Of a DNA stretch of 64,000 nucleotides, positions 1 through 64,000 are shown piece by piece. Every line of letters begins with the position of its first letter. The stretch's first letter is position 1. The position numbers and the translations under genes are program-made. A model generated the notes under the pieces. The model was given only the letters and a program-made list of their open reading frames with translations, was not told where the DNA came from and did not search any database. The DNA comes from Thalassobaculaceae bacterium. Lineage in GTDB: Bacteria; Pseudomonadota; Alphaproteobacteria; Thalassobaculales; Thalassobaculaceae. The stretch covers positions 1,098,616 to 1,162,615 of the forward strand of contig OZ245843.1 in assembly GCA_965228875.1 (NCBI GenBank), in the 5' to 3' direction.

Positions 1-27
1 CAGGGTAGATACAACCTTCAACGTCAC
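1..27 (-). CDS. Possible 5' end of a divergent gene running off the window (MTLKVVSTL...)
   Basis: GTG at 27 on the minus strand with GGAGG (33-37) 5 nt upstream; AT-rich promoter-like region at 40-135. Confidence 0.3.
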
Positions 28-261
28 TCAAGCCTCCGGTTCGACGATTCGAAATCGAGTCGAAAACGCATATCTGAAGGTCAATATAGCAAAAGGCTTT
101 CAGAACTGTAATCTCCTAATCATCTAGGCAATCGAAGCGTGGCGTGCCGTAGTCCGACGGGCTGGAGACCGGAACGCCACCCTGGCTCCGCTGCCCCACT
201 CCCATGGCGCCCCGACGCTGATAGGATGTCCGATACAGCGCACATTGACGCGGGAGAGGGC

Positions 262-1182
262 ATGCGGATCGTCATCATGGGGGCCGGCGGAGTCGGCGGA
301 TACTTCGGCGCGCACCTCGCGCAGGCAGGCCACGACGTCGTCTTCGTCGCCCGCGGGCCGCACCTGCAGGCGATGCGGCGGCGCGGACTGCGCCTGGAGG
401 GGGAGCGGGGCGACATCGTCCTTTCCAACGTGGAGGCCACCGATGACCCGGCGACCCTCGACGGTCCGGCCGATGCCATCCTGTTCGCAGTCAAGCTCTA
501 CGACACCGAGAGTGCCGGCGCGGCCCTGAAGCCGCTGGTCGGGCCGGAGACGATGGTGGTGAGCCTGCAGAACGGCGTCGACGGTCCCGAACGGTTGGCG
601 TCCGTTCTCGGCGGCGGTGCGGTCCTGGGGGGCGCCGCATACGTGTCGGCGCTGATCGCGGAGCCCGGAACGGTGCGCTACACCTCCGATATGTCGCGCA
701 TCGTCTTCGGCGAACTGGACGGGACGGTGTCGGCAAGGGCCGAGGCGCTGGCCGGTGCCTGCGGTGCCGCGGGGTTCGCCGCCGACGTCTCGGCGGACAT
801 CTGCGCGACCCTGTGGGAGAAGTTCGTCCTACTCGCCACCAATTCCGCGCTGACGAGCGTCCTGCGCAAGCCCGCCGGCGAGATCTACCATGACCCCGAG
901 CTGGCCGGTATCGCACGCGAGATGATGGAGGAGGTGGCGGCCCTCGCCGCCGCCGAGGGCGTCGCCATCGCGGCTGACACCGTCGACCGGTCGATCGCGC
1001 TCACCCGGACGTTCCCGGCGGGCATGTATGCATCCATGTACCACGACCTGGCGCGCGGGCGGCGGCTCGAGGCGGAGAGCCTGTCCGGCCTGGTGTCGCG
1101 CCGAGGCCGGGCGCATGGCGTGCCGGTACCATTGCACACCATGGCCTGGGCGGCCCTGAAGCCGTGGGTCGACGGGGCCTGA
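262..1182 (+). CDS. panE: 2-dehydropantoate 2-reductase (ketopantoate reductase, PanE/ApbA family)
   Basis: GAGGVGG Rossmann motif, AVKLYD, SLQNG, LWEKF, SMYHD and RRLE motifs; GGAG RBS before ATG 262 (alternative ATG 226). Confidence 0.85.
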   Translation: MRIVIMGAGGVGGYFGAHLAQAGHDVVFVARGPHLQAMRRRGLRLEGERGDIVLSNVEATDDPATLDGPADAILFAVKLYDTESAGAALKPLVGPETMVVSLQNGVDGPERLASVLGGGAVLGGAAYVSALIAEPGTVRYTSDMSRIVFGELDGTVSARAEALAGACGAAGFAADVSADICATLWEKFVLLATNSALTSVLRKPAGEIYHDPELAGIAREMMEEVAALAAAEGVAIAADTVDRSIALTRTFPAGMYASMYHDLARGRRLEAESLSGLVSRRGRAHGVPVPLHTMAWAALKPWVDGA

Positions 1183-1186
1183 GCCG

Positions 1187-2032
1187 TCAGTCGGACGATC
1201 TGCGTCCCTTGTCCGCGGCGCCTTCGTAGAGGATGCCGTCACGCCGTCTCAGTGCCTCGCGGCACCGCTCGATATCGGCGGCTGCGAACCCGCCCCGCGG
1301 TCGTCCGATGAGCTCGAAATTGCCGAACCGGTCGGTGCCGCTGGCCAGGACGGACATCGTCTTCACCCCCGAGGTCTGTCGCATGCTCGGCTTGATGTAG
1401 CGGATGGCGAGGCCGATCCGGCGATCGTCGGAGCCGTTGGGGTGGGAGGCGTGGAAGATCCGACCGTGATGCAGGGACATCTCCCCCGGCTGTAGTTCGA
1501 CATCGACCGCGTCCGCGTCATCGACCTCCACGGCGATCTCCTGGCCGCGCGTGAGCAGGTTGTCGGGGTCGAACGTGTCGGTGTGGGGCACGATCTCCTG
1601 GGTGTGGCTGCCGGGCACGAAGCGCATGCAGCCGCTCTCGACGGTCGCGGGCGACAGCGCCACCCAGGCCGTCACCTTGTCGGTCTGGTCGAGGCCCCAG
1701 TAGGTGAGATCCTGGTGCCAGGAGACGAAGCTCTTGGTCCGTGGTTCCTTGGTGAAGAAGGAGCAGGCCCAGACCAGCAGGTCGTTGCCGAGGATCTCCG
1801 CGACCGGTCCGACGACGGCGGGGTCGCAGACAGCATCGTAGTATTCCGGGATCATCATGTGCGGCATGCCGACGACCATGGCCTTGATCTCGGGGCTCGG
1901 CGCGTTGGCTTCGCCTTCCTCCAGCAGCCGACGCAATGTGGCGGCATGGCCGGTGTCGAGGGCGCGGATCGGAAAGGCGTAGCCGTCGCGGTCGAAACTT
2001 GCGGCAAGGGGGGATGCGGGTTGCGCGACCAT
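1187..2032 (-). CDS. Phytanoyl-CoA dioxygenase (PhyH) family Fe(II)/2-oxoglutarate dioxygenase
   Basis: WHQD (HxD), GCMRFVPGSH, distal His in IFHAS, DRRIGL; GAGGAG RBS. The real gene is the C-terminal 281 aa of the 1008-aa track ORF. Confidence 0.88.
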   Translation of the reverse strand: MVAQPASPLAASFDRDGYAFPIRALDTGHAATLRRLLEEGEANAPSPEIKAMVVGMPHMMIPEYYDAVCDPAVVGPVAEILGNDLLVWACSFFTKEPRTKSFVSWHQDLTYWGLDQTDKVTAWVALSPATVESGCMRFVPGSHTQEIVPHTDTFDPDNLLTRGQEIAVEVDDADAVDVELQPGEMSLHHGRIFHASHPNGSDDRRIGLAIRYIKPSMRQTSGVKTMSVLASGTDRFGNFELIGRPRGGFAAADIERCREALRRRDGILYEGAADKGRRSSD

Positions 2033-2266
2033 GATTTCCTCCTCATCCGCCCCCGTATTGTTTGAGCTTCCTGCGATCGGGAGCGTTCCACAACCTAGAT
2101 ACACCAGGCGGTAGCGGCGGTCAGCCGGCTGAATGGGACGGCGCTCGCCCTGCGAAATCCATTGCGTTCGGGCCGGTGCATCGGCACTACATCGACACGC
2201 GCACCGGCGGCGGAATCCGTTCGCCGCGGATTTCCTTGGATGTTGGAATTCAGGTAAGTGGACGAA

Positions 2267-4021
2267 ATGAATATTTTCAATTGGATGAAAGATGAAATTA
2301 AGACGGTGCTGAAGGATATGGCCACGCGGGAAGGCTGGTCGGACGGGTTGCCGATCGACCGTATCACCGCCGAGCCGCCGCGCGATCCCTCCCATGGCGA
2401 CATTGCGACCAACGCCCCCATGGTCCTGGCGAAACCTGTCGGGACCAAGCCGCGCGCGATCGCCGAGCCGCTGGCCGAGGCGCTGCGCGGGCTCGACACG
2501 GTGGAGAGCGTGGAGGTCGCGGGGCCCGGATTCATCAACATCCGGCTGTCCACGGCGCTCTGGGTGGAGCAGCTTGCCAAGATCCTGGAGGCCGGGACCG
2601 GTTACGGAGGGTCGTCCCTCGGCGGGGGGCGCCGCGTCAACGTCGAGTACGTTTCCGCCAACCCGACAGGACCGCTGCACGCTGCCCACGCGCGCGGCGC
2701 GGTGTTCGGCGACGCGCTGGCGGCGCTGCTGGAGAAGGCGGGATACGATGTCGGCCGCGAATACTACATCAACGATGCCGGCGCCCAGGTCGAGACGCTG
2801 GCCCGCTCGGCCTACCTGCGCTACCGCGAGGCGCTGGGCGAGACGGTGACGATCCCCGACGGGCACTATCCGGGCGAGTATCTGAAGGATGTCGGCAGGG
2901 CGATCGCCGAGCGTGACGGCGGCAGATGGCTGGAGGAGCCGGAGGACGCGTGGCTGGAGTCGTTCCGGGCCTTTGCCGTCGAGCTGATGATGACGGATAT
3001 CGAGAAGGACCTGATCGCTCTCGGCATCCGGATGGACCGGTTCTCCTCCGAGCGGGCGCTGGTCGCCGACGGCGCCGTCGACCGGGTTCTGGCCCGCCTC
3101 GAGGCCGGGGGGCTCGTCTATACCGGCGTGCTGGAGCCGCCCAAGGGCAAGACGCCGGAGGATTGGGAGCCGCGGCCGCAGCTGTTGTTCAAGGCGACGG
3201 CGTTCGGCGACGACGTGGATCGGCCGCTCAAGAAGTCCGACGGCTCTTGGACGTACTTCTCGAACGACATCGCCTATCACCTGGACAAGCTGGAGCGCGG
3301 CTATCCGGAGATGATCGACGTGTGGGGCGCCGATCACGGCGGCTACGTGAAGCGGATGAAGGCGGCGGTGACGGCGCTGACCGGTGGCGAGGGCAGTCTC
3401 GACGTCAAGCTGTGTCAGCTCGTGCACCTGTTCGACGGCGGCAGGCCGGTGCGGATGTCGAAGCGGGCCGGAACGTTCGTGACCCTCGCCGACGTGCTTG
3501 AGGCGGTCGGCCCGGACGTGCTCCGGTTCATCATGCTCACCCGGCGAAACGACCAGACGCTGGAGTTCGACTACCAGAAGGTCCGCGAGCAGAGCCGGGA
3601 CAATCCGGTGTTCTATGTGCAGTATGCGCACGCTCGGGCCTGTTCGGTGATTCGCCACGCCGCCGAGGCCTTCGCCGGGACCGACCTCTCGGACGCCGCG
3701 CTTTCCAAGGCTTCCGGGGCTTCCTTGACCGACCCGGACGAGATTGGTCTCATCAAGCTGCTCGCGAGCTGGCCGCGTGTCGTGGAGAGCGCGGCGGAAG
3801 CGCACGAGCCGCATCGCGTCGCGTTCTATCTCGGAGATGTCGCGGCCGCGTTCCACGGCCTGTGGAACAAGGGCAGGGAGGATGCCCGGCTGCGCTTCAT
3901 CCTTGAGGATGACCGCGACACGACCCTGGCCCGCATGGCCCTGGTGCGGGCGACGGCCACGGTGGTCGCGTCCGGTCTCGGGGTGATGGGCGTCACTCCG
4001 GTGGAGGAGCTTAGGGAATGA
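2267..4021 (+). CDS. argS: Arginine--tRNA ligase
   Basis: [12 protein letters not shown] (HIGH-like), [23 protein letters not shown]. Confidence 0.97.
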
Positions 4022-5088
4022 GCCAAGACAGGGACGCCCTGCAGGCGGACGCGCTCGACCGTCCCGGCCCGCCACCGGAACTGCGCGATCCGCCGCGCCG
4101 GTCCCGTGCCCTCGGAGCGTTCCTGGCGACTTTCGCGCTGGCGGCCTTCGCCGGCGTGGTCTGGTACGCCTATGACCGTGGCCTGCAGGCCGGCAGCGAG
4201 GCGACCGCGCCACTGATCCAGGCCGACAGGTCGCCGATCAAGGTGCGTCCGGAACAACCCGGCGGCCTGGACGTGCCCAATCAGGACAAGCTGGTCTACG
4301 GCGCATTGCGTCCTGGCCAGGGCGAGGGCGCGACGGTGGAACGGTTGCTGCCGCCGCCGGAGGCGCCGGCGGAACCGCCGAAGCCGCTGGCCATACCCGA
4401 ACCCGTGGCGCAGGACGGGGAGGATCGCGGCGGTCCGGTCCCGACGGCGCCCGACATCGGCGCCTTGGCAGGCGGCGCCGGTGGTGTCGCGTCGGCACCG
4501 GCCGGATCGACGACCGTGACGATTCCGCCGCGTACGCCCAAACCCGTGACCACCCAACCGGCGACCGGCAATGCGCCCGCCGCGGCACCGCCCGCGCCGA
4601 CCCCCGTTTCGCCTCCCTCGCCACAGCCGGCTGCGCAGCCGGCACCTGCTCCGGCAGCACAGCCCGGGTCGGACGATATCCCGCCGGCTCAGGCTTCGGC
4701 TCCGGTGGCGATCGCGCCGCCGCCACCCGTTCCCCAGCCACCTGTGCCGCAGCCGAAACCCGAGGTCGCGGTCGCGCCGCCGCAACCCGCCCCAGCCCCG
4801 CAGCAGGCGGCAGCGCCGCCACCCGCCCCGGCGCCCTCCGGCCAGTTCCGGGTGCAGCTCGGCGCGTTCCGCGACGAGGCGGCGGCGCGGCGCGAGTGGG
4901 ATCGACTGACCCGTCGCTATCCGAATGAACTGTCGGGGCTTACCCTTCGGATTCAGCGGGTCGATCTCGGTGCGGGCAAGGGCGTGTTCCACCGCATTCA
5001 GGGCGGCATGCTGAGCGAGGCGGCCGCCGACGGGATCTGCGCGACGCTCAAGGCCCGCAATCAGGGCTGCCTCCTGGTCCGTCCCTAG
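4018..5088 (+). CDS. SPOR-domain cell division protein (FtsN-like)
   Basis: N-terminal TM helix, Pro/Ala-rich linker, C-terminal SPOR domain (FRVQLGAF...C...C); conserved position between argS and nagZ. Confidence 0.85.
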
Positions 5089-5089
5089 G

Positions 5090-6139
5090 ATGACGCGTGC
5101 CATCGTCTTCGGCTGCGCCGGACCGGTTCTGAGCGACGCGGAACGAGAGTTCTTCCGCGAGGTCGATCCCTACGGCTTCATTCTGTTCGCCCGCAATGTC
5201 GTGGACCGGGTTCAGGTGCGAGCCCTGGTCGAGGACCTGCGCGGGTGCGTTACCCACCCCTACGCACCGGTGCTTGTCGACCAGGAGGGCGGTCGCGTCC
5301 GCCGGCTGCGCCCGCCGGAGTGGCGCGACTACCGCGCGCCGGGCGTCTTCCGAAACGCGTTCGCCGAACGCCCGGACGCGGCGCTCGAGGCCTTTGCTCT
5401 TTCGGCCGAACTGATGGCCGGCGATCTGTTCGACCTCGGCATCGATGTCGACTGCGTGCCGATGCTCGACATCCGCCAGCCGGATTCCGACACCCAGGTG
5501 ATCGGCGACAGGGCGTTGGGTGACGACGCCGACACCGTGATCCGCCTGGGCGAGGCCGTCGTCGCCGGAATCGAACGGGCCGGCGTGTGCGGCGTCATCA
5601 AACACCTGCCGGGCCACGGCCGTTCGATCGTCGACAGCCATACCGACCTGCCGCGGATCGACGCCGACCGGGACGCGCTGCGGGCGGTCGACTTCGCGCC
5701 TTTCCGTCACTTCGCCGGGAGTGTCCCTTACGGCATGACGGGACACCTGCTGTACACCGCGATCGATGCGGAGACCCCGTCGACCCTGTCGCGGGTGGTC
5801 GTCGGAGAGGTGATCCGCGGCGAGATCGGCTTCGACGGCCTGCTGTTCACCGACGACATCTCCATGGGCGCGCTCGGCGAGAGCGCCGGCGGCGCGCCGA
5901 TCGGCGAGCGCTCGCGCCGGTCGATCGAGGCGGGATGCGACGTGGTCTTGCACTGCAACGGCGACATGGCCGAGATGCGGGCCGTCGCCGAGACGGTCGG
6001 GAGGATGACCGACGCGGCGATCCGGCGGGCGGCGCGGGCCGACGCTCACCGCTCCGCGGTCTCGAGTGCCCGGCGCTCCGTCGATACCGCCGTTCTGCTC
6101 CGGCGCCTGGACGCCCTGATGAAGGACGTGGGCCGATGA
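5090..6139 (+). CDS. nagZ: Beta-N-acetylhexosaminidase (GH3)
   Basis: ILFARN, DQEGGRV, KHLPGHG...DSH, FTDDISMGAL. Confidence 0.95.
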   Translation: MTRAIVFGCAGPVLSDAEREFFREVDPYGFILFARNVVDRVQVRALVEDLRGCVTHPYAPVLVDQEGGRVRRLRPPEWRDYRAPGVFRNAFAERPDAALEAFALSAELMAGDLFDLGIDVDCVPMLDIRQPDSDTQVIGDRALGDDADTVIRLGEAVVAGIERAGVCGVIKHLPGHGRSIVDSHTDLPRIDADRDALRAVDFAPFRHFAGSVPYGMTGHLLYTAIDAETPSTLSRVVVGEVIRGEIGFDGLLFTDDISMGALGESAGGAPIGERSRRSIEAGCDVVLHCNGDMAEMRAVAETVGRMTDAAIRRAARADAHRSAVSSARRSVDTAVLLRRLDALMKDVGR

Positions 6140-6831
6140 TGTCCGGTCTCGACATCGACAGCTTTCTGCTGAACGCCTCCATCTGGGCGCTACCGGTGCT
6201 GCTGGCCATAACCCTGCACGAGGCCGCCCATGGCTGGGCGGCGGCCAAACTGGGCGATCCGACAGCGCGGCTGATGGGGCGGGTGACGCTGAACCCGTTC
6301 GCCCATGTCGACCTGGTCGGCACGGTGCTGATCCCCGTCGTCCTGCTGCTGATGAACGCGCCGTTCCTGTTCGGCTATGCCAAGCCGGTGCCGGTCAACT
6401 TCTCCCGACTGAACAATCCGCGCCGCGACATGGCGCTGGTGGCGCTGGCCGGCCCGGCCTCCAATATCCTGCTCGCGGTGCTTGGGGCGCTGGCCTTCCA
6501 TCTGGTCCCGGTACTCCCATCGCTCGCCACCGAGTGGTCGGCGGAGATGCTGCAGCGCCTCGTGCTCCTGAACCTGATTCTGGCGGTCTTCAACATGCTG
6601 CCGATCCCGCCATTGGACGGGGGGCGGATCCTGGTGTCGATCCTGCCGGACTGGGCGGCGTGGAAGGTTGCGCGTCTGGAACGGGCCGGACTGTTCATCG
6701 TGATCGGCGTGCTGTTCTTGCTGCCGTACCTGGCGCGGGAACTCGGGTACAGTATCGATGTCACCGGCTACCTGATCTGGGCGCCGGTGGACTTTCTCAT
6801 GTCGGTGATCGCGACTCTGACCGGTCACTGA
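6136..6831 (+). CDS. Site-2 protease (M50) family membrane metalloprotease
   Basis: HEAAH (HExxH), AGPASN, FNMLPIPPLDGG; ATGA overlap with nagZ stop. Confidence 0.92.
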   Translation: MMSGLDIDSFLLNASIWALPVLLAITLHEAAHGWAAAKLGDPTARLMGRVTLNPFAHVDLVGTVLIPVVLLLMNAPFLFGYAKPVPVNFSRLNNPRRDMALVALAGPASNILLAVLGALAFHLVPVLPSLATEWSAEMLQRLVLLNLILAVFNMLPIPPLDGGRILVSILPDWAAWKVARLERAGLFIVIGVLFLLPYLARELGYSIDVTGYLIWAPVDFLMSVIATLTGH

Positions 6832-6846
6832 GGAGGGGGCGTCCCG

Positions 6847-7683
6847 TTGGCGACGATCGAACCGTTCGAGAACCCCGAGCCGGACTACCGCCGCCGCGAG
6901 CCGGTGCAGCTCTCTCTGTTCCTGAATCTTGACGGCTTCGAGGGCCCGATCGACGTGCTCCTGACCCTGGCGCGGGAGCAGAAGGTCGATCTGCATCAGA
7001 TTTCCATCCTGGCGTTGGCCGAACAGTATCTGCTGTTCATCCAGCAGGCCCAGAGCCTCAACCTGGAACTGGCGGCCGACTATCTGGTCATGGCGGCTTG
7101 GCTCGCCTACCTGAAGTCGCGCCTTCTGCTCCCGCCGGACGACAGCGACGACGAGGAGATGGACCCCGCCGCGCTCGCCGAAGCGCTACGGTTCCAACTG
7201 CAGCGCCTGGAGGCGATGCAGGATGCCGGGCGCAAGCTGATGGGGCGCGCCCAGCTTGGCGTCGATGTCTTCTCCCGCGGCGCCCCGGAGAACATCTCGG
7301 CCCGTTTCCGCTCGGTCTACGACGTGACCCTGTACGACCTGCTGCGGGCCTACGGCGACCAGCACGCGCGCAAGCAGCACCAGACGCTGCGGATCGCGGC
7401 CACCGACCTGTATGCGGTCGAGGATGCGGTCGAGCGGTTGGGCGCCTTCGTCGGTCGGGTGCCGAAATGGCGGATGCTGTTCACGTTTCTGCCGGAGGGG
7501 CTGCGGGGTTCGCTGCTGATCCGTTCGGCCATGGCCTCGCATCTAGTGGCCGGCCTGCAGCTCGCCAAGGACGGCGCGGCGGAACTGCGGCAGGATGAGA
7601 CGTTCGGGCCGATCTGGTTGCGTTCCGGTCCGCAAGAGCGCGCGGGAGGAGGGGACGGCGACCGCAGGGACGGTGAGGCATGA
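6847..7683 (+). CDS. scpA: Segregation and condensation protein A
   Basis: FEGPIDVLL, AADYLVMAAWLAYLKSRLLLP; TTG start after GAGGAGG. Confidence 0.95.
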   Translation: MATIEPFENPEPDYRRREPVQLSLFLNLDGFEGPIDVLLTLAREQKVDLHQISILALAEQYLLFIQQAQSLNLELAADYLVMAAWLAYLKSRLLLPPDDSDDEEMDPAALAEALRFQLQRLEAMQDAGRKLMGRAQLGVDVFSRGAPENISARFRSVYDVTLYDLLRAYGDQHARKQHQTLRIAATDLYAVEDAVERLGAFVGRVPKWRMLFTFLPEGLRGSLLIRSAMASHLVAGLQLAKDGAAELRQDETFGPIWLRSGPQERAGGGDGDRRDGEA

Positions 7684-8387
7684 GCAACGCACCGGAACGG
7701 AATGAAGAGGCGGAACTGCCGGACCTGCTGGTCGATCCGGCGGAGCGCGTGCGCTGGCTGCGCTTCGTGGAGGCGCTGCTGTTCGCCAGCGCCGAGCCGG
7801 TGGACGAGGGGGAACTGCGCCGGCGGATCCCCGAGGAGATCGACGTGCGCGGCCTGCTCGGCGAACTGGCGGAGCATTACGACGGGAGGGGCGTCGTGCT
7901 CACGCGGTCCGGTACGCGCTGGGCCTTCCGCACGGCCGTCGACCTCGGCCCGATGCTGCGCCACGAGCGCCCGCAGCGGCGCAAACTGTCGCGCGCCGCG
8001 ATCGAGACGCTGGCGATCCTCGCCTACCACCAGCCCACGACTCGGGCGGAGGTCGAGGAGATCCGCGGCGTCGCGCTGTCGAAGGGAACCATGGACACGT
8101 TGCTCGAGGCCGGCTGGATCGCGCCGCGCGGACGCCGGGAGACGCCGGGCAGGCCGTTGCAATGGGGAACGACCAACGCCTTCCTCGATCATTTCGGGCT
8201 GGAGTCGCTCAAGGAACTTCCCGGCGTGGAGGAACTGCGGGCAGCCGGCCTGCTGGACCGCCGCTCAGGCGCGACCAGCATCGCCATGCAGCAGGAGGAC
8301 CTGGAGGAGGACGAGCAAGAGGACGAGGATATCCAGCTCGATTTCCTCCCGGACACCAACGACCCCGATGCCGGCGATCAACCGTGA
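7680..8387 (+). CDS. scpB: SMC-Scp complex subunit B
   Basis: EALLFAS, LSRAAIETLAILAYHQP, RGV, PGRP, FLDHFGL. Confidence 0.95.
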   Translation: MSNAPERNEEAELPDLLVDPAERVRWLRFVEALLFASAEPVDEGELRRRIPEEIDVRGLLGELAEHYDGRGVVLTRSGTRWAFRTAVDLGPMLRHERPQRRKLSRAAIETLAILAYHQPTTRAEVEEIRGVALSKGTMDTLLEAGWIAPRGRRETPGRPLQWGTTNAFLDHFGLESLKELPGVEELRAAGLLDRRSGATSIAMQQEDLEEDEQEDEDIQLDFLPDTNDPDAGDQP

Positions 8388-8460
8388 GGCGGCGCGTCGG
8401 AGATCGGATTCGTTTCCCGGCTCCTTGTCGCGCTGTCGGTGGATGTGTATCTGACACGCC

Positions 8461-9633
8461 ATGACCGCCGCCGATCTCCGCCTTTCCCCGCCGCCGGACT
8501 CGGCGGCCCTGCCAGCCCTGCACATGACCGGGCTGCGCCACGCCTATGGCTCCGTGCGGGCGGTCGACGGGGTCGACGTGTCGGTCGGACCGGGCGAGGT
8601 CGTCTGTCTGCTCGGCCCCTCTGGATGCGGCAAGACGACGGTGCTTCGGCTTGCCGCCGGCCTTGAGGACCTGCAGGAGGGGAGCGTCGCGCTCGACGGC
8701 CGCGTGGTCGCGGGCCGCGGTGTCGCGACCCCGCCGGAACAGCGCGGTGTCGGCCTGGTGTTTCAGGACTACGCCCTGTTTCCGCATCTCGACGTCATGG
8801 GCAACGTGACCTTCGGGCTGACCGACTGGCCTGCGGCGGAGCGGGAGCGACGCGGCCGCGAGGTGCTTTCGCTTGTCGGCCTGGCCGATATGGCGGGTGC
8901 GTTTCCCCACGAGCTTTCCGGCGGTCAGCAGCAGCGCGTGGCGCTTGCCCGCGCCCTGGCGCCAAAGCCCCGGGTGGTTCTGCTGGACGAGCCGTATTCG
9001 GGCCTCGATGCCCGGTTGCGCGACCGCGTGCGCGACGAGGTGCTGCACATCCTCAAGTCCAGCGGGTCGGCCTGCCTGATGGTGACGCACGATTCCGAGG
9101 AAGCCATGTTCATGGCGGACCGGATCGCCGTGATGCGGGACGGCCGGATCGTTCAGCAGGGATCGCCGACGGACCTCTACTGCCGTCCGGCGGATGCCTT
9201 CGTCGCCGGGTTCTTCGGCGAGGTGAACAGCATCGGGGGCAGGGTGCGCGACGGGACCGTCCAGACCCTGGCGGGTCCGATTTCCGCGCCCGGCCACGCG
9301 GATGGCGAGGCGGTGGCGGTTGTCATCCGTCCGGAAAGCGTCCGGGTCGAGCCCTGGTCCGAGCCGGTCACCGCCGGTTCTGGCGTCGGCGTTTCCGGCG
9401 CCGGCGGTCCTGGCGCCGGTGATTCTGGCGCGGGGGAACCAGTCGGCGTTGTCGAGCAGGCGCGGCTGCTCGGCAGCACCAGTCTCGTTCATGTGACCAT
9501 GCGCGGCACCGGCGATCGCGCGGACGAGACCCTGCACCTGCATGCACGCGCGCCGGGCATCTTTCTGCCACGTTCCGGGACGCGGGTACGGGTCGTTATC
9601 GACCCGACGCAAACCTTTGTCTTCGCAGCCTGA
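8461..9633 (+). CDS. ABC transporter ATP-binding protein, Fe(III)/polyamine (FbpC/PotA-like) type
   Basis: Walker A GPSGCGKT, FQDYALFPHL, LSGGQQQRVALARAL, LLDEP, VTHD; C-terminal TOBE-like region. Confidence 0.92.
   Translation: MTAADLRLSPPPDSAALPALHMTGLRHAYGSVRAVDGVDVSVGPGEVVCLLGPSGCGKTTVLRLAAGLEDLQEGSVALDGRVVAGRGVATPPEQRGVGLVFQDYALFPHLDVMGNVTFGLTDWPAAERERRGREVLSLVGLADMAGAFPHELSGGQQQRVALARALAPKPRVVLLDEPYSGLDARLRDRVRDEVLHILKSSGSACLMVTHDSEEAMFMADRIAVMRDGRIVQQGSPTDLYCRPADAFVAGFFGEVNSIGGRVRDGTVQTLAGPISAPGHADGEAVAVVIRPESVRVEPWSEPVTAGSGVGVSGAGGPGAGDSGAGEPVGVVEQARLLGSTSLVHVTMRGTGDRADETLHLHARAPGIFLPRSGTRVRVVIDPTQTFVFAA
9373..9432 (+). repeat. 4 x 15-bp degenerate in-frame tandem repeat (AGSGV/GVSGA/GGPGA/GDSGA)
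   Basis: gccggttctggcgtc ggcgtttccggcgcc ggcggtcctggcgcc ggtgattctggcgcg. Confidence 0.7.
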
Positions 9634-9780
9634 CACCCCATCTGAAACGGCGGGCGCGACTGCGTTGCCGCGCGACAGGTTGGTCGTGTATGGTCCGCCC
9701 GAAAACTAGGGCATGATCCGGCCGCAATCGCCCGGTACGGTCGGAGAATCATCCCCTGACCCGAATGTTTGGAGCGTTTC

Positions 9781-10017
9781 ATGGGTACCTTCAGCATCTG
9801 GCACTGGCTCGTTGTCCTTGCCGTCGTGCTTCTGCTGTTCGGCGGTAAAGGCAAGATCTCCAGCCTGATGGGCGATTTCGGCAAAGGCCTGCGCAACTTC
9901 AAGCAGGGCATGAAGCCGGAGGACGAAGAGGCGGACACCGCCAACAAGTCGGTCGCCGACGAGAGCGACAAGAAGCAGGGCGTCGACAAGCCGACCGATC
10001 AGGCCGTCAAGAGCTGA
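9781..10017 (+). CDS. tatA: Twin-arginine translocase subunit TatA
   Basis: [12 protein letters not shown]...LLFG, amphipathic helix [11 protein letters not shown]. Confidence 0.95.
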
Positions 10018-10030
10018 TCTCCATCGCCCG

Positions 10031-10049
10031 CCGCGCCTCTAAGGCGCGG
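10031..10049 (+). terminator. Intercistronic stem-loop between tatA and tatB
   Basis: CCGCGCCT-CTA-AGGCGCGG perfect 8-bp stem; no U-tract, so more likely an mRNA stabiliser or weak terminator. Confidence 0.5.
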
Positions 10050-10080
10050 TTGGGTGTAAGCGGGCGCAGCGAGGGCCGCC

Positions 10081-10671
10081 ATGTTCGATCTTGGATGGCA
10101 GGAGTTTCTCCTGGTCGCCATCATCGCCGTTATTGTCGTGGGCCCGAAGGACCTTCCCCGGGTGGTGCGGTCCGTCAGCCAATGGGTACGCAAAGCGCGC
10201 TCCATGGCGCGGGAATTTCAGTCCAGCCTCGAGGAAGTAGCCCGCGAGGCCGAACTGGACGATGTGCGCCGCGAGGTGCAGTCGATCTCCAAGGACGGCA
10301 TCGGCAAGAGCCTGGAGAAGCAGTTCGATCCGGACGGATCGATGCGCCAGGGCGTTGAGGACGCACGCACGTCGGTCGGTGCCGAGGAGATCGAGGCGGA
10401 CCTGAAGTCGGTTCAGCAGACCGCCGCACCCGCATCCGAGCCCGCATCCACGCCCGCACCGGCGTCGTCAGCCTCCGCCACACCGGTGATCGAGACGGCC
10501 GAGGACTATGCCGCGAAATCGGTTGCGCCTTCTTCCCCGGCGACTTCGGACTCGTCGTCCGCCACCGGGTCCTCCACTACCGGGGCCGCAACCGAACCCG
10601 CCATCGGATCGACCACCGTATCGGACAAGCCGCGCGCGGCTGCCGGCTCCGCAGCGTCGGGAGAGGGTTGA
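10081..10671 (+). CDS. tatB: Twin-arginine translocase subunit TatB
   Basis: MFDLGWQE...VVGPKDLP; low-complexity Ser/Ala/Thr tail. Confidence 0.95.
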   Translation: MFDLGWQEFLLVAIIAVIVVGPKDLPRVVRSVSQWVRKARSMAREFQSSLEEVAREAELDDVRREVQSISKDGIGKSLEKQFDPDGSMRQGVEDARTSVGAEEIEADLKSVQQTAAPASEPASTPAPASSASATPVIETAEDYAAKSVAPSSPATSDSSSATGSSTTGAATEPAIGSTTVSDKPRAAAGSAASGEG

Positions 10672-10674
10672 GCT

Positions 10675-11484
10675 ATGGCCGACAGCGCCAAGGACCCGGA
10701 GAGCGAACTCGAAGGCGGCAAGATGCCGCTGCTCGATCATCTGGTCGAGCTGCGGTCCCGGCTGATCTATGCGGTCGCCGCGTTCATCGTTTGCTTTTTT
10801 CTCGGCTACTATCTGGCGGAACCGATCTTCCAGTTCCTGGTCGATCCTCTGGCCCAACTGACCGAGGGGCAGGAGGGGCGGCGCCTGATCTACACCGCCC
10901 TGCACGAGGCATTCTTCACCTACATCAAGGTCGGCTTCTTCTTCGCCGCCTGCGTGTCGTTCCCGATCGTCTCGATGCAGCTGTGGCTGTTCGTGGCGCC
11001 CGGGCTCTACAAGCACGAGCGCCGGGCGCTGATGCCTTTCCTTCTGGCCACGCCGGTCCTGTTCACCCTCGGCGCGGCGATGGTCTATTACATCGTCATT
11101 CCGCTCGCCTGGCAGTTCTTCCTCGGGTTCGAGACGCCGGGATCGGACGGCGCCCTGCCGATGATGCTGGAGCCGAAGGTCGACCAGTACCTGTCGCTTG
11201 TGATGCGGCTGATCTTCGCCTTCGGCGTGGCCTTCGAGCTTCCAGTGCTTCTGGTGCTGCTTGCCAAGGTCGGCATCGTCTCCGCCGACGGGCTGCGCAC
11301 CAAGCGCAAGTACGCGATCGTCATCGCCTTCGTCGCGGCCGCGATCCTGACGCCGCCGGACGTGATCAGCCAGGTGCTGCTCGCCGTGCCGATCATCATC
11401 CTCTACGAGATTTCGATCTTCGCGGCGCAGTTCATCGAGAAGAAGCGTGAGCAGGCGGCGGCGGAGGAAGAAGGCGGGCCCTGA
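10675..11484 (+). CDS. tatC: Twin-arginine translocase subunit TatC
   Basis: MPLLDHLVELRSRL, FVAPGLY, FELP, AAILTPPD; multiple TM helices. Confidence 0.97.
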   Translation: MADSAKDPESELEGGKMPLLDHLVELRSRLIYAVAAFIVCFFLGYYLAEPIFQFLVDPLAQLTEGQEGRRLIYTALHEAFFTYIKVGFFFAACVSFPIVSMQLWLFVAPGLYKHERRALMPFLLATPVLFTLGAAMVYYIVIPLAWQFFLGFETPGSDGALPMMLEPKVDQYLSLVMRLIFAFGVAFELPVLLVLLAKVGIVSADGLRTKRKYAIVIAFVAAAILTPPDVISQVLLAVPIIILYEISIFAAQFIEKKREQAAAEEEGGP

Positions 11485-11571
11485 CCCTCCGGGGAGGTCC
11501 CCAAGGCTCTCGACCGTTTCGGGTGCCGCCGATATAACCGGCGGACCCGAAACCTGCCTGTAGAGCCGGCC

Positions 11572-12858
11572 ATGCACGACATTCGCAGCATCCGCGACGA
11601 CGCCGCCGCCTTCGACCGAGGACTCGCCCGCCGCGGGGTGGCGCCGGCGTCCGAGGCCATCCTGGCCCGTGATGCGGAATGGCGATCCGTGACCACCGAA
11701 CTGCAGGCCGCACAGCAGCGCCGCAACGAGGCGTCGAAGCAGATCGGCATCGCCAAGCGCAACGGCGAGGACGCGGGCCCGCTGATGGCCGAGGTGGCGG
11801 AGCTTAAGGATCGCATGGCGGCTCTCGAGGAGGACGAGCGCCGCCTCGCGGCCGTGGTTGAGGAGATGCTCGCCACGTTGCCGAACATTCCGGCCGACGA
11901 CGTGCCCGAAGGCGCCGACGAGAGCGCCAACGCTCTGGTTCGCGAGGTCGGCACGCCGCGTACCCACGACTTCCCCGCCAAGGACCATGTGGAGATCGGC
12001 GAGGCGCTGGGCATGATGGATTTCGAGCTGGGCGCCAAGTTGGCCGGATCGCGATTCGTCGTTCTCAAGCGCGACCTGGCCCGACTGGAGCGGGCGATCG
12101 CCGCCTTCATGCTGGATATCCATACCGGCGAGTTCGGGTACACCGAGATCAATCCGCCGCTGATGGTGCGCGATGCCGCGGTGTTCGGCACCGGGCAGCT
12201 GCCGAAGTTCTCCGAGGACCTGTTCCAGACCACCGAAGGGCACTGGCTGATCCCGACGGCGGAGGTGCCGCTGACAAATCTGGTCGCCGACACGATCGTC
12301 GACGAGGAGGAACTGCCCCTCCGGGTGACCGCCTACACGCCGTGCTTCCGGTCAGAGGCGGGGGCGGCGGGGCGGGACACCCGCGGCATGATCCGCCAGC
12401 ACCAGTTCACCAAGGTCGAACTGGTCTCGATCGTCCACCCCGACCGGTCCGACGAGGAACTGGAGCGGATGACGACATGCGCGGAGACGGTGTTGCAGCG
12501 TCTCGACCTCGCCTACAGGGTGATGAAGCTGTCGACCGGCGACATGGGCTTCACCGCCCGCAAGACCTATGATCTGGAGGTCTGGCTCCCGGGTCAGGAG
12601 GACGGAAAGGGCCAGTATCGCGAGATCTCGTCCTGTTCGAACTGCGGCCCGTTCCAGGCGCGCCGGATGAAGGGGCGCTACCGGCCGAAGGGAGAACGCC
12701 GGACGGAATTCGTGCACACGCTGAACGGCTCCGGCCTCGCCATCGGCCGGACCATGATCGCCATCCTGGAGACCTACCAGGAACAGGACGGCTCGGTGGC
12801 GGTGCCAGACGTGCTGAAACCCTATTTCGGCCGTGACCGGATCGAGCCGGCGGCATGA
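11572..12858 (+). CDS. serS: Serine--tRNA ligase
   Basis: [44 protein letters not shown]. Confidence 0.98.
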
Positions 12859-13637
12859 TCAATCGTCCCGTGGAACTCGACGGCGCGCGCATTCTCGTCA
12901 CCAACGACGATGGCTACTCCGCCGCCGGCATCGCCGTACTCACCCGCATCGCCCGGACCTTCACCGACGATGTCTGGGTGGTGGCTCCTGAAACGAACCA
13001 GAGCGGCGCCGGCCACTCGCTGACGCTGCAGCGGCCGCTGCGGCTGCGCGAGGTGGAGGACCGCCGGTTCGCCGTCGACGGCACGCCCACCGACTGCGTG
13101 CTGCTGGCGATCAACGAGGTGCTGACGGACAAGGCGCCGACGCTCGTGCTTTCGGGCATCAACCAGGGTTACAACCTGGGAGAGGACGTGCGCTATTCCG
13201 GGACGATCTCGGCGGCGATGGAGGGGATGATGCTCGGCACGCCGTCGATCGCCCTCAGCCAGTTCGTCCCGGCCGAAGGCACGCCCCCCTGGGAGACGGC
13301 CGAGACCCATGCGCCGAATCTGATCCGCCGGCTCTGTGCCAACGGCTGGCCGACCGATACCGTGCTCAGCGTCAATTTCCCGGCCTGCGGTCCGGGAGAC
13401 GTCACCGGCGTGCGGGCGACGTCCCAGGGCCGGCTGAAGACCGGGGACCGCATCGTTCGCGGCACCGATCCCCGTGGGCGGCCGTATTTCTGGGTCGGTG
13501 CCATGCTCAAGACCCGCGACGGCGAACCCGACAGCGATGTGGCGGCGGTGCGCGACAATGCCATCTCCGTCACGCCGGTGGCGCTCGACGCGACCGACCG
13601 GGCGGCACTGGCCGCCTTGAAGGGGGGGCTTGGGTGA
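12855..13637 (+). CDS. surE: 5'/3'-nucleotidase SurE
   Basis: [31 protein letters not shown]. Confidence 0.96.
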
Positions 13638-14287
13638 GCCACGACGAGGCCCGCAAGATCCGGCTCATCATGAGTCTGCGCCGAGGGGGAATCACGGATT
13701 CCCGCGTGCTCGGCGCCATGGAACGGATCCCGCGCGAGGCCTTTGTCGATCCCACCTTCCTCGATCAGGCCTGGGAGGACCGGGCCCTGCCGATCGCCCA
13801 GGGCCAAACCATTAGCCAGCCCTTCATCGTTGCGTTCATGACCCAGGCCCTGGAGTTGACCGACCGGACCAAGGCACTCGAGATCGGAACCGGGTCCGGC
13901 TACCAGGCGGCGATCCTGGCCAAGGTCGCCCGACGGGTCTACACGGTCGAGCGGCACAAGGAACTGATGGCGACCGCCGAGGAGCGGTTTGCCCGCCTCG
14001 GCCTGCACAACATTCACACCCGCATCGGCGACGGCTGGAAGGGCTGGCCGGAGCAGGCGCCGTTCGAGGCGATCATCGTCACCGCGGCCGCGCCGAAGGT
14101 GCCGACGGCGCTGCTGGATCAGTTGGGCGATGGCGGGCGGTTGGTGATTCCCATCGGTCGATCCTCCGACGTTCAGAAGCTGGTGCGCTATCGCCGCCGC
14201 GGTGAGGAACTCGTCGAGGAGCCGCTTCTCGACGTACGCTTCGTGCCGCTGGTCCCGGGCCAGGTGTCGGCGGGCGCCGATCGCTGA
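13634..14287 (+). CDS. pcm: Protein-L-isoaspartate O-methyltransferase
   Basis: GQTISQP, LEIGTGSGYQAA, APFEAIIVTAA, RFVPL. Confidence 0.96.
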   Translation: MSHDEARKIRLIMSLRRGGITDSRVLGAMERIPREAFVDPTFLDQAWEDRALPIAQGQTISQPFIVAFMTQALELTDRTKALEIGTGSGYQAAILAKVARRVYTVERHKELMATAEERFARLGLHNIHTRIGDGWKGWPEQAPFEAIIVTAAAPKVPTALLDQLGDGGRLVIPIGRSSDVQKLVRYRRRGEELVEEPLLDVRFVPLVPGQVSAGADR

Positions 14288-14383
14288 CGCGGGCGGCCGA
14301 CGGGGGCTGCGTTTCGATTGTCCCTTTACCTTGCGTGATCGATCGTCGATTGATCGTCCGATCTTTTGCCGAAAGGGGTAGCG

Positions 14384-15163
14384 ATGTTCAAGCTGGTGCC
14401 GGATGCCCTGCCCGAGGCGACGATCGCATGGGCCAAACCCTTCCTTGACGAGTTGGTCGGGCGGTGCGGTGGCAAGTCATCGCTGACGACCAACGATGCT
14501 TCTGCCGAGGCGCGTGCCAAGTTTCTTGAGATCGCCGATGGGTGCCTGTTCGGCCCCGTGCGTGACCTTTTCGTCGAGCGCCACGGTGTGGAGCCGGCCA
14601 TCTGCCTGTCTCTCACCACCCTGCGTCAGCAACTGCCCGGATCCGCCGACCGGCTGGTGAACTGGCACCTGGATCTGAACTTCATCAATGACGACAAGCC
14701 TTTCTTGGTCGCCTGGACGCCGATGGAGGAGGTCGGCGAGACCCGCGTCGCGATCGAGGTCTGCGTGCCGACCGGCAGCGGTTACGATCTCAAACCGCTG
14801 GTCGCCGACTGGTACCGGCGCAAGCTGGACAAACGGACGCTCACCTTTTCCGATTCGGAGCTCGACGAGCTGATCGGCGCGGGAAACTGGGCTGCGCGGG
14901 CCGTGAAGGCCAGACCGGGTATGGCCGCGGTCTTCGACCAATATGTCCTGCACCGCTCGCAACTGCTGGAGGGGGCGACGGACAGCCGGATGTCCATTGA
15001 ATTCCGGTTGGTCGATCTGGACAATCTCCCGATGTCGCTCAAACACCAGAACTCGATCTTTCTCAGGCGCAACCCGGAAGGGGGAACGACGCTGTTCTCC
15101 GCGCGCCGGGGGAAGGCTGAAACATTGAAGAAATCGCAGTTTGGGACCATAAAGTTCAAGTGA
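14384..15163 (+). CDS. Hypothetical Fe(II)/2OG dioxygenase-like protein (PhyH-like), paralogue A
   Basis: WHLD (HxD), PGMAAVFDQYVLHRS (distal His), RMSIEFR (RxS); AGGGG RBS before ATG 14384. Confidence 0.65.
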   Translation: MFKLVPDALPEATIAWAKPFLDELVGRCGGKSSLTTNDASAEARAKFLEIADGCLFGPVRDLFVERHGVEPAICLSLTTLRQQLPGSADRLVNWHLDLNFINDDKPFLVAWTPMEEVGETRVAIEVCVPTGSGYDLKPLVADWYRRKLDKRTLTFSDSELDELIGAGNWAARAVKARPGMAAVFDQYVLHRSQLLEGATDSRMSIEFRLVDLDNLPMSLKHQNSIFLRRNPEGGTTLFSARRGKAETLKKSQFGTIKFK

Positions 15164-15199
15164 AGGTGTATCCCGTTCTCCGCAGCTCCGGCAGGAACC

Positions 15200-16315
15200 G
15201 TGAAACCGGTCGCACTCATCGTCCTTGTCGCCCTGATCGTGGCGGGCTGCGCCATCAGCTCGCCGCCGCGCTCGGTCAATGCGCCGCGTGATGGCTCCGT
15301 CGTGCCGGCGAGCGGCGTCGTCACCGTGCGGCCCGGCGACAACGTCTACCTGATCGCCCAGCGCTACGGCGTTACCTCCCGTGCCGTCATCGAGGCCAAC
15401 GGCCTGCGTCCGCCGTACCTGCTGCGGCCTGGCGACCGGCTGCGCCTGCCGCGCAGTGCGGTCCATGTCGTACGGTCCGGCGACACGGTGTCCGAGATCG
15501 CAGAGCGGTACGGCGTCTCCATGCGCTCGCTGGTGGTGCTCAACGATCTGCGCCCACCCTACCTGATTCGTGTCGGCGACCGCCTGCGTCTGCCGGGCGG
15601 TTCACCTGCGCCGGCCGGTGTGACGGTGGCTGCGCGAACGCCGAAGCCGGTACCGCCGCCGGCGGCACCCGCCTCGCCGCCACCGGCACGTTCCGGCTCG
15701 CAGCCCTGGAGTGGCGGCGGTCAGCTGCACTTTCCGGTCAAGCGGGGGGGCGACCGGGCGACCCGGGCGCCGGTGCCGGTACCGCGGCCCAGCGCGATCG
15801 CCCGCCAACGACCGGTACCGGAGTCCGAGACACGGGTCGCGGGCAGCGGGAAACCGTCGTCCGCATCCGCCCCGGCCCGGACCGTCTCCCTCACGCCACC
15901 GGCGAAGACCGGGCGAGGCTTCTCCTGGCCTGTCGAAGGGCGGGTGATTTCCGGGTTCGGGCCGCGCGCCGGGGGCCTGCACAACGACGGTATCAACATC
16001 CAGGCCCCCGCCGGGGCCGAGGTCCGGGCCGCCGAGAACGGCATCGTCGTCTATGCCGGCAACGAACTGCGCGGATTCGGCAACCTGCTGCTGGTCAAGC
16101 ACGACGGCGGCTACACCACCGCCTACGCCCATGCCGACCGCCTGCTGGTCGACCGGGGCGACAAGGTCCGACGCGGTCAGGTCATCGCCACCGTCGGGCA
16201 GACCGGAAACGTCTCGCGCCCGCAGCTGCATTTCGAGATCCGCAAGGGACCGCGACCGGTGGACCCGCGCAAGGAGCTGCCGCCGGCGCAGGTGTCCTCG
16301 ATCCCCTCAGACTGA
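15200..16315 (+). CDS. nlpD: LysM / M23 peptidase lipoprotein (NlpD/DipM-like)
   Basis: Lipobox VAGC, two LysM repeats, Pro-rich linker, M23 domain (HNDGIN, YAH, PQLHFEIR); usual position after pcm. Confidence 0.9.
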   Translation: MKPVALIVLVALIVAGCAISSPPRSVNAPRDGSVVPASGVVTVRPGDNVYLIAQRYGVTSRAVIEANGLRPPYLLRPGDRLRLPRSAVHVVRSGDTVSEIAERYGVSMRSLVVLNDLRPPYLIRVGDRLRLPGGSPAPAGVTVAARTPKPVPPPAAPASPPPARSGSQPWSGGGQLHFPVKRGGDRATRAPVPVPRPSAIARQRPVPESETRVAGSGKPSSASAPARTVSLTPPAKTGRGFSWPVEGRVISGFGPRAGGLHNDGINIQAPAGAEVRAAENGIVVYAGNELRGFGNLLLVKHDGGYTTAYAHADRLLVDRGDKVRRGQVIATVGQTGNVSRPQLHFEIRKGPRPVDPRKELPPAQVSSIPSD

Positions 16316-16335
16316 CCGGCTCGGGAGAGACGTGC

Positions 16336-17127
16336 ATGCCGATCTTCAAAGTCGTACAGGACGCGCTGTCGCCTGCCGCCGTCGAACTTGCCAACAGGGT
16401 GGTGGTGGACGTGGCGGAGCGGGCCGGCGGCAAGTTCTCCTTCGACAGCAACGACGCCGGCCCGGACGACCGGGATTCCCTGCTCGCCCTGGCCGAGGCA
16501 TTTCTCGACGGTCCGGTCCCGGAGATCTTTCGCTCCCTCCACGGGGTTGAGCCGGGACTCTGCCTGTCGATCACCTCGGTTCGTCGCCAGAAACCGGCCG
16601 ATGCCGGACAGATGGTGGACTGGCACCTGGATCTGAATTTCGTCGGCGACATTCGCCCGTTTCTGGTTGCCTGGACCGCGATCGAGGCGGTCGGGGTCGA
16701 GCGCTCGGCCCTGGACGTCTGCGTTCCCAACGGACAGCCGCTGCACCTTGAAGCCGTGCTCCGCGAGCTTGCGGTGCGGACGGAGAAGGAGGCGCCCATG
16801 GTGTTCACCTCCGGGGAACTGGACGACCTGCTGGGCGAGGATGCGTGGATGAGCAAATCGGTCGTCGCTCCGGCCGGTGCCGCCGCCGTGTTCGACCAGA
16901 TGATCCTTCACCGCTCCCAGGTGCTGCCGACGGCGACCAAGGTCCGCCATTCCATCGAGTTCCGGATGATGGACCTGGACAACCTGCCGGCGCACCAGCG
17001 CACCCAGCCGGCCCTGTATGCCCGCCGCGCCCCGAGCGGGGACCTCGAGCTGTTCGTCATACGCCCCGGCGAACGCCGGCAGCTCTCCCGTGACGACTAC
17101 AGGAACCTGAGGATCCTCAAGCGATGA
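16336..17127 (+). CDS. Hypothetical Fe(II)/2OG dioxygenase-like protein (PhyH-like), paralogue B
   Basis: WHLD, AAAVFDQMILHRS, RHSIEFR; colinear with 14384-15163; GGAG RBS. Confidence 0.65.
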   Translation: MPIFKVVQDALSPAAVELANRVVVDVAERAGGKFSFDSNDAGPDDRDSLLALAEAFLDGPVPEIFRSLHGVEPGLCLSITSVRRQKPADAGQMVDWHLDLNFVGDIRPFLVAWTAIEAVGVERSALDVCVPNGQPLHLEAVLRELAVRTEKEAPMVFTSGELDDLLGEDAWMSKSVVAPAGAAAVFDQMILHRSQVLPTATKVRHSIEFRMMDLDNLPAHQRTQPALYARRAPSGDLELFVIRPGERRQLSRDDYRNLRILKR

Positions 17128-18539
17128 CCCCCGAAGAGTTCCGCCGCCACGCCCACGCCATGGTCGACTGGATGGCCGACTTCCTCGACGGGGTGGAGGC
17201 CTATCCGGTGCGCGCGCAGACGCGGCCAGGCGAGATCGCGGCGAGACTGCCCCTCGTGCCGCCCGAGAGCGGTGAGCCGATGGAGCGGATATTCGAGGAC
17301 TTCCGGCGCGACGTGCTGCCCGGCGTCACCCACTGGCAGCACCCGCGCTTCTTCGCCTATTTCCCGGCGAATTCGAGTCCGCCATCCGTCCTGGCGGAGA
17401 TGCTGACTGCCGCCCTGGGCGCCCAGTGCATGCTCTGGCAGACCAGCCCGGCGGCCACCGAGATGGAGACCCGGGTTCTCGACTGGCTGCGCCAGATGGT
17501 CGGCATGCCGGACGGGTTCACCGGTGTGATTCAGGACAGCGCCTCCAGCGCCATCCTCGCCGCCATCCTGACCGCGCGCGAGAAGGCGACCGGCTGGGGG
17601 GTGAACGCCGAGGGGCTGCGTGCGCACCCGCCGCTGGCGGTCTACACCTCCGAGCAGACCCACTCGGCGACCGAGAAGAACGTGAAGATCGCCGGTCTCG
17701 GCCTCGCCGGGTTCCGCAAGATCCCGGTCGACGAGGCGTTCCGTCTGCGGGTCGACGCGCTGAGGGAGGCGATCGAGGCGGACCTTGCGGCCAGCATTCG
17801 GCCCGCATGCGTAGTGGCGTCCGTCGGCGGCACCGGGGTGGGGGCGGTCGATCCTCTGCGCCAGATCGGCGAGCTCTGTCAGGCCCACGGCATCTTCCTT
17901 CACGTGGACGCCGCCTGGGCCGGCAGCGCGCTGATCTGCCCGGAGCATCGCTGGATGTTCGACGGGATCGAGCTCGCCGACAGCGTGGTGTTCAACCCGC
18001 ACAAGTGGCTGCTCACGAACTTCGACTGCTCGGCCCATTACGTGAAGGACCCGGATGCCCTGATCCGGACCTTCTCGATCCTGCCGGAGTTCCTGAAGAG
18101 CCGCGAGGCGGACGCGGTGATCGACTACCGCGACTGGGGCGTGCCGCTGGGCCGTCGGTTCCGGGCGCTGAAGCTCTGGTTCGTGATCCGGAGCTACGGT
18201 GTGGAGGGGCTGCGCGCCATCATCCGCGAGCACGTCCGGCTCGGCGGCGAATTCGCCAAATGGGTCGAGGCCGATCCGGAATTCGAAATCATGGCACCGC
18301 CGGTCCTGTCGCTCGTCAACTTCCGATACCATCCCAAAGGTGTCGACGACGCGGCCGAACTCGACCGCCTGAACGAGGCGCTGCTGCACCGGATCAACGA
18401 TGACGGCCGGATCTATCTGACCCAGAACCGGGTGGGTGGCCGTTACGCGATACGCATGTCGATCGGCCAGACGACCACCGCGCAGCGCCACGTGGAAGAG
18501 GGCTGGGCGGTGATTCGCGAACTGGCCGCCGCCGGATAG
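17124..18539 (+). CDS. Group II PLP-dependent aromatic amino-acid decarboxylase family protein (possible aldehyde synthase)
   Basis: PGVTHWQHPRFFAYFP, SPAATEME, LHVDAAWAG, FNPHKW (PLP lysine), DYRDWGVPLGRRFRALKLWF. Confidence 0.9.
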   Translation: MTPEEFRRHAHAMVDWMADFLDGVEAYPVRAQTRPGEIAARLPLVPPESGEPMERIFEDFRRDVLPGVTHWQHPRFFAYFPANSSPPSVLAEMLTAALGAQCMLWQTSPAATEMETRVLDWLRQMVGMPDGFTGVIQDSASSAILAAILTAREKATGWGVNAEGLRAHPPLAVYTSEQTHSATEKNVKIAGLGLAGFRKIPVDEAFRLRVDALREAIEADLAASIRPACVVASVGGTGVGAVDPLRQIGELCQAHGIFLHVDAAWAGSALICPEHRWMFDGIELADSVVFNPHKWLLTNFDCSAHYVKDPDALIRTFSILPEFLKSREADAVIDYRDWGVPLGRRFRALKLWFVIRSYGVEGLRAIIREHVRLGGEFAKWVEADPEFEIMAPPVLSLVNFRYHPKGVDDAAELDRLNEALLHRINDDGRIYLTQNRVGGRYAIRMSIGQTTTAQRHVEEGWAVIRELAAAG

Positions 18540-18542
18540 GGC

Positions 18543-19331
18543 TCAGAACTCCCGCGACCAGTGCACCATCGGCGGCGGCGGCAGGTCCGGGCCGTACAGC
18601 CGCCACTGGGCGTCGATCACCGGCGCCGTCACGCCGCCGTAGCCGGCCAGGGCGCGCGCGATCGTCGCCCTGTCGAACGCGGTTTGGGCGATGTTCAGGA
18701 CGTTCGACGTCTTCGTCCACTCGAAGGCGAAGTGCCCGAGCGCGGTCACGCGGCCGGCCGGGATGGTGATGATCCAGGAGCGGTTCTCGATGCCGCCGGG
18801 GCCGTTGCGGACGACGAACCGCTCGCCCTGCGTCACCGTCACCGCACGCTGCGGCGGCTCGTGATACGAGCCGTGGTGCCAGTAGGGCCCGTGTATGCCG
18901 CCGTAGAAGCCCGGATACCAGCCCGGGCCGAAGCGATAACCGGAGCGGAAGGCACTGCCGCGATGGGTGACGATCGAGGCTTCGCTGACGATGTAGCGTC
19001 CGGGTGTGACCAGGATTGCCGTCGCACGGTCGTCGTTCGATACGGTGAACTCGACGGGGCCGTCGCCCACCCCGCGTTGGACCAGCCGGTCGCGACCGTC
19101 GACCAGCCGGGTGAAGCGCAGCGTGCCGTCGCGCTGACCGGGGCTGATGCCGACCAGAACCAGAGCACGCCCGTCGCCCGGACCGAAGGTCAGGGACTGC
19201 GGCGCCGCCGGCTGGTAGCCGGTACACGCGGCGAGAAGCGCCAGGAGCGCGAGCAGCGACACGACGCCGCGACATCCGGATCGCCCGACTGGCCGATCCC
19301 CGGTTCGATCCGCTGTTGGGAATGCGCGCAT
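18543..19331 (-). CDS. Hypothetical lipoprotein
   Basis: Hydrophobic stretch plus LAAC lipobox; Gly/Tyr/His/Trp-rich internal segment; true start may be downstream of 19331. Confidence 0.55.
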   Translation of the reverse strand: MRAFPTADRTGDRPVGRSGCRGVVSLLALLALLAACTGYQPAAPQSLTFGPGDGRALVLVGISPGQRDGTLRFTRLVDGRDRLVQRGVGDGPVEFTVSNDDRATAILVTPGRYIVSEASIVTHRGSAFRSGYRFGPGWYPGFYGGIHGPYWHHGSYHEPPQRAVTVTQGERFVVRNGPGGIENRSWIITIPAGRVTALGHFAFEWTKTSNVLNIAQTAFDRATIARALAGYGGVTAPVIDAQWRLYGPDLPPPPMVHWSREF

Positions 19332-19410
19332 GCTCGACCCTCCCTCGACCGTGCCCCTGCAACTGCCAACGCTGCGGCGGGGCCGATCCGTCGTCCGGAA
19401 GATGTGGGGA

Positions 19411-20127
19411 CTAAAACACCCACGCCCAGAGCAGGGGCAGCAGGATCGCCGTGGCCAGGGCGTTCAGGCCCATGGCAAGGCCGGCGAAGGCGCCGGCGAC
19501 CTCGTTGACCTGCATGGCCCGAGCGGTGCCGATGCCGTGGCCGGAGACGCCGATGGCGAGCCCCCGTGCCCGCCAGTCGCGGACCCGCAGGAGGTTCAGG
19601 AGCAGCGGGCCGAGGGTGGCGCCGAGCACGCCGGTCAGGATCACCAGCACCGCCGTCAGCGACGGCAGGCCGCCCAGCTTCTCGGAGATGCCCATGGCGA
19701 TCGGCGTGGTCACCGACTTCGGCGCGATCGAGGCGACGACCTCCGGGGCGGCCCCCAGCGCCCAGGCGATGGCCGCCGCACTTGCCGACGCCGACAGGGA
19801 TCCGAGGATCAGGGCGCTCAGGAGCGAGACCGCCGACCTCCGCACCCGCTCGATCTGGTTGTACAGCGGCACCGCCAGAGCCACGGTCGCCGGGCCAAGC
19901 AGAAAATGGACGAACTGCGCCCCCTCGAAGTAGGTCGCGTAGTCGGTGTCCGTCAGCACCAGCACCGCGACCAGCAGCACAACCGCGATCAGGACCGGGT
20001 TCAGAAGCGGGTGGAGGTTGAAGCGCCGGTAGAGCCGGGCGCCGATCAGGTAGGCGACCAGCGTCAGGGTCAGGTGGAGCAGGGGGCTGGAGGAGAGATA
20101 GACCCAGATGTCGCCGAGATCGGTCAT
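19411..20127 (-). CDS. lrgB: LrgB/CidB family membrane protein
   Basis: LLGPATVALAVPLY, PKSVTTPIAM, GHGIGTARA. Confidence 0.92.
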   Translation of the reverse strand: MTDLGDIWVYLSSSPLLHLTLTLVAYLIGARLYRRFNLHPLLNPVLIAVVLLVAVLVLTDTDYATYFEGAQFVHFLLGPATVALAVPLYNQIERVRRSAVSLLSALILGSLSASASAAAIAWALGAAPEVVASIAPKSVTTPIAMGISEKLGGLPSLTAVLVILTGVLGATLGPLLLNLLRVRDWRARGLAIGVSGHGIGTARAMQVNEVAGAFAGLAMGLNALATAILLPLLWAWVF

Positions 20128-20486
20128 CGCCGCTCCGCTCCCGACCGACCCGAGAGGCGCTCGAACCCGACCATCGCCAGCGCTGTCACCGCCACGGCGA
20201 CCAGCGTGCTGACCACCAGCGACACGCCGATCGGCAGCAGCGCCTCACGGATCAGGGCGACATGCAGCAGCACGCCGGTGCCGGCGGGCACGAACAGCAG
20301 CGAGAGATGGGAGAGCAGGCCGCTTGCCGTCTGCTGCAGCGGCGCCGGAACGCCCCGGCGCAGGCACAGTCCGACGAACAGGAGCACCATGCCGACCACC
20401 GGGCCCGGAACCGGAATGGCGAAATAGGCGACGGCGACCTCGCCGACCAGCTGACAGGCGAGCAGGAGGGTCAGGCTCTCGAGCAT
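20124..20486 (-). CDS. CidA/LrgA family membrane protein
   Basis: QLVGE...PVPGPVVGMVLL, LSLLFVPAGTG; ATGA-coupled to LrgB. Confidence 0.9.
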   Translation of the reverse strand: MLESLTLLLACQLVGEVAVAYFAIPVPGPVVGMVLLFVGLCLRRGVPAPLQQTASGLLSHLSLLFVPAGTGVLLHVALIREALLPIGVSLVVSTLVAVAVTALAMVGFERLSGRSGAERR

Positions 20487-20507
20487 TTGCCCTCCTCACG
20501 CTTCCGG

Positions 20508-21368
20508 TCAGGCGACCTTCTTGCCGAACTCGCCGGCCAGGTCCTGGATGAACTGCCAGGCGACGCGGCCGGAGCGCGAGCCGCGGGTCACCGACCACTC
20601 GCGGGCCCGGGCGATCAGCTCGTCGCCGGTGACCGGGATGTCGTAGGCGGCGACATAGCCCTCGATCATGGCGAAGTAGGTGTCCTGGTCGCAGGTGTGG
20701 AAGCCGAGCCAGAGGCCGAACCGGTCCGACAGCGAGACCTTCTCCTCGACCGCTTCCGACGGGTTGATCGCCGTGGAGCGCTCGTTCTCGATCATGTCGC
20801 GGGCCATCAGGTGGCGCCGGTTCGAGGTGGCGTAGAACAGCACGTTGTCCGGCCGACCCTCGATGCCGCCGTCCAGCACCGCCTTCAGCGACTTGTAGGC
20901 GTTGTCCTGGTGGTCGAAGGACAGGTCGTCGCAGAACACGATGGCCCGGCGGTCGCCGTCGCGCAGTACGTTCAGCAGACGCGGCAGGGTTTCCATATCC
21001 TCGCGGTGCATCTCCACCAGCGCCAGCGCGCCGGGGGTCTCGGCGTTGATCTCGGCGTGGATCGCCTTGACCAGGGACGACTTGCCCATGCCGCGCGCGC
21101 CCCAGAGCAGAGCGTTGTTTGCCGGGAAGCCCTTGGCGAAGCGCTGGGTGTTCTCCAGCAGGGTCTTGCGCTGCAGCTCCACGCCCTTAAGCAGGTTCAT
21201 GTCGACCCGGTTGATCTTCTTGACCGGGTCGAGGCGGCCGTGCTCGGCGTTCCAGATGAAGCCGTCGGCGGCGCGGATGTCGCTCGGCGCCGGCGGCGGC
21301 GGGGCGAGACGGTCGAGCGCGTCGGCGATGCGGGTCAGCAGGGCATGGGTGTCGGCATCAAGGCTCAT
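20508..21368 (-). CDS. AAA+ ATP-binding protein, DUF815 family
   Basis: ANNALLWGARGMGKSS, FCDDLSF, YKSLK, TSNRRHL, EEKVSLSDRFGLW, RSGRVAWQF. Confidence 0.92.
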   Translation of the reverse strand: MSLDADTHALLTRIADALDRLAPPPPAPSDIRAADGFIWNAEHGRLDPVKKINRVDMNLLKGVELQRKTLLENTQRFAKGFPANNALLWGARGMGKSSLVKAIHAEINAETPGALALVEMHREDMETLPRLLNVLRDGDRRAIVFCDDLSFDHQDNAYKSLKAVLDGGIEGRPDNVLFYATSNRRHLMARDMIENERSTAINPSEAVEEKVSLSDRFGLWLGFHTCDQDTYFAMIEGYVAAYDIPVTGDELIARAREWSVTRGSRSGRVAWQFIQDLAGEFGKKVA

Positions 21369-21591
21369 CGATCACGGTCCGGGCAGTGTGGTTGCGTGTC
21401 GGGTGCCGTCAGTGGCGTGGACGACCCGATCATTCCGCCACGGCACGGGTCGGCACGGGGCCGCTCCGGAAGTGCCGCGGCGCGGAGGCGCGCGCATGAA
21501 GGCGGCGGAGTGTTACCGGTGCGCACCGCCGGGGTCAATGTCGCCTCTGCTTCCGTGTCCAACCGTCGACCGCCTCGGGCAGGGCGCGTCG

Positions 21592-21619
21592 TTGCAATTC
21601 ATGCTTCCGTCGGTATAGT
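21592..21619 (+). promoter_or_regulatory. Putative sigma70 promoter of yajC-secDF
   Basis: TTGCAA-N16-TATAGT about 70 bp upstream of yajC. Confidence 0.5.
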
Positions 21620-21688
21620 CCCGCCACTTCGCGCCCCCATATATGGCGGGATAAACGAGAGCGGACGCGATCCGCGGGAGACCTTCGC

Positions 21689-22165
21689 ATGCTGATTTCT
21701 ACGGCCTACGCGCAGACGGCTGGTGCCGGTGGCGGTGATTTCCTGATTCAGCTCGCGCCGCTGGTGCTGATCTTCGTCGTCTTCTACTTCCTCCTGATCC
21801 GCCCGCAGCAAAAGCGGATGAAGGAACACAAGGAGATGCTGGCCAACGTGCGGCGCGGCGACCGGATCGTCGGCAACGGCGGCCTGATCGGAACCGTGAC
21901 GAAGGTGAGCGATGACGACGACACGCTGACGGTCGAGATCGCCGATGGCGTCCGGGTGCAGATGGCGCGCGGCATGCTGGCGGAGGTTCGCGGCAAGGGC
22001 GAGCCGGTCAGCAAGCCGGCCAAGAAGAAGGCGTCCAAGGGCGACGCTGCCCAGGATAACTCGAAGCAGGACTCGGCGAAGCAGGACACGGCGAAGCAGG
22101 ATACGGCGAACGATCCGGGCGAGGACGCTGCTTCCGGCGACGAGGCGAAGTCGGAAAAGTCCTGA
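21689..22165 (+). CDS. yajC: Preprotein translocase subunit YajC
   Basis: FYFLLIRPQQKR, RRGDRIV..GGLIG, VEIADGV; extended charged tail. Confidence 0.95.
   Translation: MLISTAYAQTAGAGGGDFLIQLAPLVLIFVVFYFLLIRPQQKRMKEHKEMLANVRRGDRIVGNGGLIGTVTKVSDDDDTLTVEIADGVRVQMARGMLAEVRGKGEPVSKPAKKKASKGDAAQDNSKQDSAKQDTAKQDTANDPGEDAASGDEAKSEKS
22049..22108 (+). repeat. 15-bp in-frame tandem repeat (AQDNS KQDSA KQDTA KQDTA) in YajC tail
   Basis: aagcaggactcggcg aagcaggacacggcg aagcaggatacggcg plus one degenerate upstream unit. Confidence 0.8.
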
Positions 22166-22212
22166 TCCGCCGACCCGCCTCGACCTGACCGAGTTCCGCG
22201 GAGACCCCGCCC

Positions 22213-23751
22213 ATGATGCAGTTCGACACCTGGAAGACGATCCTCGTCGCGTTCGTCTGCCTCGCCGGGCTCGCCTACGCGGCGCCCAACCTGATGCCCA
22301 AGGGGATCGGCGACGATGTCCCGCTGGGCGTTCCCGGTAAACAGATCAGCCTCGGCCTCGATCTTCAGGGCGGCTCCTATCTGCTGCTCGGCGTCGAGGC
22401 GGATGTCGTGGTGCAGGAACGGCTGGAGGCCATCGTCGACGGCGCCCGGCGCAGCCTGCGCGAGGCGAAGATCGGCTATATCGGTCTCGGTGTGGAGGAC
22501 GGTGCGGCCGGCTTCACCCTGCGCGATCCGAACGATCTGACGCGCGCCCGGCAGATCGCGGCGGAGCTGGATGGCGACGCCACCGTGGGCGTCGACGGGA
22601 ACCGGGTCACCCTGAGTCTCGGCGAGGAGGCGGTCCGTCAGATCAAGATCAACGCGGTCCAGCAGTCGATCGAGATCGTGCGGCGCCGCGTCGACGAGAC
22701 CGGAACCCGCGAGCCGCTGATCCAGCGGCAGGGCGAGGACCGCATCCTGATTCAGCTTCCGGGGATCGACGACCCGCAGCGGATCAAGGAACTGATCGGC
22801 CAGACCGCAAAGCTCACCTTCCATCTGGTCTCCGTCGGCGCCGATCCGAACCGTGTCCCGCCGGGCAGCCGCGTGCTGCCGACCACCGAGGGCGGCGACA
22901 TCGTGATCCAGCGCCGGGTGATGGTCAGCGGCGAGAACCTCGTCGACGCGCAGCCGACCTTCCAGGACAACCAGCCGGTGGTGAACATCCGCTTCGACAG
23001 CGCCGGCGGCCAGCGTTTCGGTCGGGTCACCACGGAAAACGTCGGGCGGCCCTTCGCCATCGTCCTCGACGGTCAGTCGATCTCGGCTCCGGTGATCCGC
23101 GAGCCGATCCTCGGCGGTTCCGCCGTGATCAGCGGCCGGTTCTCCGTTCAGGAGGCGCAGGATCTGGCCCTGCTTCTGCGTGCCGGCGCGTTGCCGGCGC
23201 CGCTCACGGTGCTCGAGGAGCGTTCGGTCGGTCCCGGCCTCGGTGCCGATTCGATCGCCGCCGGCGAGATCGCCGCCGTCATCGGGCTGGTTCTGGTCGT
23301 CGGCTTCATGATCCTGACCTATGGCCTGTTCGGCGTGTTCGCCAATCTGGCGCTGTTCTTCAACATCGCGCTCATCGTCGGCGCACTCTCGGCCCTGCAG
23401 GCGACGCTGACCCTGCCGGGGATCGCGGGGATCGTGCTGACGATCGGCATGGCGGTCGACGCCAACGTGCTGATCTTCGAGCGGGTGCGCGAGGAGATCG
23501 ATGCCGGGCGCTCACCGATCAACGCGCTCGACGCCGGCTACAGCCGGGCCCTGACGACAATCATCGACAGTAACCTGACGACGCTGTTCGCCGCCGTGTT
23601 CCTGTTCGCCCTCGGCTCGGGGCCGGTGAAGGGCTTCGCGGTCACGCTGGGCGTCGGCATTCTCACCTCCATGTTCACCGCGATCATGGTGACCCGCCTG
23701 TTCGTCGCCCTGTGGGCCCGCCGTCGCCGACCGGCGACGCTGCCGATCTGA
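22213..23751 (+). CDS. secD: Protein translocase subunit SecD
   Basis: LGLDLQGG, LRAGALPAP, TLTLPGIAG, GMAVDANVLIFER. Confidence 0.97.
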   Translation: MMQFDTWKTILVAFVCLAGLAYAAPNLMPKGIGDDVPLGVPGKQISLGLDLQGGSYLLLGVEADVVVQERLEAIVDGARRSLREAKIGYIGLGVEDGAAGFTLRDPNDLTRARQIAAELDGDATVGVDGNRVTLSLGEEAVRQIKINAVQQSIEIVRRRVDETGTREPLIQRQGEDRILIQLPGIDDPQRIKELIGQTAKLTFHLVSVGADPNRVPPGSRVLPTTEGGDIVIQRRVMVSGENLVDAQPTFQDNQPVVNIRFDSAGGQRFGRVTTENVGRPFAIVLDGQSISAPVIREPILGGSAVISGRFSVQEAQDLALLLRAGALPAPLTVLEERSVGPGLGADSIAAGEIAAVIGLVLVVGFMILTYGLFGVFANLALFFNIALIVGALSALQATLTLPGIAGIVLTIGMAVDANVLIFERVREEIDAGRSPINALDAGYSRALTTIIDSNLTTLFAAVFLFALGSGPVKGFAVTLGVGILTSMFTAIMVTRLFVALWARRRRPATLPI

Positions 23752-23765
23752 GGGGGAGAGAGACC

Positions 23766-24722
23766 ATGAGACCGCTCCGCCTCGTTCCGCGCGAGACCGC
23801 CGTTCCCTTCGTGCGCTGGCACCTGATGGCCTTCGTGCTGTCGGCGCTGATCGTCGTTGGTTCGATCGGCTCCGTTCTGGGGGTCGGCCTGAACTTCGGC
23901 ATCGATTTCCGCGGCGGTACCCTGATCGAGGTGCAGACGCCGGAGCCGGCGAACATTTCCGAACTGCGCACGACACTGGGCGGGCTCGGGATCGGTGAGG
24001 TCAGCCTGCAGGAGTTCGGATCCGACCGCGACGTCCTGATCCGCATCCAGCGCCAGGAAGGGGCCGAAGAGGAACAGATCAAGGCCATCGAGATCGTCCG
24101 TAACGCCCTGCCGTCTGATGTCGAGTTCCGCCGCACCGAGTTCGTCGGTCCGACCGTCGGGCAGGAACTGATCGAGGCCGGTGCCATGGCCGTCGGCCTC
24201 GCGCTGCTGTCGATCCTCGTCTACATCTGGTTCCGCTTCGAGTGGCAGTTCGGCGTTGGCGCGATCGTCGCCCTGTCCCACGACATCATCTCCACCCTGG
24301 GCCTGTTCGCGCTCATCCAGCACGAGTTCAACCTGGCCACGGTGGCGGCCGTTCTGACCATTGCCGGGTATTCGATCAACGACACGGTGGTCGTCTATGA
24401 CCGCGTCCGCGAAAACCTTCGGCGCTACAAGACCATGCCGATGGCGGAGCTGTTCGAACTGTCGATCAACGGCACGCTGTCGCGCACGACGATGACGTCC
24501 GTGACCACGCTGCTGGCGCTGTTGGCGATCTACTTCTTCGGCGGGGCCGTGCTGGCCGACTTCGCGCTGGCCATGATCTGGGGCATCGTGATCGGTACCT
24601 ACTCGTCGATCTTCATCGCCGTGCCGCTGCTGCTCTACACCAACCTGCGCCGTGGCGACGACGACGATGTGGACGAGGCGCTGGTGCCGGAATACGAGCG
24701 GACCGGCAACAAGGAGAGCTAG
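23766..24722 (+). CDS. secF: Protein translocase subunit SecF
   Basis: GIDFRGG, VGPTVG, GYSINDTVVVYDRVRE, TLSRT, GTYSS; GGAG RBS before ATG 23766. Confidence 0.97.
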   Translation: MRPLRLVPRETAVPFVRWHLMAFVLSALIVVGSIGSVLGVGLNFGIDFRGGTLIEVQTPEPANISELRTTLGGLGIGEVSLQEFGSDRDVLIRIQRQEGAEEEQIKAIEIVRNALPSDVEFRRTEFVGPTVGQELIEAGAMAVGLALLSILVYIWFRFEWQFGVGAIVALSHDIISTLGLFALIQHEFNLATVAAVLTIAGYSINDTVVVYDRVRENLRRYKTMPMAELFELSINGTLSRTTMTSVTTLLALLAIYFFGGAVLADFALAMIWGIVIGTYSSIFIAVPLLLYTNLRRGDDDDVDEALVPEYERTGNKES

Positions 24723-24725
24723 GTC

Positions 24726-25115
24726 ATGGTCGACATCACGCCGATGGTTCCCCAAGGCGTGCAGGTCATCCATGGCTACGGCGACGGCCGGTTCCGGATC
24801 GGCGAGGCGAGCCACGTGGGACCCGTCCTCGTCCGTCCGGAGTTCACCCAGAGCTGGAACGTCGCACTCGATGTCGTGATCGCCGAGATGGATCTGAGCT
24901 CGCTGGCGCCGATCCTCGAGGCGGAAGAGACCTACGATATTCTGCTGATCGGGACGGGGACGCGCCAGGTCTTCCTGCCGCCCGCCCGGCGGGCCGAGAT
25001 TCGCCGGAAAGGGCCGGTCGTCGAGGCGATGGACACCGGCGCGGCCTGTCGCACCTTCAATCTCCTCCTGGCTGAGGGCCGTCGGGTGGCGGCGGCCCTG
25101 TTGCCGGTCGAGTGA
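24726..25115 (+). CDS. Mth938-like domain protein (NDUFAF3 homologue)
   Basis: LLIGTG, EAMDTGAACRTFNLLLAEGRRVAAAL. Confidence 0.92.
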   Translation: MVDITPMVPQGVQVIHGYGDGRFRIGEASHVGPVLVRPEFTQSWNVALDVVIAEMDLSSLAPILEAEETYDILLIGTGTRQVFLPPARRAEIRRKGPVVEAMDTGAACRTFNLLLAEGRRVAAALLPVE

Positions 25116-25329
25116 ACCGGCGGGAAGCCGACTGTTCACAACGACCGGACGCGCACGGCCTGTGGATCGCGGGGATAACTCCTAAACCCGGGTTTAATCA
25201 GTCCTCTGCGATCCCGCGCGCGCGGGACGGAAACAGGGGAGCATTCTGGACCAATGCGGCCTTCCGTCATCGGCGGAAGGCGCTAGCATGACCGACCGCC
25301 AGACGGGCGGCAGGACGAGGAATTCCGCT

Positions 25330-26523
25330 ATGAACGTCGATACCCGCAGCGCTCTGATCTCAACGGACGCGACGCCGGAGCACGGCGCGCGAGGCGAATG
25401 GGCCAAGCCGGCGACGGGCGTTCTGCCGTATCAGGATATCGAGCGGATGATCGCCGACGGGCATATCCGGACCAGCGTGCCGGTAGAGAACGGGCAGGTC
25501 CAGCCGGCCAGCCTCGACCTGCGGCTCGGGCCGAAGGCCTATCGGGTTCGGGCGAGCTTTCTTCCCGGACGCGATGGGACGGTCATGGAGAAGATCGACC
25601 TGCTCGACGGGCGACCGGACCTCGATCTGGCCAACGGCGCGGTCCTGGAGCGCGGTTGCGTCTACGTCATCGAACTGCTGGAGAGCTTGTCCCTGCCGCA
25701 CGACGTCGAGGCGCTGGCAAATCCGAAGAGTTCGACCGGCCGGCTGGACATCCTCACCCGGCTGATCACCGACGGCGGCACCGCCTTCGATCGGGTGGAG
25801 AGAGGCTACAAGGGCAAGCTGTTCGTGGAGGTCGTGCCGCTGTCGTTCAGCGTCGTCGTGCGTCAGGGCTCACGGCTGAACCAGCTGCGGTTCCAGCGGG
25901 GCGCCAGCGCCCTTTCGGCGAAGGAGGTGAGGGAGCGTCACGCCCTCGGCCATTTCGCCAGGGCCGCCGACGGCGGCGCGCTCATCGCCCCGCGCGACAC
26001 CCTGGTCCCGTTCTCGATCGATCTGCACGGCGCAGGCGACGGGGCGGTCGTCGGCTACAAGGCGCGCAAGAACGCGCGCAAGATCGATGTGGACCGGCCG
26101 CGCGCCTATCCGGCCGCGGAGTTCTGGGAGCCGCTGCACTGGGACGAAGGCCGCCTGATTCTGGAAAAGGACGAGTTCTACATCCTGGCCACCCGCGAGG
26201 AGGTGGCGGTGCCGCCCGACCTGGCGGCGGAGATGCTGCCCTTCGATTCCCAGTCGGGGGAGTTCCGTGTGCATTATGCCGGCTTCTTCGACCCGGGCTT
26301 CGGGTGGGTCGACGGCCGGGCGCAGGGCAGCCGCGCGGTGCTTGAGGTGCGCTCCTACGGCGTGCCCTTCTCGCTGGAGCATGGCCAGATCGTCGGCTGG
26401 CTCGACTACCGCAGGATTGCAAAGGGCCAGACGGACATGGTGTATGGCGAGACCATCCAGTCCAACTATCAGGGCCAGGGCATTGCGCTCGCCAAGCACT
26501 TCATTCCGGACGCTACCGGCTGA
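25330..26523 (+). CDS. dcd: dCTP deaminase (alphaproteobacterial DCD type)
   Basis: QPASLDLRLG, RVRASFLPG, ANPKSSTGRLD, FYIL, RVHYAGFFDPGFG, AVLEVR, SNYQ; alternative start 25288. Confidence 0.9.
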   Translation: MNVDTRSALISTDATPEHGARGEWAKPATGVLPYQDIERMIADGHIRTSVPVENGQVQPASLDLRLGPKAYRVRASFLPGRDGTVMEKIDLLDGRPDLDLANGAVLERGCVYVIELLESLSLPHDVEALANPKSSTGRLDILTRLITDGGTAFDRVERGYKGKLFVEVVPLSFSVVVRQGSRLNQLRFQRGASALSAKEVRERHALGHFARAADGGALIAPRDTLVPFSIDLHGAGDGAVVGYKARKNARKIDVDRPRAYPAAEFWEPLHWDEGRLILEKDEFYILATREEVAVPPDLAAEMLPFDSQSGEFRVHYAGFFDPGFGWVDGRAQGSRAVLEVRSYGVPFSLEHGQIVGWLDYRRIAKGQTDMVYGETIQSNYQGQGIALAKHFIPDATG

Positions 26524-26541
26524 CCGCAGCCGGCGGCCTTC

Positions 26542-27465
26542 TTGATCTCCCGGTCACGGGAAGCGCTCGCCGCCTGCGAGGCGGTGGCGGCGCGCAACGG
26601 CTCGACGCTGTTCCATGCGACGCGGGCACTGCCCCGGGACCGGCGCGACTTCTTCTCCGCCAGCTACGCCGCGATGCGGGTGATCGACGATGCCGTCGAC
26701 GAGGGGTTCCTGCCTCTGCCGGCCGCCGAGCGGAGGGGCCGCCGCGCCGCGATGCACGACGCCGTGGAGGCGTGGCGAGGCGAGACGGCCGACGGTGTTG
26801 CGACAGGGGCGCTGGATCCGCTGCTGGCCGAGGCTTTCGAGGCGGTCGTCCGGACGGCCGATCTGGGGCCGGGGCCGTGGAACGGCCTGGCCCGGGCGCT
26901 GCACGAGGACGTCGACGAGGCCGCCATGCCGGACTGGGCGGCCTTCGACCAATATGCCGAGGGTGCGACGGTCGCGCCGGCAGAGATCTTCATCTACCTG
27001 CTCGCCGCCGAGACGACGCGGGAGGGATTCCGCTACCGCCTGCGCCGACCGGCGGTCGACTATGCGCGCGACCTCGCGATCTTCTGCTATCTCGTTCACA
27101 TCCTGCGCGACCTCGCGAAGGACGCGGCCGTCGCCGGCCGTCTCGTGACGATCCCGGCAACGGTACTGGCGGATGCCGGCCTGGATCGCGATCGTCTCGG
27201 CGATGCCGTCGCCGAGAACCGGAAACCGGCGCTCGACGGACTGGCGGTCCCCATACTGGCCCGTGCCGAGGGCTTCCGGCTGCGCGGACGGGCGCGGATC
27301 GCGGAGCTGCTGCCGCAGCTCGGCGCCCGCGAACGCCTGGCCCTGGACGGTCTGGTCACCGTCTACGAGCGGCTGCATCGCCAGTTCCGCGACCGATATG
27401 CCGACCGCCTGGCGACTCTGCCGGACCTTGAAGGCGCCGCCCGCTCCGACATCTTCGGTCAATGA
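26542..27465 (+). CDS. Squalene/phytoene synthase family protein (HpnC/HpnD/CrtB-like)
   Basis: YAAMRVIDDAVD (DDxxD), second motif HILRDLAKD; TTG start uncertain. Confidence 0.75.
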   Translation: MISRSREALAACEAVAARNGSTLFHATRALPRDRRDFFSASYAAMRVIDDAVDEGFLPLPAAERRGRRAAMHDAVEAWRGETADGVATGALDPLLAEAFEAVVRTADLGPGPWNGLARALHEDVDEAAMPDWAAFDQYAEGATVAPAEIFIYLLAAETTREGFRYRLRRPAVDYARDLAIFCYLVHILRDLAKDAAVAGRLVTIPATVLADAGLDRDRLGDAVAENRKPALDGLAVPILARAEGFRLRGRARIAELLPQLGARERLALDGLVTVYERLHRQFRDRYADRLATLPDLEGAARSDIFGQ

Positions 27466-28310
27466 CCGATCCGATATTCAGCCATCAGGCCGCCTGCGCG
27501 GCGCTGGTCCGGCGCCACGACCGCGAGCGGTATCTCGTTTCGCTGTTCGCCGGGGCCGAAAAGCGCGACGGCCTGCTCGCCACCCTCGCCGCCAATCACG
27601 AGATCGCCAAGACCGCCGAGGTCGTGAGCGATCCGACCATCGGCCTGATCCGGCTGCAGTGGTGGCGCGAGGCGTTCGACGGCATCGAGGCGGGCGCCCC
27701 CAGGCAGCACGAGGTGATCCTGCCGTTGGCACGCGTCGCCGACACTCATCCGGAAGTTCTCGACCATCTGCGCCGGGTGGTCGACGCCCGCGAGGCCGAT
27801 CTGGCCGACGATCCCCCGGCCGATCTTGAGGCACTGGAGGGCTACGCGGGCGAGACCGGCGGCGAGGTGGTGGCAGCGATGGCCCGGGTCCTCGGCGCAG
27901 ATATCGACATGGCGCGCGATCTCGGGACCGCCTGGGCACTGATCGGCCTGGTCCGCGCCCTGCCTGTTCTGATCGCTGCTAGCCGAGCGCCGTTACCTGA
28001 GTCTTTGCTTAAGGAAAATAACGTAACCTTATCATACATAAAGGATATGCCGGCGTCGATCGACCTGTCCGGGCTTTGCCTTCCGATCATCGATCTTGGG
28101 ATGCGGCGCCTTGAGGCGGCGCTGAAGGCCGTCGCTCTGGCCCGACCCGAGGCGCGGCCGCTGCGGCTTCTGGCGGCTCGCACGGCGGATCTGGGAGCGG
28201 AACTGCTCCGCCATGGAGGCGATCCGCGGGCGGTGGCGCTTCCGCCCGCGCCGCCGGGCCTGATCTGGCGGCACGGTTTGCGGGCGGCCGTCTGGAGGCT
28301 GGGGTTCTGA
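27462..28310 (+). CDS. Degenerate squalene/phytoene synthase family protein (NDUFAF6-like)
   Basis: RRHDRERY, EVVSDPTIGLIRLQWWRE, LEGYA; lacks DDxxD. Confidence 0.85.
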   Translation: MTDPIFSHQAACAALVRRHDRERYLVSLFAGAEKRDGLLATLAANHEIAKTAEVVSDPTIGLIRLQWWREAFDGIEAGAPRQHEVILPLARVADTHPEVLDHLRRVVDAREADLADDPPADLEALEGYAGETGGEVVAAMARVLGADIDMARDLGTAWALIGLVRALPVLIAASRAPLPESLLKENNVTLSYIKDMPASIDLSGLCLPIIDLGMRRLEAALKAVALARPEARPLRLLAARTADLGAELLRHGGDPRAVALPPAPPGLIWRHGLRAAVWRLGF

Positions 28311-28323
28311 ACGGCGGGCGGAC

Positions 28324-29727
28324 CTACTCCGCCGCCGCCGCTTGCCCGAGCCAGGTGTCGAGATCGGCGAGCGCCCGCGCCGCAAGCGCCTTTCGCCGGT
28401 CGGTCCCCTTGAGCTTGTGGCGCTTGCCGTTTGCCGTGATCTGCTCCTCCGGCGGCGGAAACAGGCCGAAATTCACATTCATCGGCTGGAACGTGTCGGC
28501 GTTGGCGCCGCCCGTGATGTGGCCGAGCAGGGCGCCGAGGGCCGTGGTCGCCGGCGGTATGTCCGGCTGCCGCCCAAGGCGTTCGGCGGCGGCGAAACGT
28601 CCGGCCAGCAGTCCGATGGCCGAGCTTTCCACATACCCCTCGACCCCGGTGATCTGACCGGCGAAGCGCAGGCGGGGATCGGCCTTCAGCCGGAGCGCCC
28701 CGTCCAGCAGGCTGGGCGAATGAATGAAGGTGTTGCGGTGCAGGCCGCCGAGGCGGGCGAACTCGGCATTCTGCAGCCCCGGAATCATCCGGAAGATGCG
28801 GGTCTGTTCGCCGTAGCGCAGCTTGGTCTGGAAGCCGACGATGTTGAACAGGGTGCCGAGCGCGTTGTCGTGGCGCAGCTGGACGACCGCATGCGGACGC
28901 CGGCCGGTGCGCGGATCGGTCAGGCCGACCGGCTTCATCGGGCCGAACCGCAGCGTGTCGAGCCCGCGCGAGGCCATCACTTCGATCGGCATGCAGCCCT
29001 CGAAGTAGGGCGTGTTCGCCTCCCACTCCTTGAAGTCCATCTTGTCGCCGTCGAGCAGCGCCTGGACGAAGGCGGTGTACTGTTCCTCGTCCATCGGGCA
29101 ATTCACGTAGTCGGCTCCCGACCCGCCGGGCCCCGGCTTGTCGTAACGCGACTGGAACCAGGCCGTGTCGAAGTCGATGCTCTCGGCGTGGACGATCGGC
29201 GCGATGGCATCGAAGAACGCGAGACTGTCGGCACCGGTGAGATCGCGGATCGCCGCGGCCAGCGGGTCGGAGGTGAGGGGACCCGTCGCGACGACGACGC
29301 TGTCCCACTCGGCAGGCGGCAGGCCGGCGATCTCGCCGCGCTCGACCGAGATCAGCGGCTCGGCCTCGAGACGCTCCTGAACTGCAGCCGAGAACCCGAC
29401 CCGGTCGACGGCAAGAGCGGAGCCGGCCGGAACCTGATGGGTATCGGCGGCGGCCATGATGACCGAGTCGCAGCGGCGGAGCTCCTCGTGCAGCACGCCG
29501 ACGGCGTTGGCCTCATGATCGTCGGAGCGGAAGGAATTGGAGCAGACCAGTTCCGCCAGCTGGTCGGTCTGGTGAGCGGCGGTGCCACGGTCCGGCCGCA
29601 TCTCGTGCAGGACGGTCGGCACGCCGGCGCGCGCCAGCTGCCACGCGGCCTCGCTGCCGGCGAGACCGCCGCCGATGACGTGGACAGGGGCGGGGCGTGC
29701 GTCGGGAGTCGTTAACGGATTGGCCAT
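28324..29727 (-). CDS. trmFO: tRNA (uracil-5-)-methyltransferase TrmFO
   Basis: [59 protein letters not shown]. Confidence 0.97.
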
Positions 29728-29881
29728 GATTTCCTCGCAGTCTGGGCCGGACATAGCCCCGGCCCGCCGGCTCCGCAAGGTCGCGTTGCCTCGGCGATGC
29801 CGCGGTTTCGCCTAAAATCGAGGAGAGGTTTCCGGTAGGCTGTGCAAGGAACCGGCAAACCTGCGGCGTCCGGGAAGCGCC

Positions 29882-31180
29882 ATGGGACCTGTGGCCCCCC
29901 GGCTGGAGCGCGTATTGGCAGAGACCTACGAAGACGGAATTCCCCGAGAGACGCGCAAGACCGGGTTCCTGCAGTCCTTCGATCGCCAGAAGCTCGATCC
30001 GAGCGATCGCGCGGACTTCACGTCCAAGGTCCTGTCCTTCGTGCGCGAGAACAGGGTGGCGGCGGACGCCCTGATCGCCGGCAATGTTCAGATGCTCGGC
30101 TTCGAGGCTTTGAAGGCGCGGTTCGGTGACAACTGGGAGGGGATCAAGGACAAGGTCCACCTGCTCACCGAAGGAATCATCAAGAAGAACATCAGTGCGT
30201 CCGACGTCTTCCTGCTGATGAACGACGAGAAGTTCGTCGTGCTGTTCGGCAAGGCGACACGGCCCGAGGCCGACGCGACCGCCCGCAAGATCGCCCGGGA
30301 GGTCAACGCCAAGCTCAGCGGCGCGGGCGTTGGAATGGACGCGGTTTCGGTCCGCCCGGTGGTCTTCGAGGTACCGCGGGACGACACGGAGCCGCTGAAG
30401 GACCCGGTCCAGCTGGAGAAATCCGTCGAGGAGGCACAGCGCGACGCGGAACGCCAGGAAGAGGCCCGGGTCGAGGCCGCCAGGGAGCGCATGGTGATGC
30501 GGTTCTGGCCCGTCGCCAATGTCCGCAAGCGTCTGGTGTCCTGCTACCACGCCGATCTGCACGTGCCCGCCGACCTCGACCTGGGGCAGGGCGAGGAGGG
30601 GAGCTCCGGCACCGGCGCCGTCGAGGCCACCCTGGACCGCATGGTACTGGAGCACGCGGGTCGGGCGCTGACGGAAGCGGCCGGACGCCGGATGCGCGCG
30701 CTTCTCATCGTGCCGGTGCATTTCGAAACCGTGGCCGCCAAGGGCTTTCGCAGCGCCTATCTCGACGTCTGCAAGCTGCAGCCCCGGATTGCCGAGCAGC
30801 GGATGATGCTGATGGTCCGACAGCTTCCGGACGACGTGCCCCAGGGTCGCCTGCACACGATCTTCACGTATCTGGCGCCGTTCTTTGCCGGATTCGTCGG
30901 CGACTTCAGCCTGTCCTTCCAGCGCGCCGACAAGCTGGGCGGTGTCGGTCTTGTGGCTGTCGCCGTCGATGGATCGCCTATGGCCGACCTGACGGCGGAG
31001 GACGTCAAGGCGCTGAAAGCCTTCGCCGCCGGCAACCGGGTCGCAAAGATGCGCCGCTACTTCTACGGCGCCCAGAGCTTCGACGCCGCGACCGCCGCAC
31101 GGCGGGCGGGCTTCGACTACGTTCAGGGAACTGGAGTGGCGCCCTCCATGCCGATCCATGGCAAGGTCTTCAACATCTGA
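29882..31180 (+). CDS. Degenerate GGDEF-like/EAL-like signalling protein
   Basis: N-terminal GGDEF-like topology without GG(D/E)EF (MNDEKFVVLF); C-terminal EAL-like end (AGFDYVQG) without ExLxR. Confidence 0.55.
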   Translation: MGPVAPRLERVLAETYEDGIPRETRKTGFLQSFDRQKLDPSDRADFTSKVLSFVRENRVAADALIAGNVQMLGFEALKARFGDNWEGIKDKVHLLTEGIIKKNISASDVFLLMNDEKFVVLFGKATRPEADATARKIAREVNAKLSGAGVGMDAVSVRPVVFEVPRDDTEPLKDPVQLEKSVEEAQRDAERQEEARVEAARERMVMRFWPVANVRKRLVSCYHADLHVPADLDLGQGEEGSSGTGAVEATLDRMVLEHAGRALTEAAGRRMRALLIVPVHFETVAAKGFRSAYLDVCKLQPRIAEQRMMLMVRQLPDDVPQGRLHTIFTYLAPFFAGFVGDFSLSFQRADKLGGVGLVAVAVDGSPMADLTAEDVKALKAFAAGNRVAKMRRYFYGAQSFDAATAARRAGFDYVQGTGVAPSMPIHGKVFNI

Positions 31181-31186
31181 CCCGCC

Positions 31187-31203
31187 GCCGGCGATCCGCC
31201 GGC
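31187..31203. terminator. Hairpin between convergent genes (possible bidirectional terminator)
   Basis: GCCGGCG-ATC-CGCCGGC. Confidence 0.45.
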
Positions 31204-31207
31204 CCGC

Positions 31208-34096
31208 TTACGCGCTTTTCTTGGCATCGGCGGGACTGAGATAGCGCTTCAGATAGTCGCCGGTATAGCTGCCCTTGGTCGCGGCGACCTGTTCGGGCGT
31301 GCCCTGGGCGACGATCCGCCCGCCGCCGTCGCCTCCCTCCGGGCCGAGATCGACGACATGGTCGGCCGTCTTGATGACCTCGAGATTGTGTTCGATCACG
31401 ATCACCGTGTTGCCGTTGTCGACAAGCGCCTGAAGGACTTCCAGCAGTTTGCGCACGTCCTCGAAATGCAGGCCCGTCGTCGGCTCGTCGAGGATGTAGA
31501 CGGTGCGGCCCGTCGCCCGCCGCGACAACTCCTTGGCCAGCTTAACCCGCTGCGCCTCGCCACCGGACAGGGTAGTCGCCTGTTGGCCGATCTTGATGTA
31601 GCCGAGACCGACCCGCTCCAGTGTCTCCAGCTTGTCGCGGATCGAGGGCACGGCCTTGAAGAAGGCGGCGCCTTCCTCCACCGTCATATCAAGGACATCG
31701 GATATCGACTTGTCACGGAACGTAATTTCAAGGGTTTCCCGATTGTAGCGCTTACCCTTGCAGACGTCGCAGGTGACATAGACATCCGGCAGGAAGTGCA
31801 TCTCGATCTTGATGACGCCGTCGCCCTGGCAGGCTTCGCATCGGCCGCCCTTGACGTTGAAGGAGAACCGCCCCGGCGCGTAGCCGCGGGCCTTCGCCTC
31901 GGGCAGGCCGGCGAACCAGTCGCGGATCGGTGTAAAGGCGCCGGAATAGGTCGCCGGATTGGAGCGCGGCGTGCGCCCGATCGGCGATTGGTCGATGTCG
32001 ACCACCTTGTCGATGTTCTCCAACCCGGCCAGATGCTCGAACGGCGCGGCGTGCTCGCGGGCATTGTGCAGCCGCCGGGCCAACGCCTTCCACAAGGTCT
32101 CGATGACCAAGGTCGACTTGCCGCCGCCGGACACGCCGGTGATGCAGGTGAACGTCCCGAGGGGGATCTTGAGGTCGACGTTCTTCAGGTTGTTGCCGCT
32201 CGCCCCCTTCAGCACGATCTGCTTTCCGCGCCTGGCCTTGCGCCGATTGTCCGGAATGGCGATCTGCTCGAACCCGGACAGGTACTTGCCGGTCAGGCTG
32301 GCGGGGTTGGCCATGATCTCGCCCGGGGTGCCGGCGGCGACCACGGTGCCGCCGTGGACGCCGGCGCCCGGCCCCATGTCGACGACGTAGTCGGCCTCCC
32401 GGATCGCGTCCTCGTCATGCTCGACCACGATAACCGTGTTCCCGAGGTCGCGCAGGCGCTTGAGCGTCGCGAGCAGGCGGTCGTTGTCGCGCTGGTGCAG
32501 TCCGATCGACGGCTCGTCCAGCACGTAGAGCACGCCGGTCAGTCCGGAACCGATCTGCGAGGCGAGACGGATGCGCTGGCTCTCGCCGCCGGACAGCGTG
32601 CCCGAGGCGCGCGACAGGGTCAGGTAGTCCAGGCCGACATTGTTCAGGAAGCCCAGCCGCTCGTTGATCTCCTTGAGGATGCGCTCGGCGATTTCGCCCT
32701 GCTTGGCGGTGAGGGTGTCCGACAGCGACAGGAACCAGTCGACCGCCTTGGCGATCGAGAACTCGGTCACCTCCGAGATGTTCAGCCCGGCGATCTTCAC
32801 CGCAAGCGCCTCCGGCTTGAGCCGCTGGCCATGACACGCGTCGCACGGGGCAACGGACTGATAGCGGCCGAGTTCCTCGCGCACCCAGGAACTGTCGGTC
32901 TCCTTCCATCGCCGGTTCATGTTCGGGATGACGCCCTCGAACGGCTTGGTGGTCTTGTAGCTGCGCAGCCCGTCGTCGAAGGTCATGGTGACCGGGGTCG
33001 TTCCGGTACCGTACAGAACGCCGTGCCGCGCCTCTTCCGGCAGGTCGTCGAACGGGGTGTCGAGGGAAATGTCGAAGTGCTTCGCCAGGCTCTTGAGCGA
33101 CTGGGCGTAGTATTTCGAGGAGGATCCGGCCCAGGGCGCGATCGCACCCTTGTTGAGGGACAGCTTCGGGTTCGGAACGACCAGCTGCTCGTCGAAATAC
33201 ATCTGGCTGCCGAGCCCGTCGCAGGTCGGGCAGGCGCCGAACGGGTTGTTGAACGAGAACAGCCGCGGCTCGATCTCGTCGATCGTGAATCCGCTGACCG
33301 GGCAGGCGAACTTGGCCGAGAACGTGTGCCGGACGCCGGAATCCGCGTCGTCGGCGAACAGCAGCCCGTCCGACAGTTCCAGCGCCGTCTCGATCGAATC
33401 GGCCAGGCGGGTCTGGATGCCGGCCCGCACCACCAGACGGTCGACCACCACCTCGATGTCGTGCTTGCGCTTCTTGTCCAGCGCCGGAACATCCTCGATC
33501 TCGTAGAGCTCGCCGTCCACACGGACACGCTGAAACCCGCGCTTGCGCAGATCCGCCAGTTCCTTGCGGTACTCGCCCTTGCGCCCCCGGACCACCGGCG
33601 CCAGTAGATAAAGCCGGGTTCCTTCCTCAAGGTCGCAGATCCGGTCGACCATCTGGCTGACCGTCTGGCTTTCGATCGGCAGACCGGTGGCGGGCGAGTA
33701 GGGGACGCCGATGCGCGCGAACAGCAGACGGAGATAGTCGTAGATCTCCGTCACCGTGCCGACCGTGGAGCGCGGATTGCGCGACGTGGTCTTCTGTTCG
33801 ATGGAGATCGCCGGCGACAGGCCCTCGATCAGGTCCACATCCGGCTTCTGCATCAGTTCCAGGAACTGCCGCGCGTAGGCGGACAGGCTCTCCACGTAGC
33901 GCCGCTGGCCCTCGGCGTAGATCGTGTCGAAGGCGAGGGAGGACTTGCCCGAACCGCTCAGCCCGGTGAGCACGACCAGACTGTCGCGCGGCAGATCGAC
34001 ATCGACGTCACGCAGATTGTGTTCACGCGCGCCGCGGACACGGATCGCCCGCAGTTCTTCGACGGCGGGTTTGGGCAGGGACGATTCGGGCGCCAT
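31208..34096 (-). CDS. uvrA: Excinuclease ABC subunit A
   Basis: Two Walker A motifs ([18 protein letters not shown]), zinc fingers, LSGGE signatures; GAGG RBS before ATG 34096. Confidence 0.98.
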
Positions 34097-34120
34097 TGGG
34101 TCCTCGGAGTCGAGACGGAA

Positions 34121-34135
34121 GAACAAATATAGTAC
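34121..34135. promoter_or_regulatory. Alphaproteobacterial LexA (SOS) box upstream of uvrA
   Basis: GAAC-AAATATA-GTAC matches GAAC-N7-G(A/T)AC, 25 bp upstream of the uvrA start. Confidence 0.8.
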
Positions 34136-34441
34136 GCGGGTGCGCGGTGTGACCACCTGCCGGCATTGAAAATCGCTCCGCTGCGAAGAATTTCTATAGG
34201 CAGGCTCTGGATCTTCTGTCGAGGGATCGGTCGTCGGTCGGGGCGACTCGGATTGTTGCGAAACCGAAGCGATTGAACGGCCACCGCGTTACCTGAGCGA
34301 CGCCGAAACGACAATCGGAGTTTCAGGCCGTCGTCGGTCATTCCAGACCCCCAGGGTTGATCGGGTTTGCAACAGGATCTGGAAACACTACGGCTGTCGT
34401 TCTAGTTTGTGGTTAGTTTCGGCAACCATTAGTTACCTTGT

Positions 34442-34705
34442 ATGCCCGGTACGCTGTCGCGGAACGTGATGATCGGAGGGCGCCGGACGTCGATGCGCCT
34501 GGAACCTCAGATGTGGGACGCGCTGGCCGATATCGCGCGCTGGGAGGGCGCGACCGCGGCGGAACTGATCGAGGCGGCGGTCGCCTCCGCCGCGCCGGGG
34601 CAGAGCAACACCTCGGCCGTCCGCTCCTATGTCCTGTCCTACTTTCGCGATCTGGTGACCGAGGAGACGCGTGTGGTGGCCCGACAGCCCGGCCCGACAC
34701 GTTAG
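34442..34705 (+). CDS. Ribbon-helix-helix domain protein (RHH_4-like)
   Basis: [23 protein letters not shown]...[10 protein letters not shown]. Confidence 0.85.
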
Positions 34706-34859
34706 GTCCGACAGGTCAGGCCCGGCGCGCCAGGTTCACGGGAATGCGGAAATTGCCGGCCACAGGCTTTGCGCCCGGCGGCCGGCTGTGGGATTGTCGC
34801 CCAAACCGTCGCATGGGCCGCTTCATGGGATGGGATTCGGAACAGAGAGAGCGAGTGAG

Positions 34860-35423
34860 ATGGCGGGCAGCGTCAATAAGGTGATCCTGGTCGGCAACCT
34901 GGGCCGCGACCCCGAGGTGCGGTCGACCCAGGACGGCATGAAGATCGTCAATTTTCCGGTAGCGACCTCCGAGCGTTGGCGCGACCGCAGTTCCGGCGAA
35001 CAGCGCGAGCGCACCGAGTGGCACCGCGTGGTCATCTTCAATGAGAACCTCGCGCGGATCGCCGAGCAGTATCTGCGCAAGGGCAGCTCGGTGTATCTCG
35101 AAGGCCAGCTGCAGACCCGGAAGTGGACCGATCAGAGCGGCCAGGAGCGCTACACGACCGAGATCGTGCTGCAACGCTATCGCGGTGAACTGACCCTGCT
35201 GGGCGGGCGCGGCGATGGCGGCGGAGGTGGCGGCGGCGACTATGGCCGCGGCGACGACTACGGAGGCGGTTACGGAGGCGGCTCCGGTGGCGGCTCCGGT
35301 GGCGGCTCCGGTGGCGGGTCGGGTGGCGGCTATGGCGGCGGCTCGTCGGGCGGCGGATCGTCCGGCGGCGGCCAGCCGCCGATGGGCGGTCCGAGCGACC
35401 TGGACGACGAAATCCCGTTCTGA
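34860..35423 (+). CDS. ssb: Single-stranded DNA-binding protein
   Basis: [25 protein letters not shown], Gly-rich linker, DDEIPF C-terminus. Confidence 0.98.
35277..35324 (+). repeat. 12-bp tandem repeat (GGSG)n in SSB linker
   Basis: ggcggctccggt x3 plus a degenerate fourth copy. Confidence 0.8.
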
Positions 35424-35434
35424 CGGAGGCGGGC

Positions 35435-36262
35435 GTGGACGCGTACCGTGTGGCCAATCGAGCCAAGTGGGACGAACTGGTCCAACCGCATCTGACCTCC
35501 GGGTTCTACTCGGTCGACGCCCTGCGCGCCGGCACGCGAACCCTCGACCCGATCGAGGAGAGGGAGGTCGGTGACGTTGCCGGCCTCTCGGTGCTGCATC
35601 TGCAGTGTCATTTCGGACTGGACACGCTGACGCTCGCACAGCGCGGCGCCAGCGTGACCGGCATCGACTTCTCGCCGGAGGCGATCCGCACGGCCCGCTC
35701 GCTGGCGGCCGAGCTCGATCTCGATGCGACGTTCGTCGAAGGCGATCTCTACGCCGCCCCCGAGCTCATCTCCGGTCGCTTCGACCTCGTCTACACCACC
35801 TGGGGAACGATCTGCTGGCTGTCCGACCTGCCCGGCTGGGCCCGGATCGCGGCGGACTTCCTGAAGCCGGGTGGCCGCTTCTACTTCGCGGACTGCCATC
35901 CGATGGCCTATGTGTGGGATGAGGGCGCTGGGGTGTGCGATCCGGCGGCTGGACGGCTGCGGACCAAGTATCCGTATTTTCATGCGGCGGATCCGATTGT
36001 CTTTGACGATCCCGACGACTACGGCAGCGATTACAAAACGACGAACACCCGGACCTACGAGTGGGCGCATCCGGTGGGCGATATCGTGACCGCGGTCTGC
36101 GGGGCCGGTCTGGTCTTCGAATATCTGCGCGAGCACCCGGTGATCACCTGGGCGTTGCTGCCGAGCCTCGTCGACCGGGGCGATGGCCTTTACGGGTGGC
36201 CGGATGCCATGGAGCCGAAGCTGCCCCTCAGCCTGTCGTTCTCGGCTCGCAAACCGGTTTAG
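35435..36262 (+). CDS. Class I SAM-dependent methyltransferase
   Basis: VLHLQCHFGLDT, GIDFS, FDLVY, LKPGG. Confidence 0.88.
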   Translation: MDAYRVANRAKWDELVQPHLTSGFYSVDALRAGTRTLDPIEEREVGDVAGLSVLHLQCHFGLDTLTLAQRGASVTGIDFSPEAIRTARSLAAELDLDATFVEGDLYAAPELISGRFDLVYTTWGTICWLSDLPGWARIAADFLKPGGRFYFADCHPMAYVWDEGAGVCDPAAGRLRTKYPYFHAADPIVFDDPDDYGSDYKTTNTRTYEWAHPVGDIVTAVCGAGLVFEYLREHPVITWALLPSLVDRGDGLYGWPDAMEPKLPLSLSFSARKPV

Positions 36263-36270
36263 CTTCGGAT

Positions 36271-36283
36271 TATCAATATTTTA
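36271..36283 (+). promoter_or_regulatory. Putative IHF binding site in AT-rich intergenic region
   Basis: TATCAA-TATT-TTA is an exact match to WATCAANNNNTTR. Confidence 0.5.
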
Positions 36284-36418
36284 GGGAACTGCGTGGCCAT
36301 CGCGTTAACGATTTCGAAAGAATTCGACACGAATCTGATACTTTGAGCTCGACCGGTCGACCCCAGGGGGCATGTCCCCGGGACGCAGCCGGATGTGCAG
36401 GGTGCGGACTGGCTGGCC

Positions 36419-38092
36419 ATGGACGTTGGACCCATCGACGGCGACGATGCGCCCCGCAGACGGCGTGTCGGTCTGCTGATACCGATCGTTGCGCTCATCG
36501 GCGCGCTGACGGTGTCCGTCGTCGCCGTGGCCTGGCTGGCCGCCGACACCCAGGACCGCCAGGCCATTGCCGCCCTGCGCCATACCCTGCGCAGCGTCGT
36601 AGACAGCAACCTGCGCGAACTCGGCGGGTGGGTCTCGGACTACGCCTACTGGGACGCCTTCGTGGAGAATGTCGTCGTCGCACCGGACCTGGCCTGGGTC
36701 GACGACAACATCGGCACCTATGCCCACGAGAACCTGGGCATCGACGTCTCACTGGTGATCGACGGCGCCGATGGCGTCTATCTCAAGTCCCTCGCCTCCG
36801 AAAACGACCTCGCCGAGACCTTCGAGCCGCTTCCAGCCGATCTGGCGGCGCTGGCGCGCCTTGCGCGGGCAAGTCCGGGTCTGACCGATGCGCGCCCGGA
36901 CCCGCAGGTCGGCCTCACCCGGATCGGCGGACACGTGTTCATGATGGCGGCGTCCGTGGCGAAGTGGGAGCGGCGGGGCGACCTGCCGACGCGCGAGGGC
37001 GGTCCGGTCGTGCTGATCTACCTCCGCGAGATCGACGAGCCCATGCTCTCCGGCTTCGGTTCCGACTACATGATCGCCGGACTGCGCCTGGTCGGTGCGG
37101 ACAGCGACGACCGCGCGACCCTCGCGCTAAAAGCGCCGGACGGCCGAACCGTTGCGCGGCTGGCCTGGGACAGCGGTCTTCCGGGTACCCAGTTTCTGAC
37201 CGACCTGTCCGTGCCGCTGGCGATCATCCTGTTGATCGCCGGAGCGCTGATGGTGTTCATCGTCGTTCGCGTGCGTGCGACGGTGGACCAGCTTCTGACC
37301 GCGCACGAGGCGCTGAACCAGCGCACCGTGGCGCTGCGGGCCGCCCGCGACGAAGCCGATCTGGCGAACCGTGCGAAGACCGAGTTTCTCGCTCAGATGA
37401 GCCATGACCTGCGTACGCCGCTGAACGCGATCCTCGGGTTTTCGGAGGTGATCGCCCTTCAGACCTTCGGCTCCGACGCGGCGGCCGCGAGCCGCTACCG
37501 GGACTATGCGCGCCAGATCCATGCCGGCGGCGATCACCTGAGAACGCTGATCGACAGCATTCTCGACGTGGCCCGCATCGACGCGGGGCGCTACGAACTG
37601 CGCACGGAACAGGTTGCCCTCGACGATCTCGTGGCGACCTGCCTCTCGCTCCTGCAGGAAACATTCGCGGCCAAGTCCATCGCCGTCGATGCTCCGACGA
37701 GCGGGTTGACCGTCGAGGCCGACCGCGGCGCCATCGAGCAGGTGTTGCTGAACCTGATGGGGAATGCCGCGAAGTATACAGACGCGGGCGGTTCGGTCTC
37801 CGTCACAGCGCGAAGCACCGGGGAGGGCGTGTCGATCGCCGTCGCCGATACCGGTCGCGGGATGTCGCCGGCCGACGTGGAGGCCGCCTTCGACCTGTTC
37901 AGCCGCGGCGGATCCGCGCTCGGCGCGGCGGCGGAGGGCGCCGGGATCGGGTTGAGCATCGTCAAACGACTGGTCGAACTGCACGGCGGAAGCGTCGCTA
38001 TCCAGTCCGGTCTCGGTGTCGGAACGACCGTGACCTTCACCCTGCCGAATGCTCCTGAGGCTGCGTCACGGTCGAATGAGTTGGTGGGATAA
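36419..38092 (+). CDS. Sensor histidine kinase with periplasmic CHASE4-like domain
   Basis: TM, DYAYWD periplasmic domain, TM; H-box FLAQMSHDLRTPLNAILGFSE; N-box NLMGNAAKYT; DTGRG and GAGIGL; alternative GTG start 36395. Confidence 0.9.
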   Translation: MDVGPIDGDDAPRRRRVGLLIPIVALIGALTVSVVAVAWLAADTQDRQAIAALRHTLRSVVDSNLRELGGWVSDYAYWDAFVENVVVAPDLAWVDDNIGTYAHENLGIDVSLVIDGADGVYLKSLASENDLAETFEPLPADLAALARLARASPGLTDARPDPQVGLTRIGGHVFMMAASVAKWERRGDLPTREGGPVVLIYLREIDEPMLSGFGSDYMIAGLRLVGADSDDRATLALKAPDGRTVARLAWDSGLPGTQFLTDLSVPLAIILLIAGALMVFIVVRVRATVDQLLTAHEALNQRTVALRAARDEADLANRAKTEFLAQMSHDLRTPLNAILGFSEVIALQTFGSDAAAASRYRDYARQIHAGGDHLRTLIDSILDVARIDAGRYELRTEQVALDDLVATCLSLLQETFAAKSIAVDAPTSGLTVEADRGAIEQVLLNLMGNAAKYTDAGGSVSVTARSTGEGVSIAVADTGRGMSPADVEAAFDLFSRGGSALGAAAEGAGIGLSIVKRLVELHGGSVAIQSGLGVGTTVTFTLPNAPEAASRSNELVG

Positions 38093-38140
38093 TACACTTA
38101 TACGGTATCATTCCCGCATCGACCTTTTGGAGGTGGTGCG

Positions 38141-39487
38141 ATGGCGGAGGCCTTCCGGACCGTGGTCGTCTGCTGCGATGGGACCGGCAACCAGTTCGGG
38201 ACCAACAACACCAATGTGGTCAAATTCTTCCAGCATCTGGACCTGAGCGACCCGGACTGCCAGGTCGGCTACTACGATCCGGGAGTCGGAACCTTCGACT
38301 ACCGCGACAAGGGCAGCCATTCCGAACTTCGGAAGCTCCTGGGACTGGCATTCGGCCGCGGCGTGCGGGAGAACGTGTGCGACGCCTACCGATATCTGAT
38401 GGACTGGTACGGCGAGGGACCCGCCGACGTGCCCAACCGGGTGGTCATCGTCGGGTTTTCGCGTGGCGCCCACACCGCACGGGCCCTGGCGGCCATGCTG
38501 GCGACGGTCGGTCTGCTCAAGCCCGGCAACCTCAATCTCGTCGACTATGCCTACGAGATGTACAAGGCCCCTTCAAAGATCGGCCTCACCGCGAACGAGC
38601 GCGAGGAGCAGCGCACGCTTCAGGCCCGCTTCAAGGAGACCTATTGCCGCGATTGCCCCGTGGAGATGGTCGGGGTGTGGGATACGGTCGCGACGATCAT
38701 CCTGCCGTTGCAGGGCGCCGGTCGTTTCTTCGGCGGCCTGCTCGACGGCGCGGTCGTCACCCCCTTGCGGGCGCTGTTCGGGCTGAGTCCCGCACCGCTC
38801 GCGGAGTTGGCCCCGCGGGTCTGGCTGAAAGAAAGCTGGAACAGCTTCTTTCAGGGCTTCAGCGACCAGGTCCTGAGCCATCACGTGGGCTACGGATTCC
38901 AGGCCTGTGCCCTGGACGAGGATCGGCGGCGGTTTCAGCTCTCCCTCTGGGACGAGTCCGGCACGGTACGCAGCGCCGAAGAGGCCGAGGCGTCGCCGCC
39001 GGAGATCGAGCAGGTCTGGTTCTCGGGCTATCACAGCGATGTGGGCGGGTGGTGGCCGTCCGAGGGCCTCTCCCACATCACGCTCCACTGGATGATGGTG
39101 CGGGCGGAGCGTCGGGGCGTGCGGTTCAAGCGCGGCTGGGCGGATGCCCTCACCGGGTCCTTCGACGTCACCGCGCCGATCCACAACACCCGCGACCTCC
39201 TGTGGTGGGCGGCCGATATCGGATTCCGCGCCTATCGCACCGAACTCCCTTACACCACCGGCCTGCGGGGATGGTGGCATCGGCTCGTCGCCGCGCGCTC
39301 CGGGGTGCGTCGATCGCACCACGATACCCTGTGCCGCATGCCGGCCCGTGTGCACGATTCCGTGGACCGGCGGATGCAGGCGGGACCGGTGCCGCATCAC
39401 CGGCCGAGGGGAGCGCCGACGAAGGAGCCGTACCGGCCGATCCTGCCGGCGGACCATGTCTTCGTGCCAACCGAAGTGGCTGATTGA
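38141..39487 (+). CDS. DUF2235 / Tle1-like alpha/beta-hydrolase (phospholipase-like)
   Basis: CCDGTGN, YYDPGVGT, GFSRGA, GVWDTV, ALDEDR, QVWFSGYHSDVGG. Confidence 0.88.
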   Translation: MAEAFRTVVVCCDGTGNQFGTNNTNVVKFFQHLDLSDPDCQVGYYDPGVGTFDYRDKGSHSELRKLLGLAFGRGVRENVCDAYRYLMDWYGEGPADVPNRVVIVGFSRGAHTARALAAMLATVGLLKPGNLNLVDYAYEMYKAPSKIGLTANEREEQRTLQARFKETYCRDCPVEMVGVWDTVATIILPLQGAGRFFGGLLDGAVVTPLRALFGLSPAPLAELAPRVWLKESWNSFFQGFSDQVLSHHVGYGFQACALDEDRRRFQLSLWDESGTVRSAEEAEASPPEIEQVWFSGYHSDVGGWWPSEGLSHITLHWMMVRAERRGVRFKRGWADALTGSFDVTAPIHNTRDLLWWAADIGFRAYRTELPYTTGLRGWWHRLVAARSGVRRSHHDTLCRMPARVHDSVDRRMQAGPVPHHRPRGAPTKEPYRPILPADHVFVPTEVAD

Positions 39488-39648
39488 CGCGGGTCCGCCC
39501 CGGGTGCGAGAAGTCTTCGTTTTCGGCGGCGCAACATTGCCGGAAAACGGCGATTTTGCTAAGATTTGACGAATCAGGCGGCGCTCTGTCGCCGTGCCGT
39601 CCACTGCGGACCTGACCTCTCGCGAAACCTACGATCGGAACCCTTCGG

Positions 39649-42438
39649 TTGTCTGACTCCACACCCGATCCGCACGACATCGCTCCAGTCTCCATCGAAG
39701 ACGAGATGCGGAGCTCGTACCTCGCTTACGCCATGAGCGTGATCGTGGCCCGAGCGCTGCCCGACGTCCGCGACGGCCTGAAGCCGGTCCACCGCCGGAT
39801 TCTCTACGCCATGAAGGAGGGCGGCTACGACTGGAGCCGCCCCTACCGCAAATCCGCCAACATCGTCGGCGCGGTCATGGGTCAGTATCACCCGCACGGC
39901 GACAGTGCGATTTACGACGCCATGGTCCGCATGGCGCAGGAGTTCTCCATGCGCCTGCCACTGGTCGACGGCCAGGGCAATTTCGGCTCCATGGACGGCG
40001 ATCCGGCGGCGGCCATGCGCTACACCGAGGCCCGGCTGGCCAAGGCGGCAGAGGGCCTGCTGCGCGATATCGACAAGGAAACCGTCAATTTCGTTCCGAA
40101 CTACGACGAGACGACGGAAGAACCGGCGGTGCTGCCGGCGGAGTTCCCGAACCTGCTGGTCAACGGCGCCGGCGGCATCGCGGTCGGCATGGCGACCAAT
40201 ATCCCGCCGCACAATCTGAGCGAGGTGATCGACGCCTGCCTGGCGATGGTCGACAATCCCGGAATCACCGTCGACGAGTTGATGACCCATGTGCCGGGTC
40301 CGGACTTCCCGACCGGCGGCCTGATCCTCGGCCGCTCCGGCATCCGCGAGGCCTACCACACCGGGCGCGGCTCCGTGGTGATGCGCGGGCGGGCCGACAT
40401 CGAGGAGATCCGCAAGGACCGCTTCGCCATCGTTGTCACCGAGATTCCGTACCAGGTGAACAAGGCGCGGATGATCGAACGGATCGGCGAGATCGTTCGC
40501 GACAAGGTGGTCGAGGGAATCGCCGACCTGCGCGACGAGAGCGACCGGGACGGCGTGCGGGTCGTGGTCGAGCTCAAGCGCGACGCCGTCGCTGAGGTGG
40601 TGCTGAACCAGCTTTATCGTTTCACGCCCCTGCAGACGAGCTTCGGCGTGAACATGCTGGCGCTGAACGGCGGCCGGCCGGAGCAGATGAACCTGCGCGA
40701 CGTGATTTATGCCTTCGTGCAGTTCCGCGAGGAGGTCATCACCCGGCGCACCCGCTTCCTGCTGCGCAAGGCGCGCGAGCGGGCCCACATTCTGGCCGGC
40801 CTGATGGTGGCGATCACCAACCTCGACCCGGTGATCGAACTGATCCGTGCTTCCGCCGATGCCGCCGAGGCGCGTCGACGCCTGTGCGAGCGCGCCTGGC
40901 CGGCCGGCGACGTCGCGCCGTTCATCGCCCTGATCGACGATCCGGGGCACGAGGTGCGCGAGGACGGAACCTATCAGCTCTCCGAGATCCAGGCCCGCGC
41001 CATCCTCGAGCTGCGCCTGCAGCGCCTCACCGGCATGGAGCGCGGCAAGCTGATCGAGGAGGCGGAGGAGATCGCCAGCCGGATCAAGGATTTCCTTGAG
41101 ATCCTGACCTCTCGGCCCCGTCTTCTCGAAGTGATGCGTGGCGAGTTGCTCCAGTCCAAGGAGTCGTGGGCCAATCCGCGGCGTACCGAGATCGAGGAGA
41201 ACGAGTTCGAGCACGACATCGAGGACCTGATCCCGCGCGAGGACATGGTCGTCACCGTCAGCCATGCCGGCTACATCAAACGGGTGCCGCTGGCCACCTA
41301 CCGGGCGCAGAAGCGTGGCGGCAAGGGGCGGGCCGGCATGTCGACCCGCGACGAGGACGTGGTCAGCCGGCTGTTCGTGGCCAATTCCCACGCGCCGATC
41401 CTGTTCTTCACCTCCCGCGGTCAGGTCTACCAGCTCAAGACCTACCGGCTGCCCGAGGGCACGCCGCAGTCTCGCGGCCGGCCGATGGTCAACCTGCTCC
41501 CGCTTGAGGAGGGCGAGTGGATCCAGACCGTCATGCCGATGCCGGCGGACGAGGAGAGCTGGGGGCAGCTTCACGTGATGTTCGCCACCGAGGCGGGCAC
41601 GGTGCGGCGCAACGCCCTGAGCGACTTCACCAACATCAACAAGGCCGGCAAGCGGGCGATGCGCCTGGACGGCGATGACCGGCTGATCGGCGTGATGCCC
41701 TGCACCGACGGCGACGACGTGCTCCTGGCGACACGCGACGGCAAGGCGATCCGCTTCCGGGTCACCGATGTGCGGGTGTTCCAGGGGCGGGACTCCCTCG
41801 GCGTGCGCGGTATCAAGCTGCTCGGCGACGACACCGTGGTGTCCATGTCGATCCTGCGTCACGTCGACTACGAGGACGTGCCCGGCAGCGACCAGAGCGA
41901 GCGCGAGATCTATCTGCGCCAGGCCGCCTGGATCCGCCGGGGAAGCGGCGAGGGCGACGAGGATGCCGCGGCGCCCGATATCATGCTGGGCGAGGAGCGG
42001 TTTGCCATGCTCGGCGCGGCCGAGGAGTTCGTGCTCTCGGTCACCGAGAAGGGCTACGGCAAGCGCACGTCGGCGCACGAGTACCGGGTGACCGGGCGCG
42101 GCGGTCAGGGCATCGCCTCCATGGACGTGACGGACCGCAACGGCCCGGTCGCCGCGGCGTTCCCGGTGACGCCGAGCGACCAGATCATGCTGGTTACCGA
42201 CGCGGGTCAGGTCATCCGCTGCCCGGTCGACGACATCCGGGTCGCCGCGCGCAAGACCCAGGGCGTCGTCCTGTTCCGGGTCAGCGATGACGAGAAGGTG
42301 GTGTCGGTCTCGCTGGTCGGCGACACGTCCGACGACGAGAACGGGCAGGACACCGAGGACGGTGAGGACGATCAGCCGGACGGCGACGTGCCGCCGCCCA
42401 CCGGCGATGCGGACACTGAGGGAGAGGCGCCGCAATGA
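39649..42438 (+). CDS. gyrA: DNA gyrase subunit A
   Basis: [34 protein letters not shown], GyrA-box QKRGGKG; TTG start. Confidence 0.98.
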
Positions 42439-43007
42439 CCGAGCAGACAGCACGGGTAGGCGTTTATCCCGGCACCTTCGACCCGATCACCAAGGGACAT
42501 ATCGACATCATCCGCCGGGCCAGCAAGACGGTCGACCATCTGGTGGTGGCCGTCGCGCGCAACGCCGGCAAGGGGCCGCTCTTCAGCCTGGACGAACGGG
42601 TGGAGATGGTGCGCGACGAACTCGACGAGATCCTCGAGCGCAACCGCGAGGACGGGTTCCACGGATCCATCGAGGTCAAGCCCTTCGGATCGCTGCTGAT
42701 GCACTTCGCCGAGTCGGAAGGGGCGACCATGATCATCCGCGGTCTGCGGGCGGTCTCGGACTTCGAGTACGAGTTCCAGATGGCCGGCATGAACGCCCGG
42801 CTGAACCCCAAGATCGAGACAACGTTTCTGATGGCCTCCGACCGCCACCAGTTCATCTCCTCGCGTTTCGTCAAGGAGATCGGGCGTCTCGGCGGCTCGA
42901 TCACCGAGTTCGTGTCGCCGCGCGTGGCCGAGCGGGTGATGCACCGTTTCGACGGCGACCCCGCGAAGGACAGCCAGGCTAAACAGACCGGACCCTTCAC
43001 CGGTTAG
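42435..43007 (+). CDS. coaD: Phosphopantetheine adenylyltransferase
   Basis: [32 protein letters not shown]. Confidence 0.97.
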
Positions 43008-43023
43008 AAGACCGCCACTTTTT

Positions 43024-43052
43024 CTTGACCCGGCCGGACGCGATGCCTAGCT
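43024..43052 (+). promoter_or_regulatory. Putative sigma70 promoter of tRNA-Lys
   Basis: CTTGAC-N17-CTAGCT, close to the alphaproteobacterial CTTGAC-N17-CTATAT consensus. Confidence 0.55.
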
Positions 43053-43067
43053 TCCGGCCGTCCTGGC

Positions 43068-43143
43068 GGGCGCGTAGCTCAGTTGGTAGAGCATCTGACT
43101 TTTAATCAGACGGTCACAGGTTCGAACCCTGTCGCGCTCACCA
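43068..43143 (+). tRNA. tRNA-Lys (UUU)
   Basis: 76 nt; acceptor stem GGGCGCG/CGCGCTC, D-arm TAGCTCAGTTGGTAGAGC, anticodon arm TCTGA-CTTTTAA-TCAGA, GGTTCGAA T-loop, encoded CCA. Confidence 0.98.
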
Positions 43144-43366
43144 TTTTCCCGTCTGTCTCAACACTCGATGAATGCCGCCGCGTGCCCATGCTTGGGCGAA
43201 ACCCGCCGACGCATGCCGGTGCGGTGCAGCCGGGCGAAGGGCTGCAAAGACTGTCCATAGAATTCGTCGCGAATTGTAAGTAACGAAAATTCAACGATCT
43301 TTCCAGAACGCCAGGCTGAGCGTATATTGCGGTCTGATGAACACGGCGTGCGTGTGGGAGATCGAC

Positions 43367-43678
43367 ATGTTCGACTTTCTCAAAGTGCAGAATGGCAAGA
43401 AGAAGCCGGCCCGACCCCGGACCCTGGGTAATCCCAACAAGGCGGCGTCCAAAGGCACTGTGAAGATCGACAAGTTCGTCTTCAACATCCGCGAGATCAA
43501 CGAGAAGGGATTCATCATCGATCCCTACGACAAGGATATCGTGATCTCCGGACAGCGCTTCCGCTTCGAGATCAACGCCATGTGTGGCGACAAGGAGATG
43601 AAGGGGCGGGCCGAGGCGGTCGTGACCAAGGTGGTCGACAACGCCCTCGCTGCGGCATTCCTTACCAAGTTCTTCTAG
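43367..43678 (+). CDS. Small hypothetical protein, possibly degenerate PilZ-like beta-barrel
   Basis: GGGAG RBS, host-like codon usage; beta-strand pattern with EINEKGF in place of D/NxSxxG. Confidence 0.55.
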   Translation: MFDFLKVQNGKKKPARPRTLGNPNKAASKGTVKIDKFVFNIREINEKGFIIDPYDKDIVISGQRFRFEINAMCGDKEMKGRAEAVVTKVVDNALAAAFLTKFF

Positions 43679-43775
43679 GCGCGGTCGCTACCGCGGCCGA
43701 GACTGGCCGCCGGCAGGCCATGGGCTCCGCGCAGGCTCCATTGTCGGCGGCGCCGGGTTGGGACATACTTCGCAT

Positions 43776-44006
43776 ATGAACGAGCGAGACAAAGCCCTCA
43801 AGATCCTGCGCGCGGTGCGTCGGAAGATCGATCCGGACGTGCTGGCGCGTGCCCAGAAGGCGGCGTTCGTTCAGATCGGCCAGCAGCCGCAGGAACCGGA
43901 GAACGAGGCGTCCCGGCTGTTCAAGGCCGCGCTGGCGAATGGCGGCCAGCGCCGACAGGAGATCCTGCGGCAGTTGGAGCGGAAGTTCCGCCACAAGCTG
44001 AACTGA
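43776..44006 (+). CDS. Small basic helical hypothetical protein (76 aa)
   Basis: GC3-rich codons in this frame, plausible amphipathic helices; no recognised motif. Confidence 0.55.
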   Translation: MNERDKALKILRAVRRKIDPDVLARAQKAAFVQIGQQPQEPENEASRLFKAALANGGQRRQEILRQLERKFRHKLN

Positions 44007-44061
44007 CCTCTCTCTACCGACTACCTCCGCGACTGGCTTTTCGCACAATGGCCGGAAACGG

Positions 44062-45234
44062 TCAGGCGTTGGGCCGCTTGGCCAGCACCGCGTCGGCCAG
44101 CGTGTCGATTTCGGCGATGTGGTTGTAGATCTGGCTGGACACCCGAGCGTAGAGCCCATCGGCGAGCGGGTTGATCCGGATCTGTATCCGGTCCTCGCGC
44201 AGCAGGCGCAGACGCAGGTCCGTCGCCGCCTCGGCGGTGTCGCCGTAGCCGTCGGGCAGGCGGACCGTCACCATCGAACCGACCATGCTCTCCGGCGCGC
44301 CCATCGTGGTGCCCCACGCCGCGGACAGCCGGCGTCCGGCGGCGAGCGCCAGGGCGTGGTTGTGGGTGCGGATCGCCTCGATGCCGAACCGGTCGGCGAA
44401 GTCCAGGGCGGCGGGCAGGGCGTGCTGGGCCGATCCGTCGCGCGTCCCGACCCAGTCGAACTCCGCTTCGAACCCGCCGCCGTAGCCGTGGCTGATGACC
44501 GTCGGGTGCAGCCGGTCGATGACCCGGTCGCCGGCCCAGAGGAAGGCGCAGCCCTTGGCGGCGAAAAGCCATTTGTGCGCGTTGCCGGTATACCAGTCGG
44601 CCCCCAGCGCCGAGAGATCGACCGGCACCATGCCGGGGGCGTGGGCGCCGTCGACCAGGACCAGCGCGCCGGCGTCCCGCGCGGCGGCGGCCATGGGGGC
44701 GACGGGCAGAAGAAGCGCCGTCGGCGAGGTGACGTGATCGAGGATGACCAGCCGTGGCGTGTTCTCCTCCAGCGCCCGTTCGAAGGCGGCGACCGCCTGG
44801 GCGGGGTCTTCGGCCGGGAAGGGAAGCGTCCACTCCGCGATCTCGGCGCCGGACGCTGCACACACGAACCGCACGGTGTTCCGCACCGCGCCATAGGTCT
44901 GGTCGTTGATCAGGATCCGGTCACCGGGCCGCAGGTCGAGCGAGCGCAGCACGGCATTCACCGCCTGTGTCGCGTTGTCGACCAGGGCCACATGGTTGGC
45001 CTCGGCGCCGAGATAGGGAGCGAGGCGGGTCGCCGCGGCGCGCAGGGCGGGTCGGAACTCGAACTCCATGAAACGGCTGGGTTCGGCCTCCATGCGGTCG
45101 CGCCAGTCGCGTTGGGCCTCGAGCACCGATCGCGGTGTCGCGCCGTAGGAGCCGTGATTGAGATGCAGCGAGCCGTCTTCGAGGGCGAAGAGCGGCCTAA
45201 GGTCGGCGCCGAAGCCGGTGGGTGCAGTCTTCAT
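44062..45234 (-). CDS. Class V PLP-dependent enzyme (isopenicillin-N epimerase / cysteine desulfhydrase / Egt2-like)
   Basis: HLNHGSYGATP, DHVTSPT, LVDGAHAPG, YTGNAHKW, WVGTRD. Confidence 0.88.
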   Translation of the reverse strand: MKTAPTGFGADLRPLFALEDGSLHLNHGSYGATPRSVLEAQRDWRDRMEAEPSRFMEFEFRPALRAAATRLAPYLGAEANHVALVDNATQAVNAVLRSLDLRPGDRILINDQTYGAVRNTVRFVCAASGAEIAEWTLPFPAEDPAQAVAAFERALEENTPRLVILDHVTSPTALLLPVAPMAAAARDAGALVLVDGAHAPGMVPVDLSALGADWYTGNAHKWLFAAKGCAFLWAGDRVIDRLHPTVISHGYGGGFEAEFDWVGTRDGSAQHALPAALDFADRFGIEAIRTHNHALALAAGRRLSAAWGTTMGAPESMVGSMVTVRLPDGYGDTAEAATDLRLRLLREDRIQIRINPLADGLYARVSSQIYNHIAEIDTLADAVLAKRPNA

Positions 45235-45371
45235 GGCCACAAGTGTGCAGGATCGGCGAAACCGCCCGCAAGAGTGCGTTCGTCCCGGTGACAAACTTGT
45301 CCGGATGACTCCCACGTCATCGCATCGCCATCAGAGCCGATCCATTTGGCGGTGACCGAGCGGCGGCGGCT

Positions 45372-45420
45372 GTGCAGGGGCGATGGTAAAGGGGCGATGG
45401 TGCAGGGGTGATTGTGCGGG
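45372..45420 (+). repeat. 3.5 x 14-bp G-rich tandem repeat in divergent intergenic region
   Basis: gtgcaggggcgatg gtaaaggggcgatg gtgcaggggtgatt gtgcggg. Confidence 0.75.
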
Positions 45421-45556
45421 AACCCCGCCGGACGTTAAGCTGTCCGTCGATATTGCACCGCACATTGTTTGCCTGGGCATCCTGGCAGGCGGCTGCGCCA
45501 CATCCTACATCTGTGGCATGACCCCGCGCGACGCTGATTGAAGGAGCCCGCCGCTG

Positions 45557-46279
45557 ATGGCGCCCAGTACCAAGGCCTCGATGTTCTCACGGTTGCGCAC
45601 CTACTTCTTCGCGGGCGTCCTGGTGACGGCGCCGATCGGCATCACGCTGTACCTCGCCTGGCTGATCATCGATTTCATCGACAACCAGGTCACACCGCTG
45701 ATACCGGCGCGCTACAATCCGGAGAGCTATCTGCCGTTCTCCATCCCCGGTCTCGGGCTGATCGTCGCCGCGATCGTGCTGACTTTCATCGGCGCGTTCA
45801 CTGCCGGGCTGCTCGGGCGATGGGTGGTCGGGCTGTCGGAGCGGCTGATGGCCCGAATGCCTGTGATCCGCAACGTCCACAGCGCGTTGAAGCAGATCCT
45901 GGAGACGGTGCTCGCCCAGCAGTCCAAGGCGTTCCGCCAGGTCGTGCTGATCGAGTACCCCCGACGCGGCATCTGGGCGATCGGATTTCTGACCGGCGAC
46001 ACGGTCGGCGAGGTGCAGAACGTGACCGAGGACGACACCGTGAACGTCTTTTTGCCGACGACCCCGAACCCGACGTCCGGGTTCCTGCTCTTCGTGCCGC
46101 GTGAGGACTGCCACGTGCTGTCCATGACCGTCGAGGAAGGCATCAAGATGGTGGTGTCCGGCGGTATCGTCACGCCGCCCGACCGCCGCCCGAAGGCCGA
46201 GCGCGACACGCCGACCATTCCGGCGGCGACGCCGGACCATCCGGAGGGGCCGACCCGCCGCAGGCCGGACGCGGCCTGA
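45557..46279 (+). CDS. DUF502 domain membrane protein
   Basis: YFFAGVLVTAPIGIT, VLIEYPRRG, VFLPTTPNPTSGF. Confidence 0.9.
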   Translation: MAPSTKASMFSRLRTYFFAGVLVTAPIGITLYLAWLIIDFIDNQVTPLIPARYNPESYLPFSIPGLGLIVAAIVLTFIGAFTAGLLGRWVVGLSERLMARMPVIRNVHSALKQILETVLAQQSKAFRQVVLIEYPRRGIWAIGFLTGDTVGEVQNVTEDDTVNVFLPTTPNPTSGFLLFVPREDCHVLSMTVEEGIKMVVSGGIVTPPDRRPKAERDTPTIPAATPDHPEGPTRRRPDAA

Positions 46280-46325
46280 CCCGGCGCCGAGCCAAGCGAC
46301 ACCGACGGGAGGGAGGACGACGCAC

Positions 46326-46994
46326 ATGACTGAGGCGGTTATGGCGGTATGGGGCGACGCCGCGCCCGAGGCCGATGCCGAGTTCAGCGAATGGTATCAC
46401 CGCGAGCATGTTCCGGAGCGGGTCGGCATGCCCGGATGGCGCAACGGCAGGCGCTATCGCAAGATCGGTCGCGGCCGGCACCGGTATCTCGCCGTCTACG
46501 ACGTCGACCGGCTCGCCTGCTTCGACGATCCGGCCTACCGCCACGCGCTCAACAACCCGACCGATTGGACGCGGCGGATGATGCCGCATTTCCGGAACTT
46601 CGTGCGCGCGACAAGCCGGGTGCGCTTCGCCAGTGGCGAGGTGCTGGGGTCGGTCCTGGCGACCGTGCGCTACGATCCGGGCGCAGGTGACCCGGAAGCG
46701 ATCGCCCGATGGCTGGCCGGCGAGGCCCTGCACGACCTGCGGAACCGTGAGGGCATCACCCGGGTCCAGCACTGGCAGTCCGACATGGACCGCTCGCTCG
46801 CCAAGACGGGCGAGCAGTCGATCCGGACGGGCAGGGACGGTCGCGCTCCGTTCACCGCCGTCATCGAGGGGACGGAGCGGGGGTTCGTCGAAGCTGCGCT
46901 GAAGGAGGCGGAGATCGTCGACGGCCTCAAGGCTCGTGGGGCGAAGAACGTGGATGCCGGCCTCTATGCGATGATCTTCGCGCTGCACGGGTAG
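46326..46994 (+). CDS. Hypothetical protein (DUF4286/EthD-like dimeric alpha-beta barrel)
   Basis: EFSEWYHREHVPERVGMPGW...RRY...YLAVYDV; GGAGG RBS. Confidence 0.7.
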   Translation: MTEAVMAVWGDAAPEADAEFSEWYHREHVPERVGMPGWRNGRRYRKIGRGRHRYLAVYDVDRLACFDDPAYRHALNNPTDWTRRMMPHFRNFVRATSRVRFASGEVLGSVLATVRYDPGAGDPEAIARWLAGEALHDLRNREGITRVQHWQSDMDRSLAKTGEQSIRTGRDGRAPFTAVIEGTERGFVEAALKEAEIVDGLKARGAKNVDAGLYAMIFALHG

Positions 46995-47000
46995 CGCCGG

Positions 47001-47112
47001 CTGGAGCGCGACCGGTTCAGATCCCACCGCTCCGAAGGGCGTCCTTTATGCTATTGAAAAAATGGAGATTTCACACGATCGGATGTTTCCATCTGATCGT
47101 GATTTGCTCTAG
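47001..47112. repeat. RIME/Bru-RS-like palindromic intergenic element (~112 bp)
   Basis: Terminal inverted repeats CTGGAGC...GCTCTAG, two internal hairpins, AT-rich IHF-like core. Confidence 0.6.
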
Positions 47113-48701
47113 CCCGCCATCTCTCCCAGGCGCTTGTAGAGGTAGGTCCGGCTGATCCCAAGGGTTTCGGCGGCGCGTTTCTTGTTGCCGTCGGCCCGGT
47201 CCAGGGCCGCGCGGATCAGCCGTTCCTCCAGAGCCTTCAACTGGGTCTCGAGCGACGCGGCCGGATCCGGCACCGGCGCCTCGCCGACCAGTTCGGGGAA
47301 GTCTGTCAGGGTGAGTTCCTCGCCGTCGCAGAAGATCGCCGCTTTCTGGACCGCGTTGAACAGTTCGCGCACGTTGCCGGGCCACGGATGGGCGGCGAGC
47401 AGAGCCATGGCATCGCCGCTGACGCCGCGCACCGCCAGATTGTGACGCTTGGCCGTGCGCGCAAGGAAGGTCCGGACCAGGGCCGGGATATCTGTGGCGC
47501 GATCGCGCAGCGGTGGAAGCCAGAGGGTGATCGCACCGATGCGGAAATACAGGTCGGACCGGAAATCCTCCGCCTCGATCATCCGCTCTACCGGCCGGTT
47601 CGTTGCTGTCACGAGGCGGAAATCGGCGCTGCGTGACCGGTGGCCGCCGAGCCGTTCGAACGTGCCTTCCTCCAGGACGCGCAGCACCTTCGCCTGGATG
47701 TCGATCCCCATGTCGCCGATCTCGTCGAGGAACAGCGTGCCCTTGTCGGCCAGTTCGAACTTGCCGCTGCGTCCGCGTTTGTCGGCCCCGGTGAAGGATC
47801 CCGGCTCGTAGCCGAACAGTTCGGCCTCGACCAGGGTGGCGGGCAGGGCGGCGGCGTTGAGCACGACCAGGGGCCGGGCGGCCCGGTTCGACTGGCCGTG
47901 CAGGGCGCGGGCGACCAGTTCCTTGCCGGTGCCGCTTTCCCCGCGGATCAGCACCGAGATGTCGAGCGGGGCGACGCGGGCGATATCGGCCTTCAGCTTC
48001 CGGATCGGCGGGCTGTCGCCGATGATCGCCTCTAGATCGGCCGGGCGCGGCCGCATTTCCTCCAACTCCCGGCGGTAATAGTCGACCTCGGCGCGCAGCT
48101 TGGCAATCTCACGGCCGAACTCCAGTGCCTGGTCGGGCCCCTTGAACATCACCTGGCCGATGGCGCCGACGGTCTCCTCGTCACGGTTGATGGGAAAGCG
48201 GCTGACGATGCGGGCGACGCCGTTCATTTCCTGCAAGCGGCCGATCTCGGCCCGGCCGGATCTGGCGACCTCGGGCAGACGGGTGTTCTCGATCACCTTC
48301 TCGGCCGGCAGCCCCAGACCTTCGCCGCGCTTCATGTCGAAGAACCGCGCATGCACCGGGCTGACCCAGCGCAGCAGTCCCTCGGCGTCGACCACGGTGA
48401 TCGCCTCGTAGGGGTTGGTGAGGAAATGCGCCATGATCTCGTAGGCGAAGTCGACGCTGGCGGCGAAGTCGACCACCGGATCCTCGGCCCCCGCCGGCCA
48501 GACCAGATGCAGGGCGACGCCGCTGTCGGCGTGGCGCGAGAGTACGGACCAGACGGTGTCGCCGAGGTCGACACTCCAGATCCGGCGGCCGGACGGCGCC
48601 TTGGCAAGCGCCCGATCCACGGCGTCGGGCAGGCGGGCACCGTCGGCGAAGATCTGGGTCCCGTCGGAACGGAGAAGGCGGATGCTGGGAGATGTGTCCA
48701 T
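47109..48701 (-). CDS. Sigma54-dependent transcriptional activator (PAS-AAA+-Fis HTH)
   Basis: GESGTGKE, ELFGYEPGSFTGA, LFLDEIG, FRSDLYFR, WPGNVREL, C-terminal HTH; alternative start 48743. Confidence 0.95.
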   Translation of the reverse strand: MDTSPSIRLLRSDGTQIFADGARLPDAVDRALAKAPSGRRIWSVDLGDTVWSVLSRHADSGVALHLVWPAGAEDPVVDFAASVDFAYEIMAHFLTNPYEAITVVDAEGLLRWVSPVHARFFDMKRGEGLGLPAEKVIENTRLPEVARSGRAEIGRLQEMNGVARIVSRFPINRDEETVGAIGQVMFKGPDQALEFGREIAKLRAEVDYYRRELEEMRPRPADLEAIIGDSPPIRKLKADIARVAPLDISVLIRGESGTGKELVARALHGQSNRAARPLVVLNAAALPATLVEAELFGYEPGSFTGADKRGRSGKFELADKGTLFLDEIGDMGIDIQAKVLRVLEEGTFERLGGHRSRSADFRLVTATNRPVERMIEAEDFRSDLYFRIGAITLWLPPLRDRATDIPALVRTFLARTAKRHNLAVRGVSGDAMALLAAHPWPGNVRELFNAVQKAAIFCDGEELTLTDFPELVGEAPVPDPAASLETQLKALEERLIRAALDRADGNKKRAAETLGISRTYLYKRLGEMAG

Positions 48702-48742
48702 GTCGCGGACAGTATGAAATCCGACTGTCCGCGTCGAGAACA
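48695..48742. promoter_or_regulatory. Paired enhancer (UAS) sites for the sigma54 activator
   Basis: TGTCC-N7-GGACA (48695-48711) and TGTCC-N7-GAACA (48726-48742), 31 bp apart. Confidence 0.65.
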
Positions 48743-48783
48743 TATCCGTGTTCCGGTCCCAGGGTTTCCGCGGCTCTCCCGAC

Positions 48784-48798
48784 TGGCACGAGGGTTGC
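48784..48798 (+). promoter_or_regulatory. Sigma54 (-24/-12) promoter
   Basis: TGGCAC-GAGGG-TTGC exact consensus, 25 bp before the operon start. Confidence 0.9.
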
Positions 48799-48823
48799 GG
48801 ATAGACCGGCGGAGGATACGCCC

Positions 48824-50029
48824 ATGACCGAACCGAGACTTCCGCTGGACGACCTGCCCGCGGCGCCGACCGGCGCGCCGTTCGACCTGCTCGACGGAGT
48901 GCGGGTGCTCGACCTGACCACCTCGATCGCCGGGCCTTATGCCACGCTGCTGCTGGCGGATTACGGCGCCGACGTGGTGAAGATCGAGCGACCCGGCAGC
49001 GGCGACGACGCCCGCGCCTGGGGCCCGCCGTTTCTCGACGGCGACTCCCTCTGGTTCATGTCGGTGAACCGCAACAAGCGCAGTGTAGCCATCGACTACA
49101 CGGTCGATCCGGGGCGCGCCCTGTTAGAGAAGCTCGTGGCCGCCGCCGACGTGGTGGTACTGAACCAGGTACCGCGGGTGCAGGCGAAGCTGAAGACCGA
49201 CCCGGTGACCCTCCAGACCCTCAATCCCGGGCTTATCGTCGCCTCGGTCACCGGTTTCGGTCTGACTGGGGAGCGCCGGGACAAGCCCTGCTACGACCTG
49301 ATCGCCGAGGGCTATTCCGGCGTGATGGACCTGACCGGCGAGGCCGACAGCCCGCCGCAGAAGGTCGGCACGCCCGCCGCCGATCTTCTGGCCGGCCACG
49401 ACCTTGCCCTTGCCGTCGCGGCCGCCCTGGTGCGCAAGGGCCGCACGGGGCAGGGCGCCGTGGTCGACGTTTCCATGGTCGAGAGCATGACCCGTTTCAT
49501 GGTGCCGCGCATCGCCAGCTATCTCGGTTCCGGCGAGGTCCCGGCGCGCTCCGGCGCGCGCGACAGCGTCATCGCCATCTATCAGGTGTTCGACACCGCC
49601 GACGACCCGATGACCCTCGGCCTCGGCAACGATGCGATCTGGCAACGCTTCTGGCAGGCGCTCGGCAATCCCAAACGCGGCGAGGACCCGGCGACCGCAA
49701 CCAACGCCGACCGGCGCAAGGTGCGCGGCGAGCTGGTGGCAGAGGTCCAGGCGATCCTGAAAACCCGCCCCCGGGCCGAATGGCTCGACCTGTTCGACGC
49801 CAACAAGGTCCCGGCCGGCCCGATCCAGCGGGTGGACGAGGTCTGCGCCGACCGCCACCTGTATGAGCGCGGCTTCCTCTATACGATCGCGCGGGAGGGT
49901 AAGAGCCCGTCGCCGCAGATCGGTACAGGCGTCCAGATCGACGGTAGTCCCAACACGCCCCGCCGCGCCCCGCCGGACCTCGGCGCCCACGAAACCGACA
50001 TCCGCGCCGACTGGCTCGGCGAACAGTAA
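48824..50029 (+). CDS. Class III CoA-transferase (CaiB/BaiF family)
   Basis: LDGVRVLDLT..IAGP, GADVVKIERPG.GD..R, NRNKRS, catalytic Asp in ADLLAG; GGAGG RBS. Confidence 0.93.
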   Translation: MTEPRLPLDDLPAAPTGAPFDLLDGVRVLDLTTSIAGPYATLLLADYGADVVKIERPGSGDDARAWGPPFLDGDSLWFMSVNRNKRSVAIDYTVDPGRALLEKLVAAADVVVLNQVPRVQAKLKTDPVTLQTLNPGLIVASVTGFGLTGERRDKPCYDLIAEGYSGVMDLTGEADSPPQKVGTPAADLLAGHDLALAVAAALVRKGRTGQGAVVDVSMVESMTRFMVPRIASYLGSGEVPARSGARDSVIAIYQVFDTADDPMTLGLGNDAIWQRFWQALGNPKRGEDPATATNADRRKVRGELVAEVQAILKTRPRAEWLDLFDANKVPAGPIQRVDEVCADRHLYERGFLYTIAREGKSPSPQIGTGVQIDGSPNTPRRAPPDLGAHETDIRADWLGEQ

Positions 50030-50050
50030 AACTCCCAAGGGAAGAGACCT

Positions 50051-50836
50051 ATGTCCGCGACCTTCGAGACGATCCTCTACGAGGAAGACGGCCCCATCGG
50101 CTGGATCACGATCAACCGGCCGGAAGACGGGAACATGTTCACCCCCGTCACTTGCGTGGAGATCCGCGACTGCATCGAGCAGATCCGCCGCGAGACCCGC
50201 ACCCGCGTCGTGGTGTTGACGGGAGCCGGCGAGAAGTTCTTCTGCATCGGCGGGCGCAAGGACGGGATGGAGGACACCAACCTCTATGCCGGCGTGCTGC
50301 CGACGCTGGAGATGTACGACGCCATCGACAAGCTGCAGAAGCCGGTCATCGCCATGGTCAACGGCTTCGCCGTCGGCGGCGGTAATGTGCTGCACACGGT
50401 CTGCGACCTCTCCATCGCCAAGGAGAGCGCGGTGTTCCGCCAGGTCGGTCCGATGATGGGCAGCTTCGACGCCGGCTACGGCACCTGGTATCTGGAGGAC
50501 GCCATCGGCAAGAAGCGGGCGAAGGAGATGTGGTACACCAACCGCAAGCTCTCTGCCGCCGAGGCGCTGGACTGGGGCCTGATCAACAAGGTCGTGCCGG
50601 ACGACACGCTGCGCGAGGAGACCCGCGCCTGGGCGATGTCGATCTCCGAGCGCGGCCCGCTGGCGCTGGCCGGCATCAAGCACGCCTTCCTCGCCCGTCA
50701 TGGCGGCGTCGGCGGCCTGGGCCGTGTCTCCCACGACATGCTGCTGAAGCTGTACCTGAAGACCGAGGAGAGCCAGGAGCTGTCCAAAGCCTTCGGCGAG
50801 CGCCGCACGCCCGATCCGGATAAGTTCGGCCACTGA
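50051..50836 (+). CDS. BadI/MenB-like crotonase (beta-ketoacyl-CoA ring-cleaving hydrolase-like)
   Basis: GFAVGGGNVL..CDL, FRQVGPMMGSFDAGYGT, KRAKEMW. Confidence 0.8.
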   Translation: MSATFETILYEEDGPIGWITINRPEDGNMFTPVTCVEIRDCIEQIRRETRTRVVVLTGAGEKFFCIGGRKDGMEDTNLYAGVLPTLEMYDAIDKLQKPVIAMVNGFAVGGGNVLHTVCDLSIAKESAVFRQVGPMMGSFDAGYGTWYLEDAIGKKRAKEMWYTNRKLSAAEALDWGLINKVVPDDTLREETRAWAMSISERGPLALAGIKHAFLARHGGVGGLGRVSHDMLLKLYLKTEESQELSKAFGERRTPDPDKFGH

Positions 50837-50846
50837 GGGCGGCGCG

Positions 50847-52499
50847 ATGAGTCGGCTTCTCACCCTGCACGACCCGGCCACCGCCCGGCGCTACTACGAG
50901 GCCGGGCTGTGGCATGACGAGACCTTCTACGCCCTGCTGGCCAAGCACGCGGCGGCGCGTCCGGACGCCAAGGCGGTGCGGGATTCGTCCCGCCACCTGA
51001 CCTGGGGGCAGTTGAAGGGCTGGGTCGACGCCATCGCCGACAGCCTGCACGAGGCCGGCGTCGTCACCGGCGAGCGGGTGGCGCTGTGGGCGTCGAACCG
51101 GGTCGAGGTCGTCGCCTCGTTCCTCGCCTGCTCGCGCAACGGCTACGTCTGCAACCCGTCGCTTCACCGCAACTACACGGTGGAGGAGATCATCGGCCTG
51201 TTGGAGCGGGTCGGAGCGACGGCGGCGGTGGTCGAGACCGGCTGGGGGGCGGATACCGACCGGCACGACCCGGTCGCCGCCCTGCAAGGGCTGGAGGCCA
51301 TGCGCAGGGTGTTCGTCCTGCCGCCGCAGCGCGCGGAGGGTGATCTGCCGAAGATCGGCACCGCGCCGAGGAACCTCCGGGAGCCGGACCCGAACCCCGA
51401 CAGTGTCTGTTATCTCGCCTTCACCAGCGGCACGACCGGCCGGCCCAAGGGCGTGATGCACTCCGACAACTCTCTGCTGGCCAACTGCCGCGATCTGGTG
51501 AAGGACTGGCACCACGACACCTCGACCGTGCTGCTGACCCTGTCACCGCTCAGCCATCACATCGCCTGGGTGGCGGTCGGCCAGTGGCTGGTCGCCGGCA
51601 TGGAACTGATCATTGACGATCCGGCCCCAGGGCTGTCGCGCCTGGACTGGATGATCGAGACCGGCGCGACCTACGTCATGGGCGTGCCGACCCATGCCAT
51701 GGACATCCAGGCGGAGCAGGCCCGGCGCGGCATCGAGAAGCTCGGCTCGGTCAACCTGTTCTACATGGCCGGCTCGCCGATCCCCCCGGCGGTGGCCGAG
51801 CGCTTCGTGAGGCAAAGCGTACGGCCGCAGAACATCTACGGCATGACCGAGAACTCGTCGCACCAGTACACCCACCCGGACGATGACGAGGCCACGATCT
51901 GCGCCACCTGCGGGCGCGGCGGGGCGGGCTACGAGGTGCGGATCTTCTCCCAGGAGAACCGCGACGAGGAGGTGCCCGTCGGCACGGTCGGCGAGATCGG
52001 CGGCAAGGGTGCGGCTCTGATGCTCGGCTATTTCGACAACCAGGCCGCCACCGAGGGTTCGTTCAACCGTGATGGCTGGTTTCTTTCGGGCGATCTCGGC
52101 GTGCTGGACGAGCGCGGCAACCTCTCCATCGTCGGCCGGCTCAAGGACGTGGTGATCCGCGGCGGCCACAACATCTTCCCGGCGCGGGTGGAAGACCTTG
52201 CGGTGAAGCATCCCAACATTGCCAAGGCGGCGGCCTTCCCGGTGCCCGACGAGCGGCTCGGCGAAAAACTGGCTCTGGCGATCCTTCCGACCGGTACGGC
52301 GCCGGATGCGGCGGCTGTTCTCAACCATCTCTCCGGGGTCGGGCTGTCGAAGTACGACATGCCGGAATACTTCCTGGTGATGGACAGCTTCCCGCTGACC
52401 CCCAGCGGCAAGATCCTGAAGCGCGAGTTGGCGGAATGGGCCAAGTCCGGGCGGATCGCGCCGGAGCCCTGCCGGTTCAAACTGCCCGAAGACGCCTGA
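50847..52499 (+). CDS. Acyl-CoA synthetase (AliA/cyclohexanecarboxylate-CoA ligase-like)
   Basis: FTSGTTGRPKG, YGMTE, WFLSGDLG, GRLKDVVIRGG, PLTPSGKILK. Confidence 0.9.
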   Translation: MSRLLTLHDPATARRYYEAGLWHDETFYALLAKHAAARPDAKAVRDSSRHLTWGQLKGWVDAIADSLHEAGVVTGERVALWASNRVEVVASFLACSRNGYVCNPSLHRNYTVEEIIGLLERVGATAAVVETGWGADTDRHDPVAALQGLEAMRRVFVLPPQRAEGDLPKIGTAPRNLREPDPNPDSVCYLAFTSGTTGRPKGVMHSDNSLLANCRDLVKDWHHDTSTVLLTLSPLSHHIAWVAVGQWLVAGMELIIDDPAPGLSRLDWMIETGATYVMGVPTHAMDIQAEQARRGIEKLGSVNLFYMAGSPIPPAVAERFVRQSVRPQNIYGMTENSSHQYTHPDDDEATICATCGRGGAGYEVRIFSQENRDEEVPVGTVGEIGGKGAALMLGYFDNQAATEGSFNRDGWFLSGDLGVLDERGNLSIVGRLKDVVIRGGHNIFPARVEDLAVKHPNIAKAAAFPVPDERLGEKLALAILPTGTAPDAAAVLNHLSGVGLSKYDMPEYFLVMDSFPLTPSGKILKRELAEWAKSGRIAPEPCRFKLPEDA

Positions 52500-52513
52500 G
52501 GAGTGAGGAAACG

Positions 52514-53284
52514 ATGACCGTGACCCTGGCCCTGTCCGAGGGAATCGCCACCCTGACCATCGATCGTCAGGAGGCACTGAATGCTCTTAATTTCAGTCTA
52601 ATATCGGATATCTCTGACAAACTGGACGAGGTGCGGGGGGCCGACGCCCGCGGCCTGCTGATCACCGGCGCCGGCGAGAAGGCGTTCTGCGCCGGGGCCG
52701 ATATCAAGGAACTGATGGGCCGCGACCTGATGGCCCAAAAGCGCGGGGCCGAGATGGGACAGGCGACCTTCGCCAAGATCGCCGCCCTGGAGATCCCGTC
52801 GCTGGCCCTGATCAACGGCTTCGCCTTCGGCGGCGGGCTGGAGATGGCGCTGGCCTGCACCTTCCGTATGGCGGTGCCGACCGCGAAGATGGGCCTGCCG
52901 GAGATCAAGCTCGGCCTGATCCCGGGCTATGGCGGCACGCAGCGCCTGCCACGCCTGATCGGCGAGGGACGGGCGCTGGAGATGATCCTGACCGGCCGCA
53001 CCGTCGATGCCGAGGAGGCGCACCGCATCGGCCTGGTGAACCGCCTGGCAGAGACCGCCGATCCGCTGGCCGAGGCGACGGGCTTCCTGGGCGAGGTGAC
53101 CCGCTACGGTCTGCCGGCGATCAGCTTCGCCAAGCAGGCGGTGACCCGCGCCCTGGACCTGCCGATCCACGAAGGGCTGAAGGTGGAGGCCGATCTCTCC
53201 ACCCTGTCCTTCCGCACCGAGGATGCCGACGAGGGCCTCGCCGCCTTCGTTGAGAAGCGCAAACCCAGCTTCAAGGATCGCTGA
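52514..53284 (+). CDS. Enoyl-CoA hydratase (crotonase)
   Basis: AFCAGAD, GGGLE, PEIKLGLIPGYGGTQRL with both catalytic Glu. Confidence 0.93.
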   Translation: MTVTLALSEGIATLTIDRQEALNALNFSLISDISDKLDEVRGADARGLLITGAGEKAFCAGADIKELMGRDLMAQKRGAEMGQATFAKIAALEIPSLALINGFAFGGGLEMALACTFRMAVPTAKMGLPEIKLGLIPGYGGTQRLPRLIGEGRALEMILTGRTVDAEEAHRIGLVNRLAETADPLAEATGFLGEVTRYGLPAISFAKQAVTRALDLPIHEGLKVEADLSTLSFRTEDADEGLAAFVEKRKPSFKDR

Positions 53285-54459
53285 TGGCCACCGTACTCGA
53301 TCGCCTGGACGCCAGCCTCGACCTGCCCGAGGACGAGGCCATGGTGCTGGACAGCGTGCGGCAACTCGCAACCGAGAAGATCGCACCGCGCGCGGCGGGC
53401 CACGACCGCAACGGCACCTATCCGGCCGACAACATCGCCGAGATGACCGAACTCGGCATGAACGCCATGTTCGTGCCGGAGGAATACGGTGGGCTTGGCC
53501 TGTCGTACACCGTCTACCTCGCCTGCGTGCGCGAGATCTCCAAGGCCTGTGCCTCGACCGGCATCATCTGGGCGACCAATTTCCACGGCATGAAGCCGGT
53601 GATGGATTTCGGCACCGAGGCCCAGAAGCAGCGCATCCTGCCGACCATCGCCGCCGGCGGCATCGGATCGCTCTGCATCACCGAGCCCACGGCCGGGTCC
53701 GACGCCACCGGCATGAAGACCCGCATCACCCCGGACGGCAACGAGAGCGTCGTGGTGAATGGTGGGAAGACCTTCATCTCCAACGGCAACGTGGCCGACC
53801 ACCTGCTGGTCTTCGGCAAGTGGAGCGAGATCGACGATCCGCGCAAGTCGATCACCGCCTTCGTGGTCGACAAGGGCACGCCCGGCCTGAACGTCCTCCG
53901 CAAGGAGGAGAAGATGGGCCACCGGGCCGCCCCGACGGTCGCCCTGTCCTTCGAGGACATGAAGATCCCGCGCGAGAACATCATCGCCGAGCCGGGCGAC
54001 GGGCTGCGGATCCTGCTGTCGTCGCTGAACAAGTCGCGCCCCAGCGTGGCGGCCCATGCCCTCGGCATCGCCCGGGCGGCGTTCGAGGACGCCATCGACT
54101 ACATCAACGACCGCCGCCAGTCGGGCCGGCGGATCGTCGAGTTCCAGGGCATCCAGTTCACGCTGGCCGACCTCGCCACCGATCTCGCCATGTGCGAGGC
54201 GTGGCTGTGGAAGGTTGGGCGGATGGTGGACGCCGGGGCGACGGATTTCGGCATCGAGGCCTCGATGCTGAAGATGCGCGGCTCCGACCTGGCCATGCGG
54301 ATGGCCGACGAGGCGGTGCAGCTCCATGGCGGCTACGGCTACTGCCAGGACTACCGGGTTGAGCGGCTGATGCGGGACGCCAAGATCACCCAGATCTGGG
54401 AGGGCACCAACCAGATCCACCGCCAGCTCATCGGCCGCAGTTTCGCGCGGAAGGAGTGA
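53284..54459 (+). CDS. Acyl-CoA dehydrogenase
   Basis: CITEPTAGSD, NGGKTFISN, QLHGGYGY, RDAKITQIWEGTNQI. Confidence 0.95.
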   Translation: MATVLDRLDASLDLPEDEAMVLDSVRQLATEKIAPRAAGHDRNGTYPADNIAEMTELGMNAMFVPEEYGGLGLSYTVYLACVREISKACASTGIIWATNFHGMKPVMDFGTEAQKQRILPTIAAGGIGSLCITEPTAGSDATGMKTRITPDGNESVVVNGGKTFISNGNVADHLLVFGKWSEIDDPRKSITAFVVDKGTPGLNVLRKEEKMGHRAAPTVALSFEDMKIPRENIIAEPGDGLRILLSSLNKSRPSVAAHALGIARAAFEDAIDYINDRRQSGRRIVEFQGIQFTLADLATDLAMCEAWLWKVGRMVDAGATDFGIEASMLKMRGSDLAMRMADEAVQLHGGYGYCQDYRVERLMRDAKITQIWEGTNQIHRQLIGRSFARKE

Positions 54460-54463
54460 CAGC

Positions 54464-55339
54464 ATGACAACCATCCAGACCGTCGGCGTCTGCGGCGCTG
54501 GAACCATGGGGGCGGGGATCGCCATCGTGGCGGCGCGCGCCGGCTACCGTACCGTGCTCTACGACACCAACGTCAAGGCGCTGGAACGGGCCCGGGGCCA
54601 GACCGAGGCCTTCCTGGCCAAGTCGGTGGAGCGCGGCAAGCTCACCCAGGAGCATGTCGACGCCGCTCTGGCCGGCTACAGGACCACCGACACGCTGGAC
54701 GGTCTCGCCGAGTGCGACATCGTCATCGAGGCGGTGTTCGAGAACCTTGCCGTCAAACAGGAGCTGTTCGAAAAGCTCAACAAGGTCTGCCCCGAGCGCA
54801 CCCTGTTCGCCTCCAACACCTCCACCCTGTCGATCACCCAGATCGCGTCCGGTTGCGGGCGCGAGGATCGGGTGGTGGGCATGCATTTCTGCCTGCCGGC
54901 CCAACTCATGAAGCTGGTCGAGATGTCGCCGGGGCTGAATACCTCCGACACCACCTTCGCCGCCGCCTGGGCGTTCTGCGAGGCGCTGGGGCAGAAGCCG
55001 GTGAAGACCAAGGACGCGCCGGGCTTCATCCTCAACTACTTCCTGGTGCCGTTTAACAACGACGTCATCCGCCTGATCGAGGCCGGTGTGGCCGAGCCGG
55101 CGGATATCGACCGGGCGATCAAGGCGGGCCTGGGCTACAAGATGGGGCCGTGCGAGCTGCTCGACCTGATCGGGCTCGATACCCAGGTGCTGCTCTGCGA
55201 CGCGTTCTACGGGGTCACCCACGACCCGCGCTGCGCCGCGCCGCCGCTGCTCCACCGCATGGTCGCGGCGGGCCATCTTGGCCGCAAGTCGGGGCGCGGC
55301 TTCTTCACCTATGACAGCGACAAGATGTACGGGGCCTGA
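54464..55339 (+). CDS. 3-hydroxyacyl-CoA dehydrogenase (NAD-binding plus C-terminal domain)
   Basis: GAGTMGAGIA, IEAVFE, SNTST, GMHF, LVE, PGFI, LGRKSG.GFF. Confidence 0.93.
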   Translation: MTTIQTVGVCGAGTMGAGIAIVAARAGYRTVLYDTNVKALERARGQTEAFLAKSVERGKLTQEHVDAALAGYRTTDTLDGLAECDIVIEAVFENLAVKQELFEKLNKVCPERTLFASNTSTLSITQIASGCGREDRVVGMHFCLPAQLMKLVEMSPGLNTSDTTFAAAWAFCEALGQKPVKTKDAPGFILNYFLVPFNNDVIRLIEAGVAEPADIDRAIKAGLGYKMGPCELLDLIGLDTQVLLCDAFYGVTHDPRCAAPPLLHRMVAAGHLGRKSGRGFFTYDSDKMYGA

Positions 55340-55342
55340 GCC

Positions 55343-55999
55343 ATGGTCAGCTATTCGATCGTCGATACCGGCGACAGCCGGTCGTTCCCCGAGGACCATC
55401 CGTTCCTGGCCGGTGCCGGCGCGGACGGGGAGGGCGAGGTCGTCGTCTATCTCGGCGCCGAGGCCGTCTCCGCGTGGCGGGAAGACCCGTCACGCACCGC
55501 CGTTCTGGTCGAGCTCAGCACCGAGACCTTGGGCGAGGTGACCGGCGAGAACCGGGGCGAGGAAGGCTCCAACACCGTCGGCTTCGCCCGGTTCCGCGTC
55601 GGCGACGGCGCACCCTCCGACCTGGTGGAGCTGGTCCGCCAGCCGCATACCGACCCGGCCGCACTTGAGGCCGCGCGCATGGTGCTGGAGGGGGCCGGGC
55701 TGCAGGTCTCCGAGTGCTTCGACTTCGCCGGCCGCATCCTCGACCGCCTCATCCGGCCCTACTACAACGAGGCGCTGGCCAAGCTGGACGAGGGGTTGGC
55801 GACGGCGGACGACATGGACCTGACGGTAAAGCTCGGGCTCGGCTACCCCGAAGGCCCAATCGAGCTGCTGGAGCGCACCGGCCTGCATCACCACCACGAC
55901 GTGACCCAGGCGCTATTCGAGGTGTACGGCACCAGGCACTACGCCCCGGCCCGACGGGCGCGTGTGGCCAAGAAGCGGGCCGAGCGGGGAGTGTCCTGA
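55343..55999 (+). CDS. 3-hydroxyacyl-CoA dehydrogenase C-terminal-domain protein with degenerate N-terminus (PaaH C-half-like)
   Basis: No GxGxxG; DFAGRILDRL...NEA...DMDL..KLGLGYPEGP. Confidence 0.75.
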   Translation: MVSYSIVDTGDSRSFPEDHPFLAGAGADGEGEVVVYLGAEAVSAWREDPSRTAVLVELSTETLGEVTGENRGEEGSNTVGFARFRVGDGAPSDLVELVRQPHTDPAALEAARMVLEGAGLQVSECFDFAGRILDRLIRPYYNEALAKLDEGLATADDMDLTVKLGLGYPEGPIELLERTGLHHHHDVTQALFEVYGTRHYAPARRARVAKKRAERGVS

Positions 56000-57129
56000 T
56001 GAACGGAGGGCGGAAACCACTCGCCGGGGTGCGGGTGCTCGACTTCTCGACACTGCTTCCCGGGCCGATGGCGACCCTGATCCTGGCCGAGGCCGGGGCG
56101 GAGGTCATCAAGCTGGAACGGCCCGGCAGCGGCGAAGACATGCGCGCCTATCCGCCGATGGTGACCGAGGACAGCGGCGTGAACTTCGCCCTGCTGAACC
56201 GGGGAAAACGATCCGTCGCCGTCGACCTGAAGGACCCGGCCGCCGTCGAGCGGGTCAAGGCGCTGGTCAGGGATGCCGACGTCCTGGTCGAGCAGTTTCG
56301 TCCTGGTGTGATGGACCGCCTCGGGCTCGGGTACGAGGCGATGAAGGCGCTGAATCCGGCCCTGGTCTACTGCTCGATCACCGGGTTCGGCCAGACGGGT
56401 CCGAAAGCCAGTCTGGCGGCCCACGACCTGAACTACATGGCCGAGGCGGGAATGCTGAACCTGGGTGCGGACAGCCGGGGCGATCCGGTTCTGCCGCCGA
56501 TGCTGGTGGCGGATATCGGCGGCGGCACCATGCCGGCGGTGATCTCCATCCTGCTGGCCCTGTGCGAGGCGGAGAAGACCGGCGAGGGCGCCTATCTCGA
56601 CGTGGCGATGGGCGACAACCTGTTCGCCTGGGGCTACTGGGCTCTGGGCGAGCGGGCGGCCGGCAAGGGCGATCCGAAGCCTGGAGGCGAACTCGTGACA
56701 GGTGGATCGCCGCGCTATCAGGTCTACCGCTGCGCCGACGGGCGGTGGCTCGCCTGCGCGCCCCTGGAGCAGAAGTTCTGGGTGAACTTCTGCCGGGTCA
56801 TCGGACTGCCGGACGCGCTGGTCGATGACGCGACGTCGCCGCAGGCGACGGAAGCGGCGGTGCGGGACATCATCGGGTCGAAACCGAGCGCCGATTGGCT
56901 CGTCGCGTTCGACGGGGTCGATGCCTGCGTCACCCTCGTCAAGTCCGTGTCCGAGGCGGCGGAGGACCGGCACTTCCAGGCACGCGGACTGTTCGACGGC
57001 ACGATGCCGGCCGGCGCCATCACACTGACGCCGCTGCCGCCGCCGATCGCGCCGATCTACCGCGACCCCGAGGGGGGACAGGGCTTTCCGGCGCTCGGAG
57101 AGGGCAACGCCGAGTTTCTGGAGGATTAG
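55999..57129 (+). CDS. Class III CoA-transferase family, alpha-methylacyl-CoA racemase-like
   Basis: LLPGP, LNRGKRS, EQFRPGVMDRLGLG, AHDLNY and ADIGGG (His/Asp pair). Confidence 0.88.
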   Translation: MNGGRKPLAGVRVLDFSTLLPGPMATLILAEAGAEVIKLERPGSGEDMRAYPPMVTEDSGVNFALLNRGKRSVAVDLKDPAAVERVKALVRDADVLVEQFRPGVMDRLGLGYEAMKALNPALVYCSITGFGQTGPKASLAAHDLNYMAEAGMLNLGADSRGDPVLPPMLVADIGGGTMPAVISILLALCEAEKTGEGAYLDVAMGDNLFAWGYWALGERAAGKGDPKPGGELVTGGSPRYQVYRCADGRWLACAPLEQKFWVNFCRVIGLPDALVDDATSPQATEAAVRDIIGSKPSADWLVAFDGVDACVTLVKSVSEAAEDRHFQARGLFDGTMPAGAITLTPLPPPIAPIYRDPEGGQGFPALGEGNAEFLED

Positions 57130-57132
57130 GCC

Positions 57133-58119
57133 ATGCGCGCGGTCATCATGCGGGCCTTCGGAGCGCCGGAGGACGCCGTTGTCGAGACCCTTCCTTCGCC
57201 GGAGCCCGGTCCGGGCGAGGTGGTGGTGCGGACCCGCGCCGCCGGCGTCAACTATCCGGATCTGCTCGTGGTCCAGGGCAAGTACCAGCACAAGCCGCCG
57301 CTGCCGTTCACGCCGGGCAAGGAACTGGCCGGCGAGATCGTATCGGTCGGCGAGGGGGTGACCGCCTGGACGCCGGGCGACCGGGTGATGGCGCAGGTCG
57401 AGTACGGTGCTTTCGCCGAGGAGGTGGTCGCCGGGGCGGATCAGTGCTTCGCGCTTCCCGACGGTATGAGTTTCACCGACGCGGCCGCCATGGGTCTGGT
57501 CTATCAGACCGCCTGGTTCGCACTGCTCGACCGCGGCGGTTTCACGCCGGGGGAATCGGTTCTGGTGCTCGGCGCGACCGGCGGTGTCGGCATGGCGGCG
57601 ATCCAGCTTGCCAAGGCTCTGGGCGGCACGGTCCTCGCCGGCGTCACGACCATGTCGAAGGCCGAGGCGGCACGCGAGGCGGGCGCCGATCACATCATCG
57701 ATCTCTCCGTGGAGGATCTGCGCAACGGCTTGCGCGATCAGGTCCATGCCGCGACCGACGGGCGGGGGGCGGATGTCTGCATCGACCCGCTCGGCGGCGA
57801 TCCGTTCGATGCGGCGATGCGGGCGCTCGCCTGGTGCGGTCGCATGGTAGTCGTCGGTTTCGCCGCCGGACGCATTCCGGAGATCAGGGCGAACTACCTG
57901 CTGGTCAAGAACATCGCGGTGTCCGGCCTTCAGTGGTCCGACTACCGGGACCGGACGCCGAAGCGCATGGCTGAGGCTCAGGCCGAGATCTTTCGCCTGC
58001 ACACCGAGGGCAGGTTGAACGCCAACGTCATGGCGTCCTTCCCGCTGGAGCGTATGGCGGAGGCGCTCGCCGTGATCCGAGACCGCAAGGTGGTGGGGAA
58101 GGTGGTGCTGACGGCCTGA
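57133..58119 (+). CDS. NADPH:quinone oxidoreductase / enoyl reductase (MDR family)
   Basis: GVNYPD, PFTPG.E.AG, LVLGATGGVG, GFAAG, GKVVL. Confidence 0.9.
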   Translation: MRAVIMRAFGAPEDAVVETLPSPEPGPGEVVVRTRAAGVNYPDLLVVQGKYQHKPPLPFTPGKELAGEIVSVGEGVTAWTPGDRVMAQVEYGAFAEEVVAGADQCFALPDGMSFTDAAAMGLVYQTAWFALLDRGGFTPGESVLVLGATGGVGMAAIQLAKALGGTVLAGVTTMSKAEAAREAGADHIIDLSVEDLRNGLRDQVHAATDGRGADVCIDPLGGDPFDAAMRALAWCGRMVVVGFAAGRIPEIRANYLLVKNIAVSGLQWSDYRDRTPKRMAEAQAEIFRLHTEGRLNANVMASFPLERMAEALAVIRDRKVVGKVVLTA

Positions 58120-58122
58120 TTG

Positions 58123-58989
58123 TCAGTGTCGCGCCAGAAACCCGTCCAGCGCGGTGCGCGCCGGCGGTTCGTCGAGGGTCGGCGCGTGGCCCACCTCGGG
58201 CAGGGTGACGACCTCGAGGGCCGGGTGGCGCGCCTGCATCTCGAGGGTGGTTTCAGCTGACAGAACGGGCGACTTCCCGCCACGGACCAGCAGGGTCGGG
58301 ATCGCCGCGAGGGCGGCGAACAGCGCCCAGAGATCGGTGTCGCGCGCGCCCTGCTCCAGAAGCGGTTTCACGATCGCCGTGTCCCAGTCCTGTCGAAGCG
58401 TTCCGTCCCCCTCCTGGCGATAGGTGGTCTTGGCGAAGGCGACCCACTCCTCGGATGTGGTGAAGGACATGTCGGGCAGGATCGTTCTCATTTCGGCCGC
58501 CGCCGCATCCCAGTTGGCGGGCCGGCGTTCCGTGCCCATCACCCTGATGAGAAAGTCGCCGCCCTGGTCCTCGACATGCGGCCCGACATCGTTCAGGACC
58601 ACGCCGGCAAGAGCGGCCGGGGCCACGACGGCGAGGCCCATCGCAAGCATGCCGCCGAAGGACGTGCCGACGGCCACGACCCGGTGAAGGCCGAGAGCGA
58701 CCATCACGGCCCTCACGTCGTCCATCATCGCCGTCGGGGCGTAGTGCGCCGGATCGCTCTCGTAGTCGGAGCGGCCGCGCCCCCGGTAGTCCAAGCTGAT
58801 CAGCCGACGCGGTGCGATGCGCGCTGCGATATGGGCGAAATCCTTGGAACTGCGGGCATATCCCGGCAGGCCGAGGACGGGCGGTCGCGGATCGTCCGGG
58901 CTGCCCCAGTCGGCGGTGAAGACCCGGCTGCCCGATCGGCAGGTCACAAACCGCTCCCGGCAGGGCGGCTCCCAATCGATCGCCCCCAT
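58123..58989 (-). CDS. Alpha/beta fold hydrolase
   Basis: DYRGRGRS, GTSFGG nucleophile elbow, VLNDVGP, GHAP. Confidence 0.88.
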   Translation of the reverse strand: MGAIDWEPPCRERFVTCRSGSRVFTADWGSPDDPRPPVLGLPGYARSSKDFAHIAARIAPRRLISLDYRGRGRSDYESDPAHYAPTAMMDDVRAVMVALGLHRVVAVGTSFGGMLAMGLAVVAPAALAGVVLNDVGPHVEDQGGDFLIRVMGTERRPANWDAAAAEMRTILPDMSFTTSEEWVAFAKTTYRQEGDGTLRQDWDTAIVKPLLEQGARDTDLWALFAALAAIPTLLVRGGKSPVLSAETTLEMQARHPALEVVTLPEVGHAPTLDEPPARTALDGFLARH

Positions 58990-59000
58990 ACCTGTCGTCC

Positions 59001-59711
59001 TCAGGTGGCGCCGACGATGGCCGGGAGACGGTCGAGGGAGGTGAGTTCGATGTCCGGCGATCCGGGAAGCCGCTCCCTTGCCTGGCCGAAACGGTTGCAC
59101 CAGGCGACCCGGAAGCCGAACGCAGACGCGGCGGCGGCGTCCCAGGCGTTGGAGGACTGGAAGCTCACCGCGGCGGGAGCCGATATGTCGAGCCGCTCAA
59201 CCGTGAGGCGGTAGATCCGGGGATCCGGCTTAAAGACGCCGACCTCGTCGACCGACAGGATCGCGTCGAGCAGCGGCGTGCAGCCGGTGCTGTCGCAAAC
59301 GCTCTGCAGCATGTCGGGCGACCCGTTGGACAGGATGGCGGTCTTCATCCCGGCGGCCTTGAGCGTCTGGAGGACACCGAGAACCTCGGGATAGGTGTCG
59401 AGCCTGAGATAGCTGTCCATCAGCGCCTGACGCAGGGCGGCGGGCGGTCCGGAGGGGAACGCCGTATCGAGGGCGAAGTCCAGCGCATCGCCGGTGACCT
59501 GCCAGAACGGGACATAATGCTCGGGGCCCATGAGGCTCCGCAGCCAGGAGTAGCTGAGCTGCTTGCCGCGCCAGACCTCCGACAGGGTCTGGGCCGGTCC
59601 CGGTTCCAGCCCGAAATCCTCGCGGCACCGGGCAACCGCCGAATGCACGTCGAACATCGTGCCGTAGGCATCGAACACGCAGGCTTCGATGCCTTCGAAG
59701 CGGTCGGTCAT
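59001..59711 (-). CDS. Haloacid dehalogenase type II
   Basis: FDAYGT, WRGKQ, LSNG, FKP, SSNAWD. Confidence 0.92.
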   Translation of the reverse strand: MTDRFEGIEACVFDAYGTMFDVHSAVARCREDFGLEPGPAQTLSEVWRGKQLSYSWLRSLMGPEHYVPFWQVTGDALDFALDTAFPSGPPAALRQALMDSYLRLDTYPEVLGVLQTLKAAGMKTAILSNGSPDMLQSVCDSTGCTPLLDAILSVDEVGVFKPDPRIYRLTVERLDISAPAAVSFQSSNAWDAAAASAFGFRVAWCNRFGQARERLPGSPDIELTSLDRLPAIVGAT

Positions 59712-59724
59712 GGCGTCTTACCCC

Positions 59725-61857
59725 CTAGTCGCGTTCCAGTGCGGCCTGTTGACGGTCCAACAATACGCCGCAGGAGTAGACGCACCAGACTTTCTGCGCA
59801 CCGGACTCGAGACCGGCGAGGGTGGTCGCCTGATCGTGATCGTCGGCCAGCCGGCTGCGGTAGACGTGGAGCGCCTCCAGCACACGCTGCACATAATTGC
59901 GGGTCTCGGCGAAGGGGATGCGCTCGATCCAGTCGATCACGTCGACACGCGGATCGCTGGGGTCGCCGTGGGCCTTGACCCAGCGCTCGACCCGGCTCGG
60001 CCCGGCGTTGTAGGCGGCGATCGCCTTGATGTAATGGCCGTCGAACCGCTCCACCATCCGCTTTAGGTAGGTGCTGCCGAGGCGGACGTTGTAGTCCGGA
60101 CGCGCGATCAGCGATCCAAGGTCGTAGTCGATCCCGATCGATCGGGCGGTGGCCCGCGCCGTCGCCGGCATCAACTGCATCAGCCCGCGCGCGCCGACGC
60201 GGCTGATGGCGGTGGTCTCGAAGCTGCTTTCCTGGCGGATGATCGCATGGACCAGGGCCGGTTCCGGCCCGCCCGGTGGCGTTGCCGACAGGAGCGGATA
60301 GCCGATCTCGGGCAGGATCATTCGGCCGACGGCGGCGCGGCGGGCGGTGTAGACCGCCGTCCCCGATTCTCCGGCCCGGGCCGCCATCTCGGCGATCAGG
60401 GCGGAGCGGTCGAGATCCTCGCTCTCCACGGCGAGGTGGCGCAGGAACCGCCGGGCGGGCCGGTCGAGACGCAACCGCAGTAGCGCGGCGGCGGCCCGCA
60501 CCCTCTGGTCGGCGGCGAAGGCGGCCCGGGCACCGTCGTCCGGCGTTGCCGGTTCCGGCAGGGCGATCCGCGTCGCGCCGAGCCGTGCGGCCGAGAGCTG
60601 GCCGTAGAACGTGGTCTGGAACGCGGCACCGCGAGCGTACCAGGCCTCGGCCTCCGGGCGGTCGTCGAGCGCCTCGGCGGCACGGCCGGCCCAGTAGGCA
60701 GCGCGGGCCGAACTGATCGGTGTCGAGACGTTGGCGTGCAGCTGTCCGAAGTGGCGCAGGGCGTCGCGCGGCCGGTTCAGGAAGCGGAGAGCGATCCACC
60801 CGGCCAGCCATTCGGCTTCGGCGAAGGGACCGCCGGAGCGCTGCATGTGGGAGGCGGCGAGGAGGTAGGCATCCTCCAGGTTGCCGTCATCCAATGCCTC
60901 GCGGATGTGCCAAGCCCGCTCCCGCCACCACAGATGGACGAAGGCTTCCGAGGGCGGGGCCTCGAACATCAGCTCCCGCGCGCCGGTCCGCAGTCCGGCG
61001 CGCCGCCGCCAGCGCAGGCGCTCGTAATGCAGGCCTGGATCGTTCTGCAGGGCGGCGGGCACCCGCTGGACCGCCGCATCGACGCCGGCCTGCCGGAACC
61101 GCAGGCGCAGGCGGGCGTCGGCCAGCCTTCGCCAGTCTTCCGGGACGTGCTCGAGGGCCTGTCGCGCGGCACCGGCGCGGCCGCGCCACAGCAATCCGTC
61201 CAGGCGCTCGATATGGTCGGTTTCGTTCAGGAGGTGGCCGAACTCGGCGAGGAACTGCCGCTCGGCCCTGCGGCCGAGTTCGATCCGCCGCCATGTCTCG
61301 CGCACCGCCGGGGCCAGTGCGTTTTCGTCGCCGGCAGCCGCCAGGGCCGCCAACCGGGCCAGTTGGCCCTCCGACGTGCGTGGCGGATGCTCGTTGAACC
61401 AGGCGAGGCGTCGCGACAGCGGGATCTCGTCGGTGATGAGACGTTCGGCGCGAGCGACCAGATCTGCCTCGCCGGGCCATCCGGGATGGGCCGACAGGAA
61501 CCGCTCAACCGCGTCGAACGTTGTCGGTTGCGTGTCGTCGCGCAGCCGGATCCAGGCGAACAGGGCCTCGAGGTCGCCATCGCGTTCGCGACCAGGGGTA
61601 GCGCGCGCCCGATCCCAGTCGCCGGCCGCGGCGAAGGCCAACGCGGTCCGCCACGCAGCGTCCGAGACGGACAGACCGGACAGGCCGGCGGGCCGGTTCT
61701 CGGGTATCGCCACCACGCCGGCGGCAACAGGCGTTGCGCTCGCCGGCCTGGGCTGGGGTTTCGGCGCCGGTTGCGCCGAGACCGGTCTGACCGCCAAGAC
61801 CCCGGCCAATGCGACCATGGCGCCCAAGGCGAGGACCGGGAGACCGCGCACGAACAT
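59725..61857 (-). CDS. slt: Soluble lytic murein transglycosylase (Slt70-like)
   Basis: Signal peptide, alpha-superhelix, IIRQES, GLMQLMP, AYNAGP, IPFAETRNYV; alternative start 61884. Confidence 0.93.
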   Translation of the reverse strand: MFVRGLPVLALGAMVALAGVLAVRPVSAQPAPKPQPRPASATPVAAGVVAIPENRPAGLSGLSVSDAAWRTALAFAAAGDWDRARATPGRERDGDLEALFAWIRLRDDTQPTTFDAVERFLSAHPGWPGEADLVARAERLITDEIPLSRRLAWFNEHPPRTSEGQLARLAALAAAGDENALAPAVRETWRRIELGRRAERQFLAEFGHLLNETDHIERLDGLLWRGRAGAARQALEHVPEDWRRLADARLRLRFRQAGVDAAVQRVPAALQNDPGLHYERLRWRRRAGLRTGARELMFEAPPSEAFVHLWWRERAWHIREALDDGNLEDAYLLAASHMQRSGGPFAEAEWLAGWIALRFLNRPRDALRHFGQLHANVSTPISSARAAYWAGRAAEALDDRPEAEAWYARGAAFQTTFYGQLSAARLGATRIALPEPATPDDGARAAFAADQRVRAAAALLRLRLDRPARRFLRHLAVESEDLDRSALIAEMAARAGESGTAVYTARRAAVGRMILPEIGYPLLSATPPGGPEPALVHAIIRQESSFETTAISRVGARGLMQLMPATARATARSIGIDYDLGSLIARPDYNVRLGSTYLKRMVERFDGHYIKAIAAYNAGPSRVERWVKAHGDPSDPRVDVIDWIERIPFAETRNYVQRVLEALHVYRSRLADDHDQATTLAGLESGAQKVWCVYSCGVLLDRQQAALERD

Positions 61858-62053
61858 TGCTGCCCTCCGCTCGAACGATGGCATTCCGCAGGGGAAAGCG
61901 GGGCCGACGTCGAAGGGTTAAGGTAGTCACGGCGCCGGCTCCCGCCAAGCGGCCGGCGGGGGAACGGCCCGCTGGCGCCCTTGCTCCGGGCGTGGCGGGG
62001 GCGTAAGGTCCGGCGCTCGACAATTCATCAACCGCCGACTCGGGAGACAACCG

Positions 62054-62956
62054 ATGGGCTACGCATTCGGACAGCCGTTGTTCAAGGGATCACTCGTTGC
62101 CTTGATCACGCCGTTCAAAGACGGCGCGGTGGATGAGGATGCGTTCCGAAAACTCGTGGACTGGCAGATCGAGCAGGGCACGCACGGCCTGATCCCGGTC
62201 GGCACCACGGGTGAAAGCCCGACGCTCAGTCACGAAGAGCACAAGCGCGTCATCGAACTCTGCATTGAGCAGACTGCCGGCCGGGTGCCGGTCATCGCCG
62301 GCGCCGGCTCGAACTCGACCCAGGAGGCGGTCGAGTTCACCCAGCACGCCGCCGATGCCGGCGCGGATGCCGTGCTGCACGTCACGCCGTACTACAACAA
62401 GCCGACCCAGGAAGGCCTGTTTCGGCATTTTGAAGCGATCAACAACAGCGCCGATATCCCGATCATCATCTACAACATCCCCGGCCGGTCGATCGTCGAC
62501 ATGTCGGTGGACACGATGAAGCGGTGCTACGAGCAGCTGAAGAACGTCGCCGGCGTGAAGGACGCGACCGCCGACCTGGTTCGCCCGATCAAACAGCGCA
62601 TGGCCATGGGCGCCGACTTCTGTCAGCTCACCGGCGAGGATGCGTCGGTGATGCCGTTCCTGGCCCATGGCGGCCACGGGTGCATCTCGGTGACCGCGAA
62701 CGTGGCGCCGAAGCAGCTCTCCGACATGCATGTGGCATGGCAGAACCGTGACCTGGACACCGCGTTCACCATCAACGAGCGGCTGCAGCCGCTGCATGCA
62801 GCGCTGTTCTGCGAGACCAGCCCCGGGCCGGTGAAGTACGCCGCCAGCCTGCTCGGTCTGTGCGAGTCGACGGCGCGTCTGCCGATCTACGAGATCGCCG
62901 ACGAGAGCAAGGCCAAGGTCGAGAGCGCCATGCGCCATGCCGGGCTGTTGAACTGA
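62054..62956 (+). CDS. dapA: 4-hydroxy-tetrahydrodipicolinate synthase
   Basis: ALITPF, GTTGES, PYYNKP, YNIPGR, GVKDA. Confidence 0.97.
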   Translation: MGYAFGQPLFKGSLVALITPFKDGAVDEDAFRKLVDWQIEQGTHGLIPVGTTGESPTLSHEEHKRVIELCIEQTAGRVPVIAGAGSNSTQEAVEFTQHAADAGADAVLHVTPYYNKPTQEGLFRHFEAINNSADIPIIIYNIPGRSIVDMSVDTMKRCYEQLKNVAGVKDATADLVRPIKQRMAMGADFCQLTGEDASVMPFLAHGGHGCISVTANVAPKQLSDMHVAWQNRDLDTAFTINERLQPLHAALFCETSPGPVKYAASLLGLCESTARLPIYEIADESKAKVESAMRHAGLLN

Positions 62957-63070
62957 CCACAGCCTTCCGCACCGTCGCGGACGCCTGCGCGGCCCGCCCT
63001 GACCGGGGCGGGCCGTTGCCGTTCCGGGCCTCGGTTCGGTTCCCTGACCTGGCGCCCGACCGACCGCGCC

Positions 63071-63098
63071 CTCGACAACCGGGATGGGCTGCCTATAT
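63071..63098 (+). promoter_or_regulatory. Putative sigma70 promoter of smpB
   Basis: CTCGAC-N16-CTATAT, 30 bp upstream of the start. Confidence 0.45.
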
Positions 63099-63128
63099 AC
63101 GCACGGCTGAGTTTGAGGAGAGAGCGCC

Positions 63129-63599
63129 ATGGCGGGGAAGCAGGGCGCCCGCAAAGAGGTTGCTCGCAACCGGCGGGCCCGACACGAGTACATGATCGAG
63201 GACACGCTTGAGGCCGGCCTGATGCTGACCGGCTCCGAGGTGAAGTCGCTGCGCGAGGGACGCGCGTCCATCAACGAGTCCTATGCCGGCGACGAGAAGG
63301 GCGACCTGGCCCTGATCAATGCCCATATTCCGGAGTACAAGCCGGCCGAGCCGTTCAATCACGCGCCGCGCCGGGTCCGCCGTCTGCTCGTCCACCGCAA
63401 GGAGCGCGACCGCTTGCTCGGGATGATCCGGCGCGACGGCTACACGCTGGTGCCGCTGTCGCTCTACTTCAACGATCGTGGCATCGCCAAGCTGGAGATC
63501 GGTCTGGCGCGCGGCAAGAAGATGGCCGACAAGCGCGAGGACGTGAAGAAGCGCGACTGGGAGCGCCAGAAGGCGAGGCTGATGCGCGAGAAGGGGTGA
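63129..63599 (+). CDS. smpB: SsrA-binding protein
   Basis: [31 protein letters not shown]. Confidence 0.97.
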
Positions 63600-63698
63600 G
63601 GTTTTGGTCGATGGGATCGGCCGCCGTGACCTGTTGCCCGATCCGGACCTTGCTATTGGGATCCGGACCGTCGGAAGCGCGCGCGGGGCAAATCAGGT

Positions 63699-64000
63699 TC
63701 ACCCCCTGTCCAGCAACTCCCGCACCCGGCGGAAAACGTCTTGGAACATCTCTTCGGTCAACCGGCCGGTGTTCGTGTTGTACCGCGAGCAGTGGTAGGA
63801 GCCGACCAGGACCCGGCCATCGCTGAGATCGTGAACGGCGTTGTGGCCGAACTTCGTCGCCGACTTCTTCAGCCCCAAGGCAGACAAGGTCGCGCCATGG
63901 GCGAGGGAGCCCAGGACAAGGATCACCTTCAGCCGGCCCATCTCCGACAGGGTTTCCTGCAGGAACGGGCGGCAGGCGTTGACCTCGGCGCCGACCGGTT
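63699..64000 (-). CDS. Uracil-DNA glycosylase family 5 (UdgB-like), 3' part; 5' end outside window
   Basis: CRPFL, LG..AH, FGH, SYHCSRYNTNTGRLT. Confidence 0.88.
   Translation of the reverse strand, partial: PVGAEVNACRPFLQETLSEMGRLKVILVLGSLAHGATLSALGLKKSATKFGHNAVHDLSDGRVLVGSYHCSRYNTNTGRLTEEMFQDVFRRVRELLDRG

Follow-up and report, generated by a model that had tools for sequence, protein, structure and literature searches.

Aromatic acetaldehyde synthases have been established for plants and insects and, more recently, also for fungi, and the locus described here raises the question whether a bacterial gene of the same protein family, in which the catalytic Tyr is replaced by Phe, also encodes an aldehyde-forming enzyme. 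The window, i.e. the whole stretch of 64,000 nucleotides that was analysed (Thalassobaculaceae bacterium, contig OZ245843.1, positions 1,098,616 to 1,162,615), contains the following gene:

17124..18539, + strand: gene of an AAAD homologue of the Phe type, candidate aromatic acetaldehyde synthase (ORF translation, 471 aa, no internal stop)

The product is a member of the group II PLP-dependent decarboxylases (AAAD family), as Pfam PF00282 (Pyridoxal_deC) matched residues 35-402 with an E value of 1.4e-108 and 363.4 bits against a cut-off of 27. Its best solved relatives were the DDC of Pseudomonas putida (7xin, E 1.5e-137) and the PAAS of Arabidopsis (6eei, E 4.6e-131), and the top solved relatives were aromatic amino-acid enzymes throughout. 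No NCBIfam equivalog model was reached, the best score being 161 bits against the cut-off of 900 for the diaminobutyrate decarboxylase model. A search of its own genome returned one match, so that the gene is the sole AAAD homologue there, which we count in favor of a synthase, and a single-copy orthologue was present in 47 of the 62 other genomes of the family. The source names of close homologues read 'decarboxylase', in line with what the preliminary description had expected of automated pipelines.

From the same description, the loop TFSILPEFLKS with Phe323 and an intact PLP Lys, active-site His and Gly within WGVPLGRRFR were known, and re-translation gave the same residues (the last three being Lys294, His180 and Gly343). 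The residues relevant for catalysis and substrate choice are located as follows:

17367..17369, + strand: Ala82, codon GCG, equivalent to CrTDC Ala103 / PsTyDC Ser101 (alignment to 6eew, counted against the numbering of 10.1101/404970)
17661..17669, + strand: small catalytic loop His180-Ser181-Ala182 (His180 = CAC, 17661-17663, within SEQTHS; from the codons; His in 121/121 closest proteins)
18003..18005, + strand: Lys294, codon AAG, PLP Schiff-base Lys within NPHKW (aligns to human K303; Lys in 121/121 closest proteins)
18090..18092, + strand: Phe323, codon TTC, at the position of the large-loop catalytic Tyr (gap-free alignment to human AADC Y332, the P. putida DDC Tyr and AtPAAS F338)
18147..18152, + strand: Leu342-Gly343, equivalent to CrTDC Thr369-Gly370 (Gly343 = GGC, 18150-18152, within WGVPLGRRFR; alignment and codons)

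The alignment, which included Drosophila DDC besides the three enzymes named above for Phe323, placed this residue 29 positions past the PLP Lys, as in all four of them. The canonical large-loop Tyr (human Y332, CrTDC Y348) is thus replaced by Phe in the 471-aa protein. Lys294 in the (N/S)-x-H-K motif, Asp262 as the Asp contacting the pyridine N, His180, Gly343 and Arg344 were found in all 121 closest proteins, which is also counted for a synthase. As far as can be judged by sequence, none of the Tyr columns within the loop or close to it is specific to the Phe-type proteins and could provide a substitute.

By analogy with characterized enzymes, the product of 17124..18539 is rather likely an O2-dependent aromatic acetaldehyde synthase. 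In the proposed mechanism, the amino acid would form an external aldimine on the PLP bound to Lys294 and lose CO2, thereby giving a quinonoid carbanion. In canonical enzymes, C-alpha is then protonated by the hydroxyl group of the large-loop Tyr together with the small-loop His, and the amine leaves. With Phe323 in place of Tyr, this protonation is proposed to be impaired, so that O2 could attack the carbanion and a peroxide intermediate would break down to the arylacetaldehyde, NH3 and H2O2. The aldehyde might then yield IAA or PAA through a general aldehyde dehydrogenase, or the alcohol through reduction.

This prediction draws on natural plant enzymes and on Tyr-to-Phe mutants of plant and mammalian enzymes. 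The aldehyde-synthase interpretation of the preliminary description is supported, as each of the computational checks proposed there agreed with it. The Y350F exchange in PsTyDC was described as 'necessary and sufficient' for aldehyde synthase activity (10.1101/404970). Also, Tyr-to-Phe exchanges are reported to convert mammalian DDC and human HDC, while Phe-to-Tyr exchanges revert plant enzymes (PMC11308512). For the Tyr-to-Phe class of aldehyde synthases (AtPAAS, Rr4HPAAS and Pc4HPAAS), the defining residue is F346 or V346 (Pc4HPAAS numbering; PMC8927377), and Phe323, equivalent to F338 of AtPAAS, gives the 471-aa protein the sequence mark of this class. On the other side of the balance, Arabidopsis AAS, which is naturally of the Phe type, is reported to form serotonin from 5-hydroxytryptophan in vitro (PMC13619621), so that Phe does not exclude an amine product on every substrate, and the bifunctional H205N variant of PsTyDC indicates that mixed outcomes occur in the family (10.1101/404970). 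These two cases favor an alternative that we regard as unlikely, namely an enzyme acting mainly as decarboxylase or in a mixed manner. Its carbanion would be protonated by a different group (water, His180 or Lys294), it would release an arylethylamine, for instance tryptamine or phenethylamine, and the Tyr/Phe exchange would be nearly neutral. Against it stands that the Tyr hydroxyl decides between amine and aldehyde in PsTyDC, mammalian DDC, human HDC and the plant AAS revertants (10.1101/404970, PMC11308512).

Among named enzymes, the synthase predicted here most resembles AtPAAS (PDB 6eei, deposited as 'Tyrosine decarboxylase 1'), which has the same family and length, an identical P-E-F-L-K loop with Phe338 at the position of Phe323, a small-loop His followed by Ser-Ala, the motif K-W-x-L-T-N-F-D-C-S after the PLP Lys, and Leu-Gly at 342/343. 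It differs in coming from a plant, in belonging to the basal AAAD clade and in having a demonstrated rather than predicted activity, and it carries Ser for Ala82 and Val-Gly-Phe for Gln101-Cys102-Met103. The DDC of P. putida (7xin) is L-DOPA-specific. Being bacterial, it aligned over residues 2-467 with the same architecture and Leu-Gly at 342/343, but has the catalytic Tyr (N-P-S-Y-L-Q), His-Ser-Ser in the small loop and Ser at the position of Ala82; it has been used as a dopamine-forming DDC (PMC8927377).

The insect 3,4-dihydroxyphenylacetaldehyde synthase (6jrl, E 1.1e-90) and EgPAAS from Eucalyptus belong to the same family, and their known net reaction is the one predicted here. Both are characterized by a small-loop His-to-Asn exchange with the Tyr kept (10.1101/404970), whereas the 471-aa protein keeps His180 and lacks this class mark. 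Microbial acetaldehyde synthases of the AAAD family are the indole-3-acetaldehyde synthase IasA of Psilocybe mexicana and PcDHPAAS of P. cubensis, which are eukaryotic and likened here by their published description. IasA was modelled on 6eei, prefers Trp and was called by its authors the first characterized microbial Trp-preferring acetaldehyde synthase (PMC11046786), which implies that these authors were not aware of a bacterial one in 2024. CcbF, a bacterial PLP enzyme of celesticetin formation, catalyzes an O2-dependent, decarboxylation-coupled oxidative deamination to aldehyde, CO2, NH3 and H2O2, but its substrate is a cysteine S-conjugate and its pathway that of an antibiotic (PMC7497351), and it was absent among the relatives found here. 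The preliminary description had noted that little is known of this activity in bacteria; in the open literature searched, AAAD-family aldehyde synthases were found from plants, insects and fungi only, and no characterized natural bacterial one.

Regarding the substrate, the aromatic pocket residues Trp71, Tyr79, Phe80, Pro81, His293 and Phe300 are kept as in characterized AAADs, with Leu342 and Gly343 also conserved. In plant enzymes, the position of CrTDC Ala103 / PsTyDC Ser101 gates hydroxylated versus unhydroxylated substrates, and Gly at the position of CrTDC Gly370 favors indolic ones (10.1101/404970). In an alignment of the clade comprising 162 rows, Ala82 was present in 114 of 114 Phe-type and in 43 of 48 Tyr-type rows, and Leu342-Gly343 was invariant. 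Because Ala82 and Gly343 match the combination of the Catharanthus TDC, Trp or Phe, as aromatic amino acids without a ring hydroxyl group, are by analogy the probable substrates. At positions 101-103 of the pocket, the 471-aa protein has Gln-Cys-Met, compared with Val-Gly-Phe in the enzymes from plants and Leu-Gly-Leu in the DDC of P. putida, and since Gln101 and Met103 are unlike either, the substrate may be non-classical, which is counted against the synthase reading.

This feature, together with the missing NCBIfam equivalog, leads to a further and rather improbable alternative: the enzyme may apply this oxidative chemistry to an amino acid that is modified or non-aromatic, or it may catalyze a different PLP side reaction, e.g. 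decarboxylation-dependent transamination. Legume serine-decarboxylase-like acetaldehyde synthases, which are reported to take hydrophobic amino acids (PMC4177580), also point in this direction, as does a gene translationally coupled upstream in the source strain:

16336..17127, + strand: gene of a PhyH-like Fe(II)/2-oxoglutarate oxygenase, 263 aa (weak PhyH match, E 0.0025; invariant HxD, distal His and RxS)

Its stop codon overlaps the start codon of the AAAD homologue (ATGA), and its Atlas matches were PhyH in 29 of 30 cases. Opposed to the non-classical substrate are the conserved aromatic pocket residues, the exclusively aromatic amino-acid enzymes among the top solved relatives, and the lack of the PhyH-like gene in six of the nine same-genus loci. 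Being present in only three of these nine, the gene was rejected as a conserved operon partner and is regarded as an accessory insertion; it is 55% identical where the decarboxylase homologue reaches ~91%, and it has 15 further matches in the genome, both of which are counted against a partner role.

The replacement of Tyr is not peculiar to the source genome. Phe was found in all nine same-genus loci and in 31/31 orthologues from 8 genera of the family, down to 66% identity, while Tyr was found in 11/11 orthologues from 4 other genera; Phe323 is therefore beyond chance or sequencing error. Phe prevails in a large bacterial clade, with 84 of the 121 closest proteins carrying it, and in the 162-row clade the large-loop column held 114 Phe, 48 Tyr and nothing else. 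The loss of the canonical proton donor could in principle also reflect an inactive or decaying gene. This is highly improbable, given the intact frame, the invariance of all PLP-binding residues, the single-copy orthologues throughout most of the family and the conservation of Phe itself; the fixed Phe and a column restricted to Phe and Tyr indicate that an aromatic ring is selected. Among broader relatives, the count proposed in the preliminary description showed Tyr to dominate: among the full-length representatives of 50% clusters it was present in 69 of 78, and at the species level in 75 of 80 loci. Outside the clade, five loci are of the Phe type, and they belong to Minwuia, an alphaproteobacterial MAG, Methylobacterium, Blastocatellia and Calothrix. 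These lineages are regarded as aerobic, which is counted for a synthase. The neighboring genes of five independent Phe-type loci had no function in common. One further locus (L088), from a gammaproteobacterial MAG, is of the His-to-Asn type.

Within the clade of the 471-aa protein, the best trees required 21 changes between Phe and Tyr, at least 8 of them on well-supported branches and through a single A/T substitution (TAY to TTY). The substrate pocket was identical across these changes, and one Tyr/Phe pair was 97.5% identical. Such repeated toggling with the same pocket could mean that the switch is of little consequence in this scaffold; it is counted against a synthase and adds to the case for the mainly decarboxylating or mixed enzyme, as does the absence of a conserved aldehyde-handling partner gene, no aldehyde dehydrogenase, reductase or peroxide-handling gene being found among the conserved neighbors. 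However, the states are stable across whole genera, as given above, and are far more clustered on the tree than with shuffled labels, where none of 500 shuffles gave so low a value, a pattern unlike free neutral drift.

The only position that tracks the switch is 182, two residues past His180. Ala182 occurred in 112 of the 114 Phe-type rows and Ser182 in 29 of the 48 Tyr-type rows of the 162-row clade; in distant loci, Ser was found in 75/75 Tyr-type and Ala in 3/5 Phe-type sequences. Of 8 independent pairs, 2.9 agreed in direction, 0.0 were opposed and 5.1 did not differ (median p 0.25), so that the sequence association is suggestive and not significant.

Returning to the aldehyde-forming reading, we tentatively consider that one orthologous bacterial family with a fixed pocket may have switched repeatedly (8 times or more), on each occasion through one A/T substitution, between amine-forming decarboxylase and aldehyde-forming synthase, with the Phe form as the sole copy in entire genera of marine alphaproteobacteria. 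If this is true, the 'decarboxylase' names and the metabolic reconstructions built on them give the wrong product for whole lineages. Dopamine or trace-amine production has been deduced for bacteria whose AADC homologues were examined at Lys303 and His192 only (PMC10570526), and genome-based claims of 'trace amines' would then be wrong for Phe-type lineages. Also, an unrecognized one-step, O2-dependent bacterial route would lead from Trp or Phe via indole-3-acetaldehyde or phenylacetaldehyde to the auxins IAA and PAA, with a bearing on signalling between bacteria and algae or plants. Near-identical natural Tyr/Phe pairs sharing one pocket would be a ready system to study how PLP enzymes gate their reactivity towards O2, and the proteins could serve as bacterial enzyme source for tyrosol, 2-phenylethanol or alkaloid precursors.

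Six aldehyde dehydrogenases were found, and as the best of them scored 437 bits, none reached the cut-off of 800 for phenylacetaldehyde dehydrogenase, which is counted against a synthase. Copper amine oxidase was found in none of 10 genus genomes nor in genome G000; one usual route from arylethylamine to aldehyde is thus missing in the genus, which is counted for it. As a correlate of the Phe/Tyr split the oxidase was rejected, because it occurred in 6 of 63 genomes and did not follow the split. Two possible roles were likewise discarded: Phe catabolism via phenylacetate, since paaA is present in genome G000 but in only two of nine genus genomes with a Phe-type gene (a scarcity that is also counted against a synthase), and a route from L-DOPA to homoprotocatechuate, since no HpaD of either type exceeded the cut-off in genome G000.

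A scan for promoters and terminators gave 0 promoter-like sites and 6 terminator-like sites compared with 3.1 expected, and nothing decisive. Further upstream, two more genes were assigned:

15200..16315, + strand: gene of a LysM/M23 peptidase (NlpD-like; Pfam)
14366..15163, + strand: second PhyH-like paralogue, 43% identical to 16336-17127 (own-genome match at C1:1112999-1113769, i.e. 14384-15154 of the window)

The LysM/M23 gene is a conserved upstream neighbor of the AAAD homologue in the genus and two sister genera, being found in 11/11 loci L001-L011 and in 0/19 loci L012-L030. The second PhyH-like paralogue is located between pcm and the M23 peptidase gene.

The open reading frame at 17124-18539 (+ strand) translates into 471 residues, of which PF00282 covers residues 35-402 (E 1.4e-108) in a Pfam search. 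No NCBIfam equivalog was matched over its cut-off, and the names given to close homologues in their sources are 'pyridoxal-dependent decarboxylase' or 'aromatic-L-amino-acid/L-tryptophan decarboxylase'. The preliminary description had reported a member of the aromatic amino-acid decarboxylase (AAAD) family with Phe in place of the catalytic loop Tyr. The residue was confirmed as Phe323, and Lys294, His180 and Gly343 were found at the positions it gave; Asp262 is also in place. The main sites are:

18090-18092, + strand: codon TTC of Phe323, in the loop TFSILPEFLKS
18003-18005, + strand: codon AAG of Lys294, the PLP Lys, in the motif NPHKW
17661-17663, + strand: codon CAC of His180, the small-loop His, in the motif SEQTHS

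The query is the only AAAD homologue in its own genome, so that the Phe type represents an orthologous replacement, in contrast to the diverged duplicates of plants.

For the positional equivalence of Phe323, residue correspondences were counted along the printed PDB chains. The top PDB relative in a phmmer search was the DOPA decarboxylase (DDC) of Pseudomonas putida (7xin, E 1.5e-137), followed by Arabidopsis phenylacetaldehyde synthase (PAAS; 6eei, E 4.6e-131), Catharanthus TDC (CrTDC; 6eew) and the pig and human DDCs. When residues 280-360 were searched alone, the alignment to solved relatives was gap-free from the PLP Lys to the loop. Lys294 corresponds to human K303 and Phe323 to human Y332, and the loop residue follows the Lys by 29 positions in the query and all compared enzymes; Phe323 thus does align with the catalytic Tyr. 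At this position P. putida DDC (N-P-S-Y-L-Q) and Drosophila DDC carry Tyr, whereas Arabidopsis PAAS carries F338 and shares the P-E-F-L-K motif with the query.

The effect of this exchange is described in several papers. PsTyDC Y350F gave only tyrosol in yeast and the aldehyde in vitro, the change being called 'necessary and sufficient' by the authors, who proposed that O2 occupies the site vacated by the Tyr hydroxyl (10.1101/404970). Tyr-to-Phe also converted human HDC and mammalian DDC, and plant synthases were reverted by Phe-to-Tyr (PMC11308512). Contrary to a strict rule, in vitro formation of serotonin from 5-HTP by decarboxylation has been reported for Arabidopsis AAS (PMC13619621). 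For the query, a decarboxylase activity that is retained or mixed is unlikely but deserves consideration. The most likely function, with a probability somewhat above even in our judgement, would be that of an O2-dependent aromatic acetaldehyde synthase; this candidate assignment, made in the preliminary description, was supported by every sequence-level test available. If true, it would add a new bacterial member to a known kind of enzyme. A 2020 review names plants and insects as sources of such synthases and notes a lack of literature on any part played by PLP oxidase activity in bacteria or fungi (PMC7497351), and P. mexicana IasA was described as the first microbial acetaldehyde synthase with a Trp preference to be characterised (PMC11046786). 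Among the papers listed from open PMC and bioRxiv we found no bacterial AAAD-type acetaldehyde synthase, a report in a subscription journal or supplement being possible.

The frequency of Phe and Tyr at column 323 (Phe type and Tyr type) was determined in four samples, the first two of which share some identical rows, so that their counts are not independent. Sample 1 comprised the query and its 120 closest proteins (at least 69% identical) from a collection of 5.8 billion proteins, with 84 Phe and 37 Tyr (n=121). His180, Lys294, Asp262, Gly343 and Arg344 were each present in 121/121, and an inactive gene appears highly improbable. A single-copy orthologue of the query was found in 47 of 62 other genomes of the bacterium's own family. 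Two single-contig genomes without the gene (G041 and G042; ~1.5 Mb, rated 99% complete) are classed in the same genus as the ~5 Mb genomes, an odd size gap. Sample 2 consisted of 44 distinct loci from the family: 31 orthologues in eight genera carried Phe, including 9/9 in the window's genus, and 11 in four genera carried Tyr. The wider loci of ten of the eleven Tyr-type orthologues (all but L021; three genera) had 42-44% G+C. The remaining two loci, from one further genus (g16), contain a DDC-like gene 47% identical to the query with loop Phe (N-P-S-F-L-Q):

L043:5980-7410, - strand: P. putida-DDC-like gene, loop Phe
L044:5998-7431, + strand: P. putida-DDC-like gene, loop Phe

At L044, a flavin-monooxygenase-like gene lies immediately upstream on the same strand.

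Sample 3 was drawn from the best 150 representatives of 50%-identity clusters, of which 78 with a length of 430-540 were kept and 72 fragments or fusions left out; column 323 held Tyr in 69, Phe in 4, Ile in 2 and Leu, Pro and a gap in one each. In sample 4, the best 80 of at least 600 species-level loci (47-68% identity, many phyla), Tyr occurred in 75 and Phe in 5, namely in a Minwuia MAG, an alphaproteobacterial MAG, Methylobacterium isbiliense, a Blastocatellia MAG and Calothrix membranacea. Tyr is therefore the family-wide rule and Phe the majority in the query's clade; the dominance of the Phe form in a whole bacterial clade is of added interest. Three 50%-cluster representatives (P0122, the best-scoring one for the query, P0161 and P0266) have Ile or Leu at the loop Tyr column; plant synthases with Val there are counted as aldehyde synthases (PMC8927377). 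A homologue in a gammaproteobacterial MAG (L088:7001-8365) keeps the loop Tyr, with Asn replacing the small-loop His, the substitution defining insect DHPAA synthases and Eucalyptus PAAS; bacterial aldehyde synthases might thus include a second class of this type.

The Phe/Tyr label is clustered and genus-stable in the query's lineage, yet has flipped many times across the clade. A FastTree tree of 191 rows required 23 changes; starred branches force at least 12 of these. The mean for 500 label shuffles was 57.6, and none of them (0/500) was as low as 23. An IQ-TREE quick search (LG+G4; 103 rows after dereplication at 93% within each state, with 3 outgroups added) required 21 changes, at least 8 forced by starred branches; these counts do not separate gains of Phe from losses, which would depend on the root. 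The nearest Tyr/Phe pair shares 97.5% identity, the second nearest 89.5%. Among 130 loci (six duplicates), Phe was encoded by TTC (38) or TTT (6) and Tyr by TAT (44) or TAC (42), so that a single A/T exchange in codon position 2 accounts for each switch.

This repeated exchange on an unchanged pocket is likewise of interest. In a clade of 162 rows (114 Phe, 48 Tyr), Trp71, Tyr79, Phe80, Asn83, Thr237, His293, Thr298, Phe300, Leu342 and Gly343 were invariant, Gln101-Cys102-Met103 nearly so, and Ala82 was found in 114/114 Phe-type and 43/48 Tyr-type rows. Pocket positions did not differ between the types, and the same substrate should therefore bind both forms. By counting on the 6eew alignment, which reproduces the published numbers for Trp92, Lys319 and Tyr348, Ala82 equals CrTDC Ala103, Leu342 equals Thr369 and Gly343 equals Gly370. 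In plants, the substrate p-hydroxyl is held by Ser at the first of these positions, Ala there accompanies unhydroxylated substrates, and Gly at the third favours indolic over phenolic substrates (10.1101/404970). By this cross-kingdom analogy, Ala82 and Gly343 would predict Trp or Phe as substrate. Plant enzymes have Val and Phe where the query has Gln101 and Met103, a warning that its pocket differs from the plant one; an unusual substrate or side reaction seems rather improbable.

The sole column tracking the exchange was 182, two residues past His180, with Ala in 112/114 Phe-type rows and Ser in 29/48 and Ala in 18/48 Tyr-type rows. Among the distant loci of sample 4, Ser was found in 75/75 Tyr-type and Ala in 3/5 Phe-type ones. 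Arabidopsis PAAS reads His-Ser-Ala here, as does the query, whereas the corresponding stretch of P. putida DDC is His-Ser-Ser. The Ala182-Phe323 trend was one-sided but not significant when phylogenetically independent pairs were compared. No alignment column within the loop was enriched for Tyr in Phe-type sequences; the strongest enrichments, at 306 (44% vs 15%) and 192 (23% vs 2%), were not general.

With regard to downstream metabolism, the own genome contains hmgA and paaA, but paaA occurs in only 2/9 genus genomes carrying the Phe-type gene; it is also present in the two g16 genomes (L043, L044) only. No homoprotocatechuate dioxygenase was found over the cut-off in the own genome. Six aldehyde dehydrogenases (E up to 1e-40), two of them without assignment, were detected there, none reaching the phenylacetaldehyde dehydrogenase cut-off, and copper amine oxidase was absent across the genus genomes searched.

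The gene context says nothing firm on a pathway. Co-directional genes are serS, surE, pcm, a PhyH-like gene, a LysM/M23 (nlpD-like) peptidase gene, another PhyH-like gene and, last, the decarboxylase homologue; convergent downstream genes are a 262-aa ORF without assignment, lrgB, lrgA and DUF815. The PhyH-like genes are:

14366-15163, + strand: PhyH-like gene, nearest genome match of the following one
16336-17127, + strand: PhyH-like gene, stop overlapping the decarboxylase-homologue start (ATGA)

The latter product has the HxD...H...RxS residues characteristic of Fe(II)/2-oxoglutarate oxygenases, 29 of its 30 Atlas look-alikes are PhyH, and the gene occurs at 3/9 same-genus loci, with 15 further matches in its own genome. 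This ~265-aa family is lineage-restricted and expanded: 16 matches lie in one genome, two copies bracketing the nlpD-like gene and the others at 14 more places, and a word-index search of 5.8 billion proteins returned nine relatives. Upstream, the decarboxylase homologue has the M23 peptidase gene as its neighbour at 11/11 loci of three genera and at 0/19 other loci, and the queuosine genes queA, tgt and queG are neighbours in four other genera. Five independent Phe-type loci shared no neighbour function. In Methylobacterium isbiliense (L071:4849-8434), Mn-catalase and SIR2-like genes precede the Phe-type homologue on the same strand, the former two genes upstream; this is one case only, H2O2 being released by the reaction predicted for the Phe type.

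At 12855-18539 (+ strand) of the window, the decarboxylase homologue follows surE, pcm and the nlpD-like gene, a trio which in E. coli is followed by rpoS. At eight sister loci it begins within a few bases of the end of the peptidase gene, and this arrangement suggests co-transcription with stationary-phase genes.
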